A stretch of DNA of 64,000 bases from a bacterium. Lineage in GTDB: Bacteria; UBA8248. The stretch spans positions 160,001 through 224,000 of the forward strand of contig OZ241875.1 of assembly GCA_965203325.1 (NCBI GenBank). The letters run 5' to 3'. The position numbers were made by a program, and so were the translations under genes. Under the pieces are notes generated by a model that saw nothing but the letters and a program-made list of their open reading frames with translations, did not search any database and was not told where the DNA came from. Below are positions 1-64,000 of the stretch, one piece after another. Each line of letters opens with the position of its first letter. Position 1 is the stretch's first letter.

Positions 1-297
1 ACGCAGGATATGTTCGACGTGTATCTCATGTTCATATTCGGCGCGGTCGGCTATATATTCCGCAAGCTCGACTATCCCCTCGCCCCGATGGTGCTGGCCC
101 TGGTCCTGGGCGGGCTGACGGAGCGCACCTTCCGCCAGAGCATGATCATGAGCCACGGGAACCCGGGCATCTTCTTCGACTTCGCGGGCCACCCCATCGC
201 GGCGGCCTTGATGATGGTTTCCCTCGTCTTGTTCATCCTGCCGCTTATTCCGATGATATTCAGGTTCAGGGTTTCCCGGGCGGGCACTTCGGCCTGA
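1..297 (+). CDS. tctA: Tripartite tricarboxylate transporter permease TctA, C-terminal part (5' end outside window)
   Basis: Open from base 1; GYIFRKLDYPLAPMVLALVLGGLTERTFRQSMIMS matches the TctA C-terminus. Confidence 0.85.
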   Translation, partial: TQDMFDVYLMFIFGAVGYIFRKLDYPLAPMVLALVLGGLTERTFRQSMIMSHGNPGIFFDFAGHPIAAALMMVSLVLFILPLIPMIFRFRVSRAGTSA

Positions 298-371
298 TCG
301 GGTGAGGTTCCACCCCGGAAGCATCGCTGATGCACCTCCGGCTGCCGACCGCCTTCGGGCGGCAAGCCACC

Positions 372-953
372 TTACGGCGTGATGAACTCCCAGCGGGAAA
401 GCTTGGGATCCGCCCTATCGCAATCGTCCACAAACAGGGTTCGCCAGCGGTCGGCGCTTGAGTAGGTGGCGGCGGAGACGGCACCGACCGCGAGGCACAG
501 GTTGGAATTCTTGAGGACCAGCTTGCCGTCGGCTTTCAGCTCGAAACGCTGAAAATTGGCGGCGTTGAAGAAGATGGACGAGGTGCTGCAATCGGCGAGC
601 ATCGCGGCGGCGCCCGGCAGGGCGCCCCGGTTCACGCCGGCAATGGTCACGCACTTGTTGGGCGCCGGAAACCGGATATAGCCTTCCGGTGTAAACACGA
701 CGGCCGCGTCCGGCGGCAGCCCGACCTTACAATTGTGGGCGAACAGCGGGATATCCGTGCGCAGATTGCCGGGGGTGCCCGGAATGTCGATGCAATAGCC
801 GTCCCGCGGCCGGTCGAGACGGTCGATGAGGCGCAGATGCTGCTCGGCAGCGGCAGCGGCCTTTGCGCTGACGATGGTCAACAGACCGCCGATGAGGCCA
901 CAAGCGGCAATCGTGTGAAGAACCTTCAAGAACCTCTTCAGATGAATTCTCAA
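372..953 (-). CDS. Secreted ricin-type beta-trefoil (RICIN) domain protein
   Basis: Hydrophobic N-terminus, then Cys-paired repeats (GYCIDI..HNC, KCVTI..LADC, QRFEL..LCLAV..DDC..SRW). Confidence 0.65.
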   Translation of the reverse strand: MRIHLKRFLKVLHTIAACGLIGGLLTIVSAKAAAAAEQHLRLIDRLDRPRDGYCIDIPGTPGNLRTDIPLFAHNCKVGLPPDAAVVFTPEGYIRFPAPNKCVTIAGVNRGALPGAAAMLADCSTSSIFFNAANFQRFELKADGKLVLKNSNLCLAVGAVSAATYSSADRWRTLFVDDCDRADPKLSRWEFITP

Positions 954-1060
954 CTCGCCCCTCCAAACGGGTGCGCAACCACGGGCAGAATACCAGCCCC
1001 GCCGCCGCGACCGCTTCCTGCATTAGCGCCCGGTCGCGCGGCCCAAACGAGGAGCCACAA

Positions 1061-1213
1061 GCCATCAGCGACAATCCGAAGTCTACCTTCGTCCCGCGCG
1101 TCCGCGCCGTCAAGCCGCGCGGGAAGCGCTACGACATCCGCGACGATGTAATCCCCGGCCTGTTTCTGCGCGTCTTCCCTACCGGTGCGCGCAGCTTCGC
1201 CCACGACCGATAA
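1061..1213 (+). pseudogene. Fragment of a tyrosine-integrase Arm-type DNA-binding domain
   Basis: VRAVKPRGKRYDIRDDVIPGLFLRVFPTGARSF is a typical phage-integrase arm motif; no good start, stops at once, no catalytic domain. Confidence 0.7.
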
Positions 1214-1269
1214 CGCATCGACAATAGCACCTCAGCGCTCCGGGTCGCGGAGCACGTCGAAAGCGTGCA

Positions 1270-1911
1270 TCAATCCGGCGCGACCGCCTCGCCCGTGTAA
1301 AAGGCCGCCGTACGCTGCGCCGCTGCGCGCGCGACGTCGGCGTCCGTTCCCGCTGCCTCGGCCGCCCGGCCCCACGCCGCACTGCTTCCGACGATGAGCG
1401 CCTTTCCGTCACGAGTCGTGTGGAACGTTGCCCCGTCCAACTTGGGTTCGTTCGGCCGCGTAAGATGCAGTTCCAGCCCCAGCAAGCCCATCTCCCAACC
1501 TACGCCGACGGCGCCGGGACCGAACTTGTGCCAGTGGTCCGACACCAGCGCGGTATGCGTAATCGCAAGGCGCGAGCGGCCGGTACTATCGTTACACAGA
1601 CGCGCCTCCACCCAGCTCACTTCATCGCCCAACTCCCACGTCAGCCCGAGATATGAGGGACACTCGCAGTGCCTGATCGTGCCGCCTGCGTTTCCCTCCA
1701 GTTGGTAGCGACCGCCGGGTTCGAGGCGGCCGCTGACTGGCAGGAACCAGCGCGGGATTCGTTCCGCGCTCGTCACGGCGTCCCAGAGGTCCTCCACTGT
1801 CGTCGCGTAGCTGCGGGCCAAGGTGACCGCGCGAGCGGCCTGTCCGTCGCGCTCCAGGGACGACACTGTGCGCTCCACGGCGTCGAGGAGGCGTTCGACA
1901 TCCAGGTCCAT
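1270..1911 (-). CDS. SRPBCC / AHSA1-like START-fold protein
   Basis: ARSYATTVEDLWDAVTSAERIPRWFLPVSG and GPGAVGVGW motifs; ATG at 1911 after GAGGAA. Confidence 0.85.
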   Translation of the reverse strand: MDLDVERLLDAVERTVSSLERDGQAARAVTLARSYATTVEDLWDAVTSAERIPRWFLPVSGRLEPGGRYQLEGNAGGTIRHCECPSYLGLTWELGDEVSWVEARLCNDSTGRSRLAITHTALVSDHWHKFGPGAVGVGWEMGLLGLELHLTRPNEPKLDGATFHTTRDGKALIVGSSAAWGRAAEAAGTDADVARAAAQRTAAFYTGEAVAPD

Positions 1912-2496
1912 GGCTTCCTCCGTTTCGTCAAGCAGGCGATTATCCAGGTACATGCCACTGCGTACAGCAAATCAAGCCGCGTGGACGATGGCTCGGACCG
2001 TCCACAAGGTCGCAGACCGTCCGACAACAGCAAGTCGGAAGCCCGCCCAATGGCGACACGCCTCGACGAGCACGAGCGCCAACAGATGGCCCGGCACTTC
2101 CTTCCCCGCAACTGTCACCCGCGGTGCGGCGACCGTTGTGCGATCTGATGACCGCTTCCCCTCTGCGTCAATGTATACGTTACCCGGCACTTCGCGCCCG
2201 AGACAACGAGTCCGGCGGCTGTCATGCCGCCCCGCATTGTCTTGTTACCTCGTGCTTCCTGTACTGCCGCCCGGAAGCCGCGCGACGGTTCGTGGGACGC
2301 GTTCCCGCAAGTGCGCGGCGGGCGCTGCCGCTCAAGCGCCGCTCGGGCCAAGTGCTGATTGACAACGGCTTTCTTCCCCCGAGTGCTTGTGGGGCCAGGA
2401 AGCGGATGGACGACGCCCTTCGGCGCGTGGTTCTCACACCAGACGCATTCTTCAGTCGAAGGGTGTTGCGGCCTGCAGATTTTGAGAGATGAAACT

Positions 2497-3393
2497 TCAG
2501 GCGTCCATCGCGCACCGGAAGCCGATGTTGAAGTTCTTGTACCAGGGCTCGAAGCCCTCTCTCGCCGAGCACCTAAGGCTGTCTTCGATGTAATCCCAGC
2601 CGCAGCCCCGGGCGACCTTGGCCGTCCAGGCGTAGCCCGCCCGGCGCGGAAGCCAGCCCTCGGTGTCGCCGAAACGGATCCTGTAGCTGTCCTCGTCGCG
2701 GTGGAGGATTTCGTAGCGCTCGCCGCGTTTGACTTCGCCCAGGCTCAGGCTGCCTCCGCCCGGAACGGCGAACACGGGCACCTTCGCCATCGCCACTTCG
2801 AAGGTCGGCTTCTCCAGCCCCCGGGGGTTCTCCGCCGGGCCCGTCTGGTAGTAAAACCCGTCGAACCAGTCCGACACCCACTCGAAGACGTTTCCGGCCA
2901 TCTGCACGCAACCGTAGGGAGAGGCGCTCTCTTCGAACCCGCTCACGTTGGCGGGACAGTGGATATCCGTTTCCGTACTCGCGTAGACGGCCCGTCCGGG
3001 AGAGGGTTCATCCTCGCCCCATGGATACTTGCGCCCATCCGTTCCGCGCGCCGCCTTCTCCCACTCCGCCTCGGTCGGCAGACGCTTGCCCACCCAGCGG
3101 GCGTAGGCGTTCGCCTCCTCCCAACTGATGCTGACGATGGGCTGTTCCGGCCCCACGAAATCATCCCTCGCGAATGAGGGAGGCGGCGGAAACGCTTCGG
3201 TCTCCTCCAGGAAGGCGCGGTACTGCGCGTTCGTCACGCAGTATTTGTCGATCCAGAAAGCGTCGAGCGTAACCTCGCGCTCCGGACGCTCGTCCGCGTT
3301 GCCGACGTCGGAACCCATCAGGAAGGCTCCTTCGGGCACGCACACCATCGCGGCCTCGTCTTTCCCTTTTTTCATTTCCCTCGCTTCGTTCAT
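2497..3393 (-). CDS. Formylglycine-generating enzyme (SUMF1/EgtB/PvdO) family protein with an SH3-like insertion
   Basis: FLMGS, VTNAQY, RLPTEAEWEKAARG, MAGNVFEWVSDW and NIGFRC motifs. Confidence 0.85.
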   Translation of the reverse strand: MNEAREMKKGKDEAAMVCVPEGAFLMGSDVGNADERPEREVTLDAFWIDKYCVTNAQYRAFLEETEAFPPPPSFARDDFVGPEQPIVSISWEEANAYARWVGKRLPTEAEWEKAARGTDGRKYPWGEDEPSPGRAVYASTETDIHCPANVSGFEESASPYGCVQMAGNVFEWVSDWFDGFYYQTGPAENPRGLEKPTFEVAMAKVPVFAVPGGGSLSLGEVKRGERYEILHRDEDSYRIRFGDTEGWLPRRAGYAWTAKVARGCGWDYIEDSLRCSAREGFEPWYKNFNIGFRCAMDA

Positions 3394-3421
3394 CTTCGTC
3401 TCTTCGGAGCAGGCAATAGCG

Positions 3422-3451
3422 AAAAAGAGCGGGACCCCGAAGGGCCCCGCC
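3422..3451 (-). terminator. Rho-independent terminator after the oxidoreductase operon
   Basis: Minus strand GGCGGGGCCC-TTCG-GGGTCCCGCTC-TTTTT, 30 nt past the beta-subunit stop. Confidence 0.75.
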
Positions 3452-3480
3452 CTGGACTTGCCGGTTCTTCGTTCCCTACC

Positions 3481-4509
3481 CTACTTCTTGCTCGGGTCGT
3501 TCACCTTGAAGGGGATGACGCCGGGAACCATCCAGTCGTCCCACATCTTGTCGACTTCGCTCTGGAAGTATTCGTAGTCTTCCTCTACGAAGTGGTGGAA
3601 GCGGCCCTGCGTTTCCAGGTACTCACGCACCGGCTTGCGGCGGCGCTTGCCGTACACCTGCCGTGCCGAAATGCCCGTATAGGTGAGCGCCCCGTCCGTC
3701 ATCTCCCAGAGCGGGAAGAGCCCCGTCTCCACGGCCAGTTCGCCGAGCTTGTGGGAGTAGAACGGGTCGTAGTCCCAGCCTTTGGGGCACGGGTCGAGCG
3801 TGTGCACGAAGGCGGGCCCCTTCACGGCCAGCGCCTTGCGGACCTTGTCGATCAGATCCGCCGGGTAGGAGGCGTCCGCCGTCGCCACGTAGTTGCAGCG
3901 CGTGTGGCCGACCGCGTACATGGCGGCGATGTTCTTTTTCCAGCAGTCGTGCATGATGCGGAACTTCTTGCCCGGAGGCGTGAACGTCGTGTTGGCGCCC
4001 CACGGAGACGCGCCCGAAATCTGGATGTCGGTGTTGGCGTACGACTCGTTGTCGTAGCAGATGATCGCCAGATTGTATTTCGCGTGCATGAGCGCCGCCG
4101 AGATGGACGAGACGCCCATGTCGATGCCGCCGCCGTCGCCGCAGAAGGCGATGACGTTGATGGGCTCTTCCTTCATCTTGCCCTTGCGCATGAGCGCCCG
4201 GAGCGCCGCCGCCGTTCCCGTGGCAGCAGAACCCGAAGAGCCCAGCTGCGTGTGCATCCACGGCACGACCCAGGGGGTGCTGTAGTACGTGGTGTTCGCC
4301 ACGTACATGCAGCCCGTGCTGCCCAGGATGATGGAGCGGGGGCCGGCCGCCTTGGCCATGAGGCGCATGATGAGCGCGCTCTCACAACCCTGGCACGTCC
4401 TGTGTCCGCTGGTGAAATACTCTTCCACCGCCTTTTCGGGGATGGCGTTCACCTTCCCCATCAAGGGAAGTTCCTGTGTCCCGATGTTGTATTCAGAGGT
4501 TTCGGCCAT
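3481..4509 (-). CDS. 2-oxoacid:ferredoxin oxidoreductase beta (TPP-binding) subunit, oxalate oxidoreductase-like
   Basis: GHRTCQGC, GCMYVANT, GDGG...YDNESYANT TPP motif, PCPKGW. Confidence 0.9.
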   Translation of the reverse strand: MAETSEYNIGTQELPLMGKVNAIPEKAVEEYFTSGHRTCQGCESALIMRLMAKAAGPRSIILGSTGCMYVANTTYYSTPWVVPWMHTQLGSSGSAATGTAAALRALMRKGKMKEEPINVIAFCGDGGGIDMGVSSISAALMHAKYNLAIICYDNESYANTDIQISGASPWGANTTFTPPGKKFRIMHDCWKKNIAAMYAVGHTRCNYVATADASYPADLIDKVRKALAVKGPAFVHTLDPCPKGWDYDPFYSHKLGELAVETGLFPLWEMTDGALTYTGISARQVYGKRRRKPVREYLETQGRFHHFVEEDYEYFQSEVDKMWDDWMVPGVIPFKVNDPSKK

Positions 4510-4512
4510 GAT

Positions 4513-5730
4513 TTAGTCCCTCACTCCGATCCAGTCGACATCGTTGTCGGCCGCATCGTTCTGACCCATGGAAATGACCTTGTCAGCCATCAGCTTGACG
4601 TCTTCGAGCAGCACCTCACGGCCACCGAGGCCGCAGACGAATCCTTTCATGTGAGGCACCTTGTCCGCCCCGTACATGGCGGCTTTCACTTCGTTGAACA
4701 CTATACCACCATGATAGGGAGAACCAAACGAGTAGTCACGGTCAATGACGCCCACCGCCTTGAATCGCGAGAGCGACGCACGCAGTTCTTCCGTCGGGAA
4801 GGGGCGGAACCACTTGAGGCGAACCATGCCGACCTTCTTGCCTTCCTTGCGCATCTCGCGGATGGCGACCTTCACCGGCAGGCTCAGCGTCCCCATGCCG
4901 CACAGCACGACGTCGGCGTCCTCGGTCATGTACTCATCGAGGAAGGGGTCCGTGTCCACGCCGAAAGTCTTGCTGAAATCGGCGTGTGCTTCCTTGAGCA
5001 CGGTGTAGGCGTTTTTCGCCGCCTCGCTGCTCTGGCGCCTCACCTCCATCAGCCAGTCTTCGTTCGCCTGGGGCGCGATGGTGATCGGGTTGTCGGGGTG
5101 AAGCAGCAGGTCGCCCCTGTCGTAGGGCGGGAGGAACGCGTTGACTTCCTCCTGGCCGGGCAGCCGCACCGTCGCCTGGCTGTGCGTCAGGAACGCGCCG
5201 TCCATCGCGATGGCGCACGGCAGGTAGACTCTCGGGTCCTCGGCGACGCGATAGGCAAGTAGACCCAGTTCGACGACTTCCTGCGCCGTGTCGGGGAAGT
5301 TGATCATCCAGCCCAGATCGCGCACCAGCATGGCGTCGTTGTGCTCGGTGCCGAACGCGCCGGGATCATCCAACGCGCGGCAGCCCACCAGGGCCACCAT
5401 GGGCAGCCTGAGGCCCGCCGTAACAGCCAGCGGTTCCATCGCGTAGAGCCAGCCCACGCCGCTCGAACCGGTGAACACGCGCGCGCCGCAGGCCGAGGCG
5501 TGCTTGACGATCTCGAACTGGCCGTGCTCGCTCTCCGCCGGAATGTAGTCGGCGTCGAAATCGCCCTCGGCGATGAACTTGGAAACGTACTGCATCACGG
5601 TGTCATACGGCCGGATCGGATACGCCGTGATGACATCCACGTCGGCGAGGCGGCAGACGTGCGCCATGACCTCGCTTCCGGTGAGGAGATGAACTCCCGC
5701 ACCCTGTTGCTGTTCGGTAGCTGTTGCCAT
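4513..5730 (-). CDS. 2-oxoacid:ferredoxin oxidoreductase alpha subunit, oxalate oxidoreductase-like
   Basis: AYPIRP (YPITP in PFOR), ESEH, RVFTGSSGVG, FRPFP, GLGGR. Confidence 0.9.
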   Translation of the reverse strand: MATATEQQQGAGVHLLTGSEVMAHVCRLADVDVITAYPIRPYDTVMQYVSKFIAEGDFDADYIPAESEHGQFEIVKHASACGARVFTGSSGVGWLYAMEPLAVTAGLRLPMVALVGCRALDDPGAFGTEHNDAMLVRDLGWMINFPDTAQEVVELGLLAYRVAEDPRVYLPCAIAMDGAFLTHSQATVRLPGQEEVNAFLPPYDRGDLLLHPDNPITIAPQANEDWLMEVRRQSSEAAKNAYTVLKEAHADFSKTFGVDTDPFLDEYMTEDADVVLCGMGTLSLPVKVAIREMRKEGKKVGMVRLKWFRPFPTEELRASLSRFKAVGVIDRDYSFGSPYHGGIVFNEVKAAMYGADKVPHMKGFVCGLGGREVLLEDVKLMADKVISMGQNDAADNDVDWIGVRD

Positions 5731-5748
5731 CAGTTCGCTCCTATTATC

Positions 5749-6939
5749 CTATTTGAGGTCCTGGAGAGATTTGACCTGGGCCGTTTCGGGGTTGTGACCC
5801 ATCTCGATGCCGATGCCTGAGAACGCCTGCCCGAGACCGGTGATGGGGTGACGACCCTCTATCTTGCCGGTGCTGATCTTCTCGTCCATGTATTTGTCGT
5901 AATCTTCCTTGTTCTCCTGCCACATCTGCCACTGGCTGTCGCGCTCTTCGAAGACGACCTCGTTCACCATGGTGATGCAGTCCTTGACGGGGCAGATGGC
6001 CTCGCACACGCCGCAGCCGCAGCAGGCTTCCATGTTGGCGTCGAAGAAGCCGTCCGGCGTGACGTCGAAACAGGTGTCCGGGCACGCGACCCAGCACAGG
6101 GTGCATTTCGTGCACTTATCGAACGAGACGACCGGACGCATGGTGCGGGTCGACCATTTCTTGAAGTAGGGGTTGCGTCCCGGCTCATAGCCGCCCTCGC
6201 CGCCCCGGAAGCCCTCGTGGCCGCCCACGCCGTCGATGACGACGCCCTGACGCATTTCGTGCCACTTGAGGAGTTCGAACGTGAAGGGGACTTCATCGTT
6301 GCCCTGGCCCGGTTCGATTTCGACGGGACGCAGGTCTTCATAAACTTCTCTCGCGGCTTCGACGTGTGTTTCCGAGCCGATGTTCTCGCGAATCGCCGAT
6401 TCAAGCGACGCGATGGAGCACATGCTGGGCTCGGCCTTGAGGGCCGCCGCCAGACAGCGCGCGTCGGTGCCGTCGTCCTTGTACACCCAGAGGCCGGCGA
6501 AGCTCGCCTCGCCGGGGATGATAGCCAGCTTGTAGGGCGTGTCCCTGCGGTGGATGTGCTGGACGAGTTCGTCTTCTTTCTGGTTGGACGTGACGATCAG
6601 CGTGCCGCCGGGCTTCGTGACGGCGTTGATGGGCTGAAGGCCGTACCATGCCCACGATTCCACGCCCTTGCACAGGGTGTCGTCCACACAGATGGAGATG
6701 TCCACCTGCTTCGGCTCATACTGCGCCGCCACGGTCTCGAGCTCTTCCTCGTTGTCCGCGATGTAGCCGAACTGCTTGGCCGGAATTCCGTTTCGCTCGG
6801 GCGAATCGCTGTAGCGCCCGAAGGAGATGCCCGGCTTTCCTTCTTTCACGGCCGCGAGGATCAACGTCCGTGAAATTTTCACCGCAAGGCTTTTCTGGAA
6901 AATTCCTCTGTAAATGACTTCAAACGATATGACGCTCAC
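5749..6939 (-). CDS. 2-oxoacid:ferredoxin oxidoreductase fused gamma-delta subunit with 2x[4Fe-4S], OOR delta-like
   Basis: N-terminal domain III (YSDSPERNGIP); C-terminal CTKCTLCWVACP and CCGCGVCEAICP; GTG start. Confidence 0.88.
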   Translation of the reverse strand: MSVISFEVIYRGIFQKSLAVKISRTLILAAVKEGKPGISFGRYSDSPERNGIPAKQFGYIADNEEELETVAAQYEPKQVDISICVDDTLCKGVESWAWYGLQPINAVTKPGGTLIVTSNQKEDELVQHIHRRDTPYKLAIIPGEASFAGLWVYKDDGTDARCLAAALKAEPSMCSIASLESAIRENIGSETHVEAAREVYEDLRPVEIEPGQGNDEVPFTFELLKWHEMRQGVVIDGVGGHEGFRGGEGGYEPGRNPYFKKWSTRTMRPVVSFDKCTKCTLCWVACPDTCFDVTPDGFFDANMEACCGCGVCEAICPVKDCITMVNEVVFEERDSQWQMWQENKEDYDKYMDEKISTGKIEGRHPITGLGQAFSGIGIEMGHNPETAQVKSLQDLK

Positions 6940-7010
6940 ATTCGATACCCCCCACTTAGAGTTGAAGAACCAAAACTTTTTGCTTTAAGGCTTTGTTCCC
7001 TGAAAGTCGG

Positions 7011-7754
7011 TTATTCCGATTCGAGTTTCGCCAGATGATCCAGTTTCAAATGGGCTTCGGCCTCGCTGCCCTCAATCTCGACCAGATGGCCGATCATTCC
7101 CGCCATCGCCCTGTTCTTGTCCTTGTCCAAAACGGCGCCCAGAATCTTCTGGTGCGCTTCCCACGAGCGGAAGCGGACATTCCCGTCACGGCGAAGCGAG
7201 CGTTCCCGCATTTCGCTCAGGGAATTGAGCAGACTGCTCAGCAGATGATGGAGGAATTGATTCTTGGCGGCCTCTGCGAGTTCGAGATGAAACTGGGTAT
7301 CCTCCCTCAAACCGAGTCTTCCGCCTTCTATCGCATCATGCTGCCGCTGGATAGTATCTTCGAGCATAACCAACTCCGCCTCAGTCGCGCGCTCGGCGGC
7401 CAGGGCGGCGATTTGCGGCTCCAGCACCATGCGCGCCTCGAAAAGATCGTGGATGCCGCTCGCCGCGTCGGAGGAGACTTTTTCGGAAATCATGGGGAGC
7501 AGGGCCTCAGGCTGCGCCGTGACGAACGTGCCCTCCCCCTGCTTCGTCTCGACGAGCCTGGCGGATTCCAGCGAACGCGTGGCTTCGCGCACCGAATTGC
7601 GGCCCACGCCGAATTGCTCGCAAAGCTCACGCTCCGACGGCAGCTTTTCGCCGGGCTTGATTTCGCCCTCCAGTATCAAAGCCGTGAGTTGTTCGACGAT
7701 GGCCTCGTAGACGCGCGTCTTCTTCACCGTCTGTAGTCTGTCGCTGATGACCAC
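7011..7754 (-). CDS. FadR/GntR family transcriptional regulator (PdhR/LldR/GlcC-like)
   Basis: KPGEKLPSERELCEQFGVGRNSVREA wHTH plus FCD domain (FHLELAEAAKN). Confidence 0.92.
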   Translation of the reverse strand: MVISDRLQTVKKTRVYEAIVEQLTALILEGEIKPGEKLPSERELCEQFGVGRNSVREATRSLESARLVETKQGEGTFVTAQPEALLPMISEKVSSDAASGIHDLFEARMVLEPQIAALAAERATEAELVMLEDTIQRQHDAIEGGRLGLREDTQFHLELAEAAKNQFLHHLLSSLLNSLSEMRERSLRRDGNVRFRSWEAHQKILGAVLDKDKNRAMAGMIGHLVEIEGSEAEAHLKLDHLAKLESE

Positions 7755-7806
7755 GCTTCAAGCCCCCGAATAAGTGCCTCACAGAGAGGCTTATCACCTT
7801 ATGGGA

Positions 7807-7817
7807 TTGTCCTACCA
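7807..7817. promoter_or_regulatory. Putative FadR-family operator TGGTAGGACAA
   Basis: Fits the TxGT-N3-ACxA consensus; sits just downstream of the -10 box, around the predicted transcription start. Confidence 0.65.
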
Positions 7818-7820
7818 GTA

Positions 7821-7849
7821 AATTTACGTCTGTTTCCGGGAGGTGTCAA
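7821..7849 (-). promoter_or_regulatory. Sigma70 promoter of the gntR-oxidoreductase operon
   Basis: TTGACA (7849-7844), 17-bp spacer, TAAATT (7826-7821). Confidence 0.75.
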
Positions 7850-7984
7850 CCGTAAATACGGGAAAATGCCGGGTTTTAGGGTCCGAATATGCGGAAATCG
7901 GCGATATCCATTGCCTTCATTTCACTTCCCCATCGGAATTCAGGGTTTCAGTAGGGACTTGTCCGACCTTCGAGACTGTTCGCC

Positions 7985-8073
7985 GTAGGGACAGGCCCCG
8001 TGCCTGTCCGCTCGAATCACAACCACGGGGGTGGACAAATCCGATACGGGCGGCCACGGGGGGCCGCCCCTGC
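7985..8073. repeat. Inverted doublet of GTAG-family REP-like palindromes (REPIN-like)
   Basis: GTAGGGACAGGCCCCGTGCCTGTCC (7985-8009) and inverted GCAGGGGCGGCCCCCCGTGGCCGCCC (8073-8048); the second unit recurs at 56006-56031. Confidence 0.75.
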
Positions 8074-8195
8074 GAAGCCTCTTCGTTCATCATCCCGATG
8101 CCCGCCCCTAAGGTCATCCCCGCCTACCCCCGCCTCCGTCAAAATGCTAGGATTTCCCGTCTTCAATTTCGCCTCATCATCTTCTCGATGAAAGA

Positions 8196-9419
8196 TTGAA
8201 TGCCTTGAAGAAATGGCAACTCCTCGGCCTGCTCACCATCGGCCACGCTTGCGAACACTGGTTCCAGGGCGTTCTGGGGCCCGTCATCCCCTACCTGACC
8301 GACGATCTGGGCCTCACGCTCACCCAGGTGGGACTCCTCTTCACCGGCAGAGCGGTCATGAGCGCCTTGAGCAGCGTGGGAACGGGCTACGTCATCGACG
8401 TCTACGGCGGCGGAAAATGGCTGCTGGTCGGGTGCATGGCTTCGGCCGCCCTGTTCTACGGCGGGGCGGGCTTCGCGACGGGATTCTGGACGCTCGCCCC
8501 CATCATCTGGCTGAGCGGTCTGGCGACGCACACCTGGCACCCTCCCTCCATGGGGCTGCTGGGCATGCGCTTCGATGATCGAAAGGGTTTCGCGCTGGGC
8601 GTGCACGGCACGGGCGCGAACCTGGGGCAGACCCTGGCGCCCATCATCGCGGGTTATCTGCTCCTCCTCATGAGCTGGCGGGGCGTCCTGCTGGCGAACA
8701 CGATTCCTCTTCTCGTCACGGCGATGCTCTTGTGGATTTTTCTGGAGCCGTTCCAGATCAGCGGAAAGCAAAAACCCGGCTCCTCGATCACCCCCCGCAA
8801 TTTCGTGGATGCGCTCATCAAAAACCCGGGGATGATGGGGGCTTGCGTCCTCTCGGGCGTGCGGACGCTCGCGCACAACATCGTCGCGATTTTCCTGCCC
8901 ATCCTGCTGGTGAGAAAATACGGCGTGGGGCCGAGCACCCTGGGCCTTGCGCTCGGCGTGTATTCGGCGGCCTCCATATTTCCCGAAACGATCGTGGGCT
9001 ATCTCTCCGACAGGATTTCCCGAAAATTGATCCTCTTCATCGGGACCGCCGCCGGCGGAATCGCGCTGTTCCTGATCCCCCACGCGGGCACGGGAATTTC
9101 CCTCTACGCCTGCATCGCGTCGGTCGGCGTTTTTCTCATCTCCATGCGCTCGGTGATTTTCGCATACAGCTTCGAGGTCAGCCCGCCCAGGCTGGCGGGA
9201 AGCGTCGTCGGCGTTATTTTTACGGCGAACCAGATTTTCGTTGGCCTGGGGTTGTTCTTTCTGGGTATACTGGCGGACGCATACGGCTTGGAGCTCGTTT
9301 TCGGGACCATCGGCATCGCATGTCTGGGGAGTCTGGTCGCTTTCTCCTGGTTGCCTCGATCGGAGAAGAATTCGGACCTTCGCCAGGCAGCGGCGAATCC
9401 GGGAGATCCTGTGCGCTAG
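8196..9419 (+). CDS. MFS transporter (Fsr-like)
   Basis: 407 aa, about 12 TM segments, GYLSDRISRK motif A, WHPPS and G-x-HG-x-GAN-x-G motifs; TTG start. Confidence 0.88.
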   Translation: MNALKKWQLLGLLTIGHACEHWFQGVLGPVIPYLTDDLGLTLTQVGLLFTGRAVMSALSSVGTGYVIDVYGGGKWLLVGCMASAALFYGGAGFATGFWTLAPIIWLSGLATHTWHPPSMGLLGMRFDDRKGFALGVHGTGANLGQTLAPIIAGYLLLLMSWRGVLLANTIPLLVTAMLLWIFLEPFQISGKQKPGSSITPRNFVDALIKNPGMMGACVLSGVRTLAHNIVAIFLPILLVRKYGVGPSTLGLALGVYSAASIFPETIVGYLSDRISRKLILFIGTAAGGIALFLIPHAGTGISLYACIASVGVFLISMRSVIFAYSFEVSPPRLAGSVVGVIFTANQIFVGLGLFFLGILADAYGLELVFGTIGIACLGSLVAFSWLPRSEKNSDLRQAAANPGDPVR

Positions 9420-9449
9420 TCCTTCATGATTTGTGCGGGGGGATGTCAT

Positions 9450-12400
9450 ATGAGCGTTCGGATTGAAGAACATCCGGGATTTTCCCATATCGAAAAACTC
9501 TTGCCGGGCGGCGCCCCCACGCCCGCGGCGAAGGACCTCCTGGCCCTGATCGGGGTCAGCGATCCGGTAGGCGTAACCAGAAACCTCCAGTCCCTGGCCT
9601 TACACCCCGCGTTCCCGCGCAACAACTCCGAGTTTTTGCTCCAATTGTTGTCCTCCCTGCGCAACACGTTCGACCCCGAACGCGCCCTGAGCAATTTCGA
9701 GCGCATTCTGGGCACCCGCGAGAACCCGGACCTGCTGTTGAGATCCCTCACCCGCTCGGATGAGCGCAGGGCGGAATTTTTCGCGCTGGCGGGCGGGAGC
9801 CAGTTTCTGATCGAAACGATTCTTCGGCATCCCCGTTTTCTCGACTGGCTCCTTCGGCCCGGCACGCTGAGTACCGCCCGCACGAAGGAAAAAATGGTCT
9901 CCGAGCTATGGAAGTGGGTGCAGGAGAACCAGGATGCACCCAATGGGCCGGAAAACGCGATGCGCCGGTTCCGTCAGCGCGAATACCTGAGAATCGCGGT
10001 GCTGGATCTGTTGCGGCGGGCGTCGCTCATGGAAATCACCACGAATCTCTCCCACCTGGCGGACGCCTGCCTGGAGGTGGCGGTCCGCCTCGCAAGGGCC
10101 GAGCTCGTGGAAAAATACGGGAAACCCCGCCACAAAGGGGCGGACGGGAGATGGCGAAGCACCGAATTCAGCGTGATCGGGATGGGCAAGCTCGGCGGTC
10201 TTGAACTCAACTTCAGTTCGGACATCGATCTGATCTTCGTGTATTCATCGGACGAAGGAGAGACGACCGGGGTGACGGACGCGATCACGGGCCGGACGAA
10301 AAGGAGCATCTCCAACCACGAGTTTTTCGCCCATCTCTCCCGGCGCCTCATATCCCTGATGGCGAAAAACACCGAAGAGGGCCATGTGTTCCGGATAGAC
10401 ACGCGCCTCAGGCCCGAGGGGTCGCAAGGCGCACTGGCGTATTCGCTCAGAAGCTGTGAGGTGTATTACGAATCCTGGGGCGAGACGTGGGAGCGGCAGG
10501 CTCTCATCAAATCCCGGCACTGCGCGGGTTCCGCCGCCTTGAGCGACGACTTCATGAAGATGATTCGCCCGTTCGTGTACCGGCGGACGATGGACATCAG
10601 CGTGCTCGAGGAGATCGGCCGCATCAAGGGCCGCATCAACGAAAACCTCAAAGGCGTGGACGCGGCGACGCGAAACGTGAAGCTCGGCGAAGGCGGCATC
10701 CGCGAGATCGAATTCATCACCCAGGCATTGCAGCTCATCTACGGCGGCCGCGAAACGCTGCTCCAGAACCCGGGCACGCTGGCGGGCCTTTCCATCATCG
10801 AGGCGCTCGGCCTTTTGCCCGCCCATGAATGCGACCAACTCTCGAACGCCTACGTGTTCCTAAGAGACGTGGAGCACCGCGTCCAGGTCACGCACGGGCT
10901 CCAGACGCACGAGGTCCCGGCGGACGAGAAGAGTCTGAACGTGCTGGCCCGCAAGATGGACTGCGCGGAAAGCGCTGAACTGAGAACCCGGCTGGCGTAT
11001 CACCAGAACAACGTATCCAGGGTTTTTGAAAACATGTTCCGGGGTGAAAACGGGGAAGAGGAAACGCCGTCGCCGGGCGGCGCGCCGACGCCGGCGCTTA
11101 CGCTGGGCGACTCGCTGTCCGCCGAGGACCTGGGCTCCTACAGCTTCGTGGACCCCGAAGGCGTGAGCACGCACCTCAAACTCCTGCGCAACGGCGCATC
11201 GCTCGAACACGTGAGCGCCAAGGCGAAGCGGATTTTCGACGAACTACTCCCCCGCATGTTGCACCAGACGCTCGATCTCCCCGAGCCGGACAGGGCCATC
11301 GCGCACCTCAATAAATTCGTGGAGCGGGGGGGCGGGCGCGAATCCATCCTGGGGTTCATGGCCGAGCAGGAAGAATCGCTGGAAATCATTCTCAAACTCT
11401 TCGCTTCGAGCAATTATCTGGCCGAGGTGCTGATCGAACAACCCGGGCTCCTGGAGACGCTCTTTCAGAGGGAAACGCTCACCGAGCCGCGCTCCGAGGC
11501 GCTGCTCGCCGAAGAGCTGAACAAAATAACGGGCGCCCAAATCTCGCCGGAAGAAAAATTCAACCGCCTGCATCTGCTCAAGAAAAGCGAGGAACTCGCC
11601 ATCGGCATCAGAAGCATTCTCGGGGCGGCGGACATCCTCGAAACGCTCTCCGCCCTCTCCCACCTCGCCGAAGCAATACTCAAGAGCGGCTACGATATCG
11701 CCCACGAGAGAATGCTGAAACTCTACGGCGTCCCGATGGAGGAGGAGACGGGGGCGGAAGCCCGGTTCGCCATCATCGGCCTCGGCAAGCTGGGCAGCGG
11801 GGAGATGAACTACGGCTCGGACCTCGACCTGATATTCGTCTACAGCGCCGCCGGGACGACGAGCGGCCAATTCGACGGCAAACCAGCCGAATACCGAGCC
11901 GTCTCGAACCACGAATTCTACATCAAGGTCGCCACGTTCCTGCGCGACAGCCTGGCCGCATCGGGCTCCCGTGAGAGGACATACGAGATGGACCTGCGCC
12001 TGCGGCCCGAAGGAGTGAAGGGCGCATTGGTCGCGCCGGTGGATGTATTCAAAGATTACTTTAATAACCGGGCTGAAACATGGGAAAGACAAGCACTTAC
12101 AAGATCAAGACATGTCGCGGGATGTGAAGGGTTCGGCGCGCAGTTCATGGAGTTGGTGAATGAATTCGTGTATGTGCGCGAAGCGCCCGCGGACCTCGCC
12201 GAACAGGTGCGTCACATGCGCGGACGCATCGAAAAAGAACTCTCCGCCGAGGATGAGGGAATCGCCGACATCAAGCTCGGTCGCGGGGGGATCATCGACA
12301 TCGAGTTCTTGACGCAGTATCTATTGATAGGAAATGGAGGAGCGCATCCGGATATCCGGGTTCCGAACACCTACCTCGCCCTGCAGGCCTTGAAGGAAGC

Positions 12401-12665
12401 GGGTTTTCTCTCGGGCGAGGATGCCGGGGCGTTGCTCGATGGGTACCGCTTCCTGCGCCTCGTCGAGAATCGTCTCCGCATCGGGAATGCGCAATCGATC
12501 AACATCTTTTTGAAAACGAGACACGCCATGAACATGTTGGCGCGGCGAATGAATTTCGTGGATGATATGGATGGAAGCGCCAACGCCAAATTGTTGGCCC
12601 GGTTCGAAATGCATACGGACCGCGTGAGGCAGGTCTATGAGAAAATCGTAACCGCGAACAAGTGA
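9450..12665 (+). CDS. glnE: Bifunctional glutamine synthetase adenylyltransferase/deadenylase
   Basis: Two nucleotidyltransferase halves: GMGKLGGLELNFSSDIDL and GLGKLGSGEMNYGSDLDL, each with RLRPEG, WERQAL and KLG-x-GGI. Confidence 0.95.
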   Translation: MSVRIEEHPGFSHIEKLLPGGAPTPAAKDLLALIGVSDPVGVTRNLQSLALHPAFPRNNSEFLLQLLSSLRNTFDPERALSNFERILGTRENPDLLLRSLTRSDERRAEFFALAGGSQFLIETILRHPRFLDWLLRPGTLSTARTKEKMVSELWKWVQENQDAPNGPENAMRRFRQREYLRIAVLDLLRRASLMEITTNLSHLADACLEVAVRLARAELVEKYGKPRHKGADGRWRSTEFSVIGMGKLGGLELNFSSDIDLIFVYSSDEGETTGVTDAITGRTKRSISNHEFFAHLSRRLISLMAKNTEEGHVFRIDTRLRPEGSQGALAYSLRSCEVYYESWGETWERQALIKSRHCAGSAALSDDFMKMIRPFVYRRTMDISVLEEIGRIKGRINENLKGVDAATRNVKLGEGGIREIEFITQALQLIYGGRETLLQNPGTLAGLSIIEALGLLPAHECDQLSNAYVFLRDVEHRVQVTHGLQTHEVPADEKSLNVLARKMDCAESAELRTRLAYHQNNVSRVFENMFRGENGEEETPSPGGAPTPALTLGDSLSAEDLGSYSFVDPEGVSTHLKLLRNGASLEHVSAKAKRIFDELLPRMLHQTLDLPEPDRAIAHLNKFVERGGGRESILGFMAEQEESLEIILKLFASSNYLAEVLIEQPGLLETLFQRETLTEPRSEALLAEELNKITGAQISPEEKFNRLHLLKKSEELAIGIRSILGAADILETLSALSHLAEAILKSGYDIAHERMLKLYGVPMEEETGAEARFAIIGLGKLGSGEMNYGSDLDLIFVYSAAGTTSGQFDGKPAEYRAVSNHEFYIKVATFLRDSLAASGSRERTYEMDLRLRPEGVKGALVAPVDVFKDYFNNRAETWERQALTRSRHVAGCEGFGAQFMELVNEFVYVREAPADLAEQVRHMRGRIEKELSAEDEGIADIKLGRGGIIDIEFLTQYLLIGNGGAHPDIRVPNTYLALQALKEAGFLSGEDAGALLDGYRFLRLVENRLRIGNAQSINIFLKTRHAMNMLARRMNFVDDMDGSANAKLLARFEMHTDRVRQVYEKIVTANK

Positions 12666-12737
12666 CCCCCGGCGGGAGCCGCCGGCCGGGCAACCCCGCG
12701 CATCCCTTTTCGCACAACCAACGCCAGAGGACTCGAA

Positions 12738-13961
12738 TTGCTTATCAATCCAGATCGTTTTCGCCTGTCCATGGAGGAGATGGCCCGGGTCGGAGCGACT
12801 AAAGGAGGCGGCGTCAACCGCCTCACGCTCACCGACGCCGACAAGGAAGCCAGGGATTTGTTCGCCGCGTGGGTGGGCGAGGCCGGCCTCGATTTGCGGA
12901 TCGACGAGATGGGAAACATGTTCGCAAGGCGCGCGGGCCGGGAAAACGACGCCCCTCCCGCCATGGCGGGCAGCCACCTGGACTCCGTGCCGAACGGCGG
13001 CCGCTTCGATGGCTCGCTGGGCGTACTGGCCGCCCTGGAAGCCGTGAGGACGCTGAACGACAAGAACATATCGACGAGACGCCCGGTAGAGATCGTCAAC
13101 TGGACGAACGAGGAGGGCCCCCGCTTTCCGCCTTCGATGCTCGGAAGCGGCGTGTTCGCGGGCGCGATACCGCTCGAGGCGGCCTATGAGACGAGAGACG
13201 CTGATGGCGCGAGGTTTATCGATGAACTCGAGCGCATCGGCTACCGGGGAGATGCGCCCTGCACCCCCCGGCCGGTCGGGGCCTACCTCGAACTCCACAT
13301 CGAGCAAGGCCCCGCTCTCGTGAGCGAGGGGGTTCAGGTAGGCGTCGTGGAGGGGATTTTCGGCCTAACCTGGCTGCGGGTCGCCATGAAAGGAGAGCGC
13401 GACCACGCCGGCCCCACGCCGATGCACATGCGGCGCGACGCCCTGGTGGGTGCGGCGCGCACGATTGCGGCCATCCGTGAAATCCCGGGGAAACTGCATC
13501 CCGAATTCGTCGCCACGGTGGGGGAATTCTCCCTCTCCCCAGGCGCGATTAACGTCATCCCCGATGACGTGACGTTTTCGGTCGATTTCAGGCACAGCGA
13601 CCCGGAACTGCTCGGTGAGGCGCGAAAGCTCATCGAGGAGGCCGCGCACAGAGAAGCGGAGAAGGAAAATCTCGAGGTTGAGATTCAGGACGTCGGCGGC
13701 TCTACCCCCACCGCTTTTGACGCAAGCGTGGCGCAGGCCGTCAGGAGCGCGTGCGAGGAGTCGGGCTACAGCCACCGCTCCATGTGGAGCGCCGCCGGGC
13801 ACGACGCCCGCTATGCGGCCGACCTCGGGCCCACGGCCATGATCTTCGTGCCCTGCGTCGCCGGCAAGAGCCACTCCGAAGAAGAGGACATGGACTGGGA
13901 GGACGCCTACCGGGGCTGCGACGTCCTGGTGCGCGGGTTGCTGAAAACGGCGGATTCTTGA
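12738..13961 (+). CDS. M20 Zn-dependent amidohydrolase (allantoate / N-carbamoyl-L-amino acid amidohydrolase family)
   Basis: GSHLDSVPNGGRFDG, NEEG, ELHIEQGP, SAAGHDA, SHSEEE. Confidence 0.92.
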   Translation: MLINPDRFRLSMEEMARVGATKGGGVNRLTLTDADKEARDLFAAWVGEAGLDLRIDEMGNMFARRAGRENDAPPAMAGSHLDSVPNGGRFDGSLGVLAALEAVRTLNDKNISTRRPVEIVNWTNEEGPRFPPSMLGSGVFAGAIPLEAAYETRDADGARFIDELERIGYRGDAPCTPRPVGAYLELHIEQGPALVSEGVQVGVVEGIFGLTWLRVAMKGERDHAGPTPMHMRRDALVGAARTIAAIREIPGKLHPEFVATVGEFSLSPGAINVIPDDVTFSVDFRHSDPELLGEARKLIEEAAHREAEKENLEVEIQDVGGSTPTAFDASVAQAVRSACEESGYSHRSMWSAAGHDARYAADLGPTAMIFVPCVAGKSHSEEEDMDWEDAYRGCDVLVRGLLKTADS

Positions 13962-14000
13962 GCGGAACATATTCCACACAGTAAGGATGAGGGGAAACGA

Positions 14001-14840
14001 ATGGCTAGAGTGAAATGGGAAAACGGGGCGCGATGCGCCGTGTGTCTGACTTTCGACGTGGACGGCGAGACGGTCTGGATGGGCCGGGACCCCTCGTTGG
14101 GGGGCCGCCCCATCCACAACTCCATGGGGGCTTACGGCCCCAAGGTGGGGATCCCGCGGATACTCAAGTTGTTGAAGAAATACAACCTGCCCGGCGCTTT
14201 CTACATCCCGAGCTGGACGGTGGAGAAATGGCCCAAGATGACCGAGTCCATCGTGAAGGCGGGGCATGAAATCGGCCACCACGGCCACATTCACGAAAAA
14301 CCCTACCAGATGTGCGACGCCGAACGCGAAGAGGAGTTGCTCGTGCGCGCCCTCGATATCTTAAGGCGCGATACGGGACAGGAAATCCTGGGGTCCCGCA
14401 CCCCCTCGGCGGACCCGAGCGTCCACACGATGGGGCTGCTCAAGAAATACGGGCTTTTGTACCACTCGAACATGATGGACGACGACTGGCCCTACTACCA
14501 CGATTGCGGCCTCGTCGAGTTGCCCACCAAGTGGAGCCTCGACGATTTCATCTTCTTCGCCCACAGCACGAACCCCCCGCTCGGCCACGGCATCCGCGAC
14601 CCCGAATCGGTCTATTCGATATGGGTCGAGGAGTTCGAGGGCACGTATGAGGAAGGCGGATACATCAACATCATGTGCCATCCCCAGATCATCGGCCAGC
14701 ACCACCGGATGCGGATGCTCGAGCGGCTTATTCAGCACATCCTCGCGAAGGGCGACGCCTGGGTCGCCGCACCTGTCGACGTGGCGAAGTGCTGGGCTTC
14801 ACAAAGAAAAGCACCCAGGGCGAGAAGAGCGAGAAGATAG
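14001..14840 (+). CDS. Polysaccharide deacetylase family protein (PuuE/HP0310-like)
   Basis: LTFDVD, YGPKVGIPRIL, HEIGHHGHIH, HPQIIG. Confidence 0.88.
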   Translation: MARVKWENGARCAVCLTFDVDGETVWMGRDPSLGGRPIHNSMGAYGPKVGIPRILKLLKKYNLPGAFYIPSWTVEKWPKMTESIVKAGHEIGHHGHIHEKPYQMCDAEREEELLVRALDILRRDTGQEILGSRTPSADPSVHTMGLLKKYGLLYHSNMMDDDWPYYHDCGLVELPTKWSLDDFIFFAHSTNPPLGHGIRDPESVYSIWVEEFEGTYEEGGYINIMCHPQIIGQHHRMRMLERLIQHILAKGDAWVAAPVDVAKCWASQRKAPRARRARR

Positions 14841-14854
14841 GAAGCAGCCGGCTC

Positions 14855-15292
14855 TCAGAATATCGGGGAGAGCCAGCCCAGCAGGCCGCCGTAAATAGCG
14901 TGGGCGATCACGGCCGTCTGCCACGCCCTGGGGTGGAACTTTCGGCTGAAAAAACCGTGCCCCGTGATGAGCGGGTTGAAGACGCATTGGGAGAAGATCA
15001 GGAGCACCCCGCCCCAGATTAAGCCCCGCACGACGTTTGGCCCGGGAAGATACCCCGCCGCCCAGGTGGCGAATATCAGGCCGAAGATGATCCCGTTCAG
15101 ATGCACCGCGATAAAGCCGAGCGTATAAGGCGGATTCCCCTCGTACGCCTCGCCGAACAGGAGCATCGACACCCCCTTGCCGAAGTCGAGCTTCACCATG
15201 CCTATCTTGTCCGCGATGAGGGCGAAGACGAGATGGGCGTAGGTGGCCAGAAAAGAGGCCGCGCAGACGACGAAAAAGTCACCCGGGTTCAT
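14855..15292 (-). CDS. Small 4-TM membrane protein of unknown function
   Basis: Four hydrophobic segments with intramembrane His (VHLNG, AHAIYG); ATG at 15292 after GGAAGGGG. Confidence 0.7.
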   Translation of the reverse strand: MNPGDFFVVCAASFLATYAHLVFALIADKIGMVKLDFGKGVSMLLFGEAYEGNPPYTLGFIAVHLNGIIFGLIFATWAAGYLPGPNVVRGLIWGGVLLIFSQCVFNPLITGHGFFSRKFHPRAWQTAVIAHAIYGGLLGWLSPIF

Positions 15293-15518
15293 GAATCCCC
15301 TTCCCGCTCGGCGGTAGAATCCTGAATTTTCCAAAAAATTCTTGCAGGGCGCATCCCCGGCGGGGAGGCGTCCCCATGAAGAAGAGAATACAGGTATCGG
15401 CGCGCACGCGCCAAGCCCTGTCCGACCTGATCGAAGACCGTCTGTCGAGTCCCGATGCACGCGCCGATCAGATAAAACCGGCCACGCGGCTCATCGTATA
15501 AGAAGTCCTTGAAGTGGA

Positions 15519-15587
15519 AAACGACATCAGGCAGCCCTCGGCCGATATGCGCCCAAAGAAATTACCCGGCATCTACGGTACTTGACC
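15519..15587 (+). repeat. 69-bp direct repeat, copy 1 (copy 2 at 16724-16792)
   Basis: 61/69 identical by manual alignment; translates as an XRE-HTH-like tail (ENDIRQPSADMRPKKLPGIYG). Confidence 0.85.
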
Positions 15588-15720
15588 GTCAGCATGCCAT
15601 TCCATCCGCAAAAAGTAACAAATGGAGACCATGAACGGGTCGTAGTTGTCGTCGGGCTTGGTTGTGGTGGGATACGAGTCGTCTTTTGCGTCCTGCTCCT
15701 TCCCCGACTTCGGAGCCATC

Positions 15721-15759
15721 TTGCCGTTTGGCCTATTACAGGTTATATTACTGGTAATA
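15721..15759 (+). promoter_or_regulatory. TA operon promoter with tandem palindromic operators
   Basis: TTGCCG-17-TATATT, overlapped by TATTACAGGTTATA (15734-47) and TATTACTGGTAATA (15746-59). Confidence 0.7.
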
Positions 15760-15774
15760 ACAAGGAGGTCAATC

Positions 15775-16077
15775 ATGAGCGATATATCCCGGAGACGTGC
15801 GACAAAAAAATATCGGAGCCGTTTGGCTGAACGCGGCATGGCCCGCTTCGAGGTCCTCGGGCGCGACACCGACAAAGAGCTTATCCGTTCGTTGGCCAGG
15901 CGTTTGGCGGAAGACTGCCCGGAAGCCGATCGTCTGAGGAGCGTCGTCAGCCAAGGCGTCACGGGCGAACCGCCAGGGAAAGGCGGAATCCTTGAAGCAC
16001 TGCGCCGCTCGCCGCTCGTCGGCGCCGAAGCGATTGCATCCCGTCCATTCGAGTCCGGTCGCGAGGTTGATCTGTGA
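15775..16077 (+). CDS. Putative antitoxin / DNA-binding partner of VapC
   Basis: 100 aa, AAGGAGG SD, overlaps vapC by GTGA; RLAERGMARFEV and GGILEALRRSPL motifs. Confidence 0.78.
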   Translation: MSDISRRRATKKYRSRLAERGMARFEVLGRDTDKELIRSLARRLAEDCPEADRLRSVVSQGVTGEPPGKGGILEALRRSPLVGAEAIASRPFESGREVDL

Positions 16078-16508
16078 GCCGGTATCTTCTTGACACCAAT
16101 ATCATCAGCAGTGTCACGAAGCCCGTGCCACCGGAGTCTCTGCTGGTCTGGATGGCCGGGCAGGCTGACGAAAACCTCTTCATATCCGCACTCACCATCG
16201 CCGAGGTCCGACGCAGCGTGCTGGAGAAGCCTGCCGGCCGCAAGCGTGATCAACTTGAAGCGTGGTTCGCGGGTCCGGAAGGTCCACCGGCTCTTTTCGC
16301 CGGCCGCGTGCTCCCCTTCGACGAGAAGGCCGCTCTCGTATGGGCAAGACTTATGGCGGAAGGCAAGGCGCAAGGCCGCTCCCGCAGCGCGCTCGATACG
16401 ATCATCGCTGCGATCGCGGAAGCCAATGAATGTATCGTCGTGACCGACAATGAAAAGGACTTCATCGGCGTCGAGACGTTCAACCCGCTTCGAAACACGG
16501 CGCGATGA
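16074..16508 (+). CDS. vapC: PIN-domain VapC toxin
   Basis: YLLDTNIIS, ISALTIAE, LDTIIAA, VTDNEKDF acidic residues. Confidence 0.93.
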   Translation: MSRYLLDTNIISSVTKPVPPESLLVWMAGQADENLFISALTIAEVRRSVLEKPAGRKRDQLEAWFAGPEGPPALFAGRVLPFDEKAALVWARLMAEGKAQGRSRSALDTIIAAIAEANECIVVTDNEKDFIGVETFNPLRNTAR

Positions 16509-16562
16509 AAAAGCGAGTGCTCAGCGTTCAGTTCGTCATCGCGAGTCACCAAGGAGAACAAG

Positions 16563-16723
16563 ATGTCGAAGACCCGGATAGAGTGGACGGATGCAACCTG
16601 GAATCCCGTGGCGGGATACGCCGTTCCGACAGCCGGCTGCACCGATTGTTACGCCATGGCGATGCGAAGCGCCTGGAGGCCATGGGGGTCGAGAAATATG
16701 CGGAACCGACTCGCCGGAGCGAG
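16563..16723 (+). pseudogene. Phage Gp37/Gp68 (DUF5131) N-terminal remnant
   Basis: MSKTRIEWTDATWNPVAG(Y)..GCTDCYAM, then a frameshift into AKRLEAMGVEKY; first Cys lost; truncated at the direct repeat. Confidence 0.8.
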
Positions 16724-16792
16724 AAACGACATCAGCCAGCCTTCGGCCGAAATGCGCCAGAAGAAATTATCCGGCATCTACGGGGCTTGACC
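16724..16792 (+). repeat. 69-bp direct repeat, copy 2
   Basis: See 15519-15587. Confidence 0.85.
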
Positions 16793-16843
16793 CCGCTCAG
16801 CGAATTCACCACTTGAATCACGCACCTTCGACATCCTTTGCCC

Positions 16844-18025
16844 CTACCCGGTGTACTCCAGGATGTGCATCCCCGCTCCGTTCCGGTCGATCAGGTAGAG
16901 CAGGCCGTTCTCGTCCATGCCGATGTCGTTCGACTGGGCGTAGTCCTTACCGAAGTTCATTTCGGGGATGTAGTGTCCGACTTCCTCAGGCTTGAACGGG
17001 TCCGACACATCGATGGCCCGCAGCCCCGAGTTGAAGTACGTGAGGAAGACAAGGTCCTTCCAGGGGCCTTCCGCAGGGAGATATTCCAGAATGTTGTGCG
17101 CCCCGAAGCGCCCTCCCCGGTTCATGTTCTCTTCCCTGTCCGGTATGTAGGTGGAGACGGGTATCGGATTCGTCTCGTCCCGGATGTCCACCACCCACAT
17201 GAACTGGCTGTGTTCGTAGTTCTCCCGCGCGTTCGCCTCGTCCGTCACCACGACGTACGGCCTGTCGCCGAGCGGCCACACGGTATGCGTGGAGCCGACG
17301 AAGGGCGGCGACCAGCAAAGGCGCCCTACGCACTCGATGTTTCTCAGATCTGCGCAATCGAAAATGCCCATGCCCGCCCCCCAGAAACCGCAGTACATGC
17401 GATCTCCGCGAATGGTGGCGGGGCCGTGGCACGTCCACGAACGCGAGAAATCCTCAGGCTCTTCGTACTCGTAATCAAGACTCAGATCCTGCTGCGGGAG
17501 ACCGACGATGTTGAGCACCTCGGGCTTGAGAGGATTCGTGATGTCGAGAGTCCACATGACCCGGTTTCGCCACCCCTCGGCATGGTTCGGCAGAAACGCG
17601 AGCCCGCGCTCGTTGTCGACGCCGAAACGATGCGGCCCCGTACCGGGCAGATCGAAAAAGCCGACTTCCTTGGGCTCCGCCGGATTCGAGATATCGAAAA
17701 TGCAAAGTCCCGATCGCGCCGCCTCCCCCTCGGGCGTCTTGAGTCGCTCGTGATTCACATAGAGCAGGTCGTCCCCCACGATGCGGACCTTGTGATTGTG
17801 CAGGCCGGGAGGCGCGAACACCTCGGCGATGCGTCTCGGGTTGCTGGGGTCGGATACGTCGTGGACGGTCCAGCCCTCGGGTCCGTCGTAGCTCGCCGTT
17901 CCCACCGCGCCCACATAGGCGTATCCGTTTTTCACCTCGACGATGCTGCCCCCGCCCCATGCCGCGTCCTGGTCGTGTCCTACGAGTCTGAAATTCTTCG
18001 ATTCAGCCGGTGCGCCTTTCGCCAT
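16844..18025 (-). CDS. LVIVD-repeat beta-propeller protein
   Basis: Repeated DVSDPSNP, DISNPAEP, DITNPLKP, DIRDETNP, DVSDPFKP; GAHN. Confidence 0.85.
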   Translation of the reverse strand: MAKGAPAESKNFRLVGHDQDAAWGGGSIVEVKNGYAYVGAVGTASYDGPEGWTVHDVSDPSNPRRIAEVFAPPGLHNHKVRIVGDDLLYVNHERLKTPEGEAARSGLCIFDISNPAEPKEVGFFDLPGTGPHRFGVDNERGLAFLPNHAEGWRNRVMWTLDITNPLKPEVLNIVGLPQQDLSLDYEYEEPEDFSRSWTCHGPATIRGDRMYCGFWGAGMGIFDCADLRNIECVGRLCWSPPFVGSTHTVWPLGDRPYVVVTDEANARENYEHSQFMWVVDIRDETNPIPVSTYIPDREENMNRGGRFGAHNILEYLPAEGPWKDLVFLTYFNSGLRAIDVSDPFKPEEVGHYIPEMNFGKDYAQSNDIGMDENGLLYLIDRNGAGMHILEYTG

Positions 18026-18066
18026 TGTCCGTCTCCTGTGCAGTCGCCGTGAAACCAACAATCAAC

Positions 18067-18942
18067 CTAACGGTCCTTCCCCTCATATACTTCCACCACG
18101 CGCGCGCAGTCATCCTCCGCCCAGCCTGCCTCTTGCGCACGCCGGAACATCGTCAGTCCAGCTTCCGCTAAAGTCGCATCAAATCCTTTTTCTCTCGCGA
18201 GGTCAACGCAGAGGCCGAGATCTTTCACATATATGCTTAAAGAGCCATGAGGTGTGAAATCGCGCGCGAGTATTTTTTCTCCCTTGAGGTCCAGGAGAAC
18301 ACCTGCCGCCGCCCCCGATCGTAGGCAGGACATGATCGTATCGTGCGACAAGCCAGAGCGCTCGCCCAGGAGCAGCCCCTCTGTCAGCAAAGCGACGCCC
18401 GCGTTCACTATCAGGTTCGTCACCAGCTTCATGGAGCAGCCGGTACCGTTGGGCCCGGTATGGATAACGCTCTTGGCCAAGGGTTCGATGATGGGCTTGA
18501 TGCGCTCGAAAACCTCCTTCTTACCGCCCACCATATACGCCAGCGTCCTCGACTCCACGTGCGGCACGGTTCCCGAGACGGGCGCGTCGACCATATCAAC
18601 ACCCCTGGCTTCGAGCGCACTCGCCAGCCCTGCCGACCAGGTCGGGTTCATCGTGCTCATCTCAACGAGGATGAGGCCTTTCTTGCCCGCAGCGGCGATC
18701 CCTTCCGGCCCGATGGTGTTCATCTCGATGTGTTCGGGCTTGAGCAGCATGGTGAAAACGACGTCCGAGCGTTCGGCAACTTCTTTCGCGTGCGCGCAGG
18801 GTGTACCGCCTGCTTCTCTCAACTGCTCCATGCGCGCAGAGTCAACGTCGAACCCCGACACCTCATGACCATCGGCCAGGAGATTTTGGGTCAACGGCGT
18901 TCCCATCTTGCCCAGACCGATGAAACCCAGTTTCTCACCCAT
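18067..18942 (-). CDS. Beta-hydroxyacid dehydrogenase (3-hydroxyisobutyrate dehydrogenase / tartronate semialdehyde reductase family)
   Basis: GFIGLGKMG, DAPVSG, MKLVTN catalytic Lys, KDLGL. Confidence 0.92.
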   Translation of the reverse strand: MGEKLGFIGLGKMGTPLTQNLLADGHEVSGFDVDSARMEQLREAGGTPCAHAKEVAERSDVVFTMLLKPEHIEMNTIGPEGIAAAGKKGLILVEMSTMNPTWSAGLASALEARGVDMVDAPVSGTVPHVESRTLAYMVGGKKEVFERIKPIIEPLAKSVIHTGPNGTGCSMKLVTNLIVNAGVALLTEGLLLGERSGLSHDTIMSCLRSGAAAGVLLDLKGEKILARDFTPHGSLSIYVKDLGLCVDLAREKGFDATLAEAGLTMFRRAQEAGWAEDDCARVVEVYEGKDR

Positions 18943-19097
18943 GCTTCGTCTCGCCTCCCGGTATGGAAAGAAAAAAATTGATATGCTTTATTCGGTTCCT
19001 TTCACCCTCGGATAGGGCGTAGAATAGAAAAGCGTTGAAATTTCTTTGGACGATTCATTTTCCGCATTCAACCAGACAATGCCTGGAGAGGAAACCA

Positions 19098-20174
19098 ATG
19101 TCAGCCATTCCCCTGCTTTCTTTACATCAGGCGGCAGACGCCGAGTTCATTGAAGAAACGGGATGGCGAATCCCGGCATCGTATGGAGACGCGGCAGCCG
19201 AGCATCTCGCTTGCAGAGAAAGCGCCGTCGTAATTGACCTGTCCCACCGGGGCAACCTCTGCTTCAGCGGACCGGACACCGATGAATTTCTCCACCGGAT
19301 GCTTTCCAACCGCGTGAAAGAGCTGATGCCAGGAGAGGGTGCGTACAACACCTTCCTGACGCGGCAGGGAAAGTTTATCTCCGATCTGTATATGTATAAA
19401 TCCGAAACATTTGTCGTCGCCTCGGTGGCTCCCGGAACGGCGGATACGCTCGCCGAGGAGATCGACAGGTTCATCATCATGGATCAGGTGGAAGTGTCGA
19501 ACGAGACGGAAAACTCGTTTTGCTTCGGTCTTTTCGGTCCCTCCTCACGGGAGATCATCGCCGAAGCGGGCATGGGCGAGCTTTCGCTCGAAGAGCACGG
19601 CCATACGACTTCGGGCAACATGATGATAGCGCGGGAGCTATGGACGGGAGAGAACGGCTACCTCCTCATGGGGCCTCGCGAGAACGCGGATTCCGCTTGG
19701 CGCGCATTGTCGGATGCGGGGGCGAAACCGGCGGGCGTCGCGGCGTTCGAATCGCTCACTTTGGAGGCCGGTGTGCCCTTGTTCGGCAAGGACATGACTT
19801 CGGCCGTCAACCCCATGCAGGCGGGTTTGGAAGAAAAGGCCATCGACTTCGAGAAGGGCTGCTACATCGGGCAGGAAGTCATCGCCAAGATCAAGTACCT
19901 GGGCCAGGTGAATCGCGGGCTCGTGGGGCTTAAAGTCAGCGGTGAAACCACACCCGAGGCGGGAGCCGCCGTCCATTCCGATGAGAAAAAAATCGGTTCC
20001 ATCACCCGCGCTGCGTATTGCCCGACGCTCGACGCCGTTTTGGCTTTTTCCTATCTCCCGCGCGCCCAGATGGAGCCTGGCACCGAGGTAAGAGTCGCTT
20101 GCCGGGGCGACGACGCGAAGGCGACGGTCGAGAGTCTGCCCTTCTATCGGAAAGAAATTGAAGGCGTCCGATGA
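19098..20174 (+). CDS. ygfZ: YgfZ/GcvT-family folate-binding protein
   Basis: GcvT fold (DLSHRG) with the YgfZ signature KGCYIGQE. Confidence 0.85.
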   Translation: MSAIPLLSLHQAADAEFIEETGWRIPASYGDAAAEHLACRESAVVIDLSHRGNLCFSGPDTDEFLHRMLSNRVKELMPGEGAYNTFLTRQGKFISDLYMYKSETFVVASVAPGTADTLAEEIDRFIIMDQVEVSNETENSFCFGLFGPSSREIIAEAGMGELSLEEHGHTTSGNMMIARELWTGENGYLLMGPRENADSAWRALSDAGAKPAGVAAFESLTLEAGVPLFGKDMTSAVNPMQAGLEEKAIDFEKGCYIGQEVIAKIKYLGQVNRGLVGLKVSGETTPEAGAAVHSDEKKIGSITRAAYCPTLDAVLAFSYLPRAQMEPGTEVRVACRGDDAKATVESLPFYRKEIEGVR

Positions 20175-20376
20175 GAAGGAGGATTCGATAATTCCCGAAA
20201 ATCCGCGCGGCGGATGAAGTGAAAACGACCTCGGTTTGCTTTTGACTTCTATCATTGCGCGAGGCATATTGCGGCCTCCTTTGGGCGAATTTTAACGGGA
20301 TTTGCAACAACTTCAGGCGCATATACCGCCACGAAAAAATCTTCAGGAAACGTCGATTCCCGGGAGGAAGCAACAC

Positions 20377-22011
20377 ATGGCACAAGCCAAGGAGGGGGGA
20401 AAGGCAACCTCCTCACCTGCGAAAATAGGGACGGCAAAGACATTCGGCCTCCATAAAATGGGCCTCAAGAACGTCGGCAAGGTGTACCGAAATCTCCCCA
20501 TTCCTACACTAAACGAAATGGCGGTCGCGCGAGGCGAAGGATTCCTCGCTCCCAACGGCGCGCTTGTCGTCCACACGGGGAAATTCTCGGGCCGCTCGCC
20601 CAAGGACAAGTTCACCGTGGATCAAAACCCCTCCAACAAGAAAATATGGTGGGGGCCCATCAACCAGAAGATATCCACCGAAAACTGGGACAACATTTTT
20701 CAAAAAATCGCCAGCTACGCCCAACAGCGCGACCTTTTCATTTTCGACGGTTTCGTGGGCAACGACCGGAGATACAAACTCCCCGTGCGCGTCATCTCCG
20801 AACTGGCGTGGCATTCGATGTTCTGCCAAACGCTGCTCGTCCGCCCCGAGCCAGGCGAACTCGACAACCATAAAAATCCCTTCACGGTCATCGACATGGG
20901 CAGGTTCCTCGGAGCGGGTCCGGCGGAAGGACTCCGGCAGGAGAACTTCACGCTGGTGAACTTCGAGAAAAACATGGCGCTCATCGGCGGTTCCGAATAC
21001 GCCGGCGAGATGAAGAAATCCGCCTTTTTCATCATGAACTACCTGCTCCCGCAGCAAGGCGTTTTCCCGATGCACTGTTCGGCGAACATGGGCCACAAGG
21101 GGGACACGGCTCTTTTCTTCGGTCTCTCCGGCACGGGCAAGACCACGTTGTCCGCAGATACGAACCGAAAGCTCATCGGCGACGACGAACACGGGTGGTC
21201 GGATTCGGGCATCTTCAATTTCGAAGGCGGGTGCTATGCGAAAACCATCAACTTGACGCGGGAGAAAGAACCCCAGATTTGGGATGCGATACGCTTCGGT
21301 TCCGTTCTTGAGAACGTCATCGTCGACCCGCTGACGCGGGAGATCGATTACGACGACATGTCGATCACCGAAAACACGCGCGCCACATATCCCAACCACT
21401 TCATCGACAACTGCGTGCTATCGGGCATGGGGGGGCATCCGAAGAACGTCTTCTTTCTCACATGCGACGCTTTCGGCGTCCTGCCCCCCATCAGCAGGCT
21501 TACGCCGGAGCAGGCCGCCTACCATTTCCTCTCCGGCTACACGGCGAAGGTGGCCGGCACCGAGGCGGGCGTCGATGAGCCGATGGCCACGTTCAGCAGT
21601 TGTTTCGGCGCGCCTTTCCTGGCCTTGCACCCCGCCGAATACGGAGAAATGCTCAAGGAGAGACTCAAAAAGCACGACGCGCAGGTCTGGCTCGTCAACA
21701 CGGGCTGGATCGGCGGGGCCGCCGGCGAGGTCGACAGGATGCCGCTGCATCATACGCGCGCGCTCCTGACGGCCGCCATGACGGGCGAACTGGCCAAGGT
21801 TCCCACCCAGGACGTGCCGATATTCGAACTCCATGTTCCGACAAGCTGCCCCGGGGTGCCGAAAAAATACATGATTCCCAGAAACCTTTGGAGAAGCAAG
21901 AAAAAATACGACGAGAAAATACGCGAGCTCGCCGGAGCGTTCCGGGAGAATTTCGAGCAGTTCGCGGATCGGGTGACGCCGGACGTCGCGGCGGCCGGCC
22001 CCAAAATCTAG
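20377..22011 (+). CDS. pckA: Phosphoenolpyruvate carboxykinase (ATP)
   Basis: GRSPKDK, YAGEMKK, FGLSGTGKTT, LIGDDEHGW, FEGGCYAK, ENTR. Confidence 0.97.
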   Translation: MAQAKEGGKATSSPAKIGTAKTFGLHKMGLKNVGKVYRNLPIPTLNEMAVARGEGFLAPNGALVVHTGKFSGRSPKDKFTVDQNPSNKKIWWGPINQKISTENWDNIFQKIASYAQQRDLFIFDGFVGNDRRYKLPVRVISELAWHSMFCQTLLVRPEPGELDNHKNPFTVIDMGRFLGAGPAEGLRQENFTLVNFEKNMALIGGSEYAGEMKKSAFFIMNYLLPQQGVFPMHCSANMGHKGDTALFFGLSGTGKTTLSADTNRKLIGDDEHGWSDSGIFNFEGGCYAKTINLTREKEPQIWDAIRFGSVLENVIVDPLTREIDYDDMSITENTRATYPNHFIDNCVLSGMGGHPKNVFFLTCDAFGVLPPISRLTPEQAAYHFLSGYTAKVAGTEAGVDEPMATFSSCFGAPFLALHPAEYGEMLKERLKKHDAQVWLVNTGWIGGAAGEVDRMPLHHTRALLTAAMTGELAKVPTQDVPIFELHVPTSCPGVPKKYMIPRNLWRSKKKYDEKIRELAGAFRENFEQFADRVTPDVAAAGPKI

Positions 22012-22059
22012 GCGTTCATTCCAGGTATATGCACTCCCCGTTCAAAAGGAGGTATTCCG

Positions 22060-22245
22060 ATGCCCGTTGTTCAGGTAAGCCTGCTGTCAGGAAGATCGAA
22101 AGATCAGAAAAAGGCGATGGCGGATGAGATTACCGAGACCGTCCACAAGCATTCAGGCGCCCCGAAAGACGTCATCACGGTGATATTCCAGGACGTCGGA
22201 ACGGATTCCTGGGCAGCGGGCGGGACTCTCTTTGAAGACCGATAG
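22060..22245 (+). CDS. 4-oxalocrotonate tautomerase family protein
   Basis: 61 aa, catalytic Pro1 (MP), GRSKDQK, WAAGG; AAGGAGG SD. Confidence 0.9.
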   Translation: MPVVQVSLLSGRSKDQKKAMADEITETVHKHSGAPKDVITVIFQDVGTDSWAAGGTLFEDR

Positions 22246-22278
22246 CGGCTGTATTCCTTTAATGGAGGAGGGATAGAG

Positions 22279-23136
22279 ATGAGCGCCGACAACTTCAGGC
22301 TCGCACTCGTGCAACCGATGGGGTATCCCCCGCCGGACGATGAAAAAAACGTGGCCGACGCGGTCCGCTACGTGGAAGACGCCGCCGCGCAGGGGGCCGA
22401 TTTCGTCGCCTTCCCCGAATCGTATCCGGGTCCGTGGCGGATGCCGGCAACGTTCGACCCCACCGAGGCGATGGAGGAAGTGGCCAAGCGCTGCGGCATT
22501 TATGTCCAATACGGAACGCTCGAACCGCTGGACAACGAGAAGAAAACGGCCCACAACCTGCTGAACCTCGCCCGGCCCACGGGCGGCCCCTCGGGGCGCT
22601 ACCGCAGGACCCATCCACCCGGCCCCTGGATCTACACGGGCGGCGGCATCTGGGAATTTCAGTACGTCGCAGGGAACGAATACCCCGTTTTCGAGACCCA
22701 GTACGGTCAGGTCGGCATGGCGATGTGCAGCGAAGTCTACATGCCCGAGGTGACGCGCGCGCTCTCGCTGCGCGGGGCGGAAATCATCTTCCTGCCCGCG
22801 GGCGTGGACAAGAAGAGGCTGTGGGGCACTTGGCGGAACCTCATCTGGTCGCGCGCAATCGAAAACCTCGCGGTCGTCATCACCACGCAGAACCTCTTTG
22901 ACAAGAGCCAGCGCGGTCTGGCGATGGTGGCGACGCCCGAGGAAGTCATTTTCGAGAGCACGAAGGCCGGCATGTTCATGGTCGACGTGGATCTGGAGAG
23001 AATGCGCGAGCTTCGCGAGCAGAACGACGAGGTGACCTCATCGGGGCAAAACGCGGCCAAGGCGGGTGTGCTGAAGCAGTGGCAACGGCCCGAGTTGTAC
23101 GACAAGTTCTTCCCCAAAGAAGGCGCAGCCAGTTAA
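22279..23136 (+). CDS. Carbon-nitrogen hydrolase (nitrilase superfamily)
   Basis: FPE (Glu47), YRRTH, MCSE (Cys150), RAIEN. Confidence 0.88.
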   Translation: MSADNFRLALVQPMGYPPPDDEKNVADAVRYVEDAAAQGADFVAFPESYPGPWRMPATFDPTEAMEEVAKRCGIYVQYGTLEPLDNEKKTAHNLLNLARPTGGPSGRYRRTHPPGPWIYTGGGIWEFQYVAGNEYPVFETQYGQVGMAMCSEVYMPEVTRALSLRGAEIIFLPAGVDKKRLWGTWRNLIWSRAIENLAVVITTQNLFDKSQRGLAMVATPEEVIFESTKAGMFMVDVDLERMRELREQNDEVTSSGQNAAKAGVLKQWQRPELYDKFFPKEGAAS

Positions 23137-23139
23137 TGA

Positions 23140-23178
23140 CGCATCCACCCCCGGGGCGCAGGCCCAGGGGTGGATGCG
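23140..23178 (+). terminator. Strong hairpin after the C-N hydrolase gene (terminator or RNA stabiliser)
   Basis: CGCATCCACCCC...GGGGTGGATGCG 12-bp stem, weak U tract. Confidence 0.5.
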
Positions 23179-23204
23179 CAAACATTTCCTGCTAGAAGAT
23201 ACGA

Positions 23205-23708
23205 ATGTCGAACACCTATTTCTGGCTTCTTTACGTCCATATACTGGCGGCATGTCTGTATGAGGGCGCACTGGTCTTCTTCTGGCTCCTCATGGGGCAC
23301 TTGAGGAGGCGGCTTGAGCCTGAGGAATACGCGGGCGAGATCATCTCCATCCTGCGTTTCTACCACCCCTTCGTGCTCATCTGCATGGGCGTGCTCATCA
23401 TGACGGGCGCGTGGTATCTGACGGGCCTCAAGATGGCGATGGGGCCCGCATTCGGGAAACTCTTTGTTCCATTGGGGCTTAAACTACTGACGGTTTTCCT
23501 GATGATGATGGGGATCAGCTTTCAGTTCTTCGCCGTGGGACTCAGGCTCACGCGGGGGACGGGACCCGCCGGGAACGGGCGTCCCATAGGCGATACGACG
23601 GATGAGCGGGTGAAATTGCTGAGGACGCTCGAGCATGTGAACCTCGGGAACGCCGTCCTCGCCCTGTTCGCCATCTTCTTTGGCCTTGCGCTCAACAAGG
23701 GTTTCTAG
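23205..23708 (+). CDS. 4-TM membrane protein (CopD/DUF2269-like)
   Basis: LLYVHILAA, LIMTGAW, LGLKL pattern. Confidence 0.65.
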   Translation: MSNTYFWLLYVHILAACLYEGALVFFWLLMGHLRRRLEPEEYAGEIISILRFYHPFVLICMGVLIMTGAWYLTGLKMAMGPAFGKLFVPLGLKLLTVFLMMMGISFQFFAVGLRLTRGTGPAGNGRPIGDTTDERVKLLRTLEHVNLGNAVLALFAIFFGLALNKGF

Positions 23709-23773
23709 ACAGATACTTGTGAGGCATAATTAAAGTAACGCTTGATATATTTTCCGCCGATTTTATTTATCCC

Positions 23774-23814
23774 AAAACCCCGTGAATTTATCCGATTTTA
23801 TCGAATTTTTCAGA
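23774..23814 (+). repeat. 41-bp AT-rich dispersed repeat, copy 1 (copy 2 at 53284-53324)
   Basis: AAAACCCCGTGAATTTATC...TTTTTCAGA, 36/41 identical. Confidence 0.8.
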
Positions 23815-23831
23815 AATGATGAGGGTGTACC

Positions 23832-24563
23832 ATGGCGACGGAACGAGAACTCGCGAGTGCGGCGAACAGGCGCCCGGCAGGCGGCGCCGAAGTCCCCCCG
23901 CGCCGCTGGGAGGGTTTCTCGGGCGTCGCGCTCTCGGATCCCAGGACCTCTCTGGAGCCGGTCGATGCCGATCGCGACACGGCCGGCATCTTCCGAGCGG
24001 CGACCGAGGGCGAAGATACCGATCGCATATTCGATTACATGAACGTGGGCCCCTTCTCCACGGAGGAGCAGGTGCATGACCTCCTTGTGGAGCGGCAGGC
24101 CTCACAGGACCCGGTGTTCGTCGTCTACCGCGACAACGCGACGGACCGCCTCGGCGGGATGGGCAGTTTTATGGAAATCCGCGCTCATATCGGCGTCGCC
24201 GAAATCGGCCACATCTGGTTCGGCCGCGCATGGCAGCGCGATGTGCGGGCCACGGAAGTCCTCTCGCTCAAGATGCGCCACGTTCTCGACACCCTGGGCT
24301 ACCGCCGCCTGGAATGGAAGTGCGACGCCCTGAACACGGCATCGCGCGCAGCGGCCCTGCGCCTAGGCTTCCGCTACGAGGGGATATTCCTGAACCACAT
24401 GATCGTCAAGGGACGCAGCCGGGACACCGCCTGGTTCTCCCTCACGGAAGAAGAGTGGCCCGCCGTGCGCGATGCCCACGACCGCTGGCTCGCGCCTGAG
24501 AATTTCGACGCCGAAGGCCGCCAGAGATGCGCGCTGAGCGACCTCACCCGCGCGCTCTGGTGA
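23832..24563 (+). CDS. GNAT N-acetyltransferase (RimJ/RimL family)
   Basis: AEIGHIWF, GYRRLEWKCDALN, RLGFRYEG, KGRSRDTAWFS. Confidence 0.92.
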   Translation: MATERELASAANRRPAGGAEVPPRRWEGFSGVALSDPRTSLEPVDADRDTAGIFRAATEGEDTDRIFDYMNVGPFSTEEQVHDLLVERQASQDPVFVVYRDNATDRLGGMGSFMEIRAHIGVAEIGHIWFGRAWQRDVRATEVLSLKMRHVLDTLGYRRLEWKCDALNTASRAAALRLGFRYEGIFLNHMIVKGRSRDTAWFSLTEEEWPAVRDAHDRWLAPENFDAEGRQRCALSDLTRALW

Positions 24564-24594
24564 GGCCGGTTTGCCTGCAGAGAGAAAAGCGCCC

Positions 24595-25437
24595 TCAGGT
24601 CGAATGGGGAGGCTCGGCGGCGCAACGGAAGCCGATGTAGGCGTGCCCCGTCGCCTGTCTGCCGGGCATCACGACTTCCCGGTTCGTCGTCGTCATGCCG
24701 TCCGGCAGGCTCGCCGAATTGCCGCCCCGCACGACGCGCGCATCCACGGCGCTCAGGCTCTCGCGCCCGTCCTTGGGCTTGTAGGGATACGCCATCGCCA
24801 GCGAAGTCGTCCATTCCCACACCTGCCCCGCCATGTCGTTCACCCCGTATGGGCTCGCGCCTTTGGGATAGCTTCCCGCGACCACCGTCTGCCCCCGGTA
24901 GTCTCCCAGGAACAGATACTCCCCCGACGGCTTCCGGTCTCCCCACGGATAGAGGCGGCCGTCGGTTCCGCGCGCCGCCTTTTCCCACTGCGCCTCGGTG
25001 GGCAGCTTCTTCCTCTTCCAGCGGCAGTAGGCCAGGGCGCCGCCCCAGGCCATCTCGCTCGCCGGGAATTTTTCAAAACCCTTCTCGACGACCCAGCCGT
25101 CGCCTTGGGAGACGATCTTGGCGTCGGGGTCGTCGGTATCGAGATACATCTCTCCCTGGGGGCCGGCAGGGCCTTTCTCCTGAATAAAGGGGAGATATTC
25201 CGCCCAGGTCACCAGATTCCGGTCGATGTAATAAGCGGGAAGAAACACGCGGTGCGCGGGCTTTTCCTCATCGGGGCCGTCGTTGCGCCCCATCGTGAAA
25301 GGACCGGCGGGGATGAGCACCATCCCTGCGTACCTGCCCTTGCCCATCTGCAGGGAAGCGGCGTGGGCCATTTCCGCAAAAGCCGCCGCCAGCAGGATAA
25401 AAACGAGCACCCCGATGCTGAGCGTTTTATTCATCAC
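24595..25437 (-). CDS. Secreted formylglycine-generating enzyme family protein
   Basis: Signal peptide (AHA), FTMG, LPTEAQWEKAARG, MAGQVWEW, IGFRC. Confidence 0.87.
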   Translation of the reverse strand: MMNKTLSIGVLVFILLAAAFAEMAHAASLQMGKGRYAGMVLIPAGPFTMGRNDGPDEEKPAHRVFLPAYYIDRNLVTWAEYLPFIQEKGPAGPQGEMYLDTDDPDAKIVSQGDGWVVEKGFEKFPASEMAWGGALAYCRWKRKKLPTEAQWEKAARGTDGRLYPWGDRKPSGEYLFLGDYRGQTVVAGSYPKGASPYGVNDMAGQVWEWTTSLAMAYPYKPKDGRESLSAVDARVVRGGNSASLPDGMTTTNREVVMPGRQATGHAYIGFRCAAEPPHST

Positions 25438-25662
25438 GCGCGCAACCCTCGAAAAGTGGATTTTTGGGGATTATAGCGGAAAGCGGTCGGAAAAACCGCA
25501 CAAGATCGGGCGAGAGTTCCCTTTACACGGCAAAGCCGCGCAACAACGACACCATTTCCACAAATTCAAAGGAAAACGAGATTCACTCCCTCCTTGAGGG
25601 GGTTGGGGGTCGAACGCTACCGGGGAGGGAGCGTTCGCTTCTTCGACAAAGGTTTTTCCAGC

Positions 25663-25697
25663 AATCCCGCCCTGCGGCGGCCAGATGCGGCTGCCGC
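25663..25697. repeat. Displaced copy of the 3' end of the gene at 26935-27657
   Basis: 27-bp exact match 25666-25692 = 26941-26967, extendable to about 35 bp with two single-base gaps. Confidence 0.8.
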
Positions 25698-25774
25698 TGG
25701 CGACGGGCGGGGATTGCCCCGTTTATCTTTCTCCGGCCGGTGCCTGCCCGGAAAACCGCCCGTTTTTCAATCGA

Positions 25775-26788
25775 TCAGTTACCATTTACAGGAGGGGGAG
25801 GAAATCGAGACACCCCGTTCTCCCTGAACCGCTCGCTCAGCGCCAGGAAAGACCCGACCAACGCGCCCGCGCTGCCGTCGCTCTCCTCGAAACCGACACT
25901 GCTGAAGCCCATCACCAAACGGGGGTTCCCGTCCGTGTCCTGGCGGCTGGAAAGGGCCCCGCCCCAATACCCCTCCGCTAGCGTGATTGTGCGCTCCGGG
26001 TGTTTCAGCGTCACCCTGTCTCGATCGAACATGCCGTCTTCCCTGATAATCGCAGTCGCGAGGTGAAGCTCGTAGTCCCTGGCGACGCCCTGCTCGTCGC
26101 TTACCTCCTGGCCCAGGAAAACGCCGAAATGCCCCCGCTGCGTAACGAGATCGCCCACGCACCCGATGCAGCCCTTCAAGGTGCCGTCTTCGAAGTCCGC
26201 CGTGAGGGTGACCGTTCCCTGGTACTCTTCGAGCACGAATTCGCCCTCATTCTCTCCCCAGCCGCTGCCGAACTCGTATGCGTAGAGGCCGCCGGCCGGG
26301 CCCGTGTATGAGGCCGTTCCGTCGACCGGCAGTTGCGGTGCGACGCCATGGTCGAGTTCCGGCCCGTCGATAATCCCGAACGGCATGAAATCCTCGAACG
26401 AAAGCGGCGGCTCCTGATCGGGGAACCGCGCCCACCAGCCGGCCACAAGGTAGTCTGCCGGGTCGTCCGGGTTCCAGCTCACCAGGGCGTGGGCTACCGA
26501 TGTGGCGTCATCCGTGATCTTGAGGAACGTCCAGGTCCTCGCCTGATGGCCGGGCATGGGCGTCATCCCGGGCTGTACTCCGATAACATCGTCGGTCGTG
26601 TTGACGGATTCCTCGGTTCCGTCGCGCAGCCTCACGAATAACCTCAAGCTCTCGCCGTCGAACTCGGTATTCCTCTCGAGCTTGATAGGAACTCCTTCAG
26701 GCGTGCCGCCGCCGCTTCCCATGCAGGCGGTCAGCAGAAACGACATAACGAGAAGTATTGGAACGTATTTCACGACCGTCTCCCTCAT
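25775..26788 (-). CDS. Lipoprotein with a transferrin-binding-protein-like beta-barrel (putative surface lipoprotein)
   Basis: Lipobox LTAC followed by a Gly-rich linker; LPVDGTASYTG...VTLTADF...G motif. Confidence 0.6.
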   Translation of the reverse strand: MRETVVKYVPILLVMSFLLTACMGSGGGTPEGVPIKLERNTEFDGESLRLFVRLRDGTEESVNTTDDVIGVQPGMTPMPGHQARTWTFLKITDDATSVAHALVSWNPDDPADYLVAGWWARFPDQEPPLSFEDFMPFGIIDGPELDHGVAPQLPVDGTASYTGPAGGLYAYEFGSGWGENEGEFVLEEYQGTVTLTADFEDGTLKGCIGCVGDLVTQRGHFGVFLGQEVSDEQGVARDYELHLATAIIREDGMFDRDRVTLKHPERTITLAEGYWGGALSSRQDTDGNPRLVMGFSSVGFEESDGSAGALVGSFLALSERFRENGVSRFPPPPVNGN

Positions 26789-26934
26789 TTTGGCTATAAA
26801 CTTCCCCGTGGCGTTCGCTCACCTTCTCTTTCCGGGCCAAAATAGCACGCCCGGTTTCGAAGCGGCAATGAAAATGCCCACTTTCTCCCCGGCTGGAACC
26901 GGGTAAATTCTGCCGGGGTTGTGGGCAAGCGACT

Positions 26935-27657
26935 CTAATCCCCGCCCTGCGGCGGCCAGATGCGGCTTGCCGCCAGCGGAGAGCCGGGGGGATGGACGAG
27001 ATACCCGTGCACGCGCTTCGTCCCCTCGGTTTCTTCGAGCGCGATGTAGTTCGCCTCGCGCGCCTCTAAAGATGTGTACTCATACAAGACGGAATGCTTG
27101 GGCGAAGCCGTGGCCACCAGGTATTTTCTCGCGCCCATGCAGCCGGGCGTGTCCGCAACCCGCGCCATGCGCTCCTGGGCGTACCAGGCCTGGAGGTCCT
27201 CATCGTTGCCCCCCGCATCGTAGCGGCCCATCTGGATCGCGGGCGCCATGACGTCGGAGGCTTCCCTCTGGCCTGCGTCCGGGCCTTCCACCCGCCACTC
27301 CTCGCAAAGGATGAGTCCTTTGGCCTGAATCCGCATCCCTGTCATTTTGCGAGTTTCCTCGTTCTGGCGCTCTTTTAGCTGCACCGGACTGGGATCGTAG
27401 AAAACGCGGGTGGTCTCCCCGCCGAAGAGCGCGATGAACCCCGCACCCGATGCGAGAGCAGGATCGTCGGTGCGGTTCAGGCGCGCCGCGATTTGTTCGA
27501 AGCGTTCGCCGGGGTGTTTCACCTCATAGTGCGCCGCCCAGACGTAGCCGGGACGCGATAGTTTTTCGGGGATGTGCACCCCGTGAAACCACTCCATGTA
27601 TTCATCGCGCCCTTCCTCGGGCAGATCGTAGATGATCGCCCATACCGCCCTGTCCAT
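26935..27657 (-). CDS. Hypothetical protein with two dimeric alpha-beta barrel (EthD/DUF4286-like) domains
   Basis: EWFHGVHIPEKLSRPG and AWYAQERMARVADTPG repeats. Confidence 0.7.
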   Translation of the reverse strand: MDRAVWAIIYDLPEEGRDEYMEWFHGVHIPEKLSRPGYVWAAHYEVKHPGERFEQIAARLNRTDDPALASGAGFIALFGGETTRVFYDPSPVQLKERQNEETRKMTGMRIQAKGLILCEEWRVEGPDAGQREASDVMAPAIQMGRYDAGGNDEDLQAWYAQERMARVADTPGCMGARKYLVATASPKHSVLYEYTSLEAREANYIALEETEGTKRVHGYLVHPPGSPLAASRIWPPQGGD

Positions 27658-27727
27658 GTCTCGCCTCCGATATCCAAGAATGATTTGTGTATGAAGGTAA
27701 TGCGAAGGCCGCCGGTTTCGCCTCGCT

Positions 27728-28075
27728 CTACACTCCCGACGCCTCTGGTTTTCGAACCACTTCCTTCAGGTCGTGCTGAGTAAAGAGGGTCTTGCAGACC
27801 TTGTCCATGTGCGCCTTGAGCGGCGGGTAGGTCGTCAGTTCATAGCTCTTCACGTCCACGCTGATCGGCAGATTGCTCTCATGAAACAGAGTCCACAGAC
27901 GATCGATCTGCTTTTCCTTGATACCGCCCCGCAGCACCAGGTCGATGTCCGAATTCGGGCGATAATCGCCCGTAGCCCTTGAACCGAACAGTTCGACCGA
28001 GGCGATCTCATCGGCGAAGAGCGCCAGAATTTGTTTGAAAACCGCTAGCTGGCGGTCCGAGAGTCCGTGGTTCAT
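27728..28075 (-). CDS. Minimal nucleotidyltransferase (MNT) antitoxin
   Basis: LFGSRATGDYRPNSDIDL. Confidence 0.9.
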   Translation of the reverse strand: MNHGLSDRQLAVFKQILALFADEIASVELFGSRATGDYRPNSDIDLVLRGGIKEKQIDRLWTLFHESNLPISVDVKSYELTTYPPLKAHMDKVCKTLFTQHDLKEVVRKPEASGV

Positions 28076-28497
28076 GGCCGCTCCCCGCTTTTATCAAGAA
28101 ACAGGGTGTGCAATGCGTCGAAGGCGCGAAGGTAATCTTTTCTGATCTCTTCGATGACGGCCTCGAACCTTTTGGGGTCATAGTTGTGCGACATCTTGTT
28201 GCGCGCATCGAGTGCGTCCATCCACGTTTGTCCATCCCCCAGCAGATTCGCTTCGAAGGCTTTCCGTATGACGACCCTGGGCGTTACCTGCTCAAAAGCG
28301 ACATTCTCACTCTCCAGATAGTCCTTCATAAGGTTCCAGGCCAGCGCGGTAGTATATCTAAATCGTTTGATAATTCCTTCTTTTTCAAGCTGGCTCGGTT
28401 CTCTTTCGTCCATCATTTCGATGGCTTCGCGCAGCAGGAAAAAAGCGCGCTTGTAATTCTCGAATCGGTATCGCCAGCGCGGGGTGTCGTCGCTCAC
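28072..28497 (-). CDS. HI0074-family HEPN protein (nucleotidyltransferase substrate-binding / toxin)
   Basis: RWRYRFENY, EKEGII, RNKMSHNY (Rx4HxY); GTG start; overlaps the MNT gene. Confidence 0.88.
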   Translation of the reverse strand: MSDDTPRWRYRFENYKRAFFLLREAIEMMDEREPSQLEKEGIIKRFRYTTALAWNLMKDYLESENVAFEQVTPRVVIRKAFEANLLGDGQTWMDALDARNKMSHNYDPKRFEAVIEEIRKDYLRAFDALHTLFLDKSGERP

Positions 28498-28695
28498 CGG
28501 GCTTCCCTCTCTTGAGCGTTCGCAGGGACTAGACGTATATCCAACTCGTGTGCACAACAAAACAACATGCTTCACGGAATAATGCGCGTCAAGTATATTA
28601 CTTTTCCGCGTTTCGCTATTTCATGACGCGAGGACTCCTGCCGACGTTCATTGCACAGGGGCCGTCCGCGTCCAAAACCTGGAGTTTATTCACTC

Positions 28696-29325
28696 ATGAT
28701 CTATGAAGTTCGCGCGTACACGTTCCCCTCGGGATTCGCCCAGGAAGGCGTCGAGGATTTCGGCAGGATCATCGAGAAAAGAGCCGCCATATCCCCTTTA
28801 ATCGGGTTTTTCATCTCCGCTATCGGCGGGCTGAACCGGATTCTCCACATCTGGGAGTACGAGAACTCCGCCCACCGGGAGGCGGCGCGCGCCGAAGCCC
28901 TCGCCCAGCCGTGGTGGCCCCCGCTCCAGGTGGATAAAATCCTCTACCAGCAAACGCGCATCATGCGGGCGGCGCCGTTTTGCCCCAAACCGCGGACGGG
29001 AGCGATGGGGAGCGTATACGAGATCAGGAGCGACGTGATGCTCACGGGCAAGATGGGGGCAATTTCCGCAGCGTGGGAGAAAAACCTGCCCGAGCGGGAG
29101 CGCCTCTCGCCCCTGGCGGCTGCGTTCGCCAACCCGGCGGGAGAGTTCGAATCCGGCATCCTGAACGAGTTTCTGCACATCTGGCCCTACCGGGACATGA
29201 ACCACTGGGCCGAGGTGCAACGGCAGGCCGAGGAACTTCCCGACTGGGGAAAAAGTTACAGACCATATCTTCGGAGCGAGACTTCTGAAATCTGGTATCC
29301 GGTGGCGTATTCACCCATGAAATAG
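28696..29325 (+). CDS. NIPSNAP family protein (two domains)
   Basis: MIYEVRAY...LNRILHIWEY and YEIRS...LNEFLHIWPY...YSPMK. Confidence 0.88.
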   Translation: MIYEVRAYTFPSGFAQEGVEDFGRIIEKRAAISPLIGFFISAIGGLNRILHIWEYENSAHREAARAEALAQPWWPPLQVDKILYQQTRIMRAAPFCPKPRTGAMGSVYEIRSDVMLTGKMGAISAAWEKNLPERERLSPLAAAFANPAGEFESGILNEFLHIWPYRDMNHWAEVQRQAEELPDWGKSYRPYLRSETSEIWYPVAYSPMK

Positions 29326-29365
29326 CGGGGACCGCATTCGCGACCCCCGCCGGGTGATGGATAAA

Positions 29366-29440
29366 TGGAGCGGGAAACGGGATTTGAACCCGCGACCCCA
29401 ACGTTGGCAACGTTGTGCTCTACCACTGAGCTATTCCCGC
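29366..29440 (-). tRNA. tRNA-Gly(GCC)
   Basis: GCGGGAATAGCTCAGTGGTAGAGCACAACGTTGCCAACGTTGGGGTCGCGGGTTCAAATCCCGTTTCCCGCTCCA; cloverleaf with encoded CCA. Confidence 0.98.
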
Positions 29441-29456
29441 ATTGAACAACTCAAAA

Positions 29457-29484
29457 AGTTTACCCGACTCGCATCAAGAGTCAA
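29457..29484 (-). promoter_or_regulatory. Sigma70 promoter of tRNA-Gly
   Basis: TTGACT, 16-bp spacer, TAAACT ending 16 nt upstream of the tRNA. Confidence 0.65.
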
Positions 29485-29523
29485 GGGCTTCAGCGATTCG
29501 TCCGGTTCCATCCCGGTTATGCG

Positions 29524-29802
29524 GGGGTTGTGGAAAAAGCCCTGATGAAGGAGGGGTTGAGTCATCCGATGAAAGAGCAAGATTCACTCCCCCCTTGAGG
29601 GGGAGTCGATGAGGTGAGGGTGTAAACCCGAAACCGAATCGGTGGGGGGACATGCCACAAAGTAAACCTCCCCCCACCGCATCAGCCTTCGCACAAACCG
29701 CTCGGCTTCTGCGACTCCCCCTCAAGGGGGGAGTTGATTTGATATTCTCGTTGGTGAAGAGTGATCTTCGTAGGGGCCGCAACCGACTTTCTCAACACCC
29801 CC
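29524..29802. mobile_element. Composite MITE-like element 1
   Basis: Imperfect terminal IRs GGGGTTGTGGAAAAAGCCC / GGGGGTGTTGAGAAAGTCG (14/19) enclosing a palindromic unit with a perfect 23-bp IR (29586-29608 / 29712-29734). Confidence 0.65.
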
Positions 29803-30541
29803 TTCGGGCATGAACCCGAACCGAAACGACCGGACGAAACGGAGCGTGGCCGGAAATTTCCACTTCCCGAAACCCTGCACCCTCCAGCAGGGATTCCCAT
29901 TCGGCCTCTTCGCAGACGCCGCCGAGCGATGCGTTCCAAGCCTGGGGGTCCTGAGCGATCTCGACCGGCAGTTCACCCTCGCGTATCAACTCACGGACCA
30001 CGAGGCGGCCGCCCGGCCTCAGAATCCTGTGCGCCTCGGTGAGCGCTTTCGCCTTGTCCACCGTGAGGTTGAACGACGCGTTGGCCAGCACGACGTCGGC
30101 GACCCCGTCGGCCAAGGGGAGGTTCTCCATGTCCCCGGCCAGCAGATGCGGGCGCGCGCCGCTGCGAACTCCCTCGAACGCCTCGCGCGCGCGGTGAAGC
30201 ATCTGGGGCGCGAAATCCAAAGCGAGCAGACTGGCGCCGGCATCGAGTCTCTCGCAAACGAGACGCGCGTCGAGTCCCGCGCCGCATCCAAGCTCCACGG
30301 CCGTGCGCACGCCTCCGAGATCGACGCCATCGAGCAGATACCCGCAGCCGCAATAAGAAGCCGAAACGCGCCCGGGCAGTCCGTCGATGAAGCGGGCGGG
30401 ATAGCCCGCCTCCCGTGCCCTGCCCGCACCGCCTTCGGGGAACGCATGCGCCTCGGCCAGATGAGCGTAGCGCTTTCTGACGAAGGATTTCACCTGCTGC
30501 TCCCACGCCCTCGGCCTCGCGCCATCGACGGTGACGGGCAT
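29792..30541 (-). CDS. Class I SAM-dependent methyltransferase (ArsM-like scaffold)
   Basis: SYCGCG, VELGCGAGLD, GDMENLPL, RILRPGG. Confidence 0.82.
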   Translation of the reverse strand: MPVTVDGARPRAWEQQVKSFVRKRYAHLAEAHAFPEGGAGRAREAGYPARFIDGLPGRVSASYCGCGYLLDGVDLGGVRTAVELGCGAGLDARLVCERLDAGASLLALDFAPQMLHRAREAFEGVRSGARPHLLAGDMENLPLADGVADVVLANASFNLTVDKAKALTEAHRILRPGGRLVVRELIREGELPVEIAQDPQAWNASLGGVCEEAEWESLLEGAGFREVEISGHAPFRPVVSVRVHARRGC

Positions 30542-30548
30542 GGCCGGC

Positions 30549-31301
30549 CTAATGCGGCATGTGGGCCGGGTTCCAGAACTCCCCGGTCCGCACCATCTTG
30601 GCGATTCGCTCGCCGTGAGGCATCCAGCCGTTCTCGTTCTTCTTCGCCTGCGCTTCGCAGTCGTACGCCACGCGCTTGGTCTCGACGCGCCAATCGCCGT
30701 CGCCTAAGTATTCGACCACCGAATAAGCGGGGCGGTAGTCGCCGTCCCAGTTCATGCCGACCGCGGCGGTGCAGACGAGCGTCTGGCCGTCCACCTCGCG
30801 GACGTAGGGGCCGTGCACGTGGCCGAAGGCCATGATCTCCGCGTCCGTTCCCTTGATCTTCTCCTTCACCTCCTCGTCGGTGAACCTCAGGGGAATCGCG
30901 TCCTCGATGTCGTCGGGCGTGGCGTGGAAGATGTGGAAATCGTGCCACTTCTCGGGCGTGATCGTCATCGACCACATGAGGCCGTCGAGATAGTCGATCT
31001 GCCCGGCGGAGAGGCGCTCGCGCGTCTTCTTCACCATCTCGTAGAGCCAGACGTGGTGTTCGTTCTTGGGCGGGTCGGTCTCGTCTTTTCGCTTCGATAC
31101 CCACCAGTCGAGGTTCCCGGCGAGCACGTCCACGTCCTTGCGCCCCATGAAGCGCTCCACCACCTCGGCGGGTTCGGGGCCGAGCATCACCAGATCGCCG
31201 ATGACGATCTCACGGTCCGCGTTTTCCTTCGCCACGGCCTCCTGAACGGCGTCCAGAGGCGCAAGCTGGGCGTGAATGTCGGAATACAGAACAATCTTCA
31301 C
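30549..31301 (-). CDS. Metallophosphoesterase family protein
   Basis: SDIH, GDLV, GNLD, FHA, FGHVH; GTG start. Confidence 0.88.
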   Translation of the reverse strand: MKIVLYSDIHAQLAPLDAVQEAVAKENADREIVIGDLVMLGPEPAEVVERFMGRKDVDVLAGNLDWWVSKRKDETDPPKNEHHVWLYEMVKKTRERLSAGQIDYLDGLMWSMTITPEKWHDFHIFHATPDDIEDAIPLRFTDEEVKEKIKGTDAEIMAFGHVHGPYVREVDGQTLVCTAAVGMNWDGDYRPAYSVVEYLGDGDWRVETKRVAYDCEAQAKKNENGWMPHGERIAKMVRTGEFWNPAHMPH

Positions 31302-31323
31302 GTCATTACCCTTTCCAAGTATC

Positions 31324-31363
31324 AAAAGAACGGGGCCGCCGCACCCGTTGGCGCGACGACCCC
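31324..31363 (-). terminator. Rho-independent terminator after the ABC substrate-binding gene
   Basis: Minus strand CGGGGTCGTCGCGCC...GGTGCGGCGGCCCCG-TTCTTT. Confidence 0.6.
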
Positions 31364-31387
31364 GATCCTTTGCTTGATGAAGCCTTA

Positions 31388-32401
31388 TTAAATCTTGCCG
31401 GCCTTGGCGAGCGCCGCTTTCGTCACGCTCGTGTCGACGATGTCCTCATAGGAGGGAACCTTGCCCTTGATTTTGCCGAGGCGCTTCATGTAGTCCGCCG
31501 TGAAAGCGACCGATGCCTTGGGGATGCCGTTGTTCACGCCCCAGATTTTCTCCGCCACGAAGACGTCGTAGGTCTTCGACATGATCTCGGGGTTTTTCTT
31601 GTAGACGGGACGCACCCATTTGTTCGCCGACTTGAGGTAGCCCGCCTTGTCCTTGTAGATAGAGCGGTTGGACTGCATCATCGCCATCGCGAAGCGCACG
31701 TAGGCGTCCTTGTTCGAGTTGATCTTCGAAGAGGGCGCGATGAACGCTCCGTAGAAGAAGTTCGGCATGGCCTTCCACAGGTCCATCAGCTTGTTGAAGC
31801 TGGGCTTTCTCTTCTTGACGACGAGGACCTGCTCGACGTGGATGACCACGGCGTCGGCCTTGCCCTTGAGCAGGAACGGAACGCGCGCCGGCGGCGGGGT
31901 CTTGATGTATTTCACGTCCTTGTCGGTCAGACCGGCGGTCGCCAGCACGGCGAGCGCGCCCAGGTGGCTGTATCCGCCGCGCCCCTCGATGCCGATGGTC
32001 TTGCCCTTGAGGTCGGCGGGTTTCTTCACCTGATCGTTCGCGGCCATCTGCGCCTCGTTGAGATACGCCATGGAGTGGAAGAACTTCATGCCGCTGCCCT
32101 TGGTGATGCCCACCATGGCGATCGGCGCCGGCACCCAGGCGGCGTCCAGGCCGCTCTTCTTGCTCGTGATCGCCCGGTGCGTGGCGACGCCGCCGCGGAA
32201 GAATTTGATCTCCACGTCGAGGCCGTGTTTCTTGAAGATATCGTTATCGAGCGCGTAGAACACCGGCAGGTGCACCATGACCGGCGGACGCACGGGCATG
32301 CCGAGCACGATCTTGTCGGCGGCGACGGACTGCGCCGGCGCGCTCCACACCGCTGCGGCGAGCACGAACGCCGCGACCAATACCATCCACACCTTTTTCA
32401 T
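31388..32401 (-). CDS. NitT/TauT (SsuA-like) ABC transporter substrate-binding protein
   Basis: Signal peptide, FKKHGLDVEI, DLKGKTIG, GKADA. Confidence 0.9.
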   Translation of the reverse strand: MKKVWMVLVAAFVLAAAVWSAPAQSVAADKIVLGMPVRPPVMVHLPVFYALDNDIFKKHGLDVEIKFFRGGVATHRAITSKKSGLDAAWVPAPIAMVGITKGSGMKFFHSMAYLNEAQMAANDQVKKPADLKGKTIGIEGRGGYSHLGALAVLATAGLTDKDVKYIKTPPPARVPFLLKGKADAVVIHVEQVLVVKKRKPSFNKLMDLWKAMPNFFYGAFIAPSSKINSNKDAYVRFAMAMMQSNRSIYKDKAGYLKSANKWVRPVYKKNPEIMSKTYDVFVAEKIWGVNNGIPKASVAFTADYMKRLGKIKGKVPSYEDIVDTSVTKAALAKAGKI

Positions 32402-32454
32402 TTCGAACTCCTTAAGAAGAAAGGAAAATAGATTTTTCGACAGGACGCCCGCAA

Positions 32455-33279
32455 TCAGGACTCCTGCCGAACCCTCCAGGATGAAAACTTCGTTTCACAG
32501 ATGTTCACCACTTTCGTTAAAGCTATACCGACTACCATCAACAAGACAACAGGCGCGAGGCCCTTGTCCAGTTCCAGATCCGCAATGTAGTCCTGGCTCA
32601 GCGCGCCGAGGCCCGAGATGCTCATCAGAAACTCCGCGACGACCATCCCCACCAGGGCGCGCCCGCACGCGAGACCCAGCCCCGCGACGAGATAGGGGAC
32701 CACGCTCGGGAAAATCAGGTCCCGCCACCTCTGCCCCTCCGTGGAGCAGAACGAGCGCGTCACTTCCAGGAGCGAGAGGTCCACGTTCCGCACGCCGTGG
32801 TAGACGTTCACGATGATCGGCATGATGGCGAAGAAGACGACGATGGTCGTCTTGCCGACGAAGTCGACCCCCAAGACCATGGCTATCGGAAACGCCAGCG
32901 CGACCACGGGCGTGGCGTAGAGGGCAAACACGTAGGTGTCCACGGCGTACTCGAATATCTGAAAGCGCCCCATGAGAATCCCCAGCACGATGCCGAGGGG
33001 TATTGCTATCAAAAGGCCTGCCACCAGGATTTGAGAACTCTCATACGCGGCGGCTGTCATCTGGCCGCTGGCGATCAGGACCCAGAAGGCGACGCATATG
33101 GCGCTCGGGTAGCTGAAGGTGACCGGATCGATGTTTCCCGTCTGTCCCATCAACTCCCACCCGCCGATGACAACGACGAGCGATATCAAGCGCACGTATA
33201 CGGCGGGTTCCTTGATGCGCTCCCAGAACGCCCTCTCATCCGTCGATATGCCTGTTGCCGCCGGTGCGTCGGTAGCCAA
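32455..33279 (-). CDS. NitT/TauT ABC transporter permease
   Basis: GVRNVD, EAA-like loop, GMVVAEF...GLG; TTG start. Confidence 0.92.
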   Translation of the reverse strand: MATDAPAATGISTDERAFWERIKEPAVYVRLISLVVVIGGWELMGQTGNIDPVTFSYPSAICVAFWVLIASGQMTAAAYESSQILVAGLLIAIPLGIVLGILMGRFQIFEYAVDTYVFALYATPVVALAFPIAMVLGVDFVGKTTIVVFFAIMPIIVNVYHGVRNVDLSLLEVTRSFCSTEGQRWRDLIFPSVVPYLVAGLGLACGRALVGMVVAEFLMSISGLGALSQDYIADLELDKGLAPVVLLMVVGIALTKVVNICETKFSSWRVRQES

Positions 33280-33292
33280 AGATGGATGCCTC

Positions 33293-34102
33293 CTATTCCA
33301 GGGCGAGTTCGGCGACGGGCTCGGGTTCCACCTCGGGGTTGCGCATCGCTTCCCAGAGGTAATGGCGCAGCGCCTGAAAGCGCTTTCCGCCCCTGATTTC
33401 TTCCAAATCCCTGCCGCGGCCGAAGCCGGTTTCGAACTGAAAGCGTATTCTCCCCGGCCTGGGCGTCATCACAAGAACGCGGTCGCCGAGAAGCAGCGCC
33501 TCGTCGATGCTGTGGGTGATGAAGATCATCGCCTTGGGCTCCGCCTCGTTGATGCGCAGCAGTTCTTCCTGCAGGGTTTCGCGCGTCAGCGCATCGAGAG
33601 CGCCGAAGGGCTCATCCATTAACAAAACGTCGGGCTGGGCGGCGAGCGCCCTCGCCAGACCCGCTCTTTGCTGCATCCCGCCCGAAAGCTGCGAGGGGTA
33701 GTTCGCTTCGAACCCGCCGAGGCCCACCAGTTCCGTGTAGTGGCTCACGAGGCGGTCGATCTCGCCCTTCTCCTTGCCCTGTATCCTGAGCGCGTAGCCG
33801 ATGTTCTGATCCAGACGCTTCCAGGGAAAAAGCCCGAAATTCTGGAACACCATGGCCATCTCGGGCCTCGGGCCGTCCACCGCCTCGCCCTTGAAGGAGA
33901 CTTCGCCGCTCTCGCAGAGAATGAGCCCGTTCACGATGCGAAGAAGCGTCGTCTTCCCGCATCCGCTGGGGCCCAGGATCGTCAGAATCTCCTGCGTCTT
34001 CACGTCGATGTCGATGTCATCGAGAACGTGCAGGGAGCCGAACCATTTCCCCACCCCCTGGAGGCGCAGCGTCGGATTCGTGCCGTTGCCGGATGAGGAC
34101 AT
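33293..34102 (-). CDS. NitT/TauT ABC transporter ATP-binding protein
   Basis: GPSGCGKTT, LSGGMQQR, LLMDEPFGALD, ITHS. Confidence 0.95.
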   Translation of the reverse strand: MSSSGNGTNPTLRLQGVGKWFGSLHVLDDIDIDVKTQEILTILGPSGCGKTTLLRIVNGLILCESGEVSFKGEAVDGPRPEMAMVFQNFGLFPWKRLDQNIGYALRIQGKEKGEIDRLVSHYTELVGLGGFEANYPSQLSGGMQQRAGLARALAAQPDVLLMDEPFGALDALTRETLQEELLRINEAEPKAMIFITHSIDEALLLGDRVLVMTPRPGRIRFQFETGFGRGRDLEEIRGGKRFQALRHYLWEAMRNPEVEPEPVAELALE

Positions 34103-34299
34103 GGATACGAGGGTTCCTGTCGAGAAAGCGGCTGAATACGCTTCGTTCGGATGGCGTAACGATTCACCGCACGAATGAGGGCCACAAACCATACGTAACA
34201 TGATAAATGCGACGCCCGCTCACCATCCGGAAGCGATTTAATAATTTTGCGAGACTAGCATTCTTTACCCGAGGCGGCAAACATGGGGTTTCCCCTGCC

Positions 34300-34692
34300 C
34301 TACTCCTCACCGATGACGGCGATGGCCTGTATCTCGACCATCATCTCGGGCTTTGCGAAGCCGGCCGCCGTGATCAACGCGCTCCCCGGAAATCCGTCCG
34401 GAAAATACTGCTTTCTGAGTTCGACGAACCTGTCCCCGTTCGCGCCGTCCAGGATGTACACCGTCATCGTCACGATGTCCTGCAGCTTCCCGCCCGTCCG
34501 CTCCAGGGTGCGCTCTATCTGGCGGAACGTGGCGTGCACCTGCGCGTCGAAATCTCCCGCCAGCACGTTTCCCCGCTCGTCGCGCCACGCCCCCACGCCG
34601 GCCAGCCAGACGTGCTCGCCGCCTTTCGTCTTCACCGCAGGCGAAAAGGAGCGGTCCTCCTGCCAGGTGCCCTTGAAATACTCTCGCGTCAT
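34300..34692 (-). CDS. RidA/YjgF/UK114 family protein
   Basis: FSPAV, WLAG, FPGSAL, VEIQAIA. Confidence 0.88.
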   Translation of the reverse strand: MTREYFKGTWQEDRSFSPAVKTKGGEHVWLAGVGAWRDERGNVLAGDFDAQVHATFRQIERTLERTGGKLQDIVTMTVYILDGANGDRFVELRKQYFPDGFPGSALITAAGFAKPEMMVEIQAIAVIGEE

Positions 34693-35918
34693 TTTGTCTC
34701 CTTCCCCGGGTTATCGGATATCTGCTTTTTGCCTCTTAATTGCGCTGACGTCGAAACGGCCAGCCAGCTCATGATCGCAAAACAGAAATAGCTCGCATCC
34801 AGATTCACCTGTCCGGCGAGCCAGCCGCCCAGCAAGGGGGCGAGAAAACTCAAGCCGTGGCAGGTATAGATAAAGCCGACGGATGAAGCCAGAATATCTT
34901 TTTCCGAGAAATCCGCCGCCGCGGTGAGGATAATCGGGCTCACGAACCCGACGACGCCGGTCAATGCGGATAGAATATAAAAACCCGTTTGCCACCCCAT
35001 GAACGGCAGGGCGAGAACGAATGCGCCCAGCAGCGTCATGGGCCAGAACAGGGCGCTCCGCGCGCCCCAGCGATCGTAGAGAATTCCCATCAGCGGTTTG
35101 GCCAACATGCCGAAACCGAAATGGAGCGACACGGCCACCCCGATTTGCGCCGTGGTCATCCCCAGCTTCGAGGTCGCCAGCAGGGGGAGAAAACCAATCA
35201 TCCCCTTGGTGCACATGCTGCGCAAGGTGTAGGTCGCCGCCAGCCATACCGTGTTCCTGTTCTCCACGACTCGCTTGACGATGGAGAAAACTTTCAATTC
35301 CGCCGCTTTCCCCGCCTCACGTTCGGTCTCGCTCTTTCCTTCGGCAAACCGCGCGTTCACCAGGGGGAGGAGCGCAATGGCCGGCGCCGCGCAGGCGCCG
35401 ACCGCCGCGCGCCAGCCCGCCATCGCCGCCACGGCCGCCTGAGCGAGCGGAAGGATGCTGGTTCCCAGGTTGCCGCCCAGGCTGTGCCAGGAAATGGCGA
35501 ACGCGCGGTCGCGCTCGAAGCGATTCGCCGCCAGGGCCGTTCCGCACGGGTGGTAGACGGAATTTCCCGCGCCCGCCAGAAACGCCAGGGCGCACATCGG
35601 CCAGAAGCGGCTCACCCACATCATCGCAATGAAAGACGCAGCGGAGAGACCCATGCCCATCACCAGGATTCGTTTTCTGGCGCCCGTATTATCCGCCAGT
35701 ATGGAGAGCGGGTATTGGAAGATCATCTGTCCCAGACTGAAAGTGCTGAGCAAAACCCCCACTTCGAAGGGTGAGAGGTCGAGATCCATGACGATGAGCG
35801 CGAGAACGGGAACCAGCATGTTGGAGAATCCGTCGCTCAACCCGTGGGTCAAGCCGATGACGCTCAGATCGAAATAATCGCTGAATCTCCAGGCAGGCTT
35901 TTGCGCATGAGTGGTCAT
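34689..35918 (-). CDS. MFS transporter (Fsr-like)
   Basis: About 12 TM; GNSVYHP, HSLGGNLG, GILYDRWGAR; ATG overlaps the upstream stop. Confidence 0.88.
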   Translation of the reverse strand: MTTHAQKPAWRFSDYFDLSVIGLTHGLSDGFSNMLVPVLALIVMDLDLSPFEVGVLLSTFSLGQMIFQYPLSILADNTGARKRILVMGMGLSAASFIAMMWVSRFWPMCALAFLAGAGNSVYHPCGTALAANRFERDRAFAISWHSLGGNLGTSILPLAQAAVAAMAGWRAAVGACAAPAIALLPLVNARFAEGKSETEREAGKAAELKVFSIVKRVVENRNTVWLAATYTLRSMCTKGMIGFLPLLATSKLGMTTAQIGVAVSLHFGFGMLAKPLMGILYDRWGARSALFWPMTLLGAFVLALPFMGWQTGFYILSALTGVVGFVSPIILTAAADFSEKDILASSVGFIYTCHGLSFLAPLLGGWLAGQVNLDASYFCFAIMSWLAVSTSAQLRGKKQISDNPGKETK

Positions 35919-36910
35919 TACGAAGCGGGCAGGTCGCGCCAGGCGGGAATGATTCCTCCGCCGTCTGCTTCCACCACCGCGCGGCAAATCGCGTGGCCGA
36001 CGGCCTCTATAGCTGCCGCCCCCACGACGTCGAGCGCCGCCTCCCGATCCCCGCAAGAGAGGGCGAAGACCATGTCTCCATCCACAGTGGTGTAGGAGGG
36101 GCGCACCGTTCGGATGAGTCCGTTCGCCGCCAACTGGGCGAGTTTGTGCGTTTCGGTTTTCGTGAGGCGGGCATTCGTCGCCACGGCGACCAGCGTCGTG
36201 TTCTCGGAAGTGTTGGAGAATCCCTCGAAGGGCCTTCCTTGCACTCTCAGGTGCTCTTCGGTATCCACGATTCCCCGCTCGGGAGGCATCGCCCTGGGGC
36301 CTGCGACGGGTTTCCCCGTCCCCGGCTCATACACGCCGCCAAAGGCGTTCACCGCGGCGATTGCGCCGACGACGCCGCCCCCCGGCAGTTTCATACTCGC
36401 CGTGCCGAGGCCGCCCTTCATGGCGCGCTCCTGGCCGAAGAGTTTCCCGATTGTAGCGCCCGCGCCCGCTCCCACGCTCCCCTGGGGACCTTCCTCGTTC
36501 GAGGCCGCTTCGCAGGCGGCGCGCCCCATCGCGGCGTCGGGGCGAACCCTGCCGTCGCCGAAATGGAGATCGAACAGCACGCCGGCGGCTACCGTGGGCA
36601 CGTTGAAGCGGCCGGTGGGAAACCCCCTGCCCTGCTCCTCCAGGAAGGCCATGACGCCGTCGGCAGAAGCCAGGCCGAACGCGCTGCCTCCCGTCAGGAC
36701 GATGGCGTCCACGCCTCCGACCAGGTGCTCGGCGCGCAGCGCATCCATGCCGCGCGTGGCCGTCGCCGTGCCGCGCAATTCGCACGCCCCGACCGTTCCG
36801 GGGGGGCAAAGCACCACGGAGACGCCCGTTCTCGCCGCTTCATCTTGCGCGTGGCCGAGATAAAATCCCGGAACGTCGGTTATGCAGCCTTTGAGGTCAG
36901 AGAGATTCAG
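35918..36910 (-). CDS. Peptidase S58/P1 (DmpA/ThnT/NylC-like) hydrolase; probable CTG start
   Basis: Conserved ITDVPGFYLGH...TGVSVVL lies upstream of the first GTG; GGSAFGL, GSVGAG, ENTT, DGD; GAGGAG SD 8 nt before CTG at 36910. Confidence 0.88.
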   Translation of the reverse strand: MNLSDLKGCITDVPGFYLGHAQDEAARTGVSVVLCPPGTVGACELRGTATATRGMDALRAEHLVGGVDAIVLTGGSAFGLASADGVMAFLEEQGRGFPTGRFNVPTVAAGVLFDLHFGDGRVRPDAAMGRAACEAASNEEGPQGSVGAGAGATIGKLFGQERAMKGGLGTASMKLPGGGVVGAIAAVNAFGGVYEPGTGKPVAGPRAMPPERGIVDTEEHLRVQGRPFEGFSNTSENTTLVAVATNARLTKTETHKLAQLAANGLIRTVRPSYTTVDGDMVFALSCGDREAALDVVGAAAIEAVGHAICRAVVEADGGGIIPAWRDLPAS

Positions 36911-36951
36911 AGGGGAGACTCCTCGTTTCTTCGGGCATCCATCTACCCGCT

Positions 36952-37608
36952 CTAGTCCGCGACGGGCAGTTCGCCGGACGGGCGGCCGGGCAATTCGCCG
37001 GTCTCCAGGATGCTGTCGATGACGTATCGGTATTGTTCCGCAGGCACCGCACCGACCATGACCGCGCGCTCGTTCACGACGACGGAGGGGATGCCCGTTA
37101 TCCCCAAATTCGTGGCCTCCATGTATTCCTTGACGGCCTTTTCCTTCAAACCCCCGCTATCGAGAGCGTCGCGGTATCTGTCCATGTCCAGCCCGCTTTC
37201 CTCGGCCACGTCGCTCACCACATCGGGGTCCGAGATGTTGCGGTTATCCGTGAAGAAGGCGGCCAGAAGGTTGTCGTGGAATTTCTCCCACTCCTCGGGC
37301 CCCTGGAATCTCGCCGCCAGCCCCGCTTCCGCAGACGGCATCGAGCAGTTCGGAAACGCCTCCTCGCTCTCCCACGGGGTGAAATCGCCGGAATCGGTCT
37401 GTGAGTTCGCGTTATTCCAGTGGTTTCTGCGGTAATCGTTGAACACCGCCGTGGGGTCGGGCTCGGGCCTCAGCATGAAAACCCTGTACTGGATGTCTAC
37501 TTTATCGCCGTATTCTTCCTTAATCTTCTTCAGGCGCACGGCCGAGTTGAAGCACCAGGGTCACAAAAAATCGCTGTAAACGGTGAATCGCACAGGGGCG
37601 TTATCCAT
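36952..37608 (-). CDS. DsbA/FrnE-family thiol oxidoreductase, probable selenoprotein (U-P-W-C)
   Basis: MDNAPVRFTVYSDFL-TGA(37563-61)-PWCF reads in frame into the 36952 ORF; GITGIPS cis-Pro loop; AGGAG SD. Confidence 0.88.
37528..37552 (-). promoter_or_regulatory. Putative bacterial SECIS hairpin
   Basis: CUUCA/UGAAG lower stem, ACUC bulge, GGC/GCC upper stem, CGUGC loop starting 21 nt after the UGA. Confidence 0.6.
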
Positions 37609-37664
37609 TCTCTCTCTCCTTTGGCTCCGGGAGGATGCGACGGAGCCGGTTGATGAACGGCAGT

Positions 37665-38552
37665 CTATAGTCTCATGTGCCGCATATGCACTTTCACTTT
37701 CTCGCCGACCCCCGCTTCCAGGAACTGCGCGGCGTTTCCTTCGGGCACGAAGATCTCGAGCCGCGTCCAGCTGTTGAACTGCGCCCCGAGTTCGCCCGCC
37801 TTCACCGCCTGGTAGTATTCGCTCACTCCATTGATCGCGTGGCCGCCGATTTCGATGACCGGCAAATGCGCGGCGTCGTCCTCTCCATACTCGAAACGCC
37901 AGAAAGTCGTGGTGTCGATGTTCGTCACCAGGTTCCCGTAATGATCGACGTATATCACCTCGCCGGTGATGGTGTCGGCGTCCTCGAATTCCACCAAGGG
38001 AAAATCGAAGCGAATCGGGTCGGTGATGACGGAGCCGAAATCCTCGGGCGGAACCCCGCAGGAGAGATGTCCCGCAACGGGTGCGAAGATGTCCCTGCCG
38101 TGGAAGGTGGAACTCACCTCGTTCAGGAAAAATGCGTCTTCTTCGAGTTCTCTCGTCCACATGTAGAGCGGGTCGTCATACACGCAGGAGAACAGGCCGT
38201 TGTCCGGCCCCACGAAATAGTAGTTTTCCGTGGCGGCCATGACTCCCCTCCGGCTGCTGCCCACGCCCGGGTCCACGACCGCCACGTGAATCGTCCCGCG
38301 CGGAAAATAATGCGCCGAGGAATCCAGGATCAACGACGCGGCCTTCACGTCGTACGGCTTGACGGAATGCGAGATGTCGACGATGCGGGCCACCGGGTTT
38401 ACCGCCATCACGACGCCCTTCATCACGCCGACGTAGTGCTCATCGCTGCCGAAATCCGTGAGGAGCGTAACGATCGGCTGCGCGTCGCTTTCCTCTTCGA
38501 AATCGGGCGCGCCCTCGCGAAAAGGATTCGGGCGCGATTGATCGTCCGTCAT
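37665..38552 (-). CDS. SAM hydroxide adenosyltransferase (DUF62; chlorinase/fluorinase family)
   Basis: LLTDFG, VVDPGVGSSRR, GPDNG, STFHGRDIF, DHYGN. Confidence 0.9.
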   Translation of the reverse strand: MTDDQSRPNPFREGAPDFEEESDAQPIVTLLTDFGSDEHYVGVMKGVVMAVNPVARIVDISHSVKPYDVKAASLILDSSAHYFPRGTIHVAVVDPGVGSSRRGVMAATENYYFVGPDNGLFSCVYDDPLYMWTRELEEDAFFLNEVSSTFHGRDIFAPVAGHLSCGVPPEDFGSVITDPIRFDFPLVEFEDADTITGEVIYVDHYGNLVTNIDTTTFWRFEYGEDDAAHLPVIEIGGHAINGVSEYYQAVKAGELGAQFNSWTRLEIFVPEGNAAQFLEAGVGEKVKVHMRHMRL

Positions 38553-39961
38553 GACGCAAACTCTCCCCATAAGGCATCCGACCTTGCGGCGATGCGGGAA
38601 AATCCGTTCTTCTCGGGCAAGGGCGCGAGCCGCATCCGAACCGTCCGGCCTATCCACTCATCGGGGCCGGAGGCCGACACGCGGATGTAATTGTCCGACA
38701 AGCCGGTGAGAAGACCGTCTTCTGAGCGGCGGCTCTCGAACAGCACTTCCGTTTCCCGCCCCGTTTGCGAGGAGACGAACGCCGCCCATTTCCTGCGCCC
38801 CAACTCCTGCAACGCGCGCGCGCGGGCTTTCTGCTCGCCCTTCGGGACCTCTCCCGGCATCTCGATGGCCGCCGTCCCCTCGCGCGGTGAATACGGAAAA
38901 ACGTGCAGATAGGCCAGCGGCGATTCCCGCACCCATTCCATGGTCCGCTCGAACGCCTCTTTACTCTCGCCGGGGAAACCAACGATAAAGTCTCCGCCGA
39001 GGCAGGCCCCGTCAATTTTCTTCGCGATCTCGTCGAACCGGCTCGCGCAGCGCGCGGCGGTGTAGTTGCGTTTCATCGCTCCCAGGGTTTCATCATCTCC
39101 GCTCTGGACGGGTATGTGGAAATGGCGGCAGACATAACTTCCCCCGTTCGAGCGACCAGACCCATATGCCTCGCCCGCCACGACGCGGATGAGTTCGCGC
39201 GTAAATTCCCCCGGTTCCACGGAGGAGAGCCTGAGGCGGAAAGTTCTTTCCATCCCGAGCAACCGGCTCACCAGACGGCTCAGGGTGCTGCGCGGCTTGA
39301 TATCCCTGCCGTACGCGCCGAGGTGAATCCCCGTGAGCACCAGTTCCTCGTGACCGCCCGAAAGCAGCGTGTCGGCGTGCTCCACGCATGAATCCACTTC
39401 AAGAGAGCGGCTCGCTCCGCGCGCGATGGTCGTCGCACAGAAAGAACAAGAGAAGTTGCACCCGTCCTGCACCTTGAGGTAGGCCCGCGTCCGGCTGCCG
39501 AACTGGGGCAGGACGACGCTCTCGATATCAAGACTTTCCTCGATGGGAGAAACCCGCATCTCGGGCTTTTCATCTCTCTCATGGGGCTTCGCCAATTCCT
39601 CGGGAAGATGCAGCTTCTCCGTGTTGCCAAGCAGGAGATCGACTTCCGGGATCAGCATTTTCTCCGCGTTCGCCTGGGCGGAGCATCCCGCGATGACGAC
39701 CCGGGCGTCCGGGCCGCCCATCCGCCGTGCCCGCCGAGCCAGCCGTCTGCCCTCCCGGTCGGCTTCCGCCGTGACCGTGCAACTGTTGACGACGTAGACG
39801 TCCGCCTCCCCGCTGAAAGGAACGAGCTCATATCCGGCTCCGGCGCACAGGTGCTTCATCGCTTCGCCCTCGGCGTGATTGAGCTTGCACCCCAGGTTCG
39901 CCAGGGCGAGACGCAGGGGTCTCGCGCTTGCGCTCGTATCGGCTTTGTTCGACTCGTTCAT
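38549..39961 (-). CDS. mtaB: tRNA t6A37 methylthiotransferase MtaB
   Basis: LGCKLN, NSCTVT, GCSAQ, RTRAYLKVQDGCNFSCSFC, HVFPYSPREGT. Confidence 0.92.
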   Translation of the reverse strand: MNESNKADTSASARPLRLALANLGCKLNHAEGEAMKHLCAGAGYELVPFSGEADVYVVNSCTVTAEADREGRRLARRARRMGGPDARVVIAGCSAQANAEKMLIPEVDLLLGNTEKLHLPEELAKPHERDEKPEMRVSPIEESLDIESVVLPQFGSRTRAYLKVQDGCNFSCSFCATTIARGASRSLEVDSCVEHADTLLSGGHEELVLTGIHLGAYGRDIKPRSTLSRLVSRLLGMERTFRLRLSSVEPGEFTRELIRVVAGEAYGSGRSNGGSYVCRHFHIPVQSGDDETLGAMKRNYTAARCASRFDEIAKKIDGACLGGDFIVGFPGESKEAFERTMEWVRESPLAYLHVFPYSPREGTAAIEMPGEVPKGEQKARARALQELGRRKWAAFVSSQTGRETEVLFESRRSEDGLLTGLSDNYIRVSASGPDEWIGRTVRMRLAPLPEKNGFSRIAARSDALWGEFAS

Positions 39962-40258
39962 GCGGGCTACCTTCAAGTGTTCAAAAATGCTACTTTTACA
40001 GCGAATCTTACGCTTTGCGCAATTTCACCCGCAAGGGCCGTTTCGCTTGACGGGAAAGCGGGGCAGTTGGTAGGGTAGGCTCGCCCGTACGAGAGTGAAA
40101 GTTGTTTGCCGGGCCGGTTCGCCGGAGACGCCGGACGGCCAATTCGCCCAAAGCGTTTTCCTTGGTCCCTTCCGTCGGGTATGATTCGGCTTCGTTTCAG
40201 TTTTCATTGCAGGCGTGGATTGATTCTATTTCAGACGATTTGAGGAGAGTTTCCGTTT

Positions 40259-41125
40259 ATGCGTGGTTTTGACTTCGTGGCGCCGACGACCATATCGGCC
40301 ACACTAAAAGCGGCAAAAGGCAGAAATACAAAGTTCATCGCCGGAGGAACCAATTTCCTGCCCGATCTCAGGCACCAGCACGACGGCCCCGCGAAAGTCG
40401 TCATCGACCTGATGAGAGTCTCCGCGCTACAGGGGATTTCCTCATCGAAGGGCCAGATCAAGCTGGGCGCCCTCGCAACGATGACGGATTTTTTGACGAA
40501 TAAAATCATTCTCAAGGAAGCGCCGATTCTGGCGGCGATGTCGGAGAAATTCGCAGGCCCGATCATCCGCAACCGCGCCACGGTGGCAGGCAACATCATC
40601 GACGGCGGCCCGGCGGCGGACGCCGTTCCTCCCCTGCTCGCCCTGAAGGCGAAGGTGAGGCTCGCCAGCGAAAAAGGCAGAAGGACGGTCGATCTGGATA
40701 AATTCCTCACCGGATACCGGCAAACAGCCATCCGGTCCGATGAGCTGATCACCGCCGTGACCTTCCCCTCCCCCGGCAGGAACCACAAATGGGGGTATTA
40801 CAAACTCGCCCGCAGAAACGCCATGGCCATCACGGTAGTGGGCGTAGCGGTCGTGCTGAAGGTGAGGCGCAAGAAGGTGGAGGAGGCCGGCATTTCGCTG
40901 GGCTCCGTGACGGCGGCCCCGATCCGTTGCTATGAGGCCGAGAAAATTCTCGAAGGCAACGTGGTGGACCTCGAACTGGCCCAAAAGGCGGCGGAAGCCT
41001 GCGCCGCCGTGGCGACGCCCATTGACGACATTCGCGCATCGGCTGAATACCGCAAGCTGATGTGCGAAGTACTGCCGCGTCGCCTCATCTGCCAGGCGCT
41101 GGATATTTCACAGGACAACGATTAA
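40259..41125 (+). CDS. coxM: Molybdenum hydroxylase FAD-binding medium subunit (CoxM/CutM-like)
   Basis: IAGGTN, IRNRATVAGN, DDIRASAEYR. Confidence 0.85.
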   Translation: MRGFDFVAPTTISATLKAAKGRNTKFIAGGTNFLPDLRHQHDGPAKVVIDLMRVSALQGISSSKGQIKLGALATMTDFLTNKIILKEAPILAAMSEKFAGPIIRNRATVAGNIIDGGPAADAVPPLLALKAKVRLASEKGRRTVDLDKFLTGYRQTAIRSDELITAVTFPSPGRNHKWGYYKLARRNAMAITVVGVAVVLKVRRKKVEEAGISLGSVTAAPIRCYEAEKILEGNVVDLELAQKAAEACAAVATPIDDIRASAEYRKLMCEVLPRRLICQALDISQDND

Positions 41126-41169
41126 AGACTTCATCGTCTCTTGCGTATTTCATTGGAGAATCCTTGAAG

Positions 41170-41718
41170 ATGGCTACAGCGAGCAAATCGAAACGAACCG
41201 GAAAATCGAGCGCACCCGCATACGTGCCTCCCAAGAAGCTGCCCATTTCCTTCACCGTGAACGGCCAGGAAGTCAACGCCGAAGCGCCCGCGCACACCAG
41301 TTTGCTGTATCTGCTGCGCGACCTGGGCTTCACCGAGGTGAAAAACGGCTGCGAAGCGGGCGATTGCGGCGCGTGCACGATTCTTCTGGATGGTCTGGCG
41401 ATGAACGCATGCTGCGCGCTCGGCGTCCAGGCGGAAGGACGTGAGATCACCACCGTCAAAGGCATCGGGACGGTGGACAACCTCCATCCGATACAGGTGA
41501 AATTCATCGAGCACGGCGCCATTCAGTGCGGCTTCTGCACGCCCGGAATGATAGTCGCCGCCAAGGAATTGCTCGACGACAACCCGAACCCCAGCCGACA
41601 TGAAATCAAGGCCGGCATCGCGGGCAACCTTTGCCGCTGCACCGGCTACGTGAAGATCATCGACGCTATCGAGGCCGCGGCTGAAGAACTTTCCTCGAAG
41701 AAAGGAAAAAGGAAATAA
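41170..41718 (+). CDS. coxS: Molybdenum hydroxylase 2x[2Fe-2S] small subunit (CoxS-like)
   Basis: GCEAGDCGAC, QCGFCTPG, GNLCRCTGY. Confidence 0.9.
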   Translation: MATASKSKRTGKSSAPAYVPPKKLPISFTVNGQEVNAEAPAHTSLLYLLRDLGFTEVKNGCEAGDCGACTILLDGLAMNACCALGVQAEGREITTVKGIGTVDNLHPIQVKFIEHGAIQCGFCTPGMIVAAKELLDDNPNPSRHEIKAGIAGNLCRCTGYVKIIDAIEAAAEELSSKKGKRK

Positions 41719-41720
41719 AC

Positions 41721-42665
41721 GTGACTGCCTCATCGAATTCCACCAAAAAGAAAAAAAGTTCCGGGCAGGGATTCAAGGACGTAGACGACGTTCAGGAATC
41801 GTTCCGGAATCTCGACTACATCTCCGACCGCACCCTGGCGACCACTCTCTTCCTGGCCACGAAACTGGAAAAACCCCTCTTCCTCGAAGGAGAGGCGGGC
41901 GTAGGAAAGACGGAACTCGCCAAGGTGCTTGCCAGCGCGATGGATACCGAGCTCATCCGCCTGCAATGCTACGAGGGTCTCGACGCGAACTCGGCTCTTT
42001 ATGAGTGGAACTACGCGAAGCAACTCCTCCACATCAAGATGGAGGAAGGCAGGGATTCGGACGCGAAGCAGATCGAGCGGGACATCTTCAGCGAGCAATA
42101 CCTGATTGAACGTCCCCTTCTTCGCGCGCTGTTGCGCTCGAAAGAAAAGCCGGTTGTCCTGCTCATCGACGAAATCGACCGCTCCGATGAAGAATTCGAG
42201 GCGTTCCTGCTGGAAATCCTCTCCGACTACCAGATCACGATTCCCGAGATGGGAACCGTCCAGGCGGCCAGCAGACCCCTGGTGGTGCTCACCAGCAACC
42301 GGACCCGCGAGATCCACGACGCCCTCAAGCGCCGCTGTCTGTATCTGTGGGTCGACTATCCCTCCTTCGAGAAAGAAGTGGAGATCATCACGACCAAGGT
42401 GCCCGGGGTCAGCGATCGGCTGGCGGAGCAAATTTCGCGCTTCATGACCCAGGCGAGGCAAATGGATTTCTACAAGCGCCCCGGCGTGGCCGAATCCCTC
42501 GATTGGGCGCAGGCGCTCCTCGCACTGCACCGCAATGAATTAGACGCCGACGCCGTGCGTGAGACCATCGGCTGCATCCTGAAATACCAGGACGACATCA
42601 AGCGCGTGGAGAGTGACGGTCTCGACAGCATGGTGGCGACGGCGCAGCTTGCGCCCGACGCCTGA
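41721..42665 (+). CDS. coxD: MoxR-family AAA+ ATPase CoxD
   Basis: LEGEAGVGKT, RLQCYEG, YEWNYAKQLL, LLIDEIDR, LKRRC. Confidence 0.9.
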   Translation: MTASSNSTKKKKSSGQGFKDVDDVQESFRNLDYISDRTLATTLFLATKLEKPLFLEGEAGVGKTELAKVLASAMDTELIRLQCYEGLDANSALYEWNYAKQLLHIKMEEGRDSDAKQIERDIFSEQYLIERPLLRALLRSKEKPVVLLIDEIDRSDEEFEAFLLEILSDYQITIPEMGTVQAASRPLVVLTSNRTREIHDALKRRCLYLWVDYPSFEKEVEIITTKVPGVSDRLAEQISRFMTQARQMDFYKRPGVAESLDWAQALLALHRNELDADAVRETIGCILKYQDDIKRVESDGLDSMVATAQLAPDA

Positions 42666-42679
42666 TCCGGACAAACTTC

Positions 42680-43945
42680 ATGGCAACTTCCATTCGCCCC
42701 ATCGTTCAGGGCACCCTGCCCAAGCGCAGGATTCGCGTAAAAGGCCGGGGCCTCAAAGGCGAGATGATCGGCTTTTGCCGCATCCTCAGGCGCGCGGGTC
42801 TCAAGATAACCTCGGGCCGCATCATCGACGTCTTCCGCTGCTTCGATTCGCTCGACGCCACGAATCTCGACAACATCTACGTCGCCAGCAAGTCGAATCT
42901 CATCTCGAGCCAGGACGAGAGCATGATTTTCGACGCCGTGTTCCGGCAGTACTGGTTCGATGAGGAAGGAAATCCTTACTCGGGCGATGAATCGGTGCAG
43001 GTCGACACGCAGTTCGAGGAAGAGGGCGAAGGCCAGGCCAGCGAAGGGGGCGGCTCTTCGGAAGAAGGCGAGTCGGACGCCGAGGGCGAGGGGCAGGAAA
43101 ACCCCGGTCTTCCATCGGAAGACGACGTCGAAAGCGCCGCCGAACCCGGCGAGCAGGGAGACGACGACGAGGGCGTGCCCTCCTACAGCCCCGCCGAAGT
43201 CATATCGGACAAGGATTTCTCTTCGCTGAACATGGATCAGGTCGCCGAACTCAGGCGCCTCATCGCGAAGCTCGTTCCCAAGCTCGCCACCAAAATCAGC
43301 CGCCGCAAGCGGCCCGACATGCGCTCCCCCGAAATCGACATGAGGCGCAGCGTCAAGAGAAGCGTCCGCTCGGGCGGCGAGGTGCTAAAGCTCTTCCGCC
43401 GGAGGAGAAAGATACAAAAAACCCAGATCGTGCTCATCTGCGACGTATCGGGCTCGATGGACAGCTACAGCCAGTTTCTGATTCAATTCCTCTACAGCCT
43501 GCAGAACGAGATCAAATCGCTGCGCACGTTCGTCTTCAGCACGCGCCTTTCGGACGCCACGCCGTATCTGCGCCACAAGGACGTCAACACCGCTCTCAAG
43601 CGCCTATCCATGGAGGTGCACGACTGGAGCGGCGGTACGCAGATCGGCAACTGCCTCAAAACTTTTAATTACGAATACGGCAGGACCATCCTGAACAGCC
43701 GCACCATCGTCATCATCATATCGGACGGCTGGGACCGGGGCGATACGGATACGCTGGCGGAGGAAATGAACCGGCTCAAGAAAATCTGCTACAAGCTCTT
43801 CTGGCTCAATCCCTTGCTGGGCAGCCCCGGCTACCGCCCGATCGACAGGGGAATGCGAACGGCCCTGCCCTACTGCGATGAATTTCTGGCGGCCCACAAC
43901 CTCGACAGCCTGATCGACATGACGAACAAGATCGCGCGCATATAA
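42680..43945 (+). CDS. coxE: VWA domain protein CoxE
   Basis: CDVSGSM, FSTRL, WSGGTQIG, SDGWD, WLNPLLG, AHNL. Confidence 0.9.
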   Translation: MATSIRPIVQGTLPKRRIRVKGRGLKGEMIGFCRILRRAGLKITSGRIIDVFRCFDSLDATNLDNIYVASKSNLISSQDESMIFDAVFRQYWFDEEGNPYSGDESVQVDTQFEEEGEGQASEGGGSSEEGESDAEGEGQENPGLPSEDDVESAAEPGEQGDDDEGVPSYSPAEVISDKDFSSLNMDQVAELRRLIAKLVPKLATKISRRKRPDMRSPEIDMRRSVKRSVRSGGEVLKLFRRRRKIQKTQIVLICDVSGSMDSYSQFLIQFLYSLQNEIKSLRTFVFSTRLSDATPYLRHKDVNTALKRLSMEVHDWSGGTQIGNCLKTFNYEYGRTILNSRTIVIIISDGWDRGDTDTLAEEMNRLKKICYKLFWLNPLLGSPGYRPIDRGMRTALPYCDEFLAAHNLDSLIDMTNKIARI

Positions 43946-44026
43946 CAACTCCTCTTTTCTTCTCACCTCATCTGGCTGTATAAACTGCACTTTTAATTGG
44001 CCCCCTATCGTGGGCAGGGAAAGAAA

Positions 44027-44689
44027 TTGGCGAATCTACTGATTTACACGGCGGACAACGGATTCGCGGACGCGCTCGGACGCGCCCTGCGGCGAGAGGG
44101 CCATTTCTGCAAAATGGTGCAGGACGAAACCACGGCCTTACAGGAAGTGCGCGCCAGGGGCCTGGCCCTCATCCTGCTCGATGACGCCCCCGCCCTGCCC
44201 AAGGTCGAGGAAATGCGGAACTGGACCACGCTGCCGATCCTTCTGCTCCTCGAGCCGGACCGCCTCGCCGTCGTTCGCACACCCACCGAAGCCGATGACA
44301 TTCTCGTAAAACCCGTCCGGGAAGAAGAGCTTTTATACCGCGTCCGAAATCTATGCCATCCCTCGGGCCAGGATTCAGAAGGTGCGCGCACCCTCAAGAG
44401 CAAGGGATTGACGCTCGATGAAAGCCGCTACGAAATCAGGCTCGACGGCGAGTTGATTGACCTGACGTACCGGGAATTCGAGCTTTTGAAGCACCTGATC
44501 AACAACCCCGAGCGCGTCTTCGACAGGGAACAGCTTCTGAACCTCGTCTGGGGAATCGACTACCTCGGAGGACCCCGGACGGTCGACGTTCACGTTCGCC
44601 GCATTCGCTCAAAAATCGAGGTCAGGGGATATTCGTTTATTTCGACGGTGCGGGGAGTCGGGTACAAGTTTATCGGAGAATCTTCGTGA
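44027..44689 (+). CDS. OmpR-family regulator with atypical receiver domain, GlnR-like
   Basis: DLTYREFELL...VWGIDYLGGPRTVDVHVRR; degenerate receiver; no adjacent kinase; TTG start. Confidence 0.85.
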   Translation: MANLLIYTADNGFADALGRALRREGHFCKMVQDETTALQEVRARGLALILLDDAPALPKVEEMRNWTTLPILLLLEPDRLAVVRTPTEADDILVKPVREEELLYRVRNLCHPSGQDSEGARTLKSKGLTLDESRYEIRLDGELIDLTYREFELLKHLINNPERVFDREQLLNLVWGIDYLGGPRTVDVHVRRIRSKIEVRGYSFISTVRGVGYKFIGESS

Positions 44690-44736
44690 CGCCTGATATC
44701 CTGCATTTCTTCGGAACGATGAAAAACCGGCGGCAC

Positions 44737-44763
44737 GAAACCGGCGCGAAACATTCACGATAT
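44737..44763 (+). promoter_or_regulatory. Putative GlnR-type direct-repeat site upstream of glnA
   Basis: GAAAC-n6-GAAAC-n6-GATAT (11-bp period), running into a possible -10 (TAGGCT, 44763-68). Confidence 0.45.
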
Positions 44764-44810
44764 AGGCTGATTGTCCTTGTCGGGAACACCGGCTTTTACT
44801 GGAGTTCATA

Positions 44811-46157
44811 ATGCCTGACGCATTTGATGATAAAGACCGCGATTTCGTAATCAACCAGGCCCGCGAACTCGGCGTGCGTTTCATCCGCATGTGGTTCACC
44901 GACATCCTGGGCTTCCTCAAGAGTTTCGCCATCACCATAGAAGAGCTCGAAAACGCGCTCTACGAGGGACATCTTTTCGATGGGGCCGCCATAGAGGGCT
45001 TCGCGCGCATCGAGGAGAGCGACATGTTCGCCCACCCCGATCCGACGACGTTCTGCGTGCTGCCCTGGCGTCCGCAGGACGGCGGGGCCGTCGCGAGAAT
45101 GTTCTGCGACATCAAGGACCCGGACGGCAACCCCTACGAGAGCGACCCGCGATACGTGCTCAGACGAACGCTCCAGAGTGCGGCAAAAAAGGGATTTACG
45201 TTTTATGCGGGCGTGGAATACGAGCACTACTACTTCAAGTCCCCTGAACTGCCGATCGAAACGCTCGACCAGGGCGGGTACTTCGACCTCACGCCCCTCG
45301 ACATCGCAAGCGACCTGAGGCGCGAGACCGTTCTGAACCTCGAAAAAATGGGGATCGGGGTCGAATACAGCCATCACGAAGTCGGGCCCAGCCAGCACGA
45401 AATCGATTTGCGCTATGGCGATGCGCTCACCATGGCGGACAACGCGATGACCTATCGGCTCGTCGTCAAGGAAGTCGCCATGCGGCACGGCGTCTACGCC
45501 ACTTTCATGCCGAAACCCTTGTCCGAAGAAAACGGAAACGGCATGCACACCCACCTCTCCCTGTTCCAGGGTTCGGAAAACGCATTCCACGACCCGGAAA
45601 AGCCCGGCGGCCTTTCGGATACGTGCCAGGCGTTCATCGCCGGCCTGTTGAAATACGTGCCCGAGATGACGCTCGTCCTCAACCAATGGGTGAACAGCTA
45701 CAAACGACTCGTGCCCGGTTTCGAGGCGCCCGCCTACGTTACGTGGGCGCACAAGAGCCGCAGCGATCTGATCCGCATCCCCAGCACGCGCAAGGGCATG
45801 GAATCCGACACGCGAATCGAGTTGCGCTCGCCGGATTCGGCGTGCAATCCCTATCTGGCGTTCGCCTGCATGCTGGCGGCCGGAATGGCGGGAATCGAAG
45901 AGGGCCTGACCCCGGCCCCTGCAGTAGAAGAGAACGTGTTCGAGATGAGCGAGGAGAGCCGCAAAAAACAAGGCATCAAAAGCCTGCCTGGGAACCTGCG
46001 GGAGGCCACGATGCTGGCCGAGCAGAGTGATTTCCTGAAAGGCGTGTTCGGAAACCAGTTGTTCGATAAATTCATCGAGAACAAAAAACTCGAATGGGCG
46101 CCCTACCGCGCCCACGTCTCGGATTTCGAACTCAACAAATATCTCTCGATTCTCTAA
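44811..46157 (+). CDS. glnA: Glutamine synthetase type I (short GSI-alpha / GlnA2-like form)
   Basis: FTDILG, FDGAAIEGF, HHEV, FMPKP, NGNGMHTH, SYKRLVPGFEAP, RIELRSPD. Confidence 0.93.
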   Translation: MPDAFDDKDRDFVINQARELGVRFIRMWFTDILGFLKSFAITIEELENALYEGHLFDGAAIEGFARIEESDMFAHPDPTTFCVLPWRPQDGGAVARMFCDIKDPDGNPYESDPRYVLRRTLQSAAKKGFTFYAGVEYEHYYFKSPELPIETLDQGGYFDLTPLDIASDLRRETVLNLEKMGIGVEYSHHEVGPSQHEIDLRYGDALTMADNAMTYRLVVKEVAMRHGVYATFMPKPLSEENGNGMHTHLSLFQGSENAFHDPEKPGGLSDTCQAFIAGLLKYVPEMTLVLNQWVNSYKRLVPGFEAPAYVTWAHKSRSDLIRIPSTRKGMESDTRIELRSPDSACNPYLAFACMLAAGMAGIEEGLTPAPAVEENVFEMSEESRKKQGIKSLPGNLREATMLAEQSDFLKGVFGNQLFDKFIENKKLEWAPYRAHVSDFELNKYLSIL

Positions 46158-46202
46158 AGGCAGCCTTCCCTCTCAAAAAATGAAGCGAGGAAATATGGCG
46201 CG

Positions 46203-46532
46203 CTAGTCGGCGCAACTCTCCGCCAGCCATTCGAGATAAGACACGCTGCCCTTGTCGACCGCTATGGCCAGCACTTCGGGCACGTCGTAGCTGTGGATTT
46301 GCGCCAGGTGACCGGAGAGGGCCCCCAATTTATCCTGCGTGGTCTTCATGATGAGCAGGACTTCCGCATCATCCTGAACCTCTCCCTCCCATCGGTAGAG
46401 GCTGCGGATTTTCGGGACCAGATTCACGCAGGCGCACAGCTTGCGCTCGATCAATGATTTCGCAATCTGAGCGCCCTCCTCTTCGGAACCTGCCGTGCTC
46501 AACACGATCCGGAACGCCCGCCCATCCTTCAC
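46203..46532 (-). CDS. cutA: Divalent-cation tolerance protein CutA
   Basis: LCACVN, SLYRWEG, HSYDVPE, YLEW. Confidence 0.93.
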   Translation of the reverse strand: MKDGRAFRIVLSTAGSEEEGAQIAKSLIERKLCACVNLVPKIRSLYRWEGEVQDDAEVLLIMKTTQDKLGALSGHLAQIHSYDVPEVLAIAVDKGSVSYLEWLAESCAD

Positions 46533-46542
46533 TGCCTTCTCC

Positions 46543-47499
46543 TCATGCGCCCAGTATCTTCTCGGCCGCGCTGTAGGGGTCTATTCTTCGCGAGGCGACG
46601 GCGTCCAAGAGTTCATCCAGCTCCCGCCCGCCCCTCACGCCATCTCCCATGCGCTCCACCGCGAGTTCCTTCATCACCTCTGCGAGCGTGATGCGGGCGC
46701 GCTCGCGCCCCAGGCGTCCGGCTTCATCGGGATGTTCCTGTAAAAAGGCCATGCGCGCCTCGATCTGCTCGGCCAATTCTTCCGTCCCCTCACCCGTGAG
46801 CGCTTCCGTTTTCAGCACGGGAGGCCTCCAGGAACCCGCCTCGCCGGGATGAAACTTGAAGTCCAGCATTTCCTCGATCTCCTTCACCGTGCGGTCCGCA
46901 CCATCCCGCTTCGCCTTGTTTACCACGAAAATATCGCCGATTTCGAGGATGCCCGCCTTCGCCGCCTGGATATGGTCCCCGCCACCGGGCGTCTGGAGCA
47001 AAACGACCACGTCCGCGCATTGCATGATGTTCACCTCGCCCTGCCCGACGCCGACGGTTTCGAGTATCACGACGTCCCAGCCCATGGCGTCCATGACGCA
47101 AAGCGCGTCTCCCGTCGCACGGGCGAGCCCGCCCAGATGGCCGCGCGTGGCCATGCTGCGAATAAAAACTTTCGGGTCCGTGCTGTGCCTGCCCATCCGG
47201 ATGCGGTCGCCCAGAATCGCGCCGCCCGTGAACGGACTCGTCGGGTCCACGGCGATAACGCATATTCTTTTGTCCTGGGCGCGATAATGGGCGATCAGTT
47301 GATCGGAAAGCGTGCTCTTGCCCGCACCGGGAGGGCCCGTGATGCCGATGACCAGACTTTTTCCGCCTTTCAGATACAGTTCCTGCAGAATGGGTTTCGC
47401 ACGCGGGTCGTTGTCTTCCACCAACGTGATGAGCCTGGCGGCGGGTCGAACCATCCCGTCCAGGATATGAGAGATTTGAATTTTATTTCTATTATTCAT
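46543..47499 (-). CDS. meaB: Methylmalonyl-CoA mutase-associated GTPase MeaB
   Basis: GITGPPGAGKST, VDPTSPFTGGAILGDRIRM, ETVGVGQ, KAGILE. Confidence 0.95.
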   Translation of the reverse strand: MNNRNKIQISHILDGMVRPAARLITLVEDNDPRAKPILQELYLKGGKSLVIGITGPPGAGKSTLSDQLIAHYRAQDKRICVIAVDPTSPFTGGAILGDRIRMGRHSTDPKVFIRSMATRGHLGGLARATGDALCVMDAMGWDVVILETVGVGQGEVNIMQCADVVVLLQTPGGGDHIQAAKAGILEIGDIFVVNKAKRDGADRTVKEIEEMLDFKFHPGEAGSWRPPVLKTEALTGEGTEELAEQIEARMAFLQEHPDEAGRLGRERARITLAEVMKELAVERMGDGVRGGRELDELLDAVASRRIDPYSAAEKILGA

Positions 47500-47563
47500 A
47501 TTTATTATTAAACAGAAGGTTATGGGCGTATTATCAAGTCGTTTCTATGCAATATTTCGGCCT

Positions 47564-48706
47564 TCAGGAATCGAAGAGATACCGGCATACGAGATTTCGG
47601 TGCACCTCGCTCGTGCCTTCCCCGAGCGTAAACACCCGGGCGTCGCGCCAGAACATCCCCGCCGGCGTTTCCGCGATATAGCCATACCCGCCATGAATCT
47701 GTATCCCTCTATCGCATACGCGAAGACACGCCTCCGAGGCGAACAGTTTCGCCATGGCCACCTCTTCCCTGTTGTCGCCTCCCGCGTCGCGGATTTTCGC
47801 TGCTGCTACGACCATCTCGCGCGCGGTGGCGATGTCGATGGCGCTCTCGGCCATCAGCCCTTTCAAACCGGCGAAATCGGAGACAGGTCTTCCGAACGCC
47901 TCGCGCTTCCTGGCATGGGATGCCGCCGCATCAAGCGACGCCTGAGCGATGCCGACGCACATCGCGCCCAGCACGACCCTCCCGTCGTTCAGAACCCCCA
48001 TCGCCTGCCGCAGGCCGGCCCCTTCTTCTCCGATGAGGCGCTCCGCCGGAACCTCGCAGTTCTCAAAGAAGATTTCCGCCGTGCCCGCCGAACGCATCCC
48101 GAGAGTCTGCGCAAGCGGGACGCTTTTTCGCCCCTCATCTCCCTTTTCAATCAAAAATGCGCTGATCCCGTCTTTTCCCTCCCCCGTGCGTGCAAAGATA
48201 ACCAAACTCTCGAAATCCATCCCTTGCGTGACGAACATCTTCGCACCGTTGATGACGTAGGCATCCCCTTCCCTCCTGGCCTCGCACTCGAGAGCCGCCG
48301 CATGACTGCCCGCGACCCGCTCGGTGATCGCCCATGCGCCTACGGCTCCTTTGGTGATTTGGGGAATGCAGCTATTTTTCTGCGCATCCGAACCATGATG
48401 CAGCAAATGGCCCCCGCACAGGCCCGCCGAGATGCTGATAGTGAGGGCGAAACTCGGGTCGCCACCGGCGAGTTCCTCCAAGACGAGGCATTCGTCGAAC
48501 AAACCGAGGCCGAGGCCACCCAGGTTCTCGGGTATTTTAAGGCCGATAAACCCCGCCGCCGCCTCCTGGTACAACTCGAAGGAAAACGTACCCGAAAGAT
48601 CGCGCTCCAGGGCGCCGGGGGCGAGTTTCTGTTGGGCAAACTCCCGGGCTTCTGCCTGGAGGGCTGTTTCTTGTTCCGTTAGTTCCGTGTGCGTGGTGAT
48701 TGACAA
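47564..48706 (-). CDS. Acyl-CoA dehydrogenase
   Basis: AITE..GS, INGAKMFVT, REAFGRP, QIHGGYG, GEGTSE. Confidence 0.93.
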   Translation of the reverse strand: MSITTHTELTEQETALQAEAREFAQQKLAPGALERDLSGTFSFELYQEAAAGFIGLKIPENLGGLGLGLFDECLVLEELAGGDPSFALTISISAGLCGGHLLHHGSDAQKNSCIPQITKGAVGAWAITERVAGSHAAALECEARREGDAYVINGAKMFVTQGMDFESLVIFARTGEGKDGISAFLIEKGDEGRKSVPLAQTLGMRSAGTAEIFFENCEVPAERLIGEEGAGLRQAMGVLNDGRVVLGAMCVGIAQASLDAAASHARKREAFGRPVSDFAGLKGLMAESAIDIATAREMVVAAAKIRDAGGDNREEVAMAKLFASEACLRVCDRGIQIHGGYGYIAETPAGMFWRDARVFTLGEGTSEVHRNLVCRYLFDS

Positions 48707-48711
48707 GCTCG

Positions 48712-49701
48712 CTATCCTCCGTCCGCTTCGAGCGCCGGTATGATCTCTTCGCCCAGAAGGGTCAGCCTGTGGGGGTTGGTATCCAGGTCAGGGACGGTGA
48801 CAAGAATGTGGTCCACGCCCGCTTTGGGATATTCCTTGAGACGCGCGACGCAATCATCGGGCGTTCCGTAGACGCTTCCTGATTCCGGGATGACGCTCAG
48901 CTTCTCACGAGCCGCCACGGCGGCCGCCCTGTCTTTTTCGGGAATCACCATGACCATGAGAGACGCCCTTATCGCGTCGGGGTCCCTGCCCGCCTTTTTG
49001 CATTCCGCCTCGATCTCGGGTCTTTTCTCCAGAAACTGCTCGGGCGTCCACCAGCGGCAGTTGTAGCCGTCCGCCTGGCGCGCTGAAACACCCAGCAGTT
49101 TTGGACCCTCGCCTCCCGTCCAGATCGGCGGGTGCGGCTTTTGCACCGGCGGCGGGTCGCAAACCCCGTTTTGGATCTGGAAATACCCGCCTTCGAAACG
49201 GGGGGCGGATTCGGTCCACATCGCGCGAATCAGTTGAATGGCCTCTTCCAATTGCCCGATGCGCACGGCGGCACTCGGATAGGGATACCCGAAAGAATGA
49301 TATTCGTTTTCAATCCAGCCCGCGCCAATCCCAAAATCCACCCGGCCCTTGCTGATGACGTCGACGGTGGCCGCCGTCTTCGCCAGCATGGCCGGCGGGC
49401 GGTATCCCACGCACGACACCAGCGTGCCCAGACGCAAGCGTTCGGTGTCACGCGCCAAGGCGGCGAGAGTCGTCCAGGGCTCCAGAATCGCGGTATCGGC
49501 GGATTGTTCTTTTTCGTCCTGAACGCCGAAGCTCGTTAGGTTTCCATAGGTGGCGGGATCGAGCGTCACGAAATGGTCGCAATGCCAGAGAGAACCGATG
49601 CCGAGCCTCTCCGATTCCCGGGCGATTTCTCGCAACTTATCGTAGTCGCCGATATACGTGCCCTTGAGCGTCAGGGCCACGATGATGCCGACTTCCACCA
49701 T
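48712..49701 (-). CDS. Luciferase-like (LLM) flavin/F420-dependent oxidoreductase
   Basis: WHCDHF, EPWTTLAAL, RLGTLV, GRVDFGIGAGW, HPPIWTGG. Confidence 0.9.
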   Translation of the reverse strand: MVEVGIIVALTLKGTYIGDYDKLREIARESERLGIGSLWHCDHFVTLDPATYGNLTSFGVQDEKEQSADTAILEPWTTLAALARDTERLRLGTLVSCVGYRPPAMLAKTAATVDVISKGRVDFGIGAGWIENEYHSFGYPYPSAAVRIGQLEEAIQLIRAMWTESAPRFEGGYFQIQNGVCDPPPVQKPHPPIWTGGEGPKLLGVSARQADGYNCRWWTPEQFLEKRPEIEAECKKAGRDPDAIRASLMVMVIPEKDRAAAVAAREKLSVIPESGSVYGTPDDCVARLKEYPKAGVDHILVTVPDLDTNPHRLTLLGEEIIPALEADGG

Positions 49702-49825
49702 GGTGCGCCTTTCTTGCATGGGAATGCATGAAAAAACCGTTTTGTTCCCTCACCTTATCAGCATTGCGAGCGAGAAACGAGGGAGACCCGCATGCTCCTG
49801 TCCGCATCGCTCCGCCGTTGAAACC

Positions 49826-50707
49826 CTATTTGCCCAAAACGACGCCGACCGCGCCGATGACGGACAAGAGACCACCCATGACGACGCGCAGGTTCACCGC
49901 CTCCTGTTTTCTGAAAAACACCCATGACAGAAAAATGATGAGCAGCACCGAGAGGCGGTTCAGGGGGATGATCTGAACGATCTCCCCCGTTTTTATGGAC
50001 GACCAGAAGAAAAAAGCGGCCATCGCGTTCAGGCAAGCGCCGCCCAAAACGGCCAGGAGCCCTTTTCTGTCCCAGGATTTGGGCGCCCTCCCCTCCACGG
50101 ACAAAGGCAGGACAAACAGCGCGAGGCAGAACGCCGTCATGCTGCCGGCCGTCATCCCCAGCGAGGCGGATTTGATGATCTGCAGCCCGAATTTTCCGAA
50201 TACGTGCGTCATCGCGAACAAAACGGCCGTTCCCAAAGGGACCAGGTAATAAAACAAGGGAATGCGCCTTTGAACCTCGCCCTTTTCATAGACCAGCAGA
50301 ATCGACCCCGCCAAGATGGTCAGCGTTCCGAGCGCGATGAGCCACGTCATCCGCTCGCCCGCGAAAGCCACCGCAAACAACGACGCCCACACGAGGCTGG
50401 TCTGAGTGACGATCGAAGACCGCGCCAGCCCCACCAGCTTCATGCCGACGAGGCTGAGGTAACGTCCGATGAAGGAGCCGGATATGCCCATGGCGGCGAA
50501 CCAGAGGAGCCCCCCGAGCGGCCAATCCGCCACGCCGCCTTCCAGAAAATAGAACGTCGTGCCGAAGCACACCTGAACGGTGAGCATGAAGACGTTCATC
50601 ACGATCGGGCTCAGGCGCGCTACGCCTGCGCGGTACAGCGTGCGCGCGGAGGCGATGAAACAGGCGGCGATGAGCGCCAGGATGTTCGGGTGGATGAAGT
50701 CGACCAA
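49826..50707 (-). CDS. DMT/EamA transporter
   Basis: About 10 TM, duplicated EamA domain; TTG start. Confidence 0.85.
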   Translation of the reverse strand: MVDFIHPNILALIAACFIASARTLYRAGVARLSPIVMNVFMLTVQVCFGTTFYFLEGGVADWPLGGLLWFAAMGISGSFIGRYLSLVGMKLVGLARSSIVTQTSLVWASLFAVAFAGERMTWLIALGTLTILAGSILLVYEKGEVQRRIPLFYYLVPLGTAVLFAMTHVFGKFGLQIIKSASLGMTAGSMTAFCLALFVLPLSVEGRAPKSWDRKGLLAVLGGACLNAMAAFFFWSSIKTGEIVQIIPLNRLSVLLIIFLSWVFFRKQEAVNLRVVMGGLLSVIGAVGVVLGK

Positions 50708-50710
50708 GGC

Positions 50711-51598
50711 TTACCTTCCCGTCACGGTAAAGAAGGCGCCCATCAGCGCGACCAGTGCGCCCAGGACGACGCGCCACGTCACGTTTTCCTGCTGCCGAAA
50801 CAACAGCCACGAGAGAAAGATGATCAACAAAACGGACAGGCGGGTTAGGGGGATGACGCGGGTGATCTCGCCTAGCTTCACCGAAGACCAGAAAAAGAAA
50901 ATACCGCATCCCTGAAGTGCGGCTCCCAGGAGAAGGACGAAAAACCCCTTGGTGTCGCCACCTGTACGCGGGTCTCCCTGGCTTTGTGCGAAGGGCGCCA
51001 TCCCCAGCAGGAGCGCGAGCGAGGTCGTGTTGGCGACCGCCATCCCGAAGGCGGAGGATGAAATCCACTCGAACGCGAATTTTCCCACCAGATGCGCGAA
51101 TGCGTACATGAGCGCGGACGCGATGGGGAGCGCATAGTAGTGAAGCGGTATCCTGCGTCCGATGTCCCCCTTGGGATTGTAGACGAGCAGGCTCGCCCCG
51201 CACATGACGCCCAGAATTCCGGCCGCTTTCTGAAGAGACATGTCCTCCCCCAATATGAAAACGGCGAGAACCGACGACCACACCAGGACGGTCTGGCTCA
51301 TGACCGACGCGCGCGCCAGGCCGGTATAGCGGATGGCGGTGAAGTTGATGTATCTGCCCAGAAAACTCCCGAAAAAACCCATGGCCATGAACCAGAAAAC
51401 GCCCTGATAAGGCATCTGGTCGAGCGGCCCCTCCACCCAGAAGAAAAACCACCCGAGAGTGGTCGTCACGCACGCCATCACCAGATTGGCCATGTGCATT
51501 TTCATGCGCGGAATCGCATAGCGCTGCGAAACGCGGGCGAAGGCGATGAGCGCGGCGCAGCAGAGCGCTAAAATATTGGGATGAATGGCATCAAGCAA
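50711..51598 (-). CDS. DMT/EamA transporter (tandem paralogue)
   Basis: Shares IHPNILAL, GLAR, RRIPL and IPL.RLSVLLIIFLSW with the neighbouring gene. Confidence 0.85.
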   Translation of the reverse strand: MLDAIHPNILALCCAALIAFARVSQRYAIPRMKMHMANLVMACVTTTLGWFFFWVEGPLDQMPYQGVFWFMAMGFFGSFLGRYINFTAIRYTGLARASVMSQTVLVWSSVLAVFILGEDMSLQKAAGILGVMCGASLLVYNPKGDIGRRIPLHYYALPIASALMYAFAHLVGKFAFEWISSSAFGMAVANTTSLALLLGMAPFAQSQGDPRTGGDTKGFFVLLLGAALQGCGIFFFWSSVKLGEITRVIPLTRLSVLLIIFLSWLLFRQQENVTWRVVLGALVALMGAFFTVTGR

Positions 51599-51937
51599 AA
51601 TGCCGACCTTTTATGAACAACTTATCTCCCATCCGCACACCATATGACCACGGATGCGCCGGCATCGCCGCTATTTCGCCGCAAAGGTCGCTTATTCGGG
51701 ACAAAACGAATACGGAAAGCGGGAAAAACGGCTTACAGGAGCTCGAAAAGGACTTGAGTATTCGGTTCAAGGAATTTCCCAACAGGCAGAATATGAAGGG
51801 CTGATTATGGCACGGAATGCGTCTTCCGGGATAGCTTCAGGCGCGATGAAACACACGAGCTATGAAACAACGAAATATGGTGGATTTGCTATGTGATGGG
51901 GAAATTTGAGGATTCGCCGTCTAACCCGCGTAATCCT

Positions 51938-52444
51938 TTAATGAAGCTGGCTTTCGGGAATGAATTGCATCTCGTCCAGGTTCTTGTCGACGACTTTTGG
52001 CCCCCGATACCCCGGAAAATTCTCGACGTAGGGACAATCTTCGGGAAGCCCTCCCATTTCGATGATTTCAGGCCCGATCGGCAGGCACAGCGGTTCTATA
52101 TCGAAGCGCTCGGCATATACGCGGCACCGGTTCGTTTCGAGGTCGAGTTGCGGACATGCGCTCGTCAATAAAAGCAGCCTGTCGTCCTCCCAAACCTTGT
52201 CGTAACAACACTTTCCGCAACCGGTGCACAGCGCCTCCCACTCGGGCGTACCGGTGGGTGGCAAGTTCTCATCCATCCACCTCTGGATTTCATCGAGGCG
52301 GCGTTCCCTCTTCGTCTTGTACATCGGGATGACTTGCGGGGCGTCCCGTTCGAGGCGCCTCTGCTCGGGCGTCTTCCAAATACGTCTGTCTTTCTTTCCC
52401 TTTCGGGGCTTCATCCGCTTTGTGGAATTGGCCTTTTGGGGCAT
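51938..52444 (-). CDS. YcgN-family CxxCxxCC cysteine-cluster protein
   Basis: WEALCTGCGKCC, C..LD...RC..Y..RF, LPEDCPY; basic N-terminal extension. Confidence 0.85.
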   Translation of the reverse strand: MPQKANSTKRMKPRKGKKDRRIWKTPEQRRLERDAPQVIPMYKTKRERRLDEIQRWMDENLPPTGTPEWEALCTGCGKCCYDKVWEDDRLLLLTSACPQLDLETNRCRVYAERFDIEPLCLPIGPEIIEMGGLPEDCPYVENFPGYRGPKVVDKNLDEMQFIPESQLH

Positions 52445-52448
52445 GAGA

Positions 52449-53231
52449 TCAACGATCCTGGAAATCGGCGGAGCGTTTTTCGATGAACGCGTTGAGGCCT
52501 TCCTGGGAGTCTTCCGTGCTGTACACCAGGCCGAACTTCTCCGTTTCGAGCCTTAAACCCTCATCGAGACCGCCCTCCAGGCCGCCGTGTACAGCCTGCA
52601 AAATCAACTCGATAGCGGGTTTGCTCTTGGACGCCAGCTTCTGCGCCAGCGCTCTGGCCTCATCCATCAGGGCGTCCGGCTCGCAGACCTTGTTCACGAG
52701 GCCGATGCGGTGGGCTTCTTCGGCGTTCACCGGGTCGCCCGTCATGAGAATTTCCAGCGCACGCCCCGTCCCGACGAGGCGGGTGAGGCGCTGGGTACCG
52801 CCGTAGCCGGGGATGATGCCCAGGTTGATCTCCGGCTGGCCGAAGAGCGCGTTCGTGGACGCCAGCCTGATCGAGCACGCCATCGCCACCTCGCACCCGC
52901 CGCCCAGGGCGAACCCGTTCACCGCCGCAATCGAAGGTTTTCCAATGGTTTCCAGCTCTCTCAGGATTTTCGTGCCATGCTCGGAAAGCCACCGCGCACT
53001 CAAGGGAGGGCGCCCCACCATACCCTTGATGTCCGCACCAGCGATGAAAGCGCGATCGCCCGAACCCGTTAATATCAATACTTTCATACTGTTATCATCT
53101 TTGAACGCAGATACCACGTGAGCGAGCTCATCCATCGTCTCTGTATTCAGGGCGTTTAGCGCCTTGGGACGATTGAACGTGCAGATGGCGACCGGACCAT
53201 CGGTTTCATATATCAAGTTGTTATAACTCAA
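52449..53231 (-). CDS. Enoyl-CoA hydratase (crotonase)
   Basis: NRPKALNAL, FIAGADI, ALGGGCE, GQPEINLGIIPGYGGTQRL (both catalytic Glu present). Confidence 0.95.
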   Translation of the reverse strand: MSYNNLIYETDGPVAICTFNRPKALNALNTETMDELAHVVSAFKDDNSMKVLILTGSGDRAFIAGADIKGMVGRPPLSARWLSEHGTKILRELETIGKPSIAAVNGFALGGGCEVAMACSIRLASTNALFGQPEINLGIIPGYGGTQRLTRLVGTGRALEILMTGDPVNAEEAHRIGLVNKVCEPDALMDEARALAQKLASKSKPAIELILQAVHGGLEGGLDEGLRLETEKFGLVYSTEDSQEGLNAFIEKRSADFQDR

Positions 53232-53283
53232 TGACTTACCATCCTATTCTTGAAGTCTGGGGTGATCAGGACAAATTTACCGG

Positions 53284-53324
53284 AAAACCCCGTGAATTTA
53301 TCTGAATTCATCTTATTTTTCAGA
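53284..53324 (+). repeat. 41-bp AT-rich dispersed repeat, copy 2
   Basis: See 23774-23814. Confidence 0.8.
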
Positions 53325-53326
53325 TT

Positions 53327-53431
53327 TTACTCCCCATACGCCTCGACGATGACCGACAGCCCCATGCCGCCGCCGATGCAGGCTCCGGCCAAGCCGTACT
53401 TCCCGCCCCGGCGCCTGAGCTCGCGCAGCAT
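53327..53431 (-). pseudogene. Displaced duplicate of the thiolase 3' end
   Basis: 97/105 identical to 54324-54428; reads MLRELRRRGGKYGLAGACIGGGMGLSVIVEAYGE*. Confidence 0.92.
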
Positions 53432-53579
53432 AGAACGGATTCAGGGCACTTTACCGGATGCAGGGTGGCACAGCCGCCGGGTTCACGCAAGATGCGTCTC
53501 TCTCCGTGGTAGCGTCAATGAAGCGCGGGCTCCTCATCAGGCGCATTGACGATCAGCCGGTCGATGGCCGCGCGGGCCA

Positions 53580-53924
53580 TTAGCGGCTCTCGGGAGGAAC
53601 CAACGGCTCCAATTGGGCGATCAGGACGGGCAAATCCTCCTGCACGATACGCCACACGATGCCAAGATTGACGTCGAAATAGGCGTGAACGATGCGGTTG
53701 CGAGTTCCCACGATCTCATGCCAGGGGATTGCGGGATGTGCCTCCTTTGTTTCGATGTCTAGGCGGGCGGCTGCTTCTCCAATGACCTCCAGCGCTTTGA
53801 AAACTGCATGTTGATGCAAATCGCTCTCTTCAAATTGCAGATAAGTGATATCGGCGGCGAACGCCACTGCTTTTCGCGCCGCTTCCAGCATGTCCAGCAG
53901 AAATGACGCTTCGTCACGCCGCAT
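53580..53924 (-). CDS. DUF86 / HepT-like HEPN toxin
   Basis: LEVIGEAA, IPW..IVGTRNRIVHAY, VW. Confidence 0.92.
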   Translation of the reverse strand: MRRDEASFLLDMLEAARKAVAFAADITYLQFEESDLHQHAVFKALEVIGEAAARLDIETKEAHPAIPWHEIVGTRNRIVHAYFDVNLGIVWRIVQEDLPVLIAQLEPLVPPESR

Positions 53925-54237
53925 AGACGACCTGCGCGGATTCGAGCACCGCTTTGCGCCGAATATAGTTCGGGCTTCGCTCCACGGCTTCCCGAGTCAC
54001 CAAGTCCACCTTGCGGCCGAACAACTCTTCCAGTTCGTCGGCCATGGTGACGAAAGCGAGACCCGGCGTGCGGCCCGGCGCGAACTCGACCATGACGTCG
54101 ACGTCGCTCTTCTCGGTGAAATCGTCTCGAAGCACCGAACCGAACAGCGCGAACTCCGAAACGCCCCAGCGTTCGCAAAACGCCGCGATTTCTTCCTGCG
54201 GAACCGAAACGTTCGCGTTCATGCTTCTATTCCCCAT
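53914..54237 (-). CDS. MNT nucleotidyltransferase antitoxin
   Basis: LFGSVLRDDFTEKSDVD, FGRKVDLV; true start may be 54222. Confidence 0.92.
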   Translation of the reverse strand: MGNRSMNANVSVPQEEIAAFCERWGVSEFALFGSVLRDDFTEKSDVDVMVEFAPGRTPGLAFVTMADELEELFGRKVDLVTREAVERSPNYIRRKAVLESAQVVYAA

Positions 54238-54323
54238 TCACGGCTCGCGCGGATTTTCGGACATCCAGTTCGGCGGCTGCTCTTCACGCGCCGAGCGTCC
54301 GAGACGCTCCGAAATTTCCTGCC

Positions 54324-55514
54324 CTACCCCCCGTACGCCTCGACGATGACGGACAGCCCCATGCCGCCGCCGATGCAGGCTCCGGCCAAGCCGTACTTGC
54401 CGCCCCGGCGCCTGAGTTCGTGCAGAATGGTGAGAGTGAGCCGCGCGCCGCTCGCGCCCACGGGGTGGCCGATGGCGATGGCGCCCCCGTTCACGTTCGT
54501 CTTCTCGCGGTCGAGGCCGAGTTCCTTTTCCACCGCGAGATACTGTGCGGAGAACGCCTCGTTGATCTCGATCAAGTCCATGTCGTCGAGCTGGAGGCCC
54601 GCCTTTTTGAGGGCGATGCGGCTGCTCTCCGCAGGGCCGATGCCCATGATCTTGGGGTCGCACCCCGAGACGCCCCACGAGACGAGCCGCCCGATGGGTT
54701 TCCGGTCCAGGCGTTCGGCCGCCGCTCTCGAAGATATGACCAGCGCCGCCGCCCCGTCGTTGATGCCGCTCGCGTTGCCCGCCGTCACCACGCCCTCTTC
54801 CTTGAACACGGGCCGGAGCCGCGCGAGCGATTCCTCGTTCGAATCCGCCCGGGGGTGCTCGTCGCGATCGAAGGTGATCGTCTTTCTCCGCTCTTTCACC
54901 TCGACGGCGAAGCATTCCTCCGCCAGCCGTCCGCTCTCCCACGCGTCGTGCGCGCGCGCCTGCGAGAGCGCGGCGAACTCATCCACCCCTTCCCGGTGCA
55001 GGTCGTATTTATCGGCTAAATTCTCCGCCGTGATGCCCATCGGCACGTTCGCCATCGTATCGGTGAGCGCCGTGTAGAGGCCGTCCTCCATCGGGGCCTG
55101 AAACAGCTTCATGCCGGTCCTCGAGTTTCTGATGACGTGCGGCGTCAGGCTCATGTTCTCAGCACCCACGGCGAGCACGACGTCGGCGTCCTCTGTCATT
55201 ATCTCCTTCGCTCCGCTCACCACCGCCTGGAAACCCGAGGCGCACATGCGGTTCACGCAGTAGCCGGGCCGCTCCAGCGGAACGCCAGCCGCAAGTGCGA
55301 CGTGCCTGCCGATGTAGACGCCGTCCGAGTTCGACTGGATGACGTTGCCCACCACGGTGTGGTCGATATCTTCCGGCGCGACGCCCGAGCGCGTCATCGC
55401 CTCTTTCGCCGCCAGCGCGCCCAGCTCCGTGGCCGACATCTCCTTCAAGGTTCCCAGAAAACCGCCGAACGGCGTCCGCGCACCGCCCAGAAAAACGACG
55501 TCTTTATCCGACAT
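54324..55514 (-). CDS. Acetyl-CoA C-acyltransferase (thiolase)
   Basis: NRMCASG, GNASGINDGAAA, NEAF, GHP, CIGGG. Confidence 0.96.
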   Translation of the reverse strand: MSDKDVVFLGGARTPFGGFLGTLKEMSATELGALAAKEAMTRSGVAPEDIDHTVVGNVIQSNSDGVYIGRHVALAAGVPLERPGYCVNRMCASGFQAVVSGAKEIMTEDADVVLAVGAENMSLTPHVIRNSRTGMKLFQAPMEDGLYTALTDTMANVPMGITAENLADKYDLHREGVDEFAALSQARAHDAWESGRLAEECFAVEVKERRKTITFDRDEHPRADSNEESLARLRPVFKEEGVVTAGNASGINDGAAALVISSRAAAERLDRKPIGRLVSWGVSGCDPKIMGIGPAESSRIALKKAGLQLDDMDLIEINEAFSAQYLAVEKELGLDREKTNVNGGAIAIGHPVGASGARLTLTILHELRRRGGKYGLAGACIGGGMGLSVIVEAYGG

Positions 55515-55815
55515 TCCCCGATTCCTCCTGCTTCAGTGTAAGGAAAGAAAATTTCCGTTTTTGCCCTGCTTTATTGAGCCTCACCATAACGCCAAGGCGA
55601 AGCGATGCGCAAGGGGAGTTGATGCGGGAGGTGATGGAGGGATTGTCTCCGCTAGACCAGTTGCTCTTCCGGCACCCTGAACACGCCTTTGATGCTGGAG
55701 GTGTTGCAGACGCATATCTGGATGTGTGTTTTCGCGCGGAAGCCAGCTCCTTTATGGGGCGTTGAATAAGTCCCGATAAGCAGGGTTTGACCCGACCGCT
55801 AAAAGAGAAAGGTAC

Positions 55816-55990
55816 ACTCCCCCCTTGAGGGGGAGTCGAAGAGGCCGAGCCTTGGCGAAGACCGATTCGGTGGGGGGACATGCCACAGGAAAAAACTCCC
55901 CCCACCAGTTCGCTTGCGGGCTTGCGCCCTTAGCTCACTGTCTGGCTTTCCCCTCGGGAAGCCAGACCCTCAAGGGGGGAGTTGATTTGA
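55816..55990. repeat. CCCCCCTTGAGGGGG palindromic unit, homologue of 29586-29742
   Basis: Same left arm, same inner CGGTGGGGGGACATGCCAC...CCCCCCACC, same CTCAAGGGGGGAGTTGATTTGA end; extra hairpin at 55941-55966. Confidence 0.85.
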
Positions 55991-56005
55991 AATTCTTCTC
56001 AGAGG

Positions 56006-56031
56006 GGGCGGCCACGGGGGGCCGCCCCTAC
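56006..56031 (-). repeat. GTAG-family REP-like unit
   Basis: GTAGGGGCGGCCCCCCGTGGCCGCCC, one mismatch from 8048-8073. Confidence 0.8.
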
Positions 56032-56050
56032 GGGTGAATGCGGTTTTGAT

Positions 56051-56188
56051 CGTCATTCCGGCGAAAGCCGGAATCCATTTGCGGGTGCGGGTGAATGAAC
56101 GGCGGCGTTTCATTTCCCGCCGATGCGCAGGAACCCTAATAAAAGGCAAAAGGCGTAAAAATGGATTCCGGCTTTCGCCGGAATGACG
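56051..56188. repeat. CGTC-family REP doublet
   Basis: Perfect 30-bp IR CGTCATTCCGGCGAAAGCCGGAATCCATTT (56051-80 / 56159-88), each arm itself a hairpin. Confidence 0.88.
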
Positions 56189-56280
56189 GCGGTGGTCAAT
56201 TCCGGGCAAGGAGGGATTTTTTCAACAACCTCCTCAAGGGAGGAATGGTTCTATTCTCATTCGTCGGTTGGTAATGCTGC

Positions 56281-56340
56281 TCAAAGACCAATTCCGCACC
56301 CGTGATATCCGAGCACGAAAGACGTCGCAAGACGGTGCAA
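56281..56340 (-). pseudogene. Truncated N-terminus of a putative ADP-ribosyltransferase-fold toxin
   Basis: TTG-MHRLATSFVLGYHGC, then a stop; starts 3 nt after the small upstream ORF. Confidence 0.5.
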
Positions 56341-56343
56341 TTT

Positions 56344-56547
56344 CTACCTGTATCGTTTGGCGATGCGTCCGGTTGGTGTGTAGATCCCCAGCTTTTGCAA
56401 GGCTTTTTGTGCGGTTTCCTTCGTTTTCGTGACTTTCTTGAGATATGCCTCGCACGCCTTCTCGAATCTATCCGCGTCGGCGTGATTCAAAATTCCCGAA
56501 CGATACACGATCACTTTTTGTTCCGTCTTTTTCTTTTTCTTTCCCAT
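56344..56547 (-). CDS. Small basic hypothetical protein (putative antitoxin-like partner)
   Basis: 67 aa, low GC, C-terminal ETAQKALQKLGIYTPTGRIAKRY. Confidence 0.6.
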   Translation of the reverse strand: MGKKKKKTEQKVIVYRSGILNHADADRFEKACEAYLKKVTKTKETAQKALQKLGIYTPTGRIAKRYR

Positions 56548-56706
56548 TCCGTCACCATTTCTTTCTTTGAGGTGAATACGCCAAGGCGGAAAGCAACCGT
56601 CCAGCATCCATTCGCGAGTCTCGATAGCTTTATTAAACCATTCGTTCAATTATCGAGGTTATACCCTATCTCGCAGCTTGTCAATTTTCATCTTGCCTGA
56701 ATCTTC

Positions 56707-57744
56707 CTACATCCACGAGAGCGGTGTCGCCTTGTCCCCCCGGAGTCTTCGGGCGGCGTCTTTGGCGAAATAAGTGAGGATGATGTCCGCCCCCGCGCGG
56801 CGGATGGAGGTGAGGGTTTCCATGAACGCGCGCTCGGGGTCGAGCCAACCGTTCCGGCACGCCGCGACCAGCATGGCGAACTCGCCCGAGACGTTGTAGG
56901 CCGCAACGGGCAGGTCCGTAATCTCGCGCGCCCTGGCGATTACGTCGAGATAGACGAGTGCGGGCTTCACCATCACGATGTCCGCCCCCTCCTCGATGTC
57001 GATCCTTATCTCGCGCATCGCCTCGCGCGCGTTGGCCGGGTCCATCTGGTAGGAACTCCTGTCGCCGAAGGCGGGCGCGCTCTCCGCCGCCTCGCGGAAG
57101 GGCCCGTAGAAGGCGCTCGCGAATTTCGACGAATAGGCCATGATGGGCGTCTGGGCGAAACCGCCTGCGTCCAGGGCCGCGCGAATCGTGCCGACCCGCC
57201 CATCCATCATGTCCGACGGGGCGATGATGTCCGCTCCCGCCTCCGCGTGGCTCACCGCCGTCCTGTCGAGGAGTTCGAGCGTGGGGTCGTTCAGAACCTT
57301 CTCGCCCTCGATGATGCCACAATGGCCGTGGTCCATGTATTCACACAGACACACGTCCGTGACGACGCAAAGATCGGGATAGGCCTCCTTCAAGGCGCGC
57401 ACGGCGTTCTGCACGACGCCCTCTTCCGCGTAGGCTTCGCTGGCCACGTCGTCCTTGTGATCCGGAATGCCGAACAAGATGACGCCGGGGATATCCAGAG
57501 CGACGATTTCCTCACAATCAGCCACCAGGCGGTCGATGGAAAGCTGGTATTGACCGGGCATCGAGGAAATTTCCTCTTTGATGTTCTCGCCCTCGACCAC
57601 GAACATCGGGTATATCAGGTTGTCCACGGAGAGATTCGTCTCGCGCACCATGCGCCGCATGGCGGCCGTCTCCCGCGTGCGTCTCGTGCGGTTTTTTACG
57701 TCGCTCCCGGTTGCCGAGAGGGTGAAGGTATCGTTGCTCGTCAT
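56707..57744 (-). CDS. hemB: Porphobilinogen synthase (Zn-type)
   Basis: [43 protein letters not shown]. Confidence 0.97.
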
Positions 57745-57761
57745 CGGGTTCTACTCCCTAT

Positions 57762-58601
57762 TCATGAGGCCTGTTCGCCTCGCTCCGGTTTTCCGTAATA
57801 AGAGACGATGGCCCTCGCCATGCCGGGAATCGTCGACTCGGCGGCCTCCACGTCCGGCTCGACGCCCCACCTGCGCGCCGTGGCTGTGGTCACAGGCCCG
57901 ATGGAGGCCACGCGCACGCGCTGTATCCATCGCCTCGCGTTTTCTTCTCCCGCCGCTCGCATGAAGCCATCGAGCGCGGAGGAACTCGTGAAGGTAAGCA
58001 TATCAATTTTTCCCGCTTCTAGCTCTCCCCATACCTCGCGCAGCGCCTCGCGCCCCAAAGGCGTCGTCCGGTAGACGGCCACGTCATCCACGACGGCCCC
58101 CATTTTCAGAAGCGCCTTGGGGATGGCGTCTCTCCCTTCTTTCGCGCGGGCCAGCAAAACGCGCTCACCAGTCATGTCCTCGCCCTTGAAGAGATCGACG
58201 ACGCCCTCGGCCACATATTTTCCGGCCACTTTTTGGGGCGTCCTTCCCAGATATTTCTCCACCGCAGCGGCCGTGGCGGGTCCGACGGCCAGAACCGTAG
58301 TTTCCGTGGGAATCGCCTCGGGAAGAACTCCCAAACTTCTGAGCCTTTTTGCCAAAAATTTCGGCCCGTTCGCGCTCGTGAAGATCATCCATTGATACGC
58401 ATCCAGCGCGCTGACCGCCGCATCGGCGGGCGCCCAATCTTGAGGAGCCGCTATCCGTATCATGGGCGCGAGACGCACGCAGGCGCCCAAGTCCGCCAGC
58501 ATCCCGCCCATGCGCGAGGCCCCCTCCTCGGGGCGCGTGACGAGGATTGTCTTGCCCGCAAGGGGATGCGCTTTCAAACCCGGTTGCTCGGCTTCACTCA
58601 T
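57762..58601 (-). CDS. hemD: Uroporphyrinogen-III synthase
   Basis: ILVTRP, FTSAN, AVGPAT, VYRT, FTSSS, SIGPVT. Confidence 0.93.
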   Translation of the reverse strand: MSEAEQPGLKAHPLAGKTILVTRPEEGASRMGGMLADLGACVRLAPMIRIAAPQDWAPADAAVSALDAYQWMIFTSANGPKFLAKRLRSLGVLPEAIPTETTVLAVGPATAAAVEKYLGRTPQKVAGKYVAEGVVDLFKGEDMTGERVLLARAKEGRDAIPKALLKMGAVVDDVAVYRTTPLGREALREVWGELEAGKIDMLTFTSSSALDGFMRAAGEENARRWIQRVRVASIGPVTTATARRWGVEPDVEAAESTIPGMARAIVSYYGKPERGEQAS

Positions 58602-59518
58602 CGCGCATCCCTCAAAATCTCCGCCCCGCCGCTTGCGAGAACATCTTCGGCCAAGTCTTCGGCCATACGCGCCGCGGCCTCGGGTGCACCGGTTCGTTCC
58701 TTCTCCACCATCCGCTCCCCGTCGACGCTCGCGAGGCGGGCTTTGATGCAGAACCCGTTCTTTCTGTTCTCCGCGAAGACGGCCAATGGCAACTGGCATC
58801 CTCCCTCCAGGCGCGCCATTACGACGCGCTCGGCCATCACGGCCCGTTTCGTCTCCGGGTGCTCCAGCCCTGCAACGAGCCGGCGTGTGGCCGCGTCATC
58901 CTCCCTCGTCTCGATGGCGAGCGCGCCCTGCCCGGCGGCGGGCAGCATGAGCTCGGGCGCGAGCGACTCCGTCGCCCGCTCCTCGAGTCCCAGGCGTTTC
59001 AAGCCCGCCAGGGCGAGGACAGCGGCTTCGACCTCGCCCGCCGCCACTTTTTCGAGGCGCGTATCCACGTTTCCGCGCAACTCCACGATTTCCAGCTCGC
59101 TCCGGTAGCGCCTTATCTGCGCGATACGCCTCAGGCTGCTCGTGCCGATTCTGCTGCCGGGCGCGAGGCCGCGAATCGACTCCCCGCCCCGCGAGACAAT
59201 AGCGTCCCAGGGTTCCTCCCTCTCGGGTATCGCGGCGAGGATGAGGCCTTCCGGCATTTCGCTCGGCAGGTCTTTCAAGCTATGGACGGCGGCGTCGATT
59301 TCGCCATGCAACAGGGCATCCTCGATCTCTTTCACGAAAAGGCCCTTTCCGCCCAATTCATGAATCGGGGAGCCGAGCATGGCGTCCCCCCGCGTGCGGA
59401 CGATAATTTCCTCGGCGCCGAGGCCCGGATTCAATTCCTTCAACCGCTCGGCCACCCCCGCCGTCTGCGCGCGCGCCAGCGCGCTGCCCCGGGAGCCTAA
59501 GCGCAGCCTGTCGCTCAT
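58598..59518 (-). CDS. hemC: Hydroxymethylbilane synthase
   Basis: GSRGSALA, GKGLFVKE, VHSLKD, GTSSLRR, RGNVDTRL, GGCQLP. Confidence 0.97.
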   Translation of the reverse strand: MSDRLRLGSRGSALARAQTAGVAERLKELNPGLGAEEIIVRTRGDAMLGSPIHELGGKGLFVKEIEDALLHGEIDAAVHSLKDLPSEMPEGLILAAIPEREEPWDAIVSRGGESIRGLAPGSRIGTSSLRRIAQIRRYRSELEIVELRGNVDTRLEKVAAGEVEAAVLALAGLKRLGLEERATESLAPELMLPAAGQGALAIETREDDAATRRLVAGLEHPETKRAVMAERVVMARLEGGCQLPLAVFAENRKNGFCIKARLASVDGERMVEKERTGAPEAAARMAEDLAEDVLASGGAEILRDAR

Positions 59519-59520
59519 TT

Positions 59521-60831
59521 TCAGTCCCGGTCTTCCGTCGATGCTTCGGGGAGACCTTCATCGCTCTCTGGCTCCACGCCGAAGAGTTTCTGGACGGATT
59601 CGACCGAAATGCCCTCCACGTCTTCTTCCGACATCCGGCGCAGGACGGCGAAGGGGTGGTGGAGGAGTTTGTTGACGAGCGCCTTCGTCATGGCGTCGAG
59701 CGCATCGCGGCCCTCTTCGCCCAGTTCAGGCAGGCGGGAAAAAGTTTTTTGGACTTCCTCCTGCCGCATCGACTCCGCGAAAAAGCGTATGGCCGCGAAG
59801 GTGTGCCTGAGTTCCTCCGCCTGCTGCCGGGCGAGATAGGTCTGCACCTCGCTTTCGAGAATTTCGCGCGCGTCGCGGGCGATTTCCTCGCGGCCCCGCA
59901 GGTTGTCCGCCGCGACGGACTGCAGATCGTCCACGTCGTAGAGATAGGCGTCTTCCAGGTCGTTCACGTCGGGCGCGACGTTCCTGGGCACAGCGATGTC
60001 GATGAGGAAAACGGGCGCGTCGCGGCGTTGTTCGAGTGCAGAGGCGACTATCGGCTTGTCCAGTATGAAACCTTGTGCGGCCGTCGATGCGATGACGATA
60101 TCGGCGTCGATGAGCGCCCCTTCCAGATTGTCGAAGCTCACCGTGCTTCCTTTGAGTTTTGCGGCCAGTTCCTGGGCGCGCGCGAGCGTTCTGTTCGCCA
60201 CGTGGAGATTGTCGGCCCCGCTCGCCTTGAGATGCCGCGCCGCCGCCTCACCCATCTCCCCCGCCCCGAGCAGGAGCACGTTCTTGCCCGCCAGGGAGCC
60301 GAAAATTCTTTTCGCGAGATCCACGGCGACCGAACTCACCGACACGGGCGACTCGCCGATGGGAGTTTGTTCACGAATCTTCTTCGCCACGCGAAACGCG
60401 CGGGAGAAGAGGTTCGTGAGCGCCTTTCCGGCGTGGCCCGAGGCCTGGGCGACCCGGTAGGCCTCTTTCACCTGCCCCAGAATCTGCGGCTCGCCCACCA
60501 CCATGGAATCGAGGCTCGACGCCACGGTGAACAGGTGCCGGGTGGCCTCGGCCTCGCGGTGAACGTAGAGGTGCGCGTTCAGTTCATCGGCGCCGATGTC
60601 GCGCGATTCCAGGAAAAAGCGGTGAATCGCGTCGAGTCCCTGCTCGAAATCCTCGGCCGCGCTGTAGACTTCCACCCGGTTGCAGGTCGAGAGGATGATG
60701 CGTTCATCCAGCCCGCTGTAGCCCGCCAGCCGGTCGAGCCACTCGTCCATGTGGGTTTCGGGGAAATAGAGGCGCTCGCGAATGCTGAGCGGCGTGTTAT
60801 GGTGGCTCACGCCGGCGAGAATGATGGACAT
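59521..60831 (-). CDS. hemA: Glutamyl-tRNA reductase
   Basis: LSTCNRVE, SLDSMVVGEPQILGQ, GAGEMG, DIAVPRN. Confidence 0.97.
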   Translation of the reverse strand: MSIILAGVSHHNTPLSIRERLYFPETHMDEWLDRLAGYSGLDERIILSTCNRVEVYSAAEDFEQGLDAIHRFFLESRDIGADELNAHLYVHREAEATRHLFTVASSLDSMVVGEPQILGQVKEAYRVAQASGHAGKALTNLFSRAFRVAKKIREQTPIGESPVSVSSVAVDLAKRIFGSLAGKNVLLLGAGEMGEAAARHLKASGADNLHVANRTLARAQELAAKLKGSTVSFDNLEGALIDADIVIASTAAQGFILDKPIVASALEQRRDAPVFLIDIAVPRNVAPDVNDLEDAYLYDVDDLQSVAADNLRGREEIARDAREILESEVQTYLARQQAEELRHTFAAIRFFAESMRQEEVQKTFSRLPELGEEGRDALDAMTKALVNKLLHHPFAVLRRMSEEDVEGISVESVQKLFGVEPESDEGLPEASTEDRD

Positions 60832-60843
60832 TTTCCCGCTCCC

Positions 60844-61611
60844 CTAGAAGTGGGCCACCAGCGCGAACAGCGCGGCGAAGAAGGCCACCATCGAGAAAAC
60901 GGCGGAGCGCTTTCCCTTCCAGCTTCTGGTGAGCCGGCAGACGAGCAGGAGGCCGTACGCCCCCCAGATGAGTATGAGCGGCCAGGTGCGCACCGGGTCG
61001 AGGCTCCAGTAGGCCCCGTGGCGCGATTTCGCCCACATCGAGCCGAGCAGCAGGCTCGCCGTCAGAAACGCGAAGCCGAAATAGAGAATCTTGTGGTTCA
61101 AATCGTCCAGAATATCGAGCGAGGGCAGCCGGTGCAGCCAGGCGCTGGGGCGTCTTGATTTCAGTTGCTGGGACTGCACGAGATACATGAGCGCAGAGGC
61201 GAAGAGCAGAAAAAACGCGGCCCAGCTCAACAGCGCGAGCACGGCGTGGCCTTTCAAGAGATAGCCCTGCACGGCGACCGAGCCCGCGCCCCACACGCCC
61301 GGAAATGCGGCGGCGTAGCCCTCGAGAATGAAGGCCGCGGGCACGGCGAAACCGCCCAGGGCGATGTCGCGGTAGCGCGCGTAGACGACCAGGTACATCA
61401 GGATGATCACCCACGCCATGCCGCTCAGCCATGCCCCCCAGCCCTCCGGCGTGCCGGAGGCGAAGCTCACTCCCAGCATGAGGGTGTGAAGGGCGAACCC
61501 GATGAGCAGCGCACCGACCCCGTAAACCACGCCCGCGGACCTGCCCGTGAAGAGCAGGTACAGGTGCGTGAGCGCAGAGGCGAGATAGCAGACGATCAAT
61601 ATGGCGACCAA
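60844..61611 (-). CDS. ccsA: Cytochrome c assembly protein (CcsA/HemX-like)
   Basis: Multi-TM; LKSRR...LPSLD, GSMWA...WSLDP; position upstream of hemA. Confidence 0.82.
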   Translation of the reverse strand: MVAILIVCYLASALTHLYLLFTGRSAGVVYGVGALLIGFALHTLMLGVSFASGTPEGWGAWLSGMAWVIILMYLVVYARYRDIALGGFAVPAAFILEGYAAAFPGVWGAGSVAVQGYLLKGHAVLALLSWAAFFLLFASALMYLVQSQQLKSRRPSAWLHRLPSLDILDDLNHKILYFGFAFLTASLLLGSMWAKSRHGAYWSLDPVRTWPLILIWGAYGLLLVCRLTRSWKGKRSAVFSMVAFFAALFALVAHF

Positions 61612-61861
61612 GGGATTTTCCCTCTCAGCGCAAGAGAATACCTTGCGTTTGTGAGACAGCCTTTTCCCTTCTCATCTGCAGGAAAGGGCGAACAAGGTCA
61701 TTTAGACCACCATTTCGGGCATTTTGCAATAATCCGGTACGCCGCCCGGTCGTGCGATGCGGATTCTGCTCCTTTCATGTTGGCTTGAGGCGCCATTCCC
61801 ACTATACTCCACGCATCAAGCCCGTCCGCCCGCAATCTCATCCCGGGAGGGGCAGCAGACC

Positions 61862-62797
61862 GTGATACCGCTCCCCAGGATCGACCCGCCCCTGATTAAC
61901 GCCAGCGGCATCCTGAGCTACCCGGAAGTGTTCACCGCTTTCGAGAGCGCGGGCGCTTGCCTGGGCGGCTACGTCACGAAATCCGTCGGCCCCCGCGAGA
62001 AACCCGGCAACGACAATCCCGTGGTCGTATACCCTCCCGAGGGCGCGGTGCTCAACTCCCTCGCCCTGCCGACGCAAAGCGCCGAAGACTGGGAACGCGA
62101 CCTGGAGGAAATAAGGCTCAAAAACGCAAAGCTCATCGTCTCCGTCTACGGGGGAGACTCGCGGGAGTTCGCCGAGGTCACGGGCCGGATGTCGCGGTTC
62201 TCAGACGCCATCGAGGTGAACTTGGGCTGTCCCAACAAGGAGCCGGGCGAGCAGACCATCATGGAGAGCATCGGCCAGAACCCCGCCCTCTCCGCCGAGG
62301 TGATCGAGCGCGTGCGCGGTGAGACGGACAAGCCCGTCATCGCCAAGCTATCACCCAACAGCGACTACCTCGCCGTGGCGGATTCGTGCATGAACGCGGG
62401 CGCGGACGCTCTTGGATGCGGAAACACGCTGGGGCCTGGCTTGGCCGTGGACATCCAGAGCCGGGCGGCGATTCTCGCGGGCACGACGGGCGGCATCAGC
62501 GGCCCCGCGCTCAAGCCCGTCAACCTGCGTATGACGTATGAGGCATACGCGCGCTTTCGCTGCCCCATCGTCGCTTACGGGGGAATCGAGACCTGGGAGG
62601 ACGCCGTGGAATACATCCTCGCAGGGGCAAGCATCCTGGGAATCGGCACCGCCTTCATGCGAAAGAGCACGCAAGAGGCCGCAACGCTCACCCGGGACAT
62701 CTGGGAGGGGGTTCAGGAATATCTGGACGGCGAGCCCATGTCCGCGCTCATCGGCGCGGCGCATCGTACGGCGGAGGGAGGCAATTCCGGTGCGTAG
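61862..62797 (+). CDS. pyrD: Dihydroorotate dehydrogenase family 1, catalytic subunit
   Basis: NASG, TKS, NLGCPN, AKLSPN, GGISG, GGI; GTG start. Confidence 0.88.
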   Translation: MIPLPRIDPPLINASGILSYPEVFTAFESAGACLGGYVTKSVGPREKPGNDNPVVVYPPEGAVLNSLALPTQSAEDWERDLEEIRLKNAKLIVSVYGGDSREFAEVTGRMSRFSDAIEVNLGCPNKEPGEQTIMESIGQNPALSAEVIERVRGETDKPVIAKLSPNSDYLAVADSCMNAGADALGCGNTLGPGLAVDIQSRAAILAGTTGGISGPALKPVNLRMTYEAYARFRCPIVAYGGIETWEDAVEYILAGASILGIGTAFMRKSTQEAATLTRDIWEGVQEYLDGEPMSALIGAAHRTAEGGNSGA

Positions 62798-63515
62798 CGT
62801 TTACGCGGTCATTGAAAACCGCCAAGAAAGCGAGTGGACGCACACGATCTTCTTCGACGAGGAAATTGAATCACAGCCCGGACAGTTCATGATGGTCTGG
62901 CTGCCGCGCCTGGGAGAAAAGCCCTTCACCCTCTCCTACCCCAACGCCGTCACCGTGAAAAAAGCGGGCGCGTTTACCGAACAACTGGCCGAAGTAAAAC
63001 CTGGAGACGAAATCGGGCTTCGCGGCCCCCTGGGCCAGGGCTACCCTGCCCTAAAGAGACCCGCTCTCATCGGCGGCGGCGTGGGGATTGCGGAACTGAG
63101 GCTCCTGGCCCTCGCCTCAGAGGAGCCTTCCTTCGTCCTCGGCGGGCGCACGGCGGACGAGATTCTCTTCTATGAGGAATTCAGGGAACTCGGCCCCGTC
63201 CACGTCGCCACCGAAGACGGCGCCCTGGGACACAAGGGGCTGGTGACCGAACTTCTGCCCGTCGAGGCGGAGAGCTACGCCGTCTGCGGACCGGAGCGAA
63301 TGATGGCCGCGTGCCTGCCGAAACTGCCCGCCGAGCGGACGTATTTCGCGGTCGAAAGGTACATGAAATGCGCCGTCGGCCTTTGCGGCCAATGCACCTG
63401 TTCGGGCTGGCGCGTCTGCACGGACGGCCCCATATTCCCCGCTTCCACCGTTGCGCAAATGGATGATTTCGGAAAGCGCAGACGTTCCAAGAGCGGGAGG
63501 TGGGAATCAATTTAG
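62790..63515 (+). CDS. pyrK: Dihydroorotate dehydrogenase electron transfer subunit
   Basis: PGQFMMVW, RGPLG, GGGVG, CGP, ERYMKCAVGLCGQC...VCTDGP; GTG start. Confidence 0.92.
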   Translation: MRSVYAVIENRQESEWTHTIFFDEEIESQPGQFMMVWLPRLGEKPFTLSYPNAVTVKKAGAFTEQLAEVKPGDEIGLRGPLGQGYPALKRPALIGGGVGIAELRLLALASEEPSFVLGGRTADEILFYEEFRELGPVHVATEDGALGHKGLVTELLPVEAESYAVCGPERMMAACLPKLPAERTYFAVERYMKCAVGLCGQCTCSGWRVCTDGPIFPASTVAQMDDFGKRRRSKSGRWESI

Positions 63516-63527
63516 AAAAATAACATC

Positions 63528-63557
63528 TTCCCAAGACGATTCGCCTGTGCCTATAAT
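63528..63557 (+). promoter_or_regulatory. Putative sigma70 promoter
   Basis: TTCCCA, 18-bp spacer, perfect TATAAT (63552-57). Confidence 0.5.
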
Positions 63558-63612
63558 CGGGCGGCGAGCAGGAGATTTTTACCTTCACGAGGTTCAGGGC
63601 GGAGGAGAGGCC

Positions 63613-64000
63613 ATCCAATTCCGTGTGCTGGGCTGCGCGGGCGGTAAAGCGCCCGGATGTCATCTGACGTCTTTCCTCATCAACGAAGAGTTGCTGCTGG
63701 AAGGCGGTTCGGCCGCCTCGGGCCTCACCATTGAGGAACAAGCCCGGCTCAGCGGCGTCGTGGTCTCCCACGCGCATCTGGACCACATCGCGGAACTGCC
63801 CTACCTCGCCGACAACATCTTCGGCCTGCGGGAGGATTCGCTCAAGGTCATCGGCGCGCGCGACGTTCTGGAGCAGATTCAAGAATCCATCTTCAACAAC
63901 GCCGTCTGGCCGAATTTTTGCGAGATATGCCACGAAGATACGCCGATACTCGATTTCTCCGCCATCGAGGAGATGGAAACCCGCTCCCTGGGCGGAATCC
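63613..64000 (+). CDS. Class II 3',5'-cyclic nucleotide phosphodiesterase (MBL fold), runs off the window; probable ATC start
   Basis: (I)QFRVLGCAGG...TSFLIN...SHAHLDHI...IFNNAVWPNF; GGAGG SD 7 nt before ATC; absent from the ORF track. Confidence 0.85.
   Translation, partial: MQFRVLGCAGGKAPGCHLTSFLINEELLLEGGSAASGLTIEEQARLSGVVVSHAHLDHIAELPYLADNIFGLREDSLKVIGARDVLEQIQESIFNNAVWPNFCEICHEDTPILDFSAIEEMETRSLGGI

Follow-up and report, generated by a model that had tools for sequence, protein, structure and literature searches.

The 64,000-nucleotide stretch analyzed here (the window) carries a four-gene operon, probably for an oxalate:ferredoxin oxidoreductase that works without CoA and whose active-site acids are rearranged. 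The enzyme belongs to an undescribed sister clade of oxalate oxidoreductase (OOR), and the operon would be repressed by its FadR-type regulator. OOR itself is known; what is new here is a widespread, uncharacterized sister group that lacks its presumed catalytic aspartate.

Open reading frames (ORFs) and sequence scans place genes for a FadR-type regulator, a fused gamma-delta chain, an alpha chain, and a beta chain between a promoter and a terminator on the minus strand (Table 1). Across 6.3 kb the consensus scan found three sigma-70-like sites where 1.4 would be expected, and the promoter call is weak when taken alone; position 7849, where the stretch singled out by the sequence-only reading ends, is its −35 box. 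The candidate operator fits a FadR-like consensus pattern. Of 58 regions that precede the regulator gene, 12 contain it, compared with 2.7% of shuffles; seven of these matches are in close kin, four are in distant loci, and one is off target. In runs X1 and X2, both from one study, the RNA-library contigs stop at 3479, a weak hint for the terminator. An FGE-like gene (2497-3393), which lies beyond the terminator, and a divergent MFS gene (8196-9419) were rejected as parts of the operon, their synteny being confined to close kin (11 and 12 loci, respectively, with no distant loci for either). The operon is covered by RNA contigs from a 95-96% identical strain, which reveal neither strand nor level. 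Positions 8566-9288 have zero RNA-contig cover in four runs, and gaps in such cover prove nothing.

Table 1. Features of the operon, in window coordinates.
Feature	Position	Strand	Basis
Sigma-70-like promoter, TTGACA-17-TAAATT	7821..7849	-	Consensus scan, 10/12 matches
Candidate FadR-type operator TGGTAGGACAA, just 3' of the −10 box	7807..7817	-	FadR-like pattern
GntR/FadR-family regulator (HTH + FCD), first gene of the operon, 247 aa	7011..7754	-	ORF; Pfam GntR and FCD above cut-off
Fused gamma-delta chain, 396 aa: domain III without Gly-rich CoA loop, plus 2x[4Fe-4S] domain	5749..6939	-	ORF; 5C4I chain B
Alpha chain, 405 aa: YPIRP (Arg40), Arg118, Asp122, Ala125, Phe126, Gln221	4513..5730	-	ORF; 5C4I chain A
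Beta chain, 342 aa: TPP/Mg motif GDGG...N154, Asn159, Asp161; cluster Cys 39, 42, 67, 241	3481..4509	-	ORF; 5C4I chain C
Intrinsic terminator after beta, closing the operon	3426..3453	-	12-pair stem, 9 G-C pairs, T tail

The regulator combines an N-terminal GntR helix-turn-helix with an FCD domain (PF00392, 86 bits; PF07729, 86.5 bits), as expected of the GntR/FadR family. Its cluster is present in 58 of 80 loci, and two closed genomes of the same genus yielded neither the regulator nor the enzyme. The earlier proposal that the enzyme has its own FadR-type sensor holds with respect to linkage but not exclusivity, because a regulator 85% identical to that of the window heads a canonical OOR operon.

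By sequence, profile, and fold, all three enzyme chains match Moorella thermoacetica OOR best. Alpha aligns with chain A of PDB 5C4I at E = 6e-98 (phmmer; ∼40% identity, fold TM 0.85) and beta with chain C at E = 1.7e-84, while gamma-delta, at 22-25% identity, has chain B as its top match by both sequence and fold. The best-scoring NCBIfam models are likewise those of OOR, each below its cut-off: NF045791 for alpha (365 bits; cut-off, 500), NF045792 for beta (341; cut-off, 590), and NF045790 for gamma-delta (90.8; cut-off, 230). The OOR architecture of domains I-II, VI, and fused III-V (PMC5020499) is reproduced by the window's ORFs (5C4I chains A, C, and B), so the three-subunit composition first read from the letters stands, and the OOR motifs given there (YPIRP, Arg109, Asp116, and the beta motifs) appear as printed in the 5C4I alignments. 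One detail needs correction: gamma starts with MSVISFEVI rather than with YRGIFQKSLA, which occupies residues 10-19 and lines up with RGVVMNKDAR in the OOR chain, although the Gly-rich loop is missing, as had been claimed.

Within alpha, YPIRP begins at residue 37 and CRALDDPGAFGTEH begins at residue 117; the beta motifs GHRTC, GCMYVANT, and NESYANT begin at 35, 66, and 154. The phmmer alignment to 5C4I chain A is ungapped here and pairs Arg118 with Arg109, Asp122 with Pro113, Ala125 with Asp116, and Phe126 with Phe117. Both arginines that mark OOR, Arg31 and Arg109, are therefore kept (as Arg40 and Arg118), with Asp116 replaced by Ala and Pro113 by Asp, in agreement with the sequence-only reading, for which a failure of Ala125 to align with Asp116 had been named beforehand as a refutation. 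Arg31 is the oxalate-binding residue in a motif described as unique to OOR, and Asp116, the bait-and-switch acid, is described as important to the OOR mechanism (PMC5020499). YPIRP and RALDDPGAFG occur together in all 120 best homologues, which excludes a sequencing error as the source of the substitution. Among 331 readable YPIRP loops, 200 are D113/A116 (the Ala type), 126 are P113/D116 (the Asp type), and none has both acids. Asp108 of the Asp type is Asn or Cys in the Ala type, and the plug loop differs too. The TPP/Mg motif (GDGG at beta 124, Asn154) and the ligands for three [4Fe-4S] clusters are present as in OOR, with CxxCxxCxxxCP at 276 and 306 of gamma-delta and the beta cysteines of Table 1.

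CoA independence, also part of the earlier reading, finds its support in sequence only. The Gly-rich loop of domain III, written GRGGQG, occurs in no readable clade member, and a YRGIFQK consensus stands in its place. This P-loop functions in CoA binding (PMC8091585); TIGR02175 matches gamma-delta only from model position 14, and PF01558 misses the chain yet finds the two-subunit OFOR of the same genome. Beta Asp161, two residues past Asn159 (corresponding to Asn996 and Leu123b), sits where the Sulfolobus enzyme has its CoA-binding Lys125b. At this CoA-cleft position 1B0P, 6CIN, 9BT4, and OOR have Gly and the genome's two-subunit OFOR has Lys, so the Gly or Lys of CoA-dependent PFOR, VOR, and OGOR is lacking here. 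The Thr of YPITP, which binds the substrate carboxylate in those enzymes, is Arg in 120 of 120 homologues.

Phylogenetic analysis separated YPIRP from YPITP enzymes with 100/100 support and recovered an Asp116 clade (100/100) and an Ala/Asn branch (98/95). The tree held 22 YPITP sequences, the PDB 9BT4 sequence itself being left out, and Moorella OOR was represented by proteins above the NF045791 cut-off (P0353, P0130, and P0326). The window's protein falls outside the Asp116 clade, on its sister branch; the proposed sister clade of OOR is thus upheld, and the grouping with YPITP enzymes named beforehand as refuting it did not occur. In the samples searched, canonical OOR is no more common than the window's clade: with seed genomes excluded, the clade was found in 6 of 300 Acidobacteriota genomes versus 2 for the canonical type and in 5 of 200 Chloroflexota genomes versus 1. 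Members of the clade occur in genomes with respiratory oxidases, and no close relative was found on plasmids (best identity, 33%).

The steps of the OOR reaction are TPP addition, loss of CO2, electron transfer, and loss of a second CO2. In the window's enzyme, Arg40 and Arg118, together with Gln221 and beta Asn159, would bind the oxalate dianion, TPP would add to one carboxyl carbon, and the first CO2 would leave; two electrons would then pass via the three [4Fe-4S] clusters to ferredoxin, and carboxy-TPP would release the second CO2, giving 2 CO2 and reduced ferredoxin. The regulator would repress the operon. The role of OOR Asp116 would be taken by another acid or be dispensable. From sequence, a relocated acid is plausible in the window's branch, whose acids common to all sampled members, Asp122 and Glu73 (OOR Pro113 and Ser64), are the candidates; Asp43 and beta Asp161, both present in the window, were added later. 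Besides Asp43 and Glu73, alpha carries the clade acid Glu224. The beta motif NTD is found in all 71 readable Ala-type beta chains of loci L001-L080, and Asp161, in the same 71 of 71, extends to the YPIRPYTE subgroup; it was rejected as a necessary stand-in for Asp116 because the deepest Ala116 member (L141) and an Asn116 member (L139) have Gly. Alpha Asp43 was rejected in that role as well, being Thr in 11 of 11 basal sequences. Residues 90-107, 119-139, and 209-222 are poorly modeled in alpha, with active-site loops at pLDDT <50.

The window's genome encodes a heme-copper oxidase and has five E1 dehydrogenase matches, and the host is probably an oxygen-respiring heterotroph. Searches with the enzyme's own chains (tblastn and phmmer) had left it as the genome's only OFOR, a view abandoned when PF01558 found the two-subunit OFOR at C1:3546851-3549730, which has all CoA features. 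OxlT, oxc, and frc gave no match above cut-off in this genome, and we therefore infer the substrate from the clade; the ligase and the PanE-like gene of relatives had no close match either (31-33% identity).

The sequence-only reading had allowed either oxalate or another small substrate, and gene neighborhoods, as indirect evidence, favor oxalate. Full-length OxlT-type antiporter genes retaining Gln34, Tyr35, Arg272, and Lys355 lie at 34 of 65 distant loci, an acyl-CoA ligase with oxalate-CoA ligases as its four top PDB matches lies at 17 loci, a PanE-like reductase lies at 15, and L029 has a formyl-CoA transferase above cut-off. These counts are not independent, since 28 of the 36 loci of the OxlT cluster are acidobacterial, and no oxalate gene was found near the enzyme in the 15 closest loci. 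In the acidobacterial locus L128, a canonical Asp-type OOR occupies the same operon slot, and its regulator, OxlT, ligase, and PanE share 84-86% identity with their counterparts at Ala-type loci; the canonical OOR of L129 and the Asn116 relative in L139 also have the OxlT neighbor. The neighboring TctCBA transporter is at most a possible oxalate importer: it is retained in two genomes without the operon (G001 and G006), and the surroundings of its plasmid homologues hold no oxalate gene. In unrelated phyla, members of its subfamily are again found next to the enzyme (L033, L051, L058, L061, L062, and L153).

We consider it rather unlikely that the Ala clade has altered chemistry, whether by oxidizing oxamate (or a comparable C2 acid with a single charge) to CO2 and either carbamate or cyanate, or by releasing formate from oxalate non-oxidatively; a literature search found neither oxamate oxidation nor formate release from oxalate as a physiological OFOR activity. 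It is distinctly unlikely that the enzyme oxidizes, without CoA, a small acid other than oxalate (oxamate, glyoxylate, or mesoxalate). A substrate ending in an uncharged amide or aldehyde would fit a loop that has lost its carboxylate, with oxamate yielding CO2 and carbamate or cyanate, and the Ala is fixed in 200 sequences alongside the changes at Asp108 and in the plug loop; both arginines are nevertheless kept, and the transporter retains the two cationic residues through which the carboxylates of oxalate are bound. The two types lie back to back in L040, and G185 and G268 each have two Ala-type copies, so that different substrates are possible; in L040, however, different acceptors would also explain the cohabitation, the delta chain of the Asp type being fused to a GltD-like flavoprotein. 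Glyoxylate enzymes are neighbors at some loci (aminotransferase at 10, malate synthase at 8), but such genes follow from oxalate assimilation via oxalyl-CoA. The window's own neighborhood holds no oxalate gene; against this, either type can occupy one and the same operon, whose regulator and transporter are nearly identical.

Without Asp116, the TPP enamine might instead be protonated to formate, which an oxalate:formate antiporter would export to build membrane potential. OxlT is such an antiporter (PMC10070484), OOR produces no formate, and the Sulfolobus enzyme decarboxylates pyruvate non-oxidatively without cluster or CoA (PMC5020499). Even so, a non-oxidative oxalate decarboxylase is very improbable: the cysteines for all three clusters are conserved, canonical OORs (L128 and L129) share the OxlT neighbor, the window's genome lacks OxlT, and genes read from sequence as ferredoxin-like and flavoprotein reductase-like, with no NCBIfam match, precede the L029 operon. 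There is scarcely any likelihood of an ordinary CoA-dependent 2-oxoacid oxidoreductase of the pyruvate synthase type, despite database names reading "pyruvate ferredoxin oxidoreductase," as had been predicted of routine annotation, and a PorA_Arch score on alpha (326 bits) near the 365 of the OOR model, whose cut-off is not reached. The YPITP Thr is Arg, the Gly loop is missing, Asp holds the CoA-lysine position, the tree sets the enzyme apart from all 22 YPITP sequences, and the genome has its five E1 dehydrogenase matches and a separate two-subunit OFOR.

The closest known system to the predicted oxalate:ferredoxin oxidoreductase is M. thermoacetica OOR (EC 1.2.7.10; PDB 5C4I, 5EXD, and 5EXE; NF045790-NF045792), to our knowledge characterized from one acetogen. 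The two share three chains, YPIRP Arg31, Arg109, Phe117, Gln211, beta Asn143, TPP and cluster motifs, and the lack of a Gly-rich loop. They differ, from OOR to window, in Asp116 to Ala, Pro113 to Asp, Asp108 to Cys, Thr34 to Asp, Ser64 to Glu, beta Gly145 to Asp, and the plug loop (QIEPAM to QANEDW), and in host, the window's having a heme-copper oxidase and E1 dehydrogenases, unlike an acetogen. The second-best match (alpha E = 4e-61, beta E = 3.5e-59) is the four-subunit PFOR of Methanosarcina acetivorans (PDB 9BT4), which, with the related PorABCD, VorABCD, and PadEFGI enzymes, shares the fold family of the window's enzyme; enzymes of this type have YPITP and separate gamma and delta chains, are CoA dependent, and lie across the 100/100 split from the window's YPIRP enzyme with its gamma-delta fusion. 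The window's relatives share OxlT-type, ligase, and PanE-like neighbors with Oxalobacter-type Oxc/Frc/OxlT oxalotrophy and oxalyl-CoA assimilation (oxalate-CoA ligase, PanE2), but the catabolic step here would be direct TPP oxidation, which involves neither a CoA ester nor formate.

Surveys of oxalotrophy that rely on oxc, frc, oxdC, and oxlT (PMC10192776) do not search for such direct oxidation and, if the enzyme oxidizes oxalate, miss the catabolic step; NF045791-based OOR filters (as in PMC13147460) would then count clade genes as pyruvate or oxoglutarate synthases. The clade amounts to a natural "D116A" enzyme with which the bait-and-switch model of TPP-dependent C-C cleavage can be tested directly, and it supplies non-acetogen candidates for CO2/oxalate interconversion.

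The operon in the window, a FadR-type regulator followed by fused gamma-delta, alpha and beta chains, has intergenic gaps of 71, 18 and 3 bases in that order, and every motif named in the sequence-only reading was found where that reading had placed it. Since a sigma-70-like promoter stands at one end and a terminator with a 12-pair stem at the other, we take the four genes as one transcription unit. RNA-library contigs from marine and sponge studies, of a strain 95 to 96% identical, cover the operon, and those of two runs (X1 and X2) end at 3479, adjoining the terminator, a weak hint of expression.

Features of the operon and its surroundings
Feature	Position	Strand	Basis
Regulator	7011-7754	-	ORF
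Gamma-delta	5749-6939	-	ORF
Alpha	4513-5730	-	ORF
Beta	3481-4509	-	ORF
Sigma-70-like promoter	start 7849	-	sequence scan
Terminator	3453-3426	-	sequence scan
FGE-sulfatase-domain protein	2497-3393	-	
Insertion compared with most kin	300-2400		
ORF, weak ricin-type lectin domain	372-953	-	
Apparent remnant, integrase arm-binding domain	near 1070-1210		
SRPBCC/AHSA1 ORF	1270-1953	-	
TctCBA transporter	10-297 (and G000:C1:157175-160297)	+	
MFS transporter, glnE, Zn-dependent N-carbamoyl hydrolase (allantoate amidohydrolase family), PuuE-like deacetylase	8196-14840	+	

Beyond the terminator, the FGE-like protein is syntenic in 11 close loci, has five paralogues in the genome and appears to carry an inserted SH3-like stretch; the insertion lies between its gene and tctA. 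TctCBA converges on the operon, and its subfamily adjoins the enzyme in other phyla without OxlT and is also retained in kin that lost the operon. Conservation of the co-directional plus-strand set is limited to close kin.

All three chains have Moorella oxalate oxidoreductase (OOR) as best match among PDB sequences (alpha, E = 6e-98, second 9BT4 at 4e-61; beta, 1.7e-84, second 3.5e-59; gamma-delta, 9e-19), and Foldseek with predicted models of the chains gave the same ranking. The active-site loop aligns ungapped with that of OOR, pairing Arg40 with Arg31, Arg118 with Arg109, Asp122 with Pro113 and Phe126 with Phe117; Ala125 does occupy the position of OOR Asp116, as had been proposed, and Gln221 corresponds to Gln211. 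In a tree of 45 alpha chains (IQ-TREE, LG+C20+F+G4; support as bootstrap/SH-aLRT; root assumed among the YPITP enzymes), in which P0353, P0130 and P0326, each over the NF045791 cut-off, stood in for Moorella OOR, 23 YPIRP and 22 YPITP proteins split at 100/100. The nine Asp116 proteins form a single clade (100/100), and 13 Ala116 proteins with one Asn116 protein are its sister (98/95), in agreement with the sister-clade placement suggested earlier. Eight rows of a first tree were omitted for long branches or odd composition, including P0254 and the partial P0196; with all 50 of its rows, the first tree had given identical groups. P0254 and P0405 stand for a deeper relative on a long branch; its motifs read LPIRP and RVLDQPGSF, with neither Asp113 nor Asp116. 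The NCBIfam OOR models ranked top for each chain, all under cut-off (alpha, 365 of 500 bits; beta, NF045792, 341 of 590; gamma-delta, NF045790, 91 of 230). The window enzyme probably works like OOR and is outside OOR as currently defined, because it has Ala125 instead of Asp116, scores under the HMM cut-offs and lies outside the OOR clade.

YPIRP and [NC]RALDDPGAFG[VTC]EHND are present in 120 of 120 best homologues (62 to 93% identity), those named being called pyruvate ferredoxin oxidoreductase or hypothetical, as predicted for routine annotation. A GTDB genome scan gave at least 577 confirmed stretches, and the records of the best 80 are titled Nitrospinota, Tectomicrobia, Acidobacteriota, Myxococcales, Deltaproteobacteria, Gammaproteobacteria, Dehalococcoidia, Methylomirabilales and others. 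In even samples, with seed genomes excluded, YPIRP alpha chains with Ala at position 116 (Ala type) were found in six of 300 Acidobacteriota genomes and those with Asp (Asp type) in two; for 200 Chloroflexota genomes the counts were five and one. Within the window's genus the operon occurs in 19 of 22 other genomes; neither enzyme nor regulator was found in the closed genomes G001 and G006. Searches on OOR, its active-site residues, YPIRP, oxamate and EC 1.2.7.10/K19070, in literature outside subscription journals, returned no description of the clade; the available text of a 2026 PFOR review names OOR in its introduction only, and OOR is not discussed in two papers on oxalotrophy.

Among 339 distinct YPIRP-type alpha chains, whose locus-derived rows were picked by loop pattern, 200 have Asp113/Ala116, 126 Pro113/Asp116, three Asp113/Asn116 and two Gln113/Ser116, with eight unreadable; none of the readable loops has both acids. 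These counts should be read as one or two evolutionary changes rather than as hundreds. A comparison of Ala-type (50), basal (11) and Asp-type (50) sequences found Asp122 and Glu73 (with Lys76) in every member of the first two groups and in none of the third; Asp43 was absent from the basal group, and Asp108 of the Asp type was replaced by Asn or Cys. In beta, OOR Gly145 corresponds to Asp161; the acid is present in all 71 Ala-type chains that could be read from loci L001-L080 and in the YPIRPYTE subgroup; two basal relatives from metagenomes, L141 (Ala116, lacking Asp43) and L139 (Asn116, with an OxlT-type neighbour), retain Gly. If an acid has been relocated, Asp122 and Glu73, found throughout the Ala-type and basal sequences, are therefore likelier candidates than Asp43 and Asp161, which are later additions.

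Moorella PFOR uses a P-loop in domain III to bind CoA (PMC8091585). Both the window enzyme and OOR lack it, having YRGIFQK (also in the other readable members) and RGVVMNK, respectively, at that position. A Pfam PF01558 search of the genome found a two-subunit OFOR with AGDSGDG, YPITP and YGLTKGQ and did not match the window's gamma-delta chain. In PMC5020499, Leu123b is equated with Asn996, and Lys125b is described as critical for CoA and extending into the cleft that separates the TPP domains. Lys125b aligns with beta Asp161, and an acid there would fit CoA exclusion.

Genes were clustered around 80 loci, 65 of them distant from the window. A full-length OxlT-type transporter, over TIGR04259 where checked, is present in 34 of the 65, and three more cluster members are fragments. 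Where at least 1.5 kb follows beta, 35 of 52 distant loci fall in the OxlT cluster. Counted by phylum, the cluster takes in 28 of 39 loci in Acidobacteriota, 6 of 9 in Myxococcota, 1 of 5 in Pseudomonadota, 1 of 1 in Dormiibacterota and 0 of 3 in Chloroflexota. The transporter's best match is Oxalobacter OxlT (E = 3e-63, versus 2e-36 for SfMCT, a lactate transporter; the representative scores above the NCBIfam cut-off of SfMCT as well), and it retains Gln34, Tyr35, Arg272 and Lys355, the last two of which bind the two carboxylates of oxalate in OxlT (PMC10070484). In 17 loci there is an acyl-CoA ligase whose PDB matches are led by four oxalate-CoA ligases (412 bits, versus 241 for the next kind); after it comes a PanE-like gene (15 loci in total), panE2 encoding an oxalyl-CoA reductase (PMC12686821). 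With glyoxylate aminotransferase-like (10 loci) and malate synthase-like genes (8 loci), these would make up a complete assimilation route. A formyl-CoA transferase scoring above cut-off lies in locus L029, and an OxlT-type gene adjoins the Asn116 relative. The strongest single observation for oxalate is L128, ordered ligase, PanE, regulator, canonical Asp-type OOR, OxlT: each neighbour shares 84 to 86% identity with the corresponding gene of an Ala-type locus, and Ala and Asp types therefore fill one operon slot.

Operon variants were also seen. In L040:2744-12295 (genome G041), a single regulator is flanked by two operons set back to back, one canonical with Asp116 and one with Ala116. In the Asp type, gamma is a chain of its own and delta (610 aa) forms a fusion with a GltD-like flavoprotein, suggestive of an NAD(P)-linked OOR. 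Asp-type operons of Acidobacteriota and Chloroflexota have a 700- to 780-aa gene before gamma (L128:13008-15269, a CDC48-like AAA ATPase; L129:13100-15451; L149:5769-7880), absent from Ala-type operons. Genomes G185 (L134/L135) and G268 (L136/L137) carry the Ala-type operon twice, both copies having a regulator and an OxlT-type gene of their own; malate synthase-like and isocitrate lyase genes adjoin the second copy. In Dehalococcoidia (L048, L050 and L074), a putative Mrp-like antiporter gene set precedes the enzyme genes, and no regulator is found there.

Having observed the operon's layout, the motifs for its cofactors, the kinship with OOR, the lost CoA features and the oxalate context of the clade, we consider it probable that the enzyme is a CoA-independent oxalate:ferredoxin oxidoreductase with rearranged active-site acids. 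Oxalate would bind at Arg40 and Arg118, add to TPP and leave as two CO2, two electrons passing via three clusters to ferredoxin; the regulator would repress from a candidate operator at 7807-7817 until an effector binds. The order of steps is that of the OOR reaction. Names of the intermediates come from the titles given to PDB entries 5EXD and 5EXE.

That the substrate is another small acid seems unlikely. The pairing of both types in L040 counts against oxalate, as do the 15 closest loci, none with OxlT-type or other oxalate genes, and the window's genome, where searches for OxlT, oxc and frc gave nothing over cut-off. However, at L128 a canonical OOR occupies the slot of the Ala type, and given the flavoprotein fusion the L040 pair may differ in acceptor, not substrate. 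A decarboxylase forming formate is less probable still, and a CoA-dependent enzyme is the most improbable of these readings.

Searches of the genome matched a heme-copper oxidase subunit I (591 bits, under the TIGR02891 cut-off) and five E1 dehydrogenases, and a pattern search gave one small ferredoxin-like ORF; together these suggest that the host is a respiring heterotroph. Calcium oxalate occurs in sponges, and oxalate use has been predicted for related symbionts (PMC10227082).
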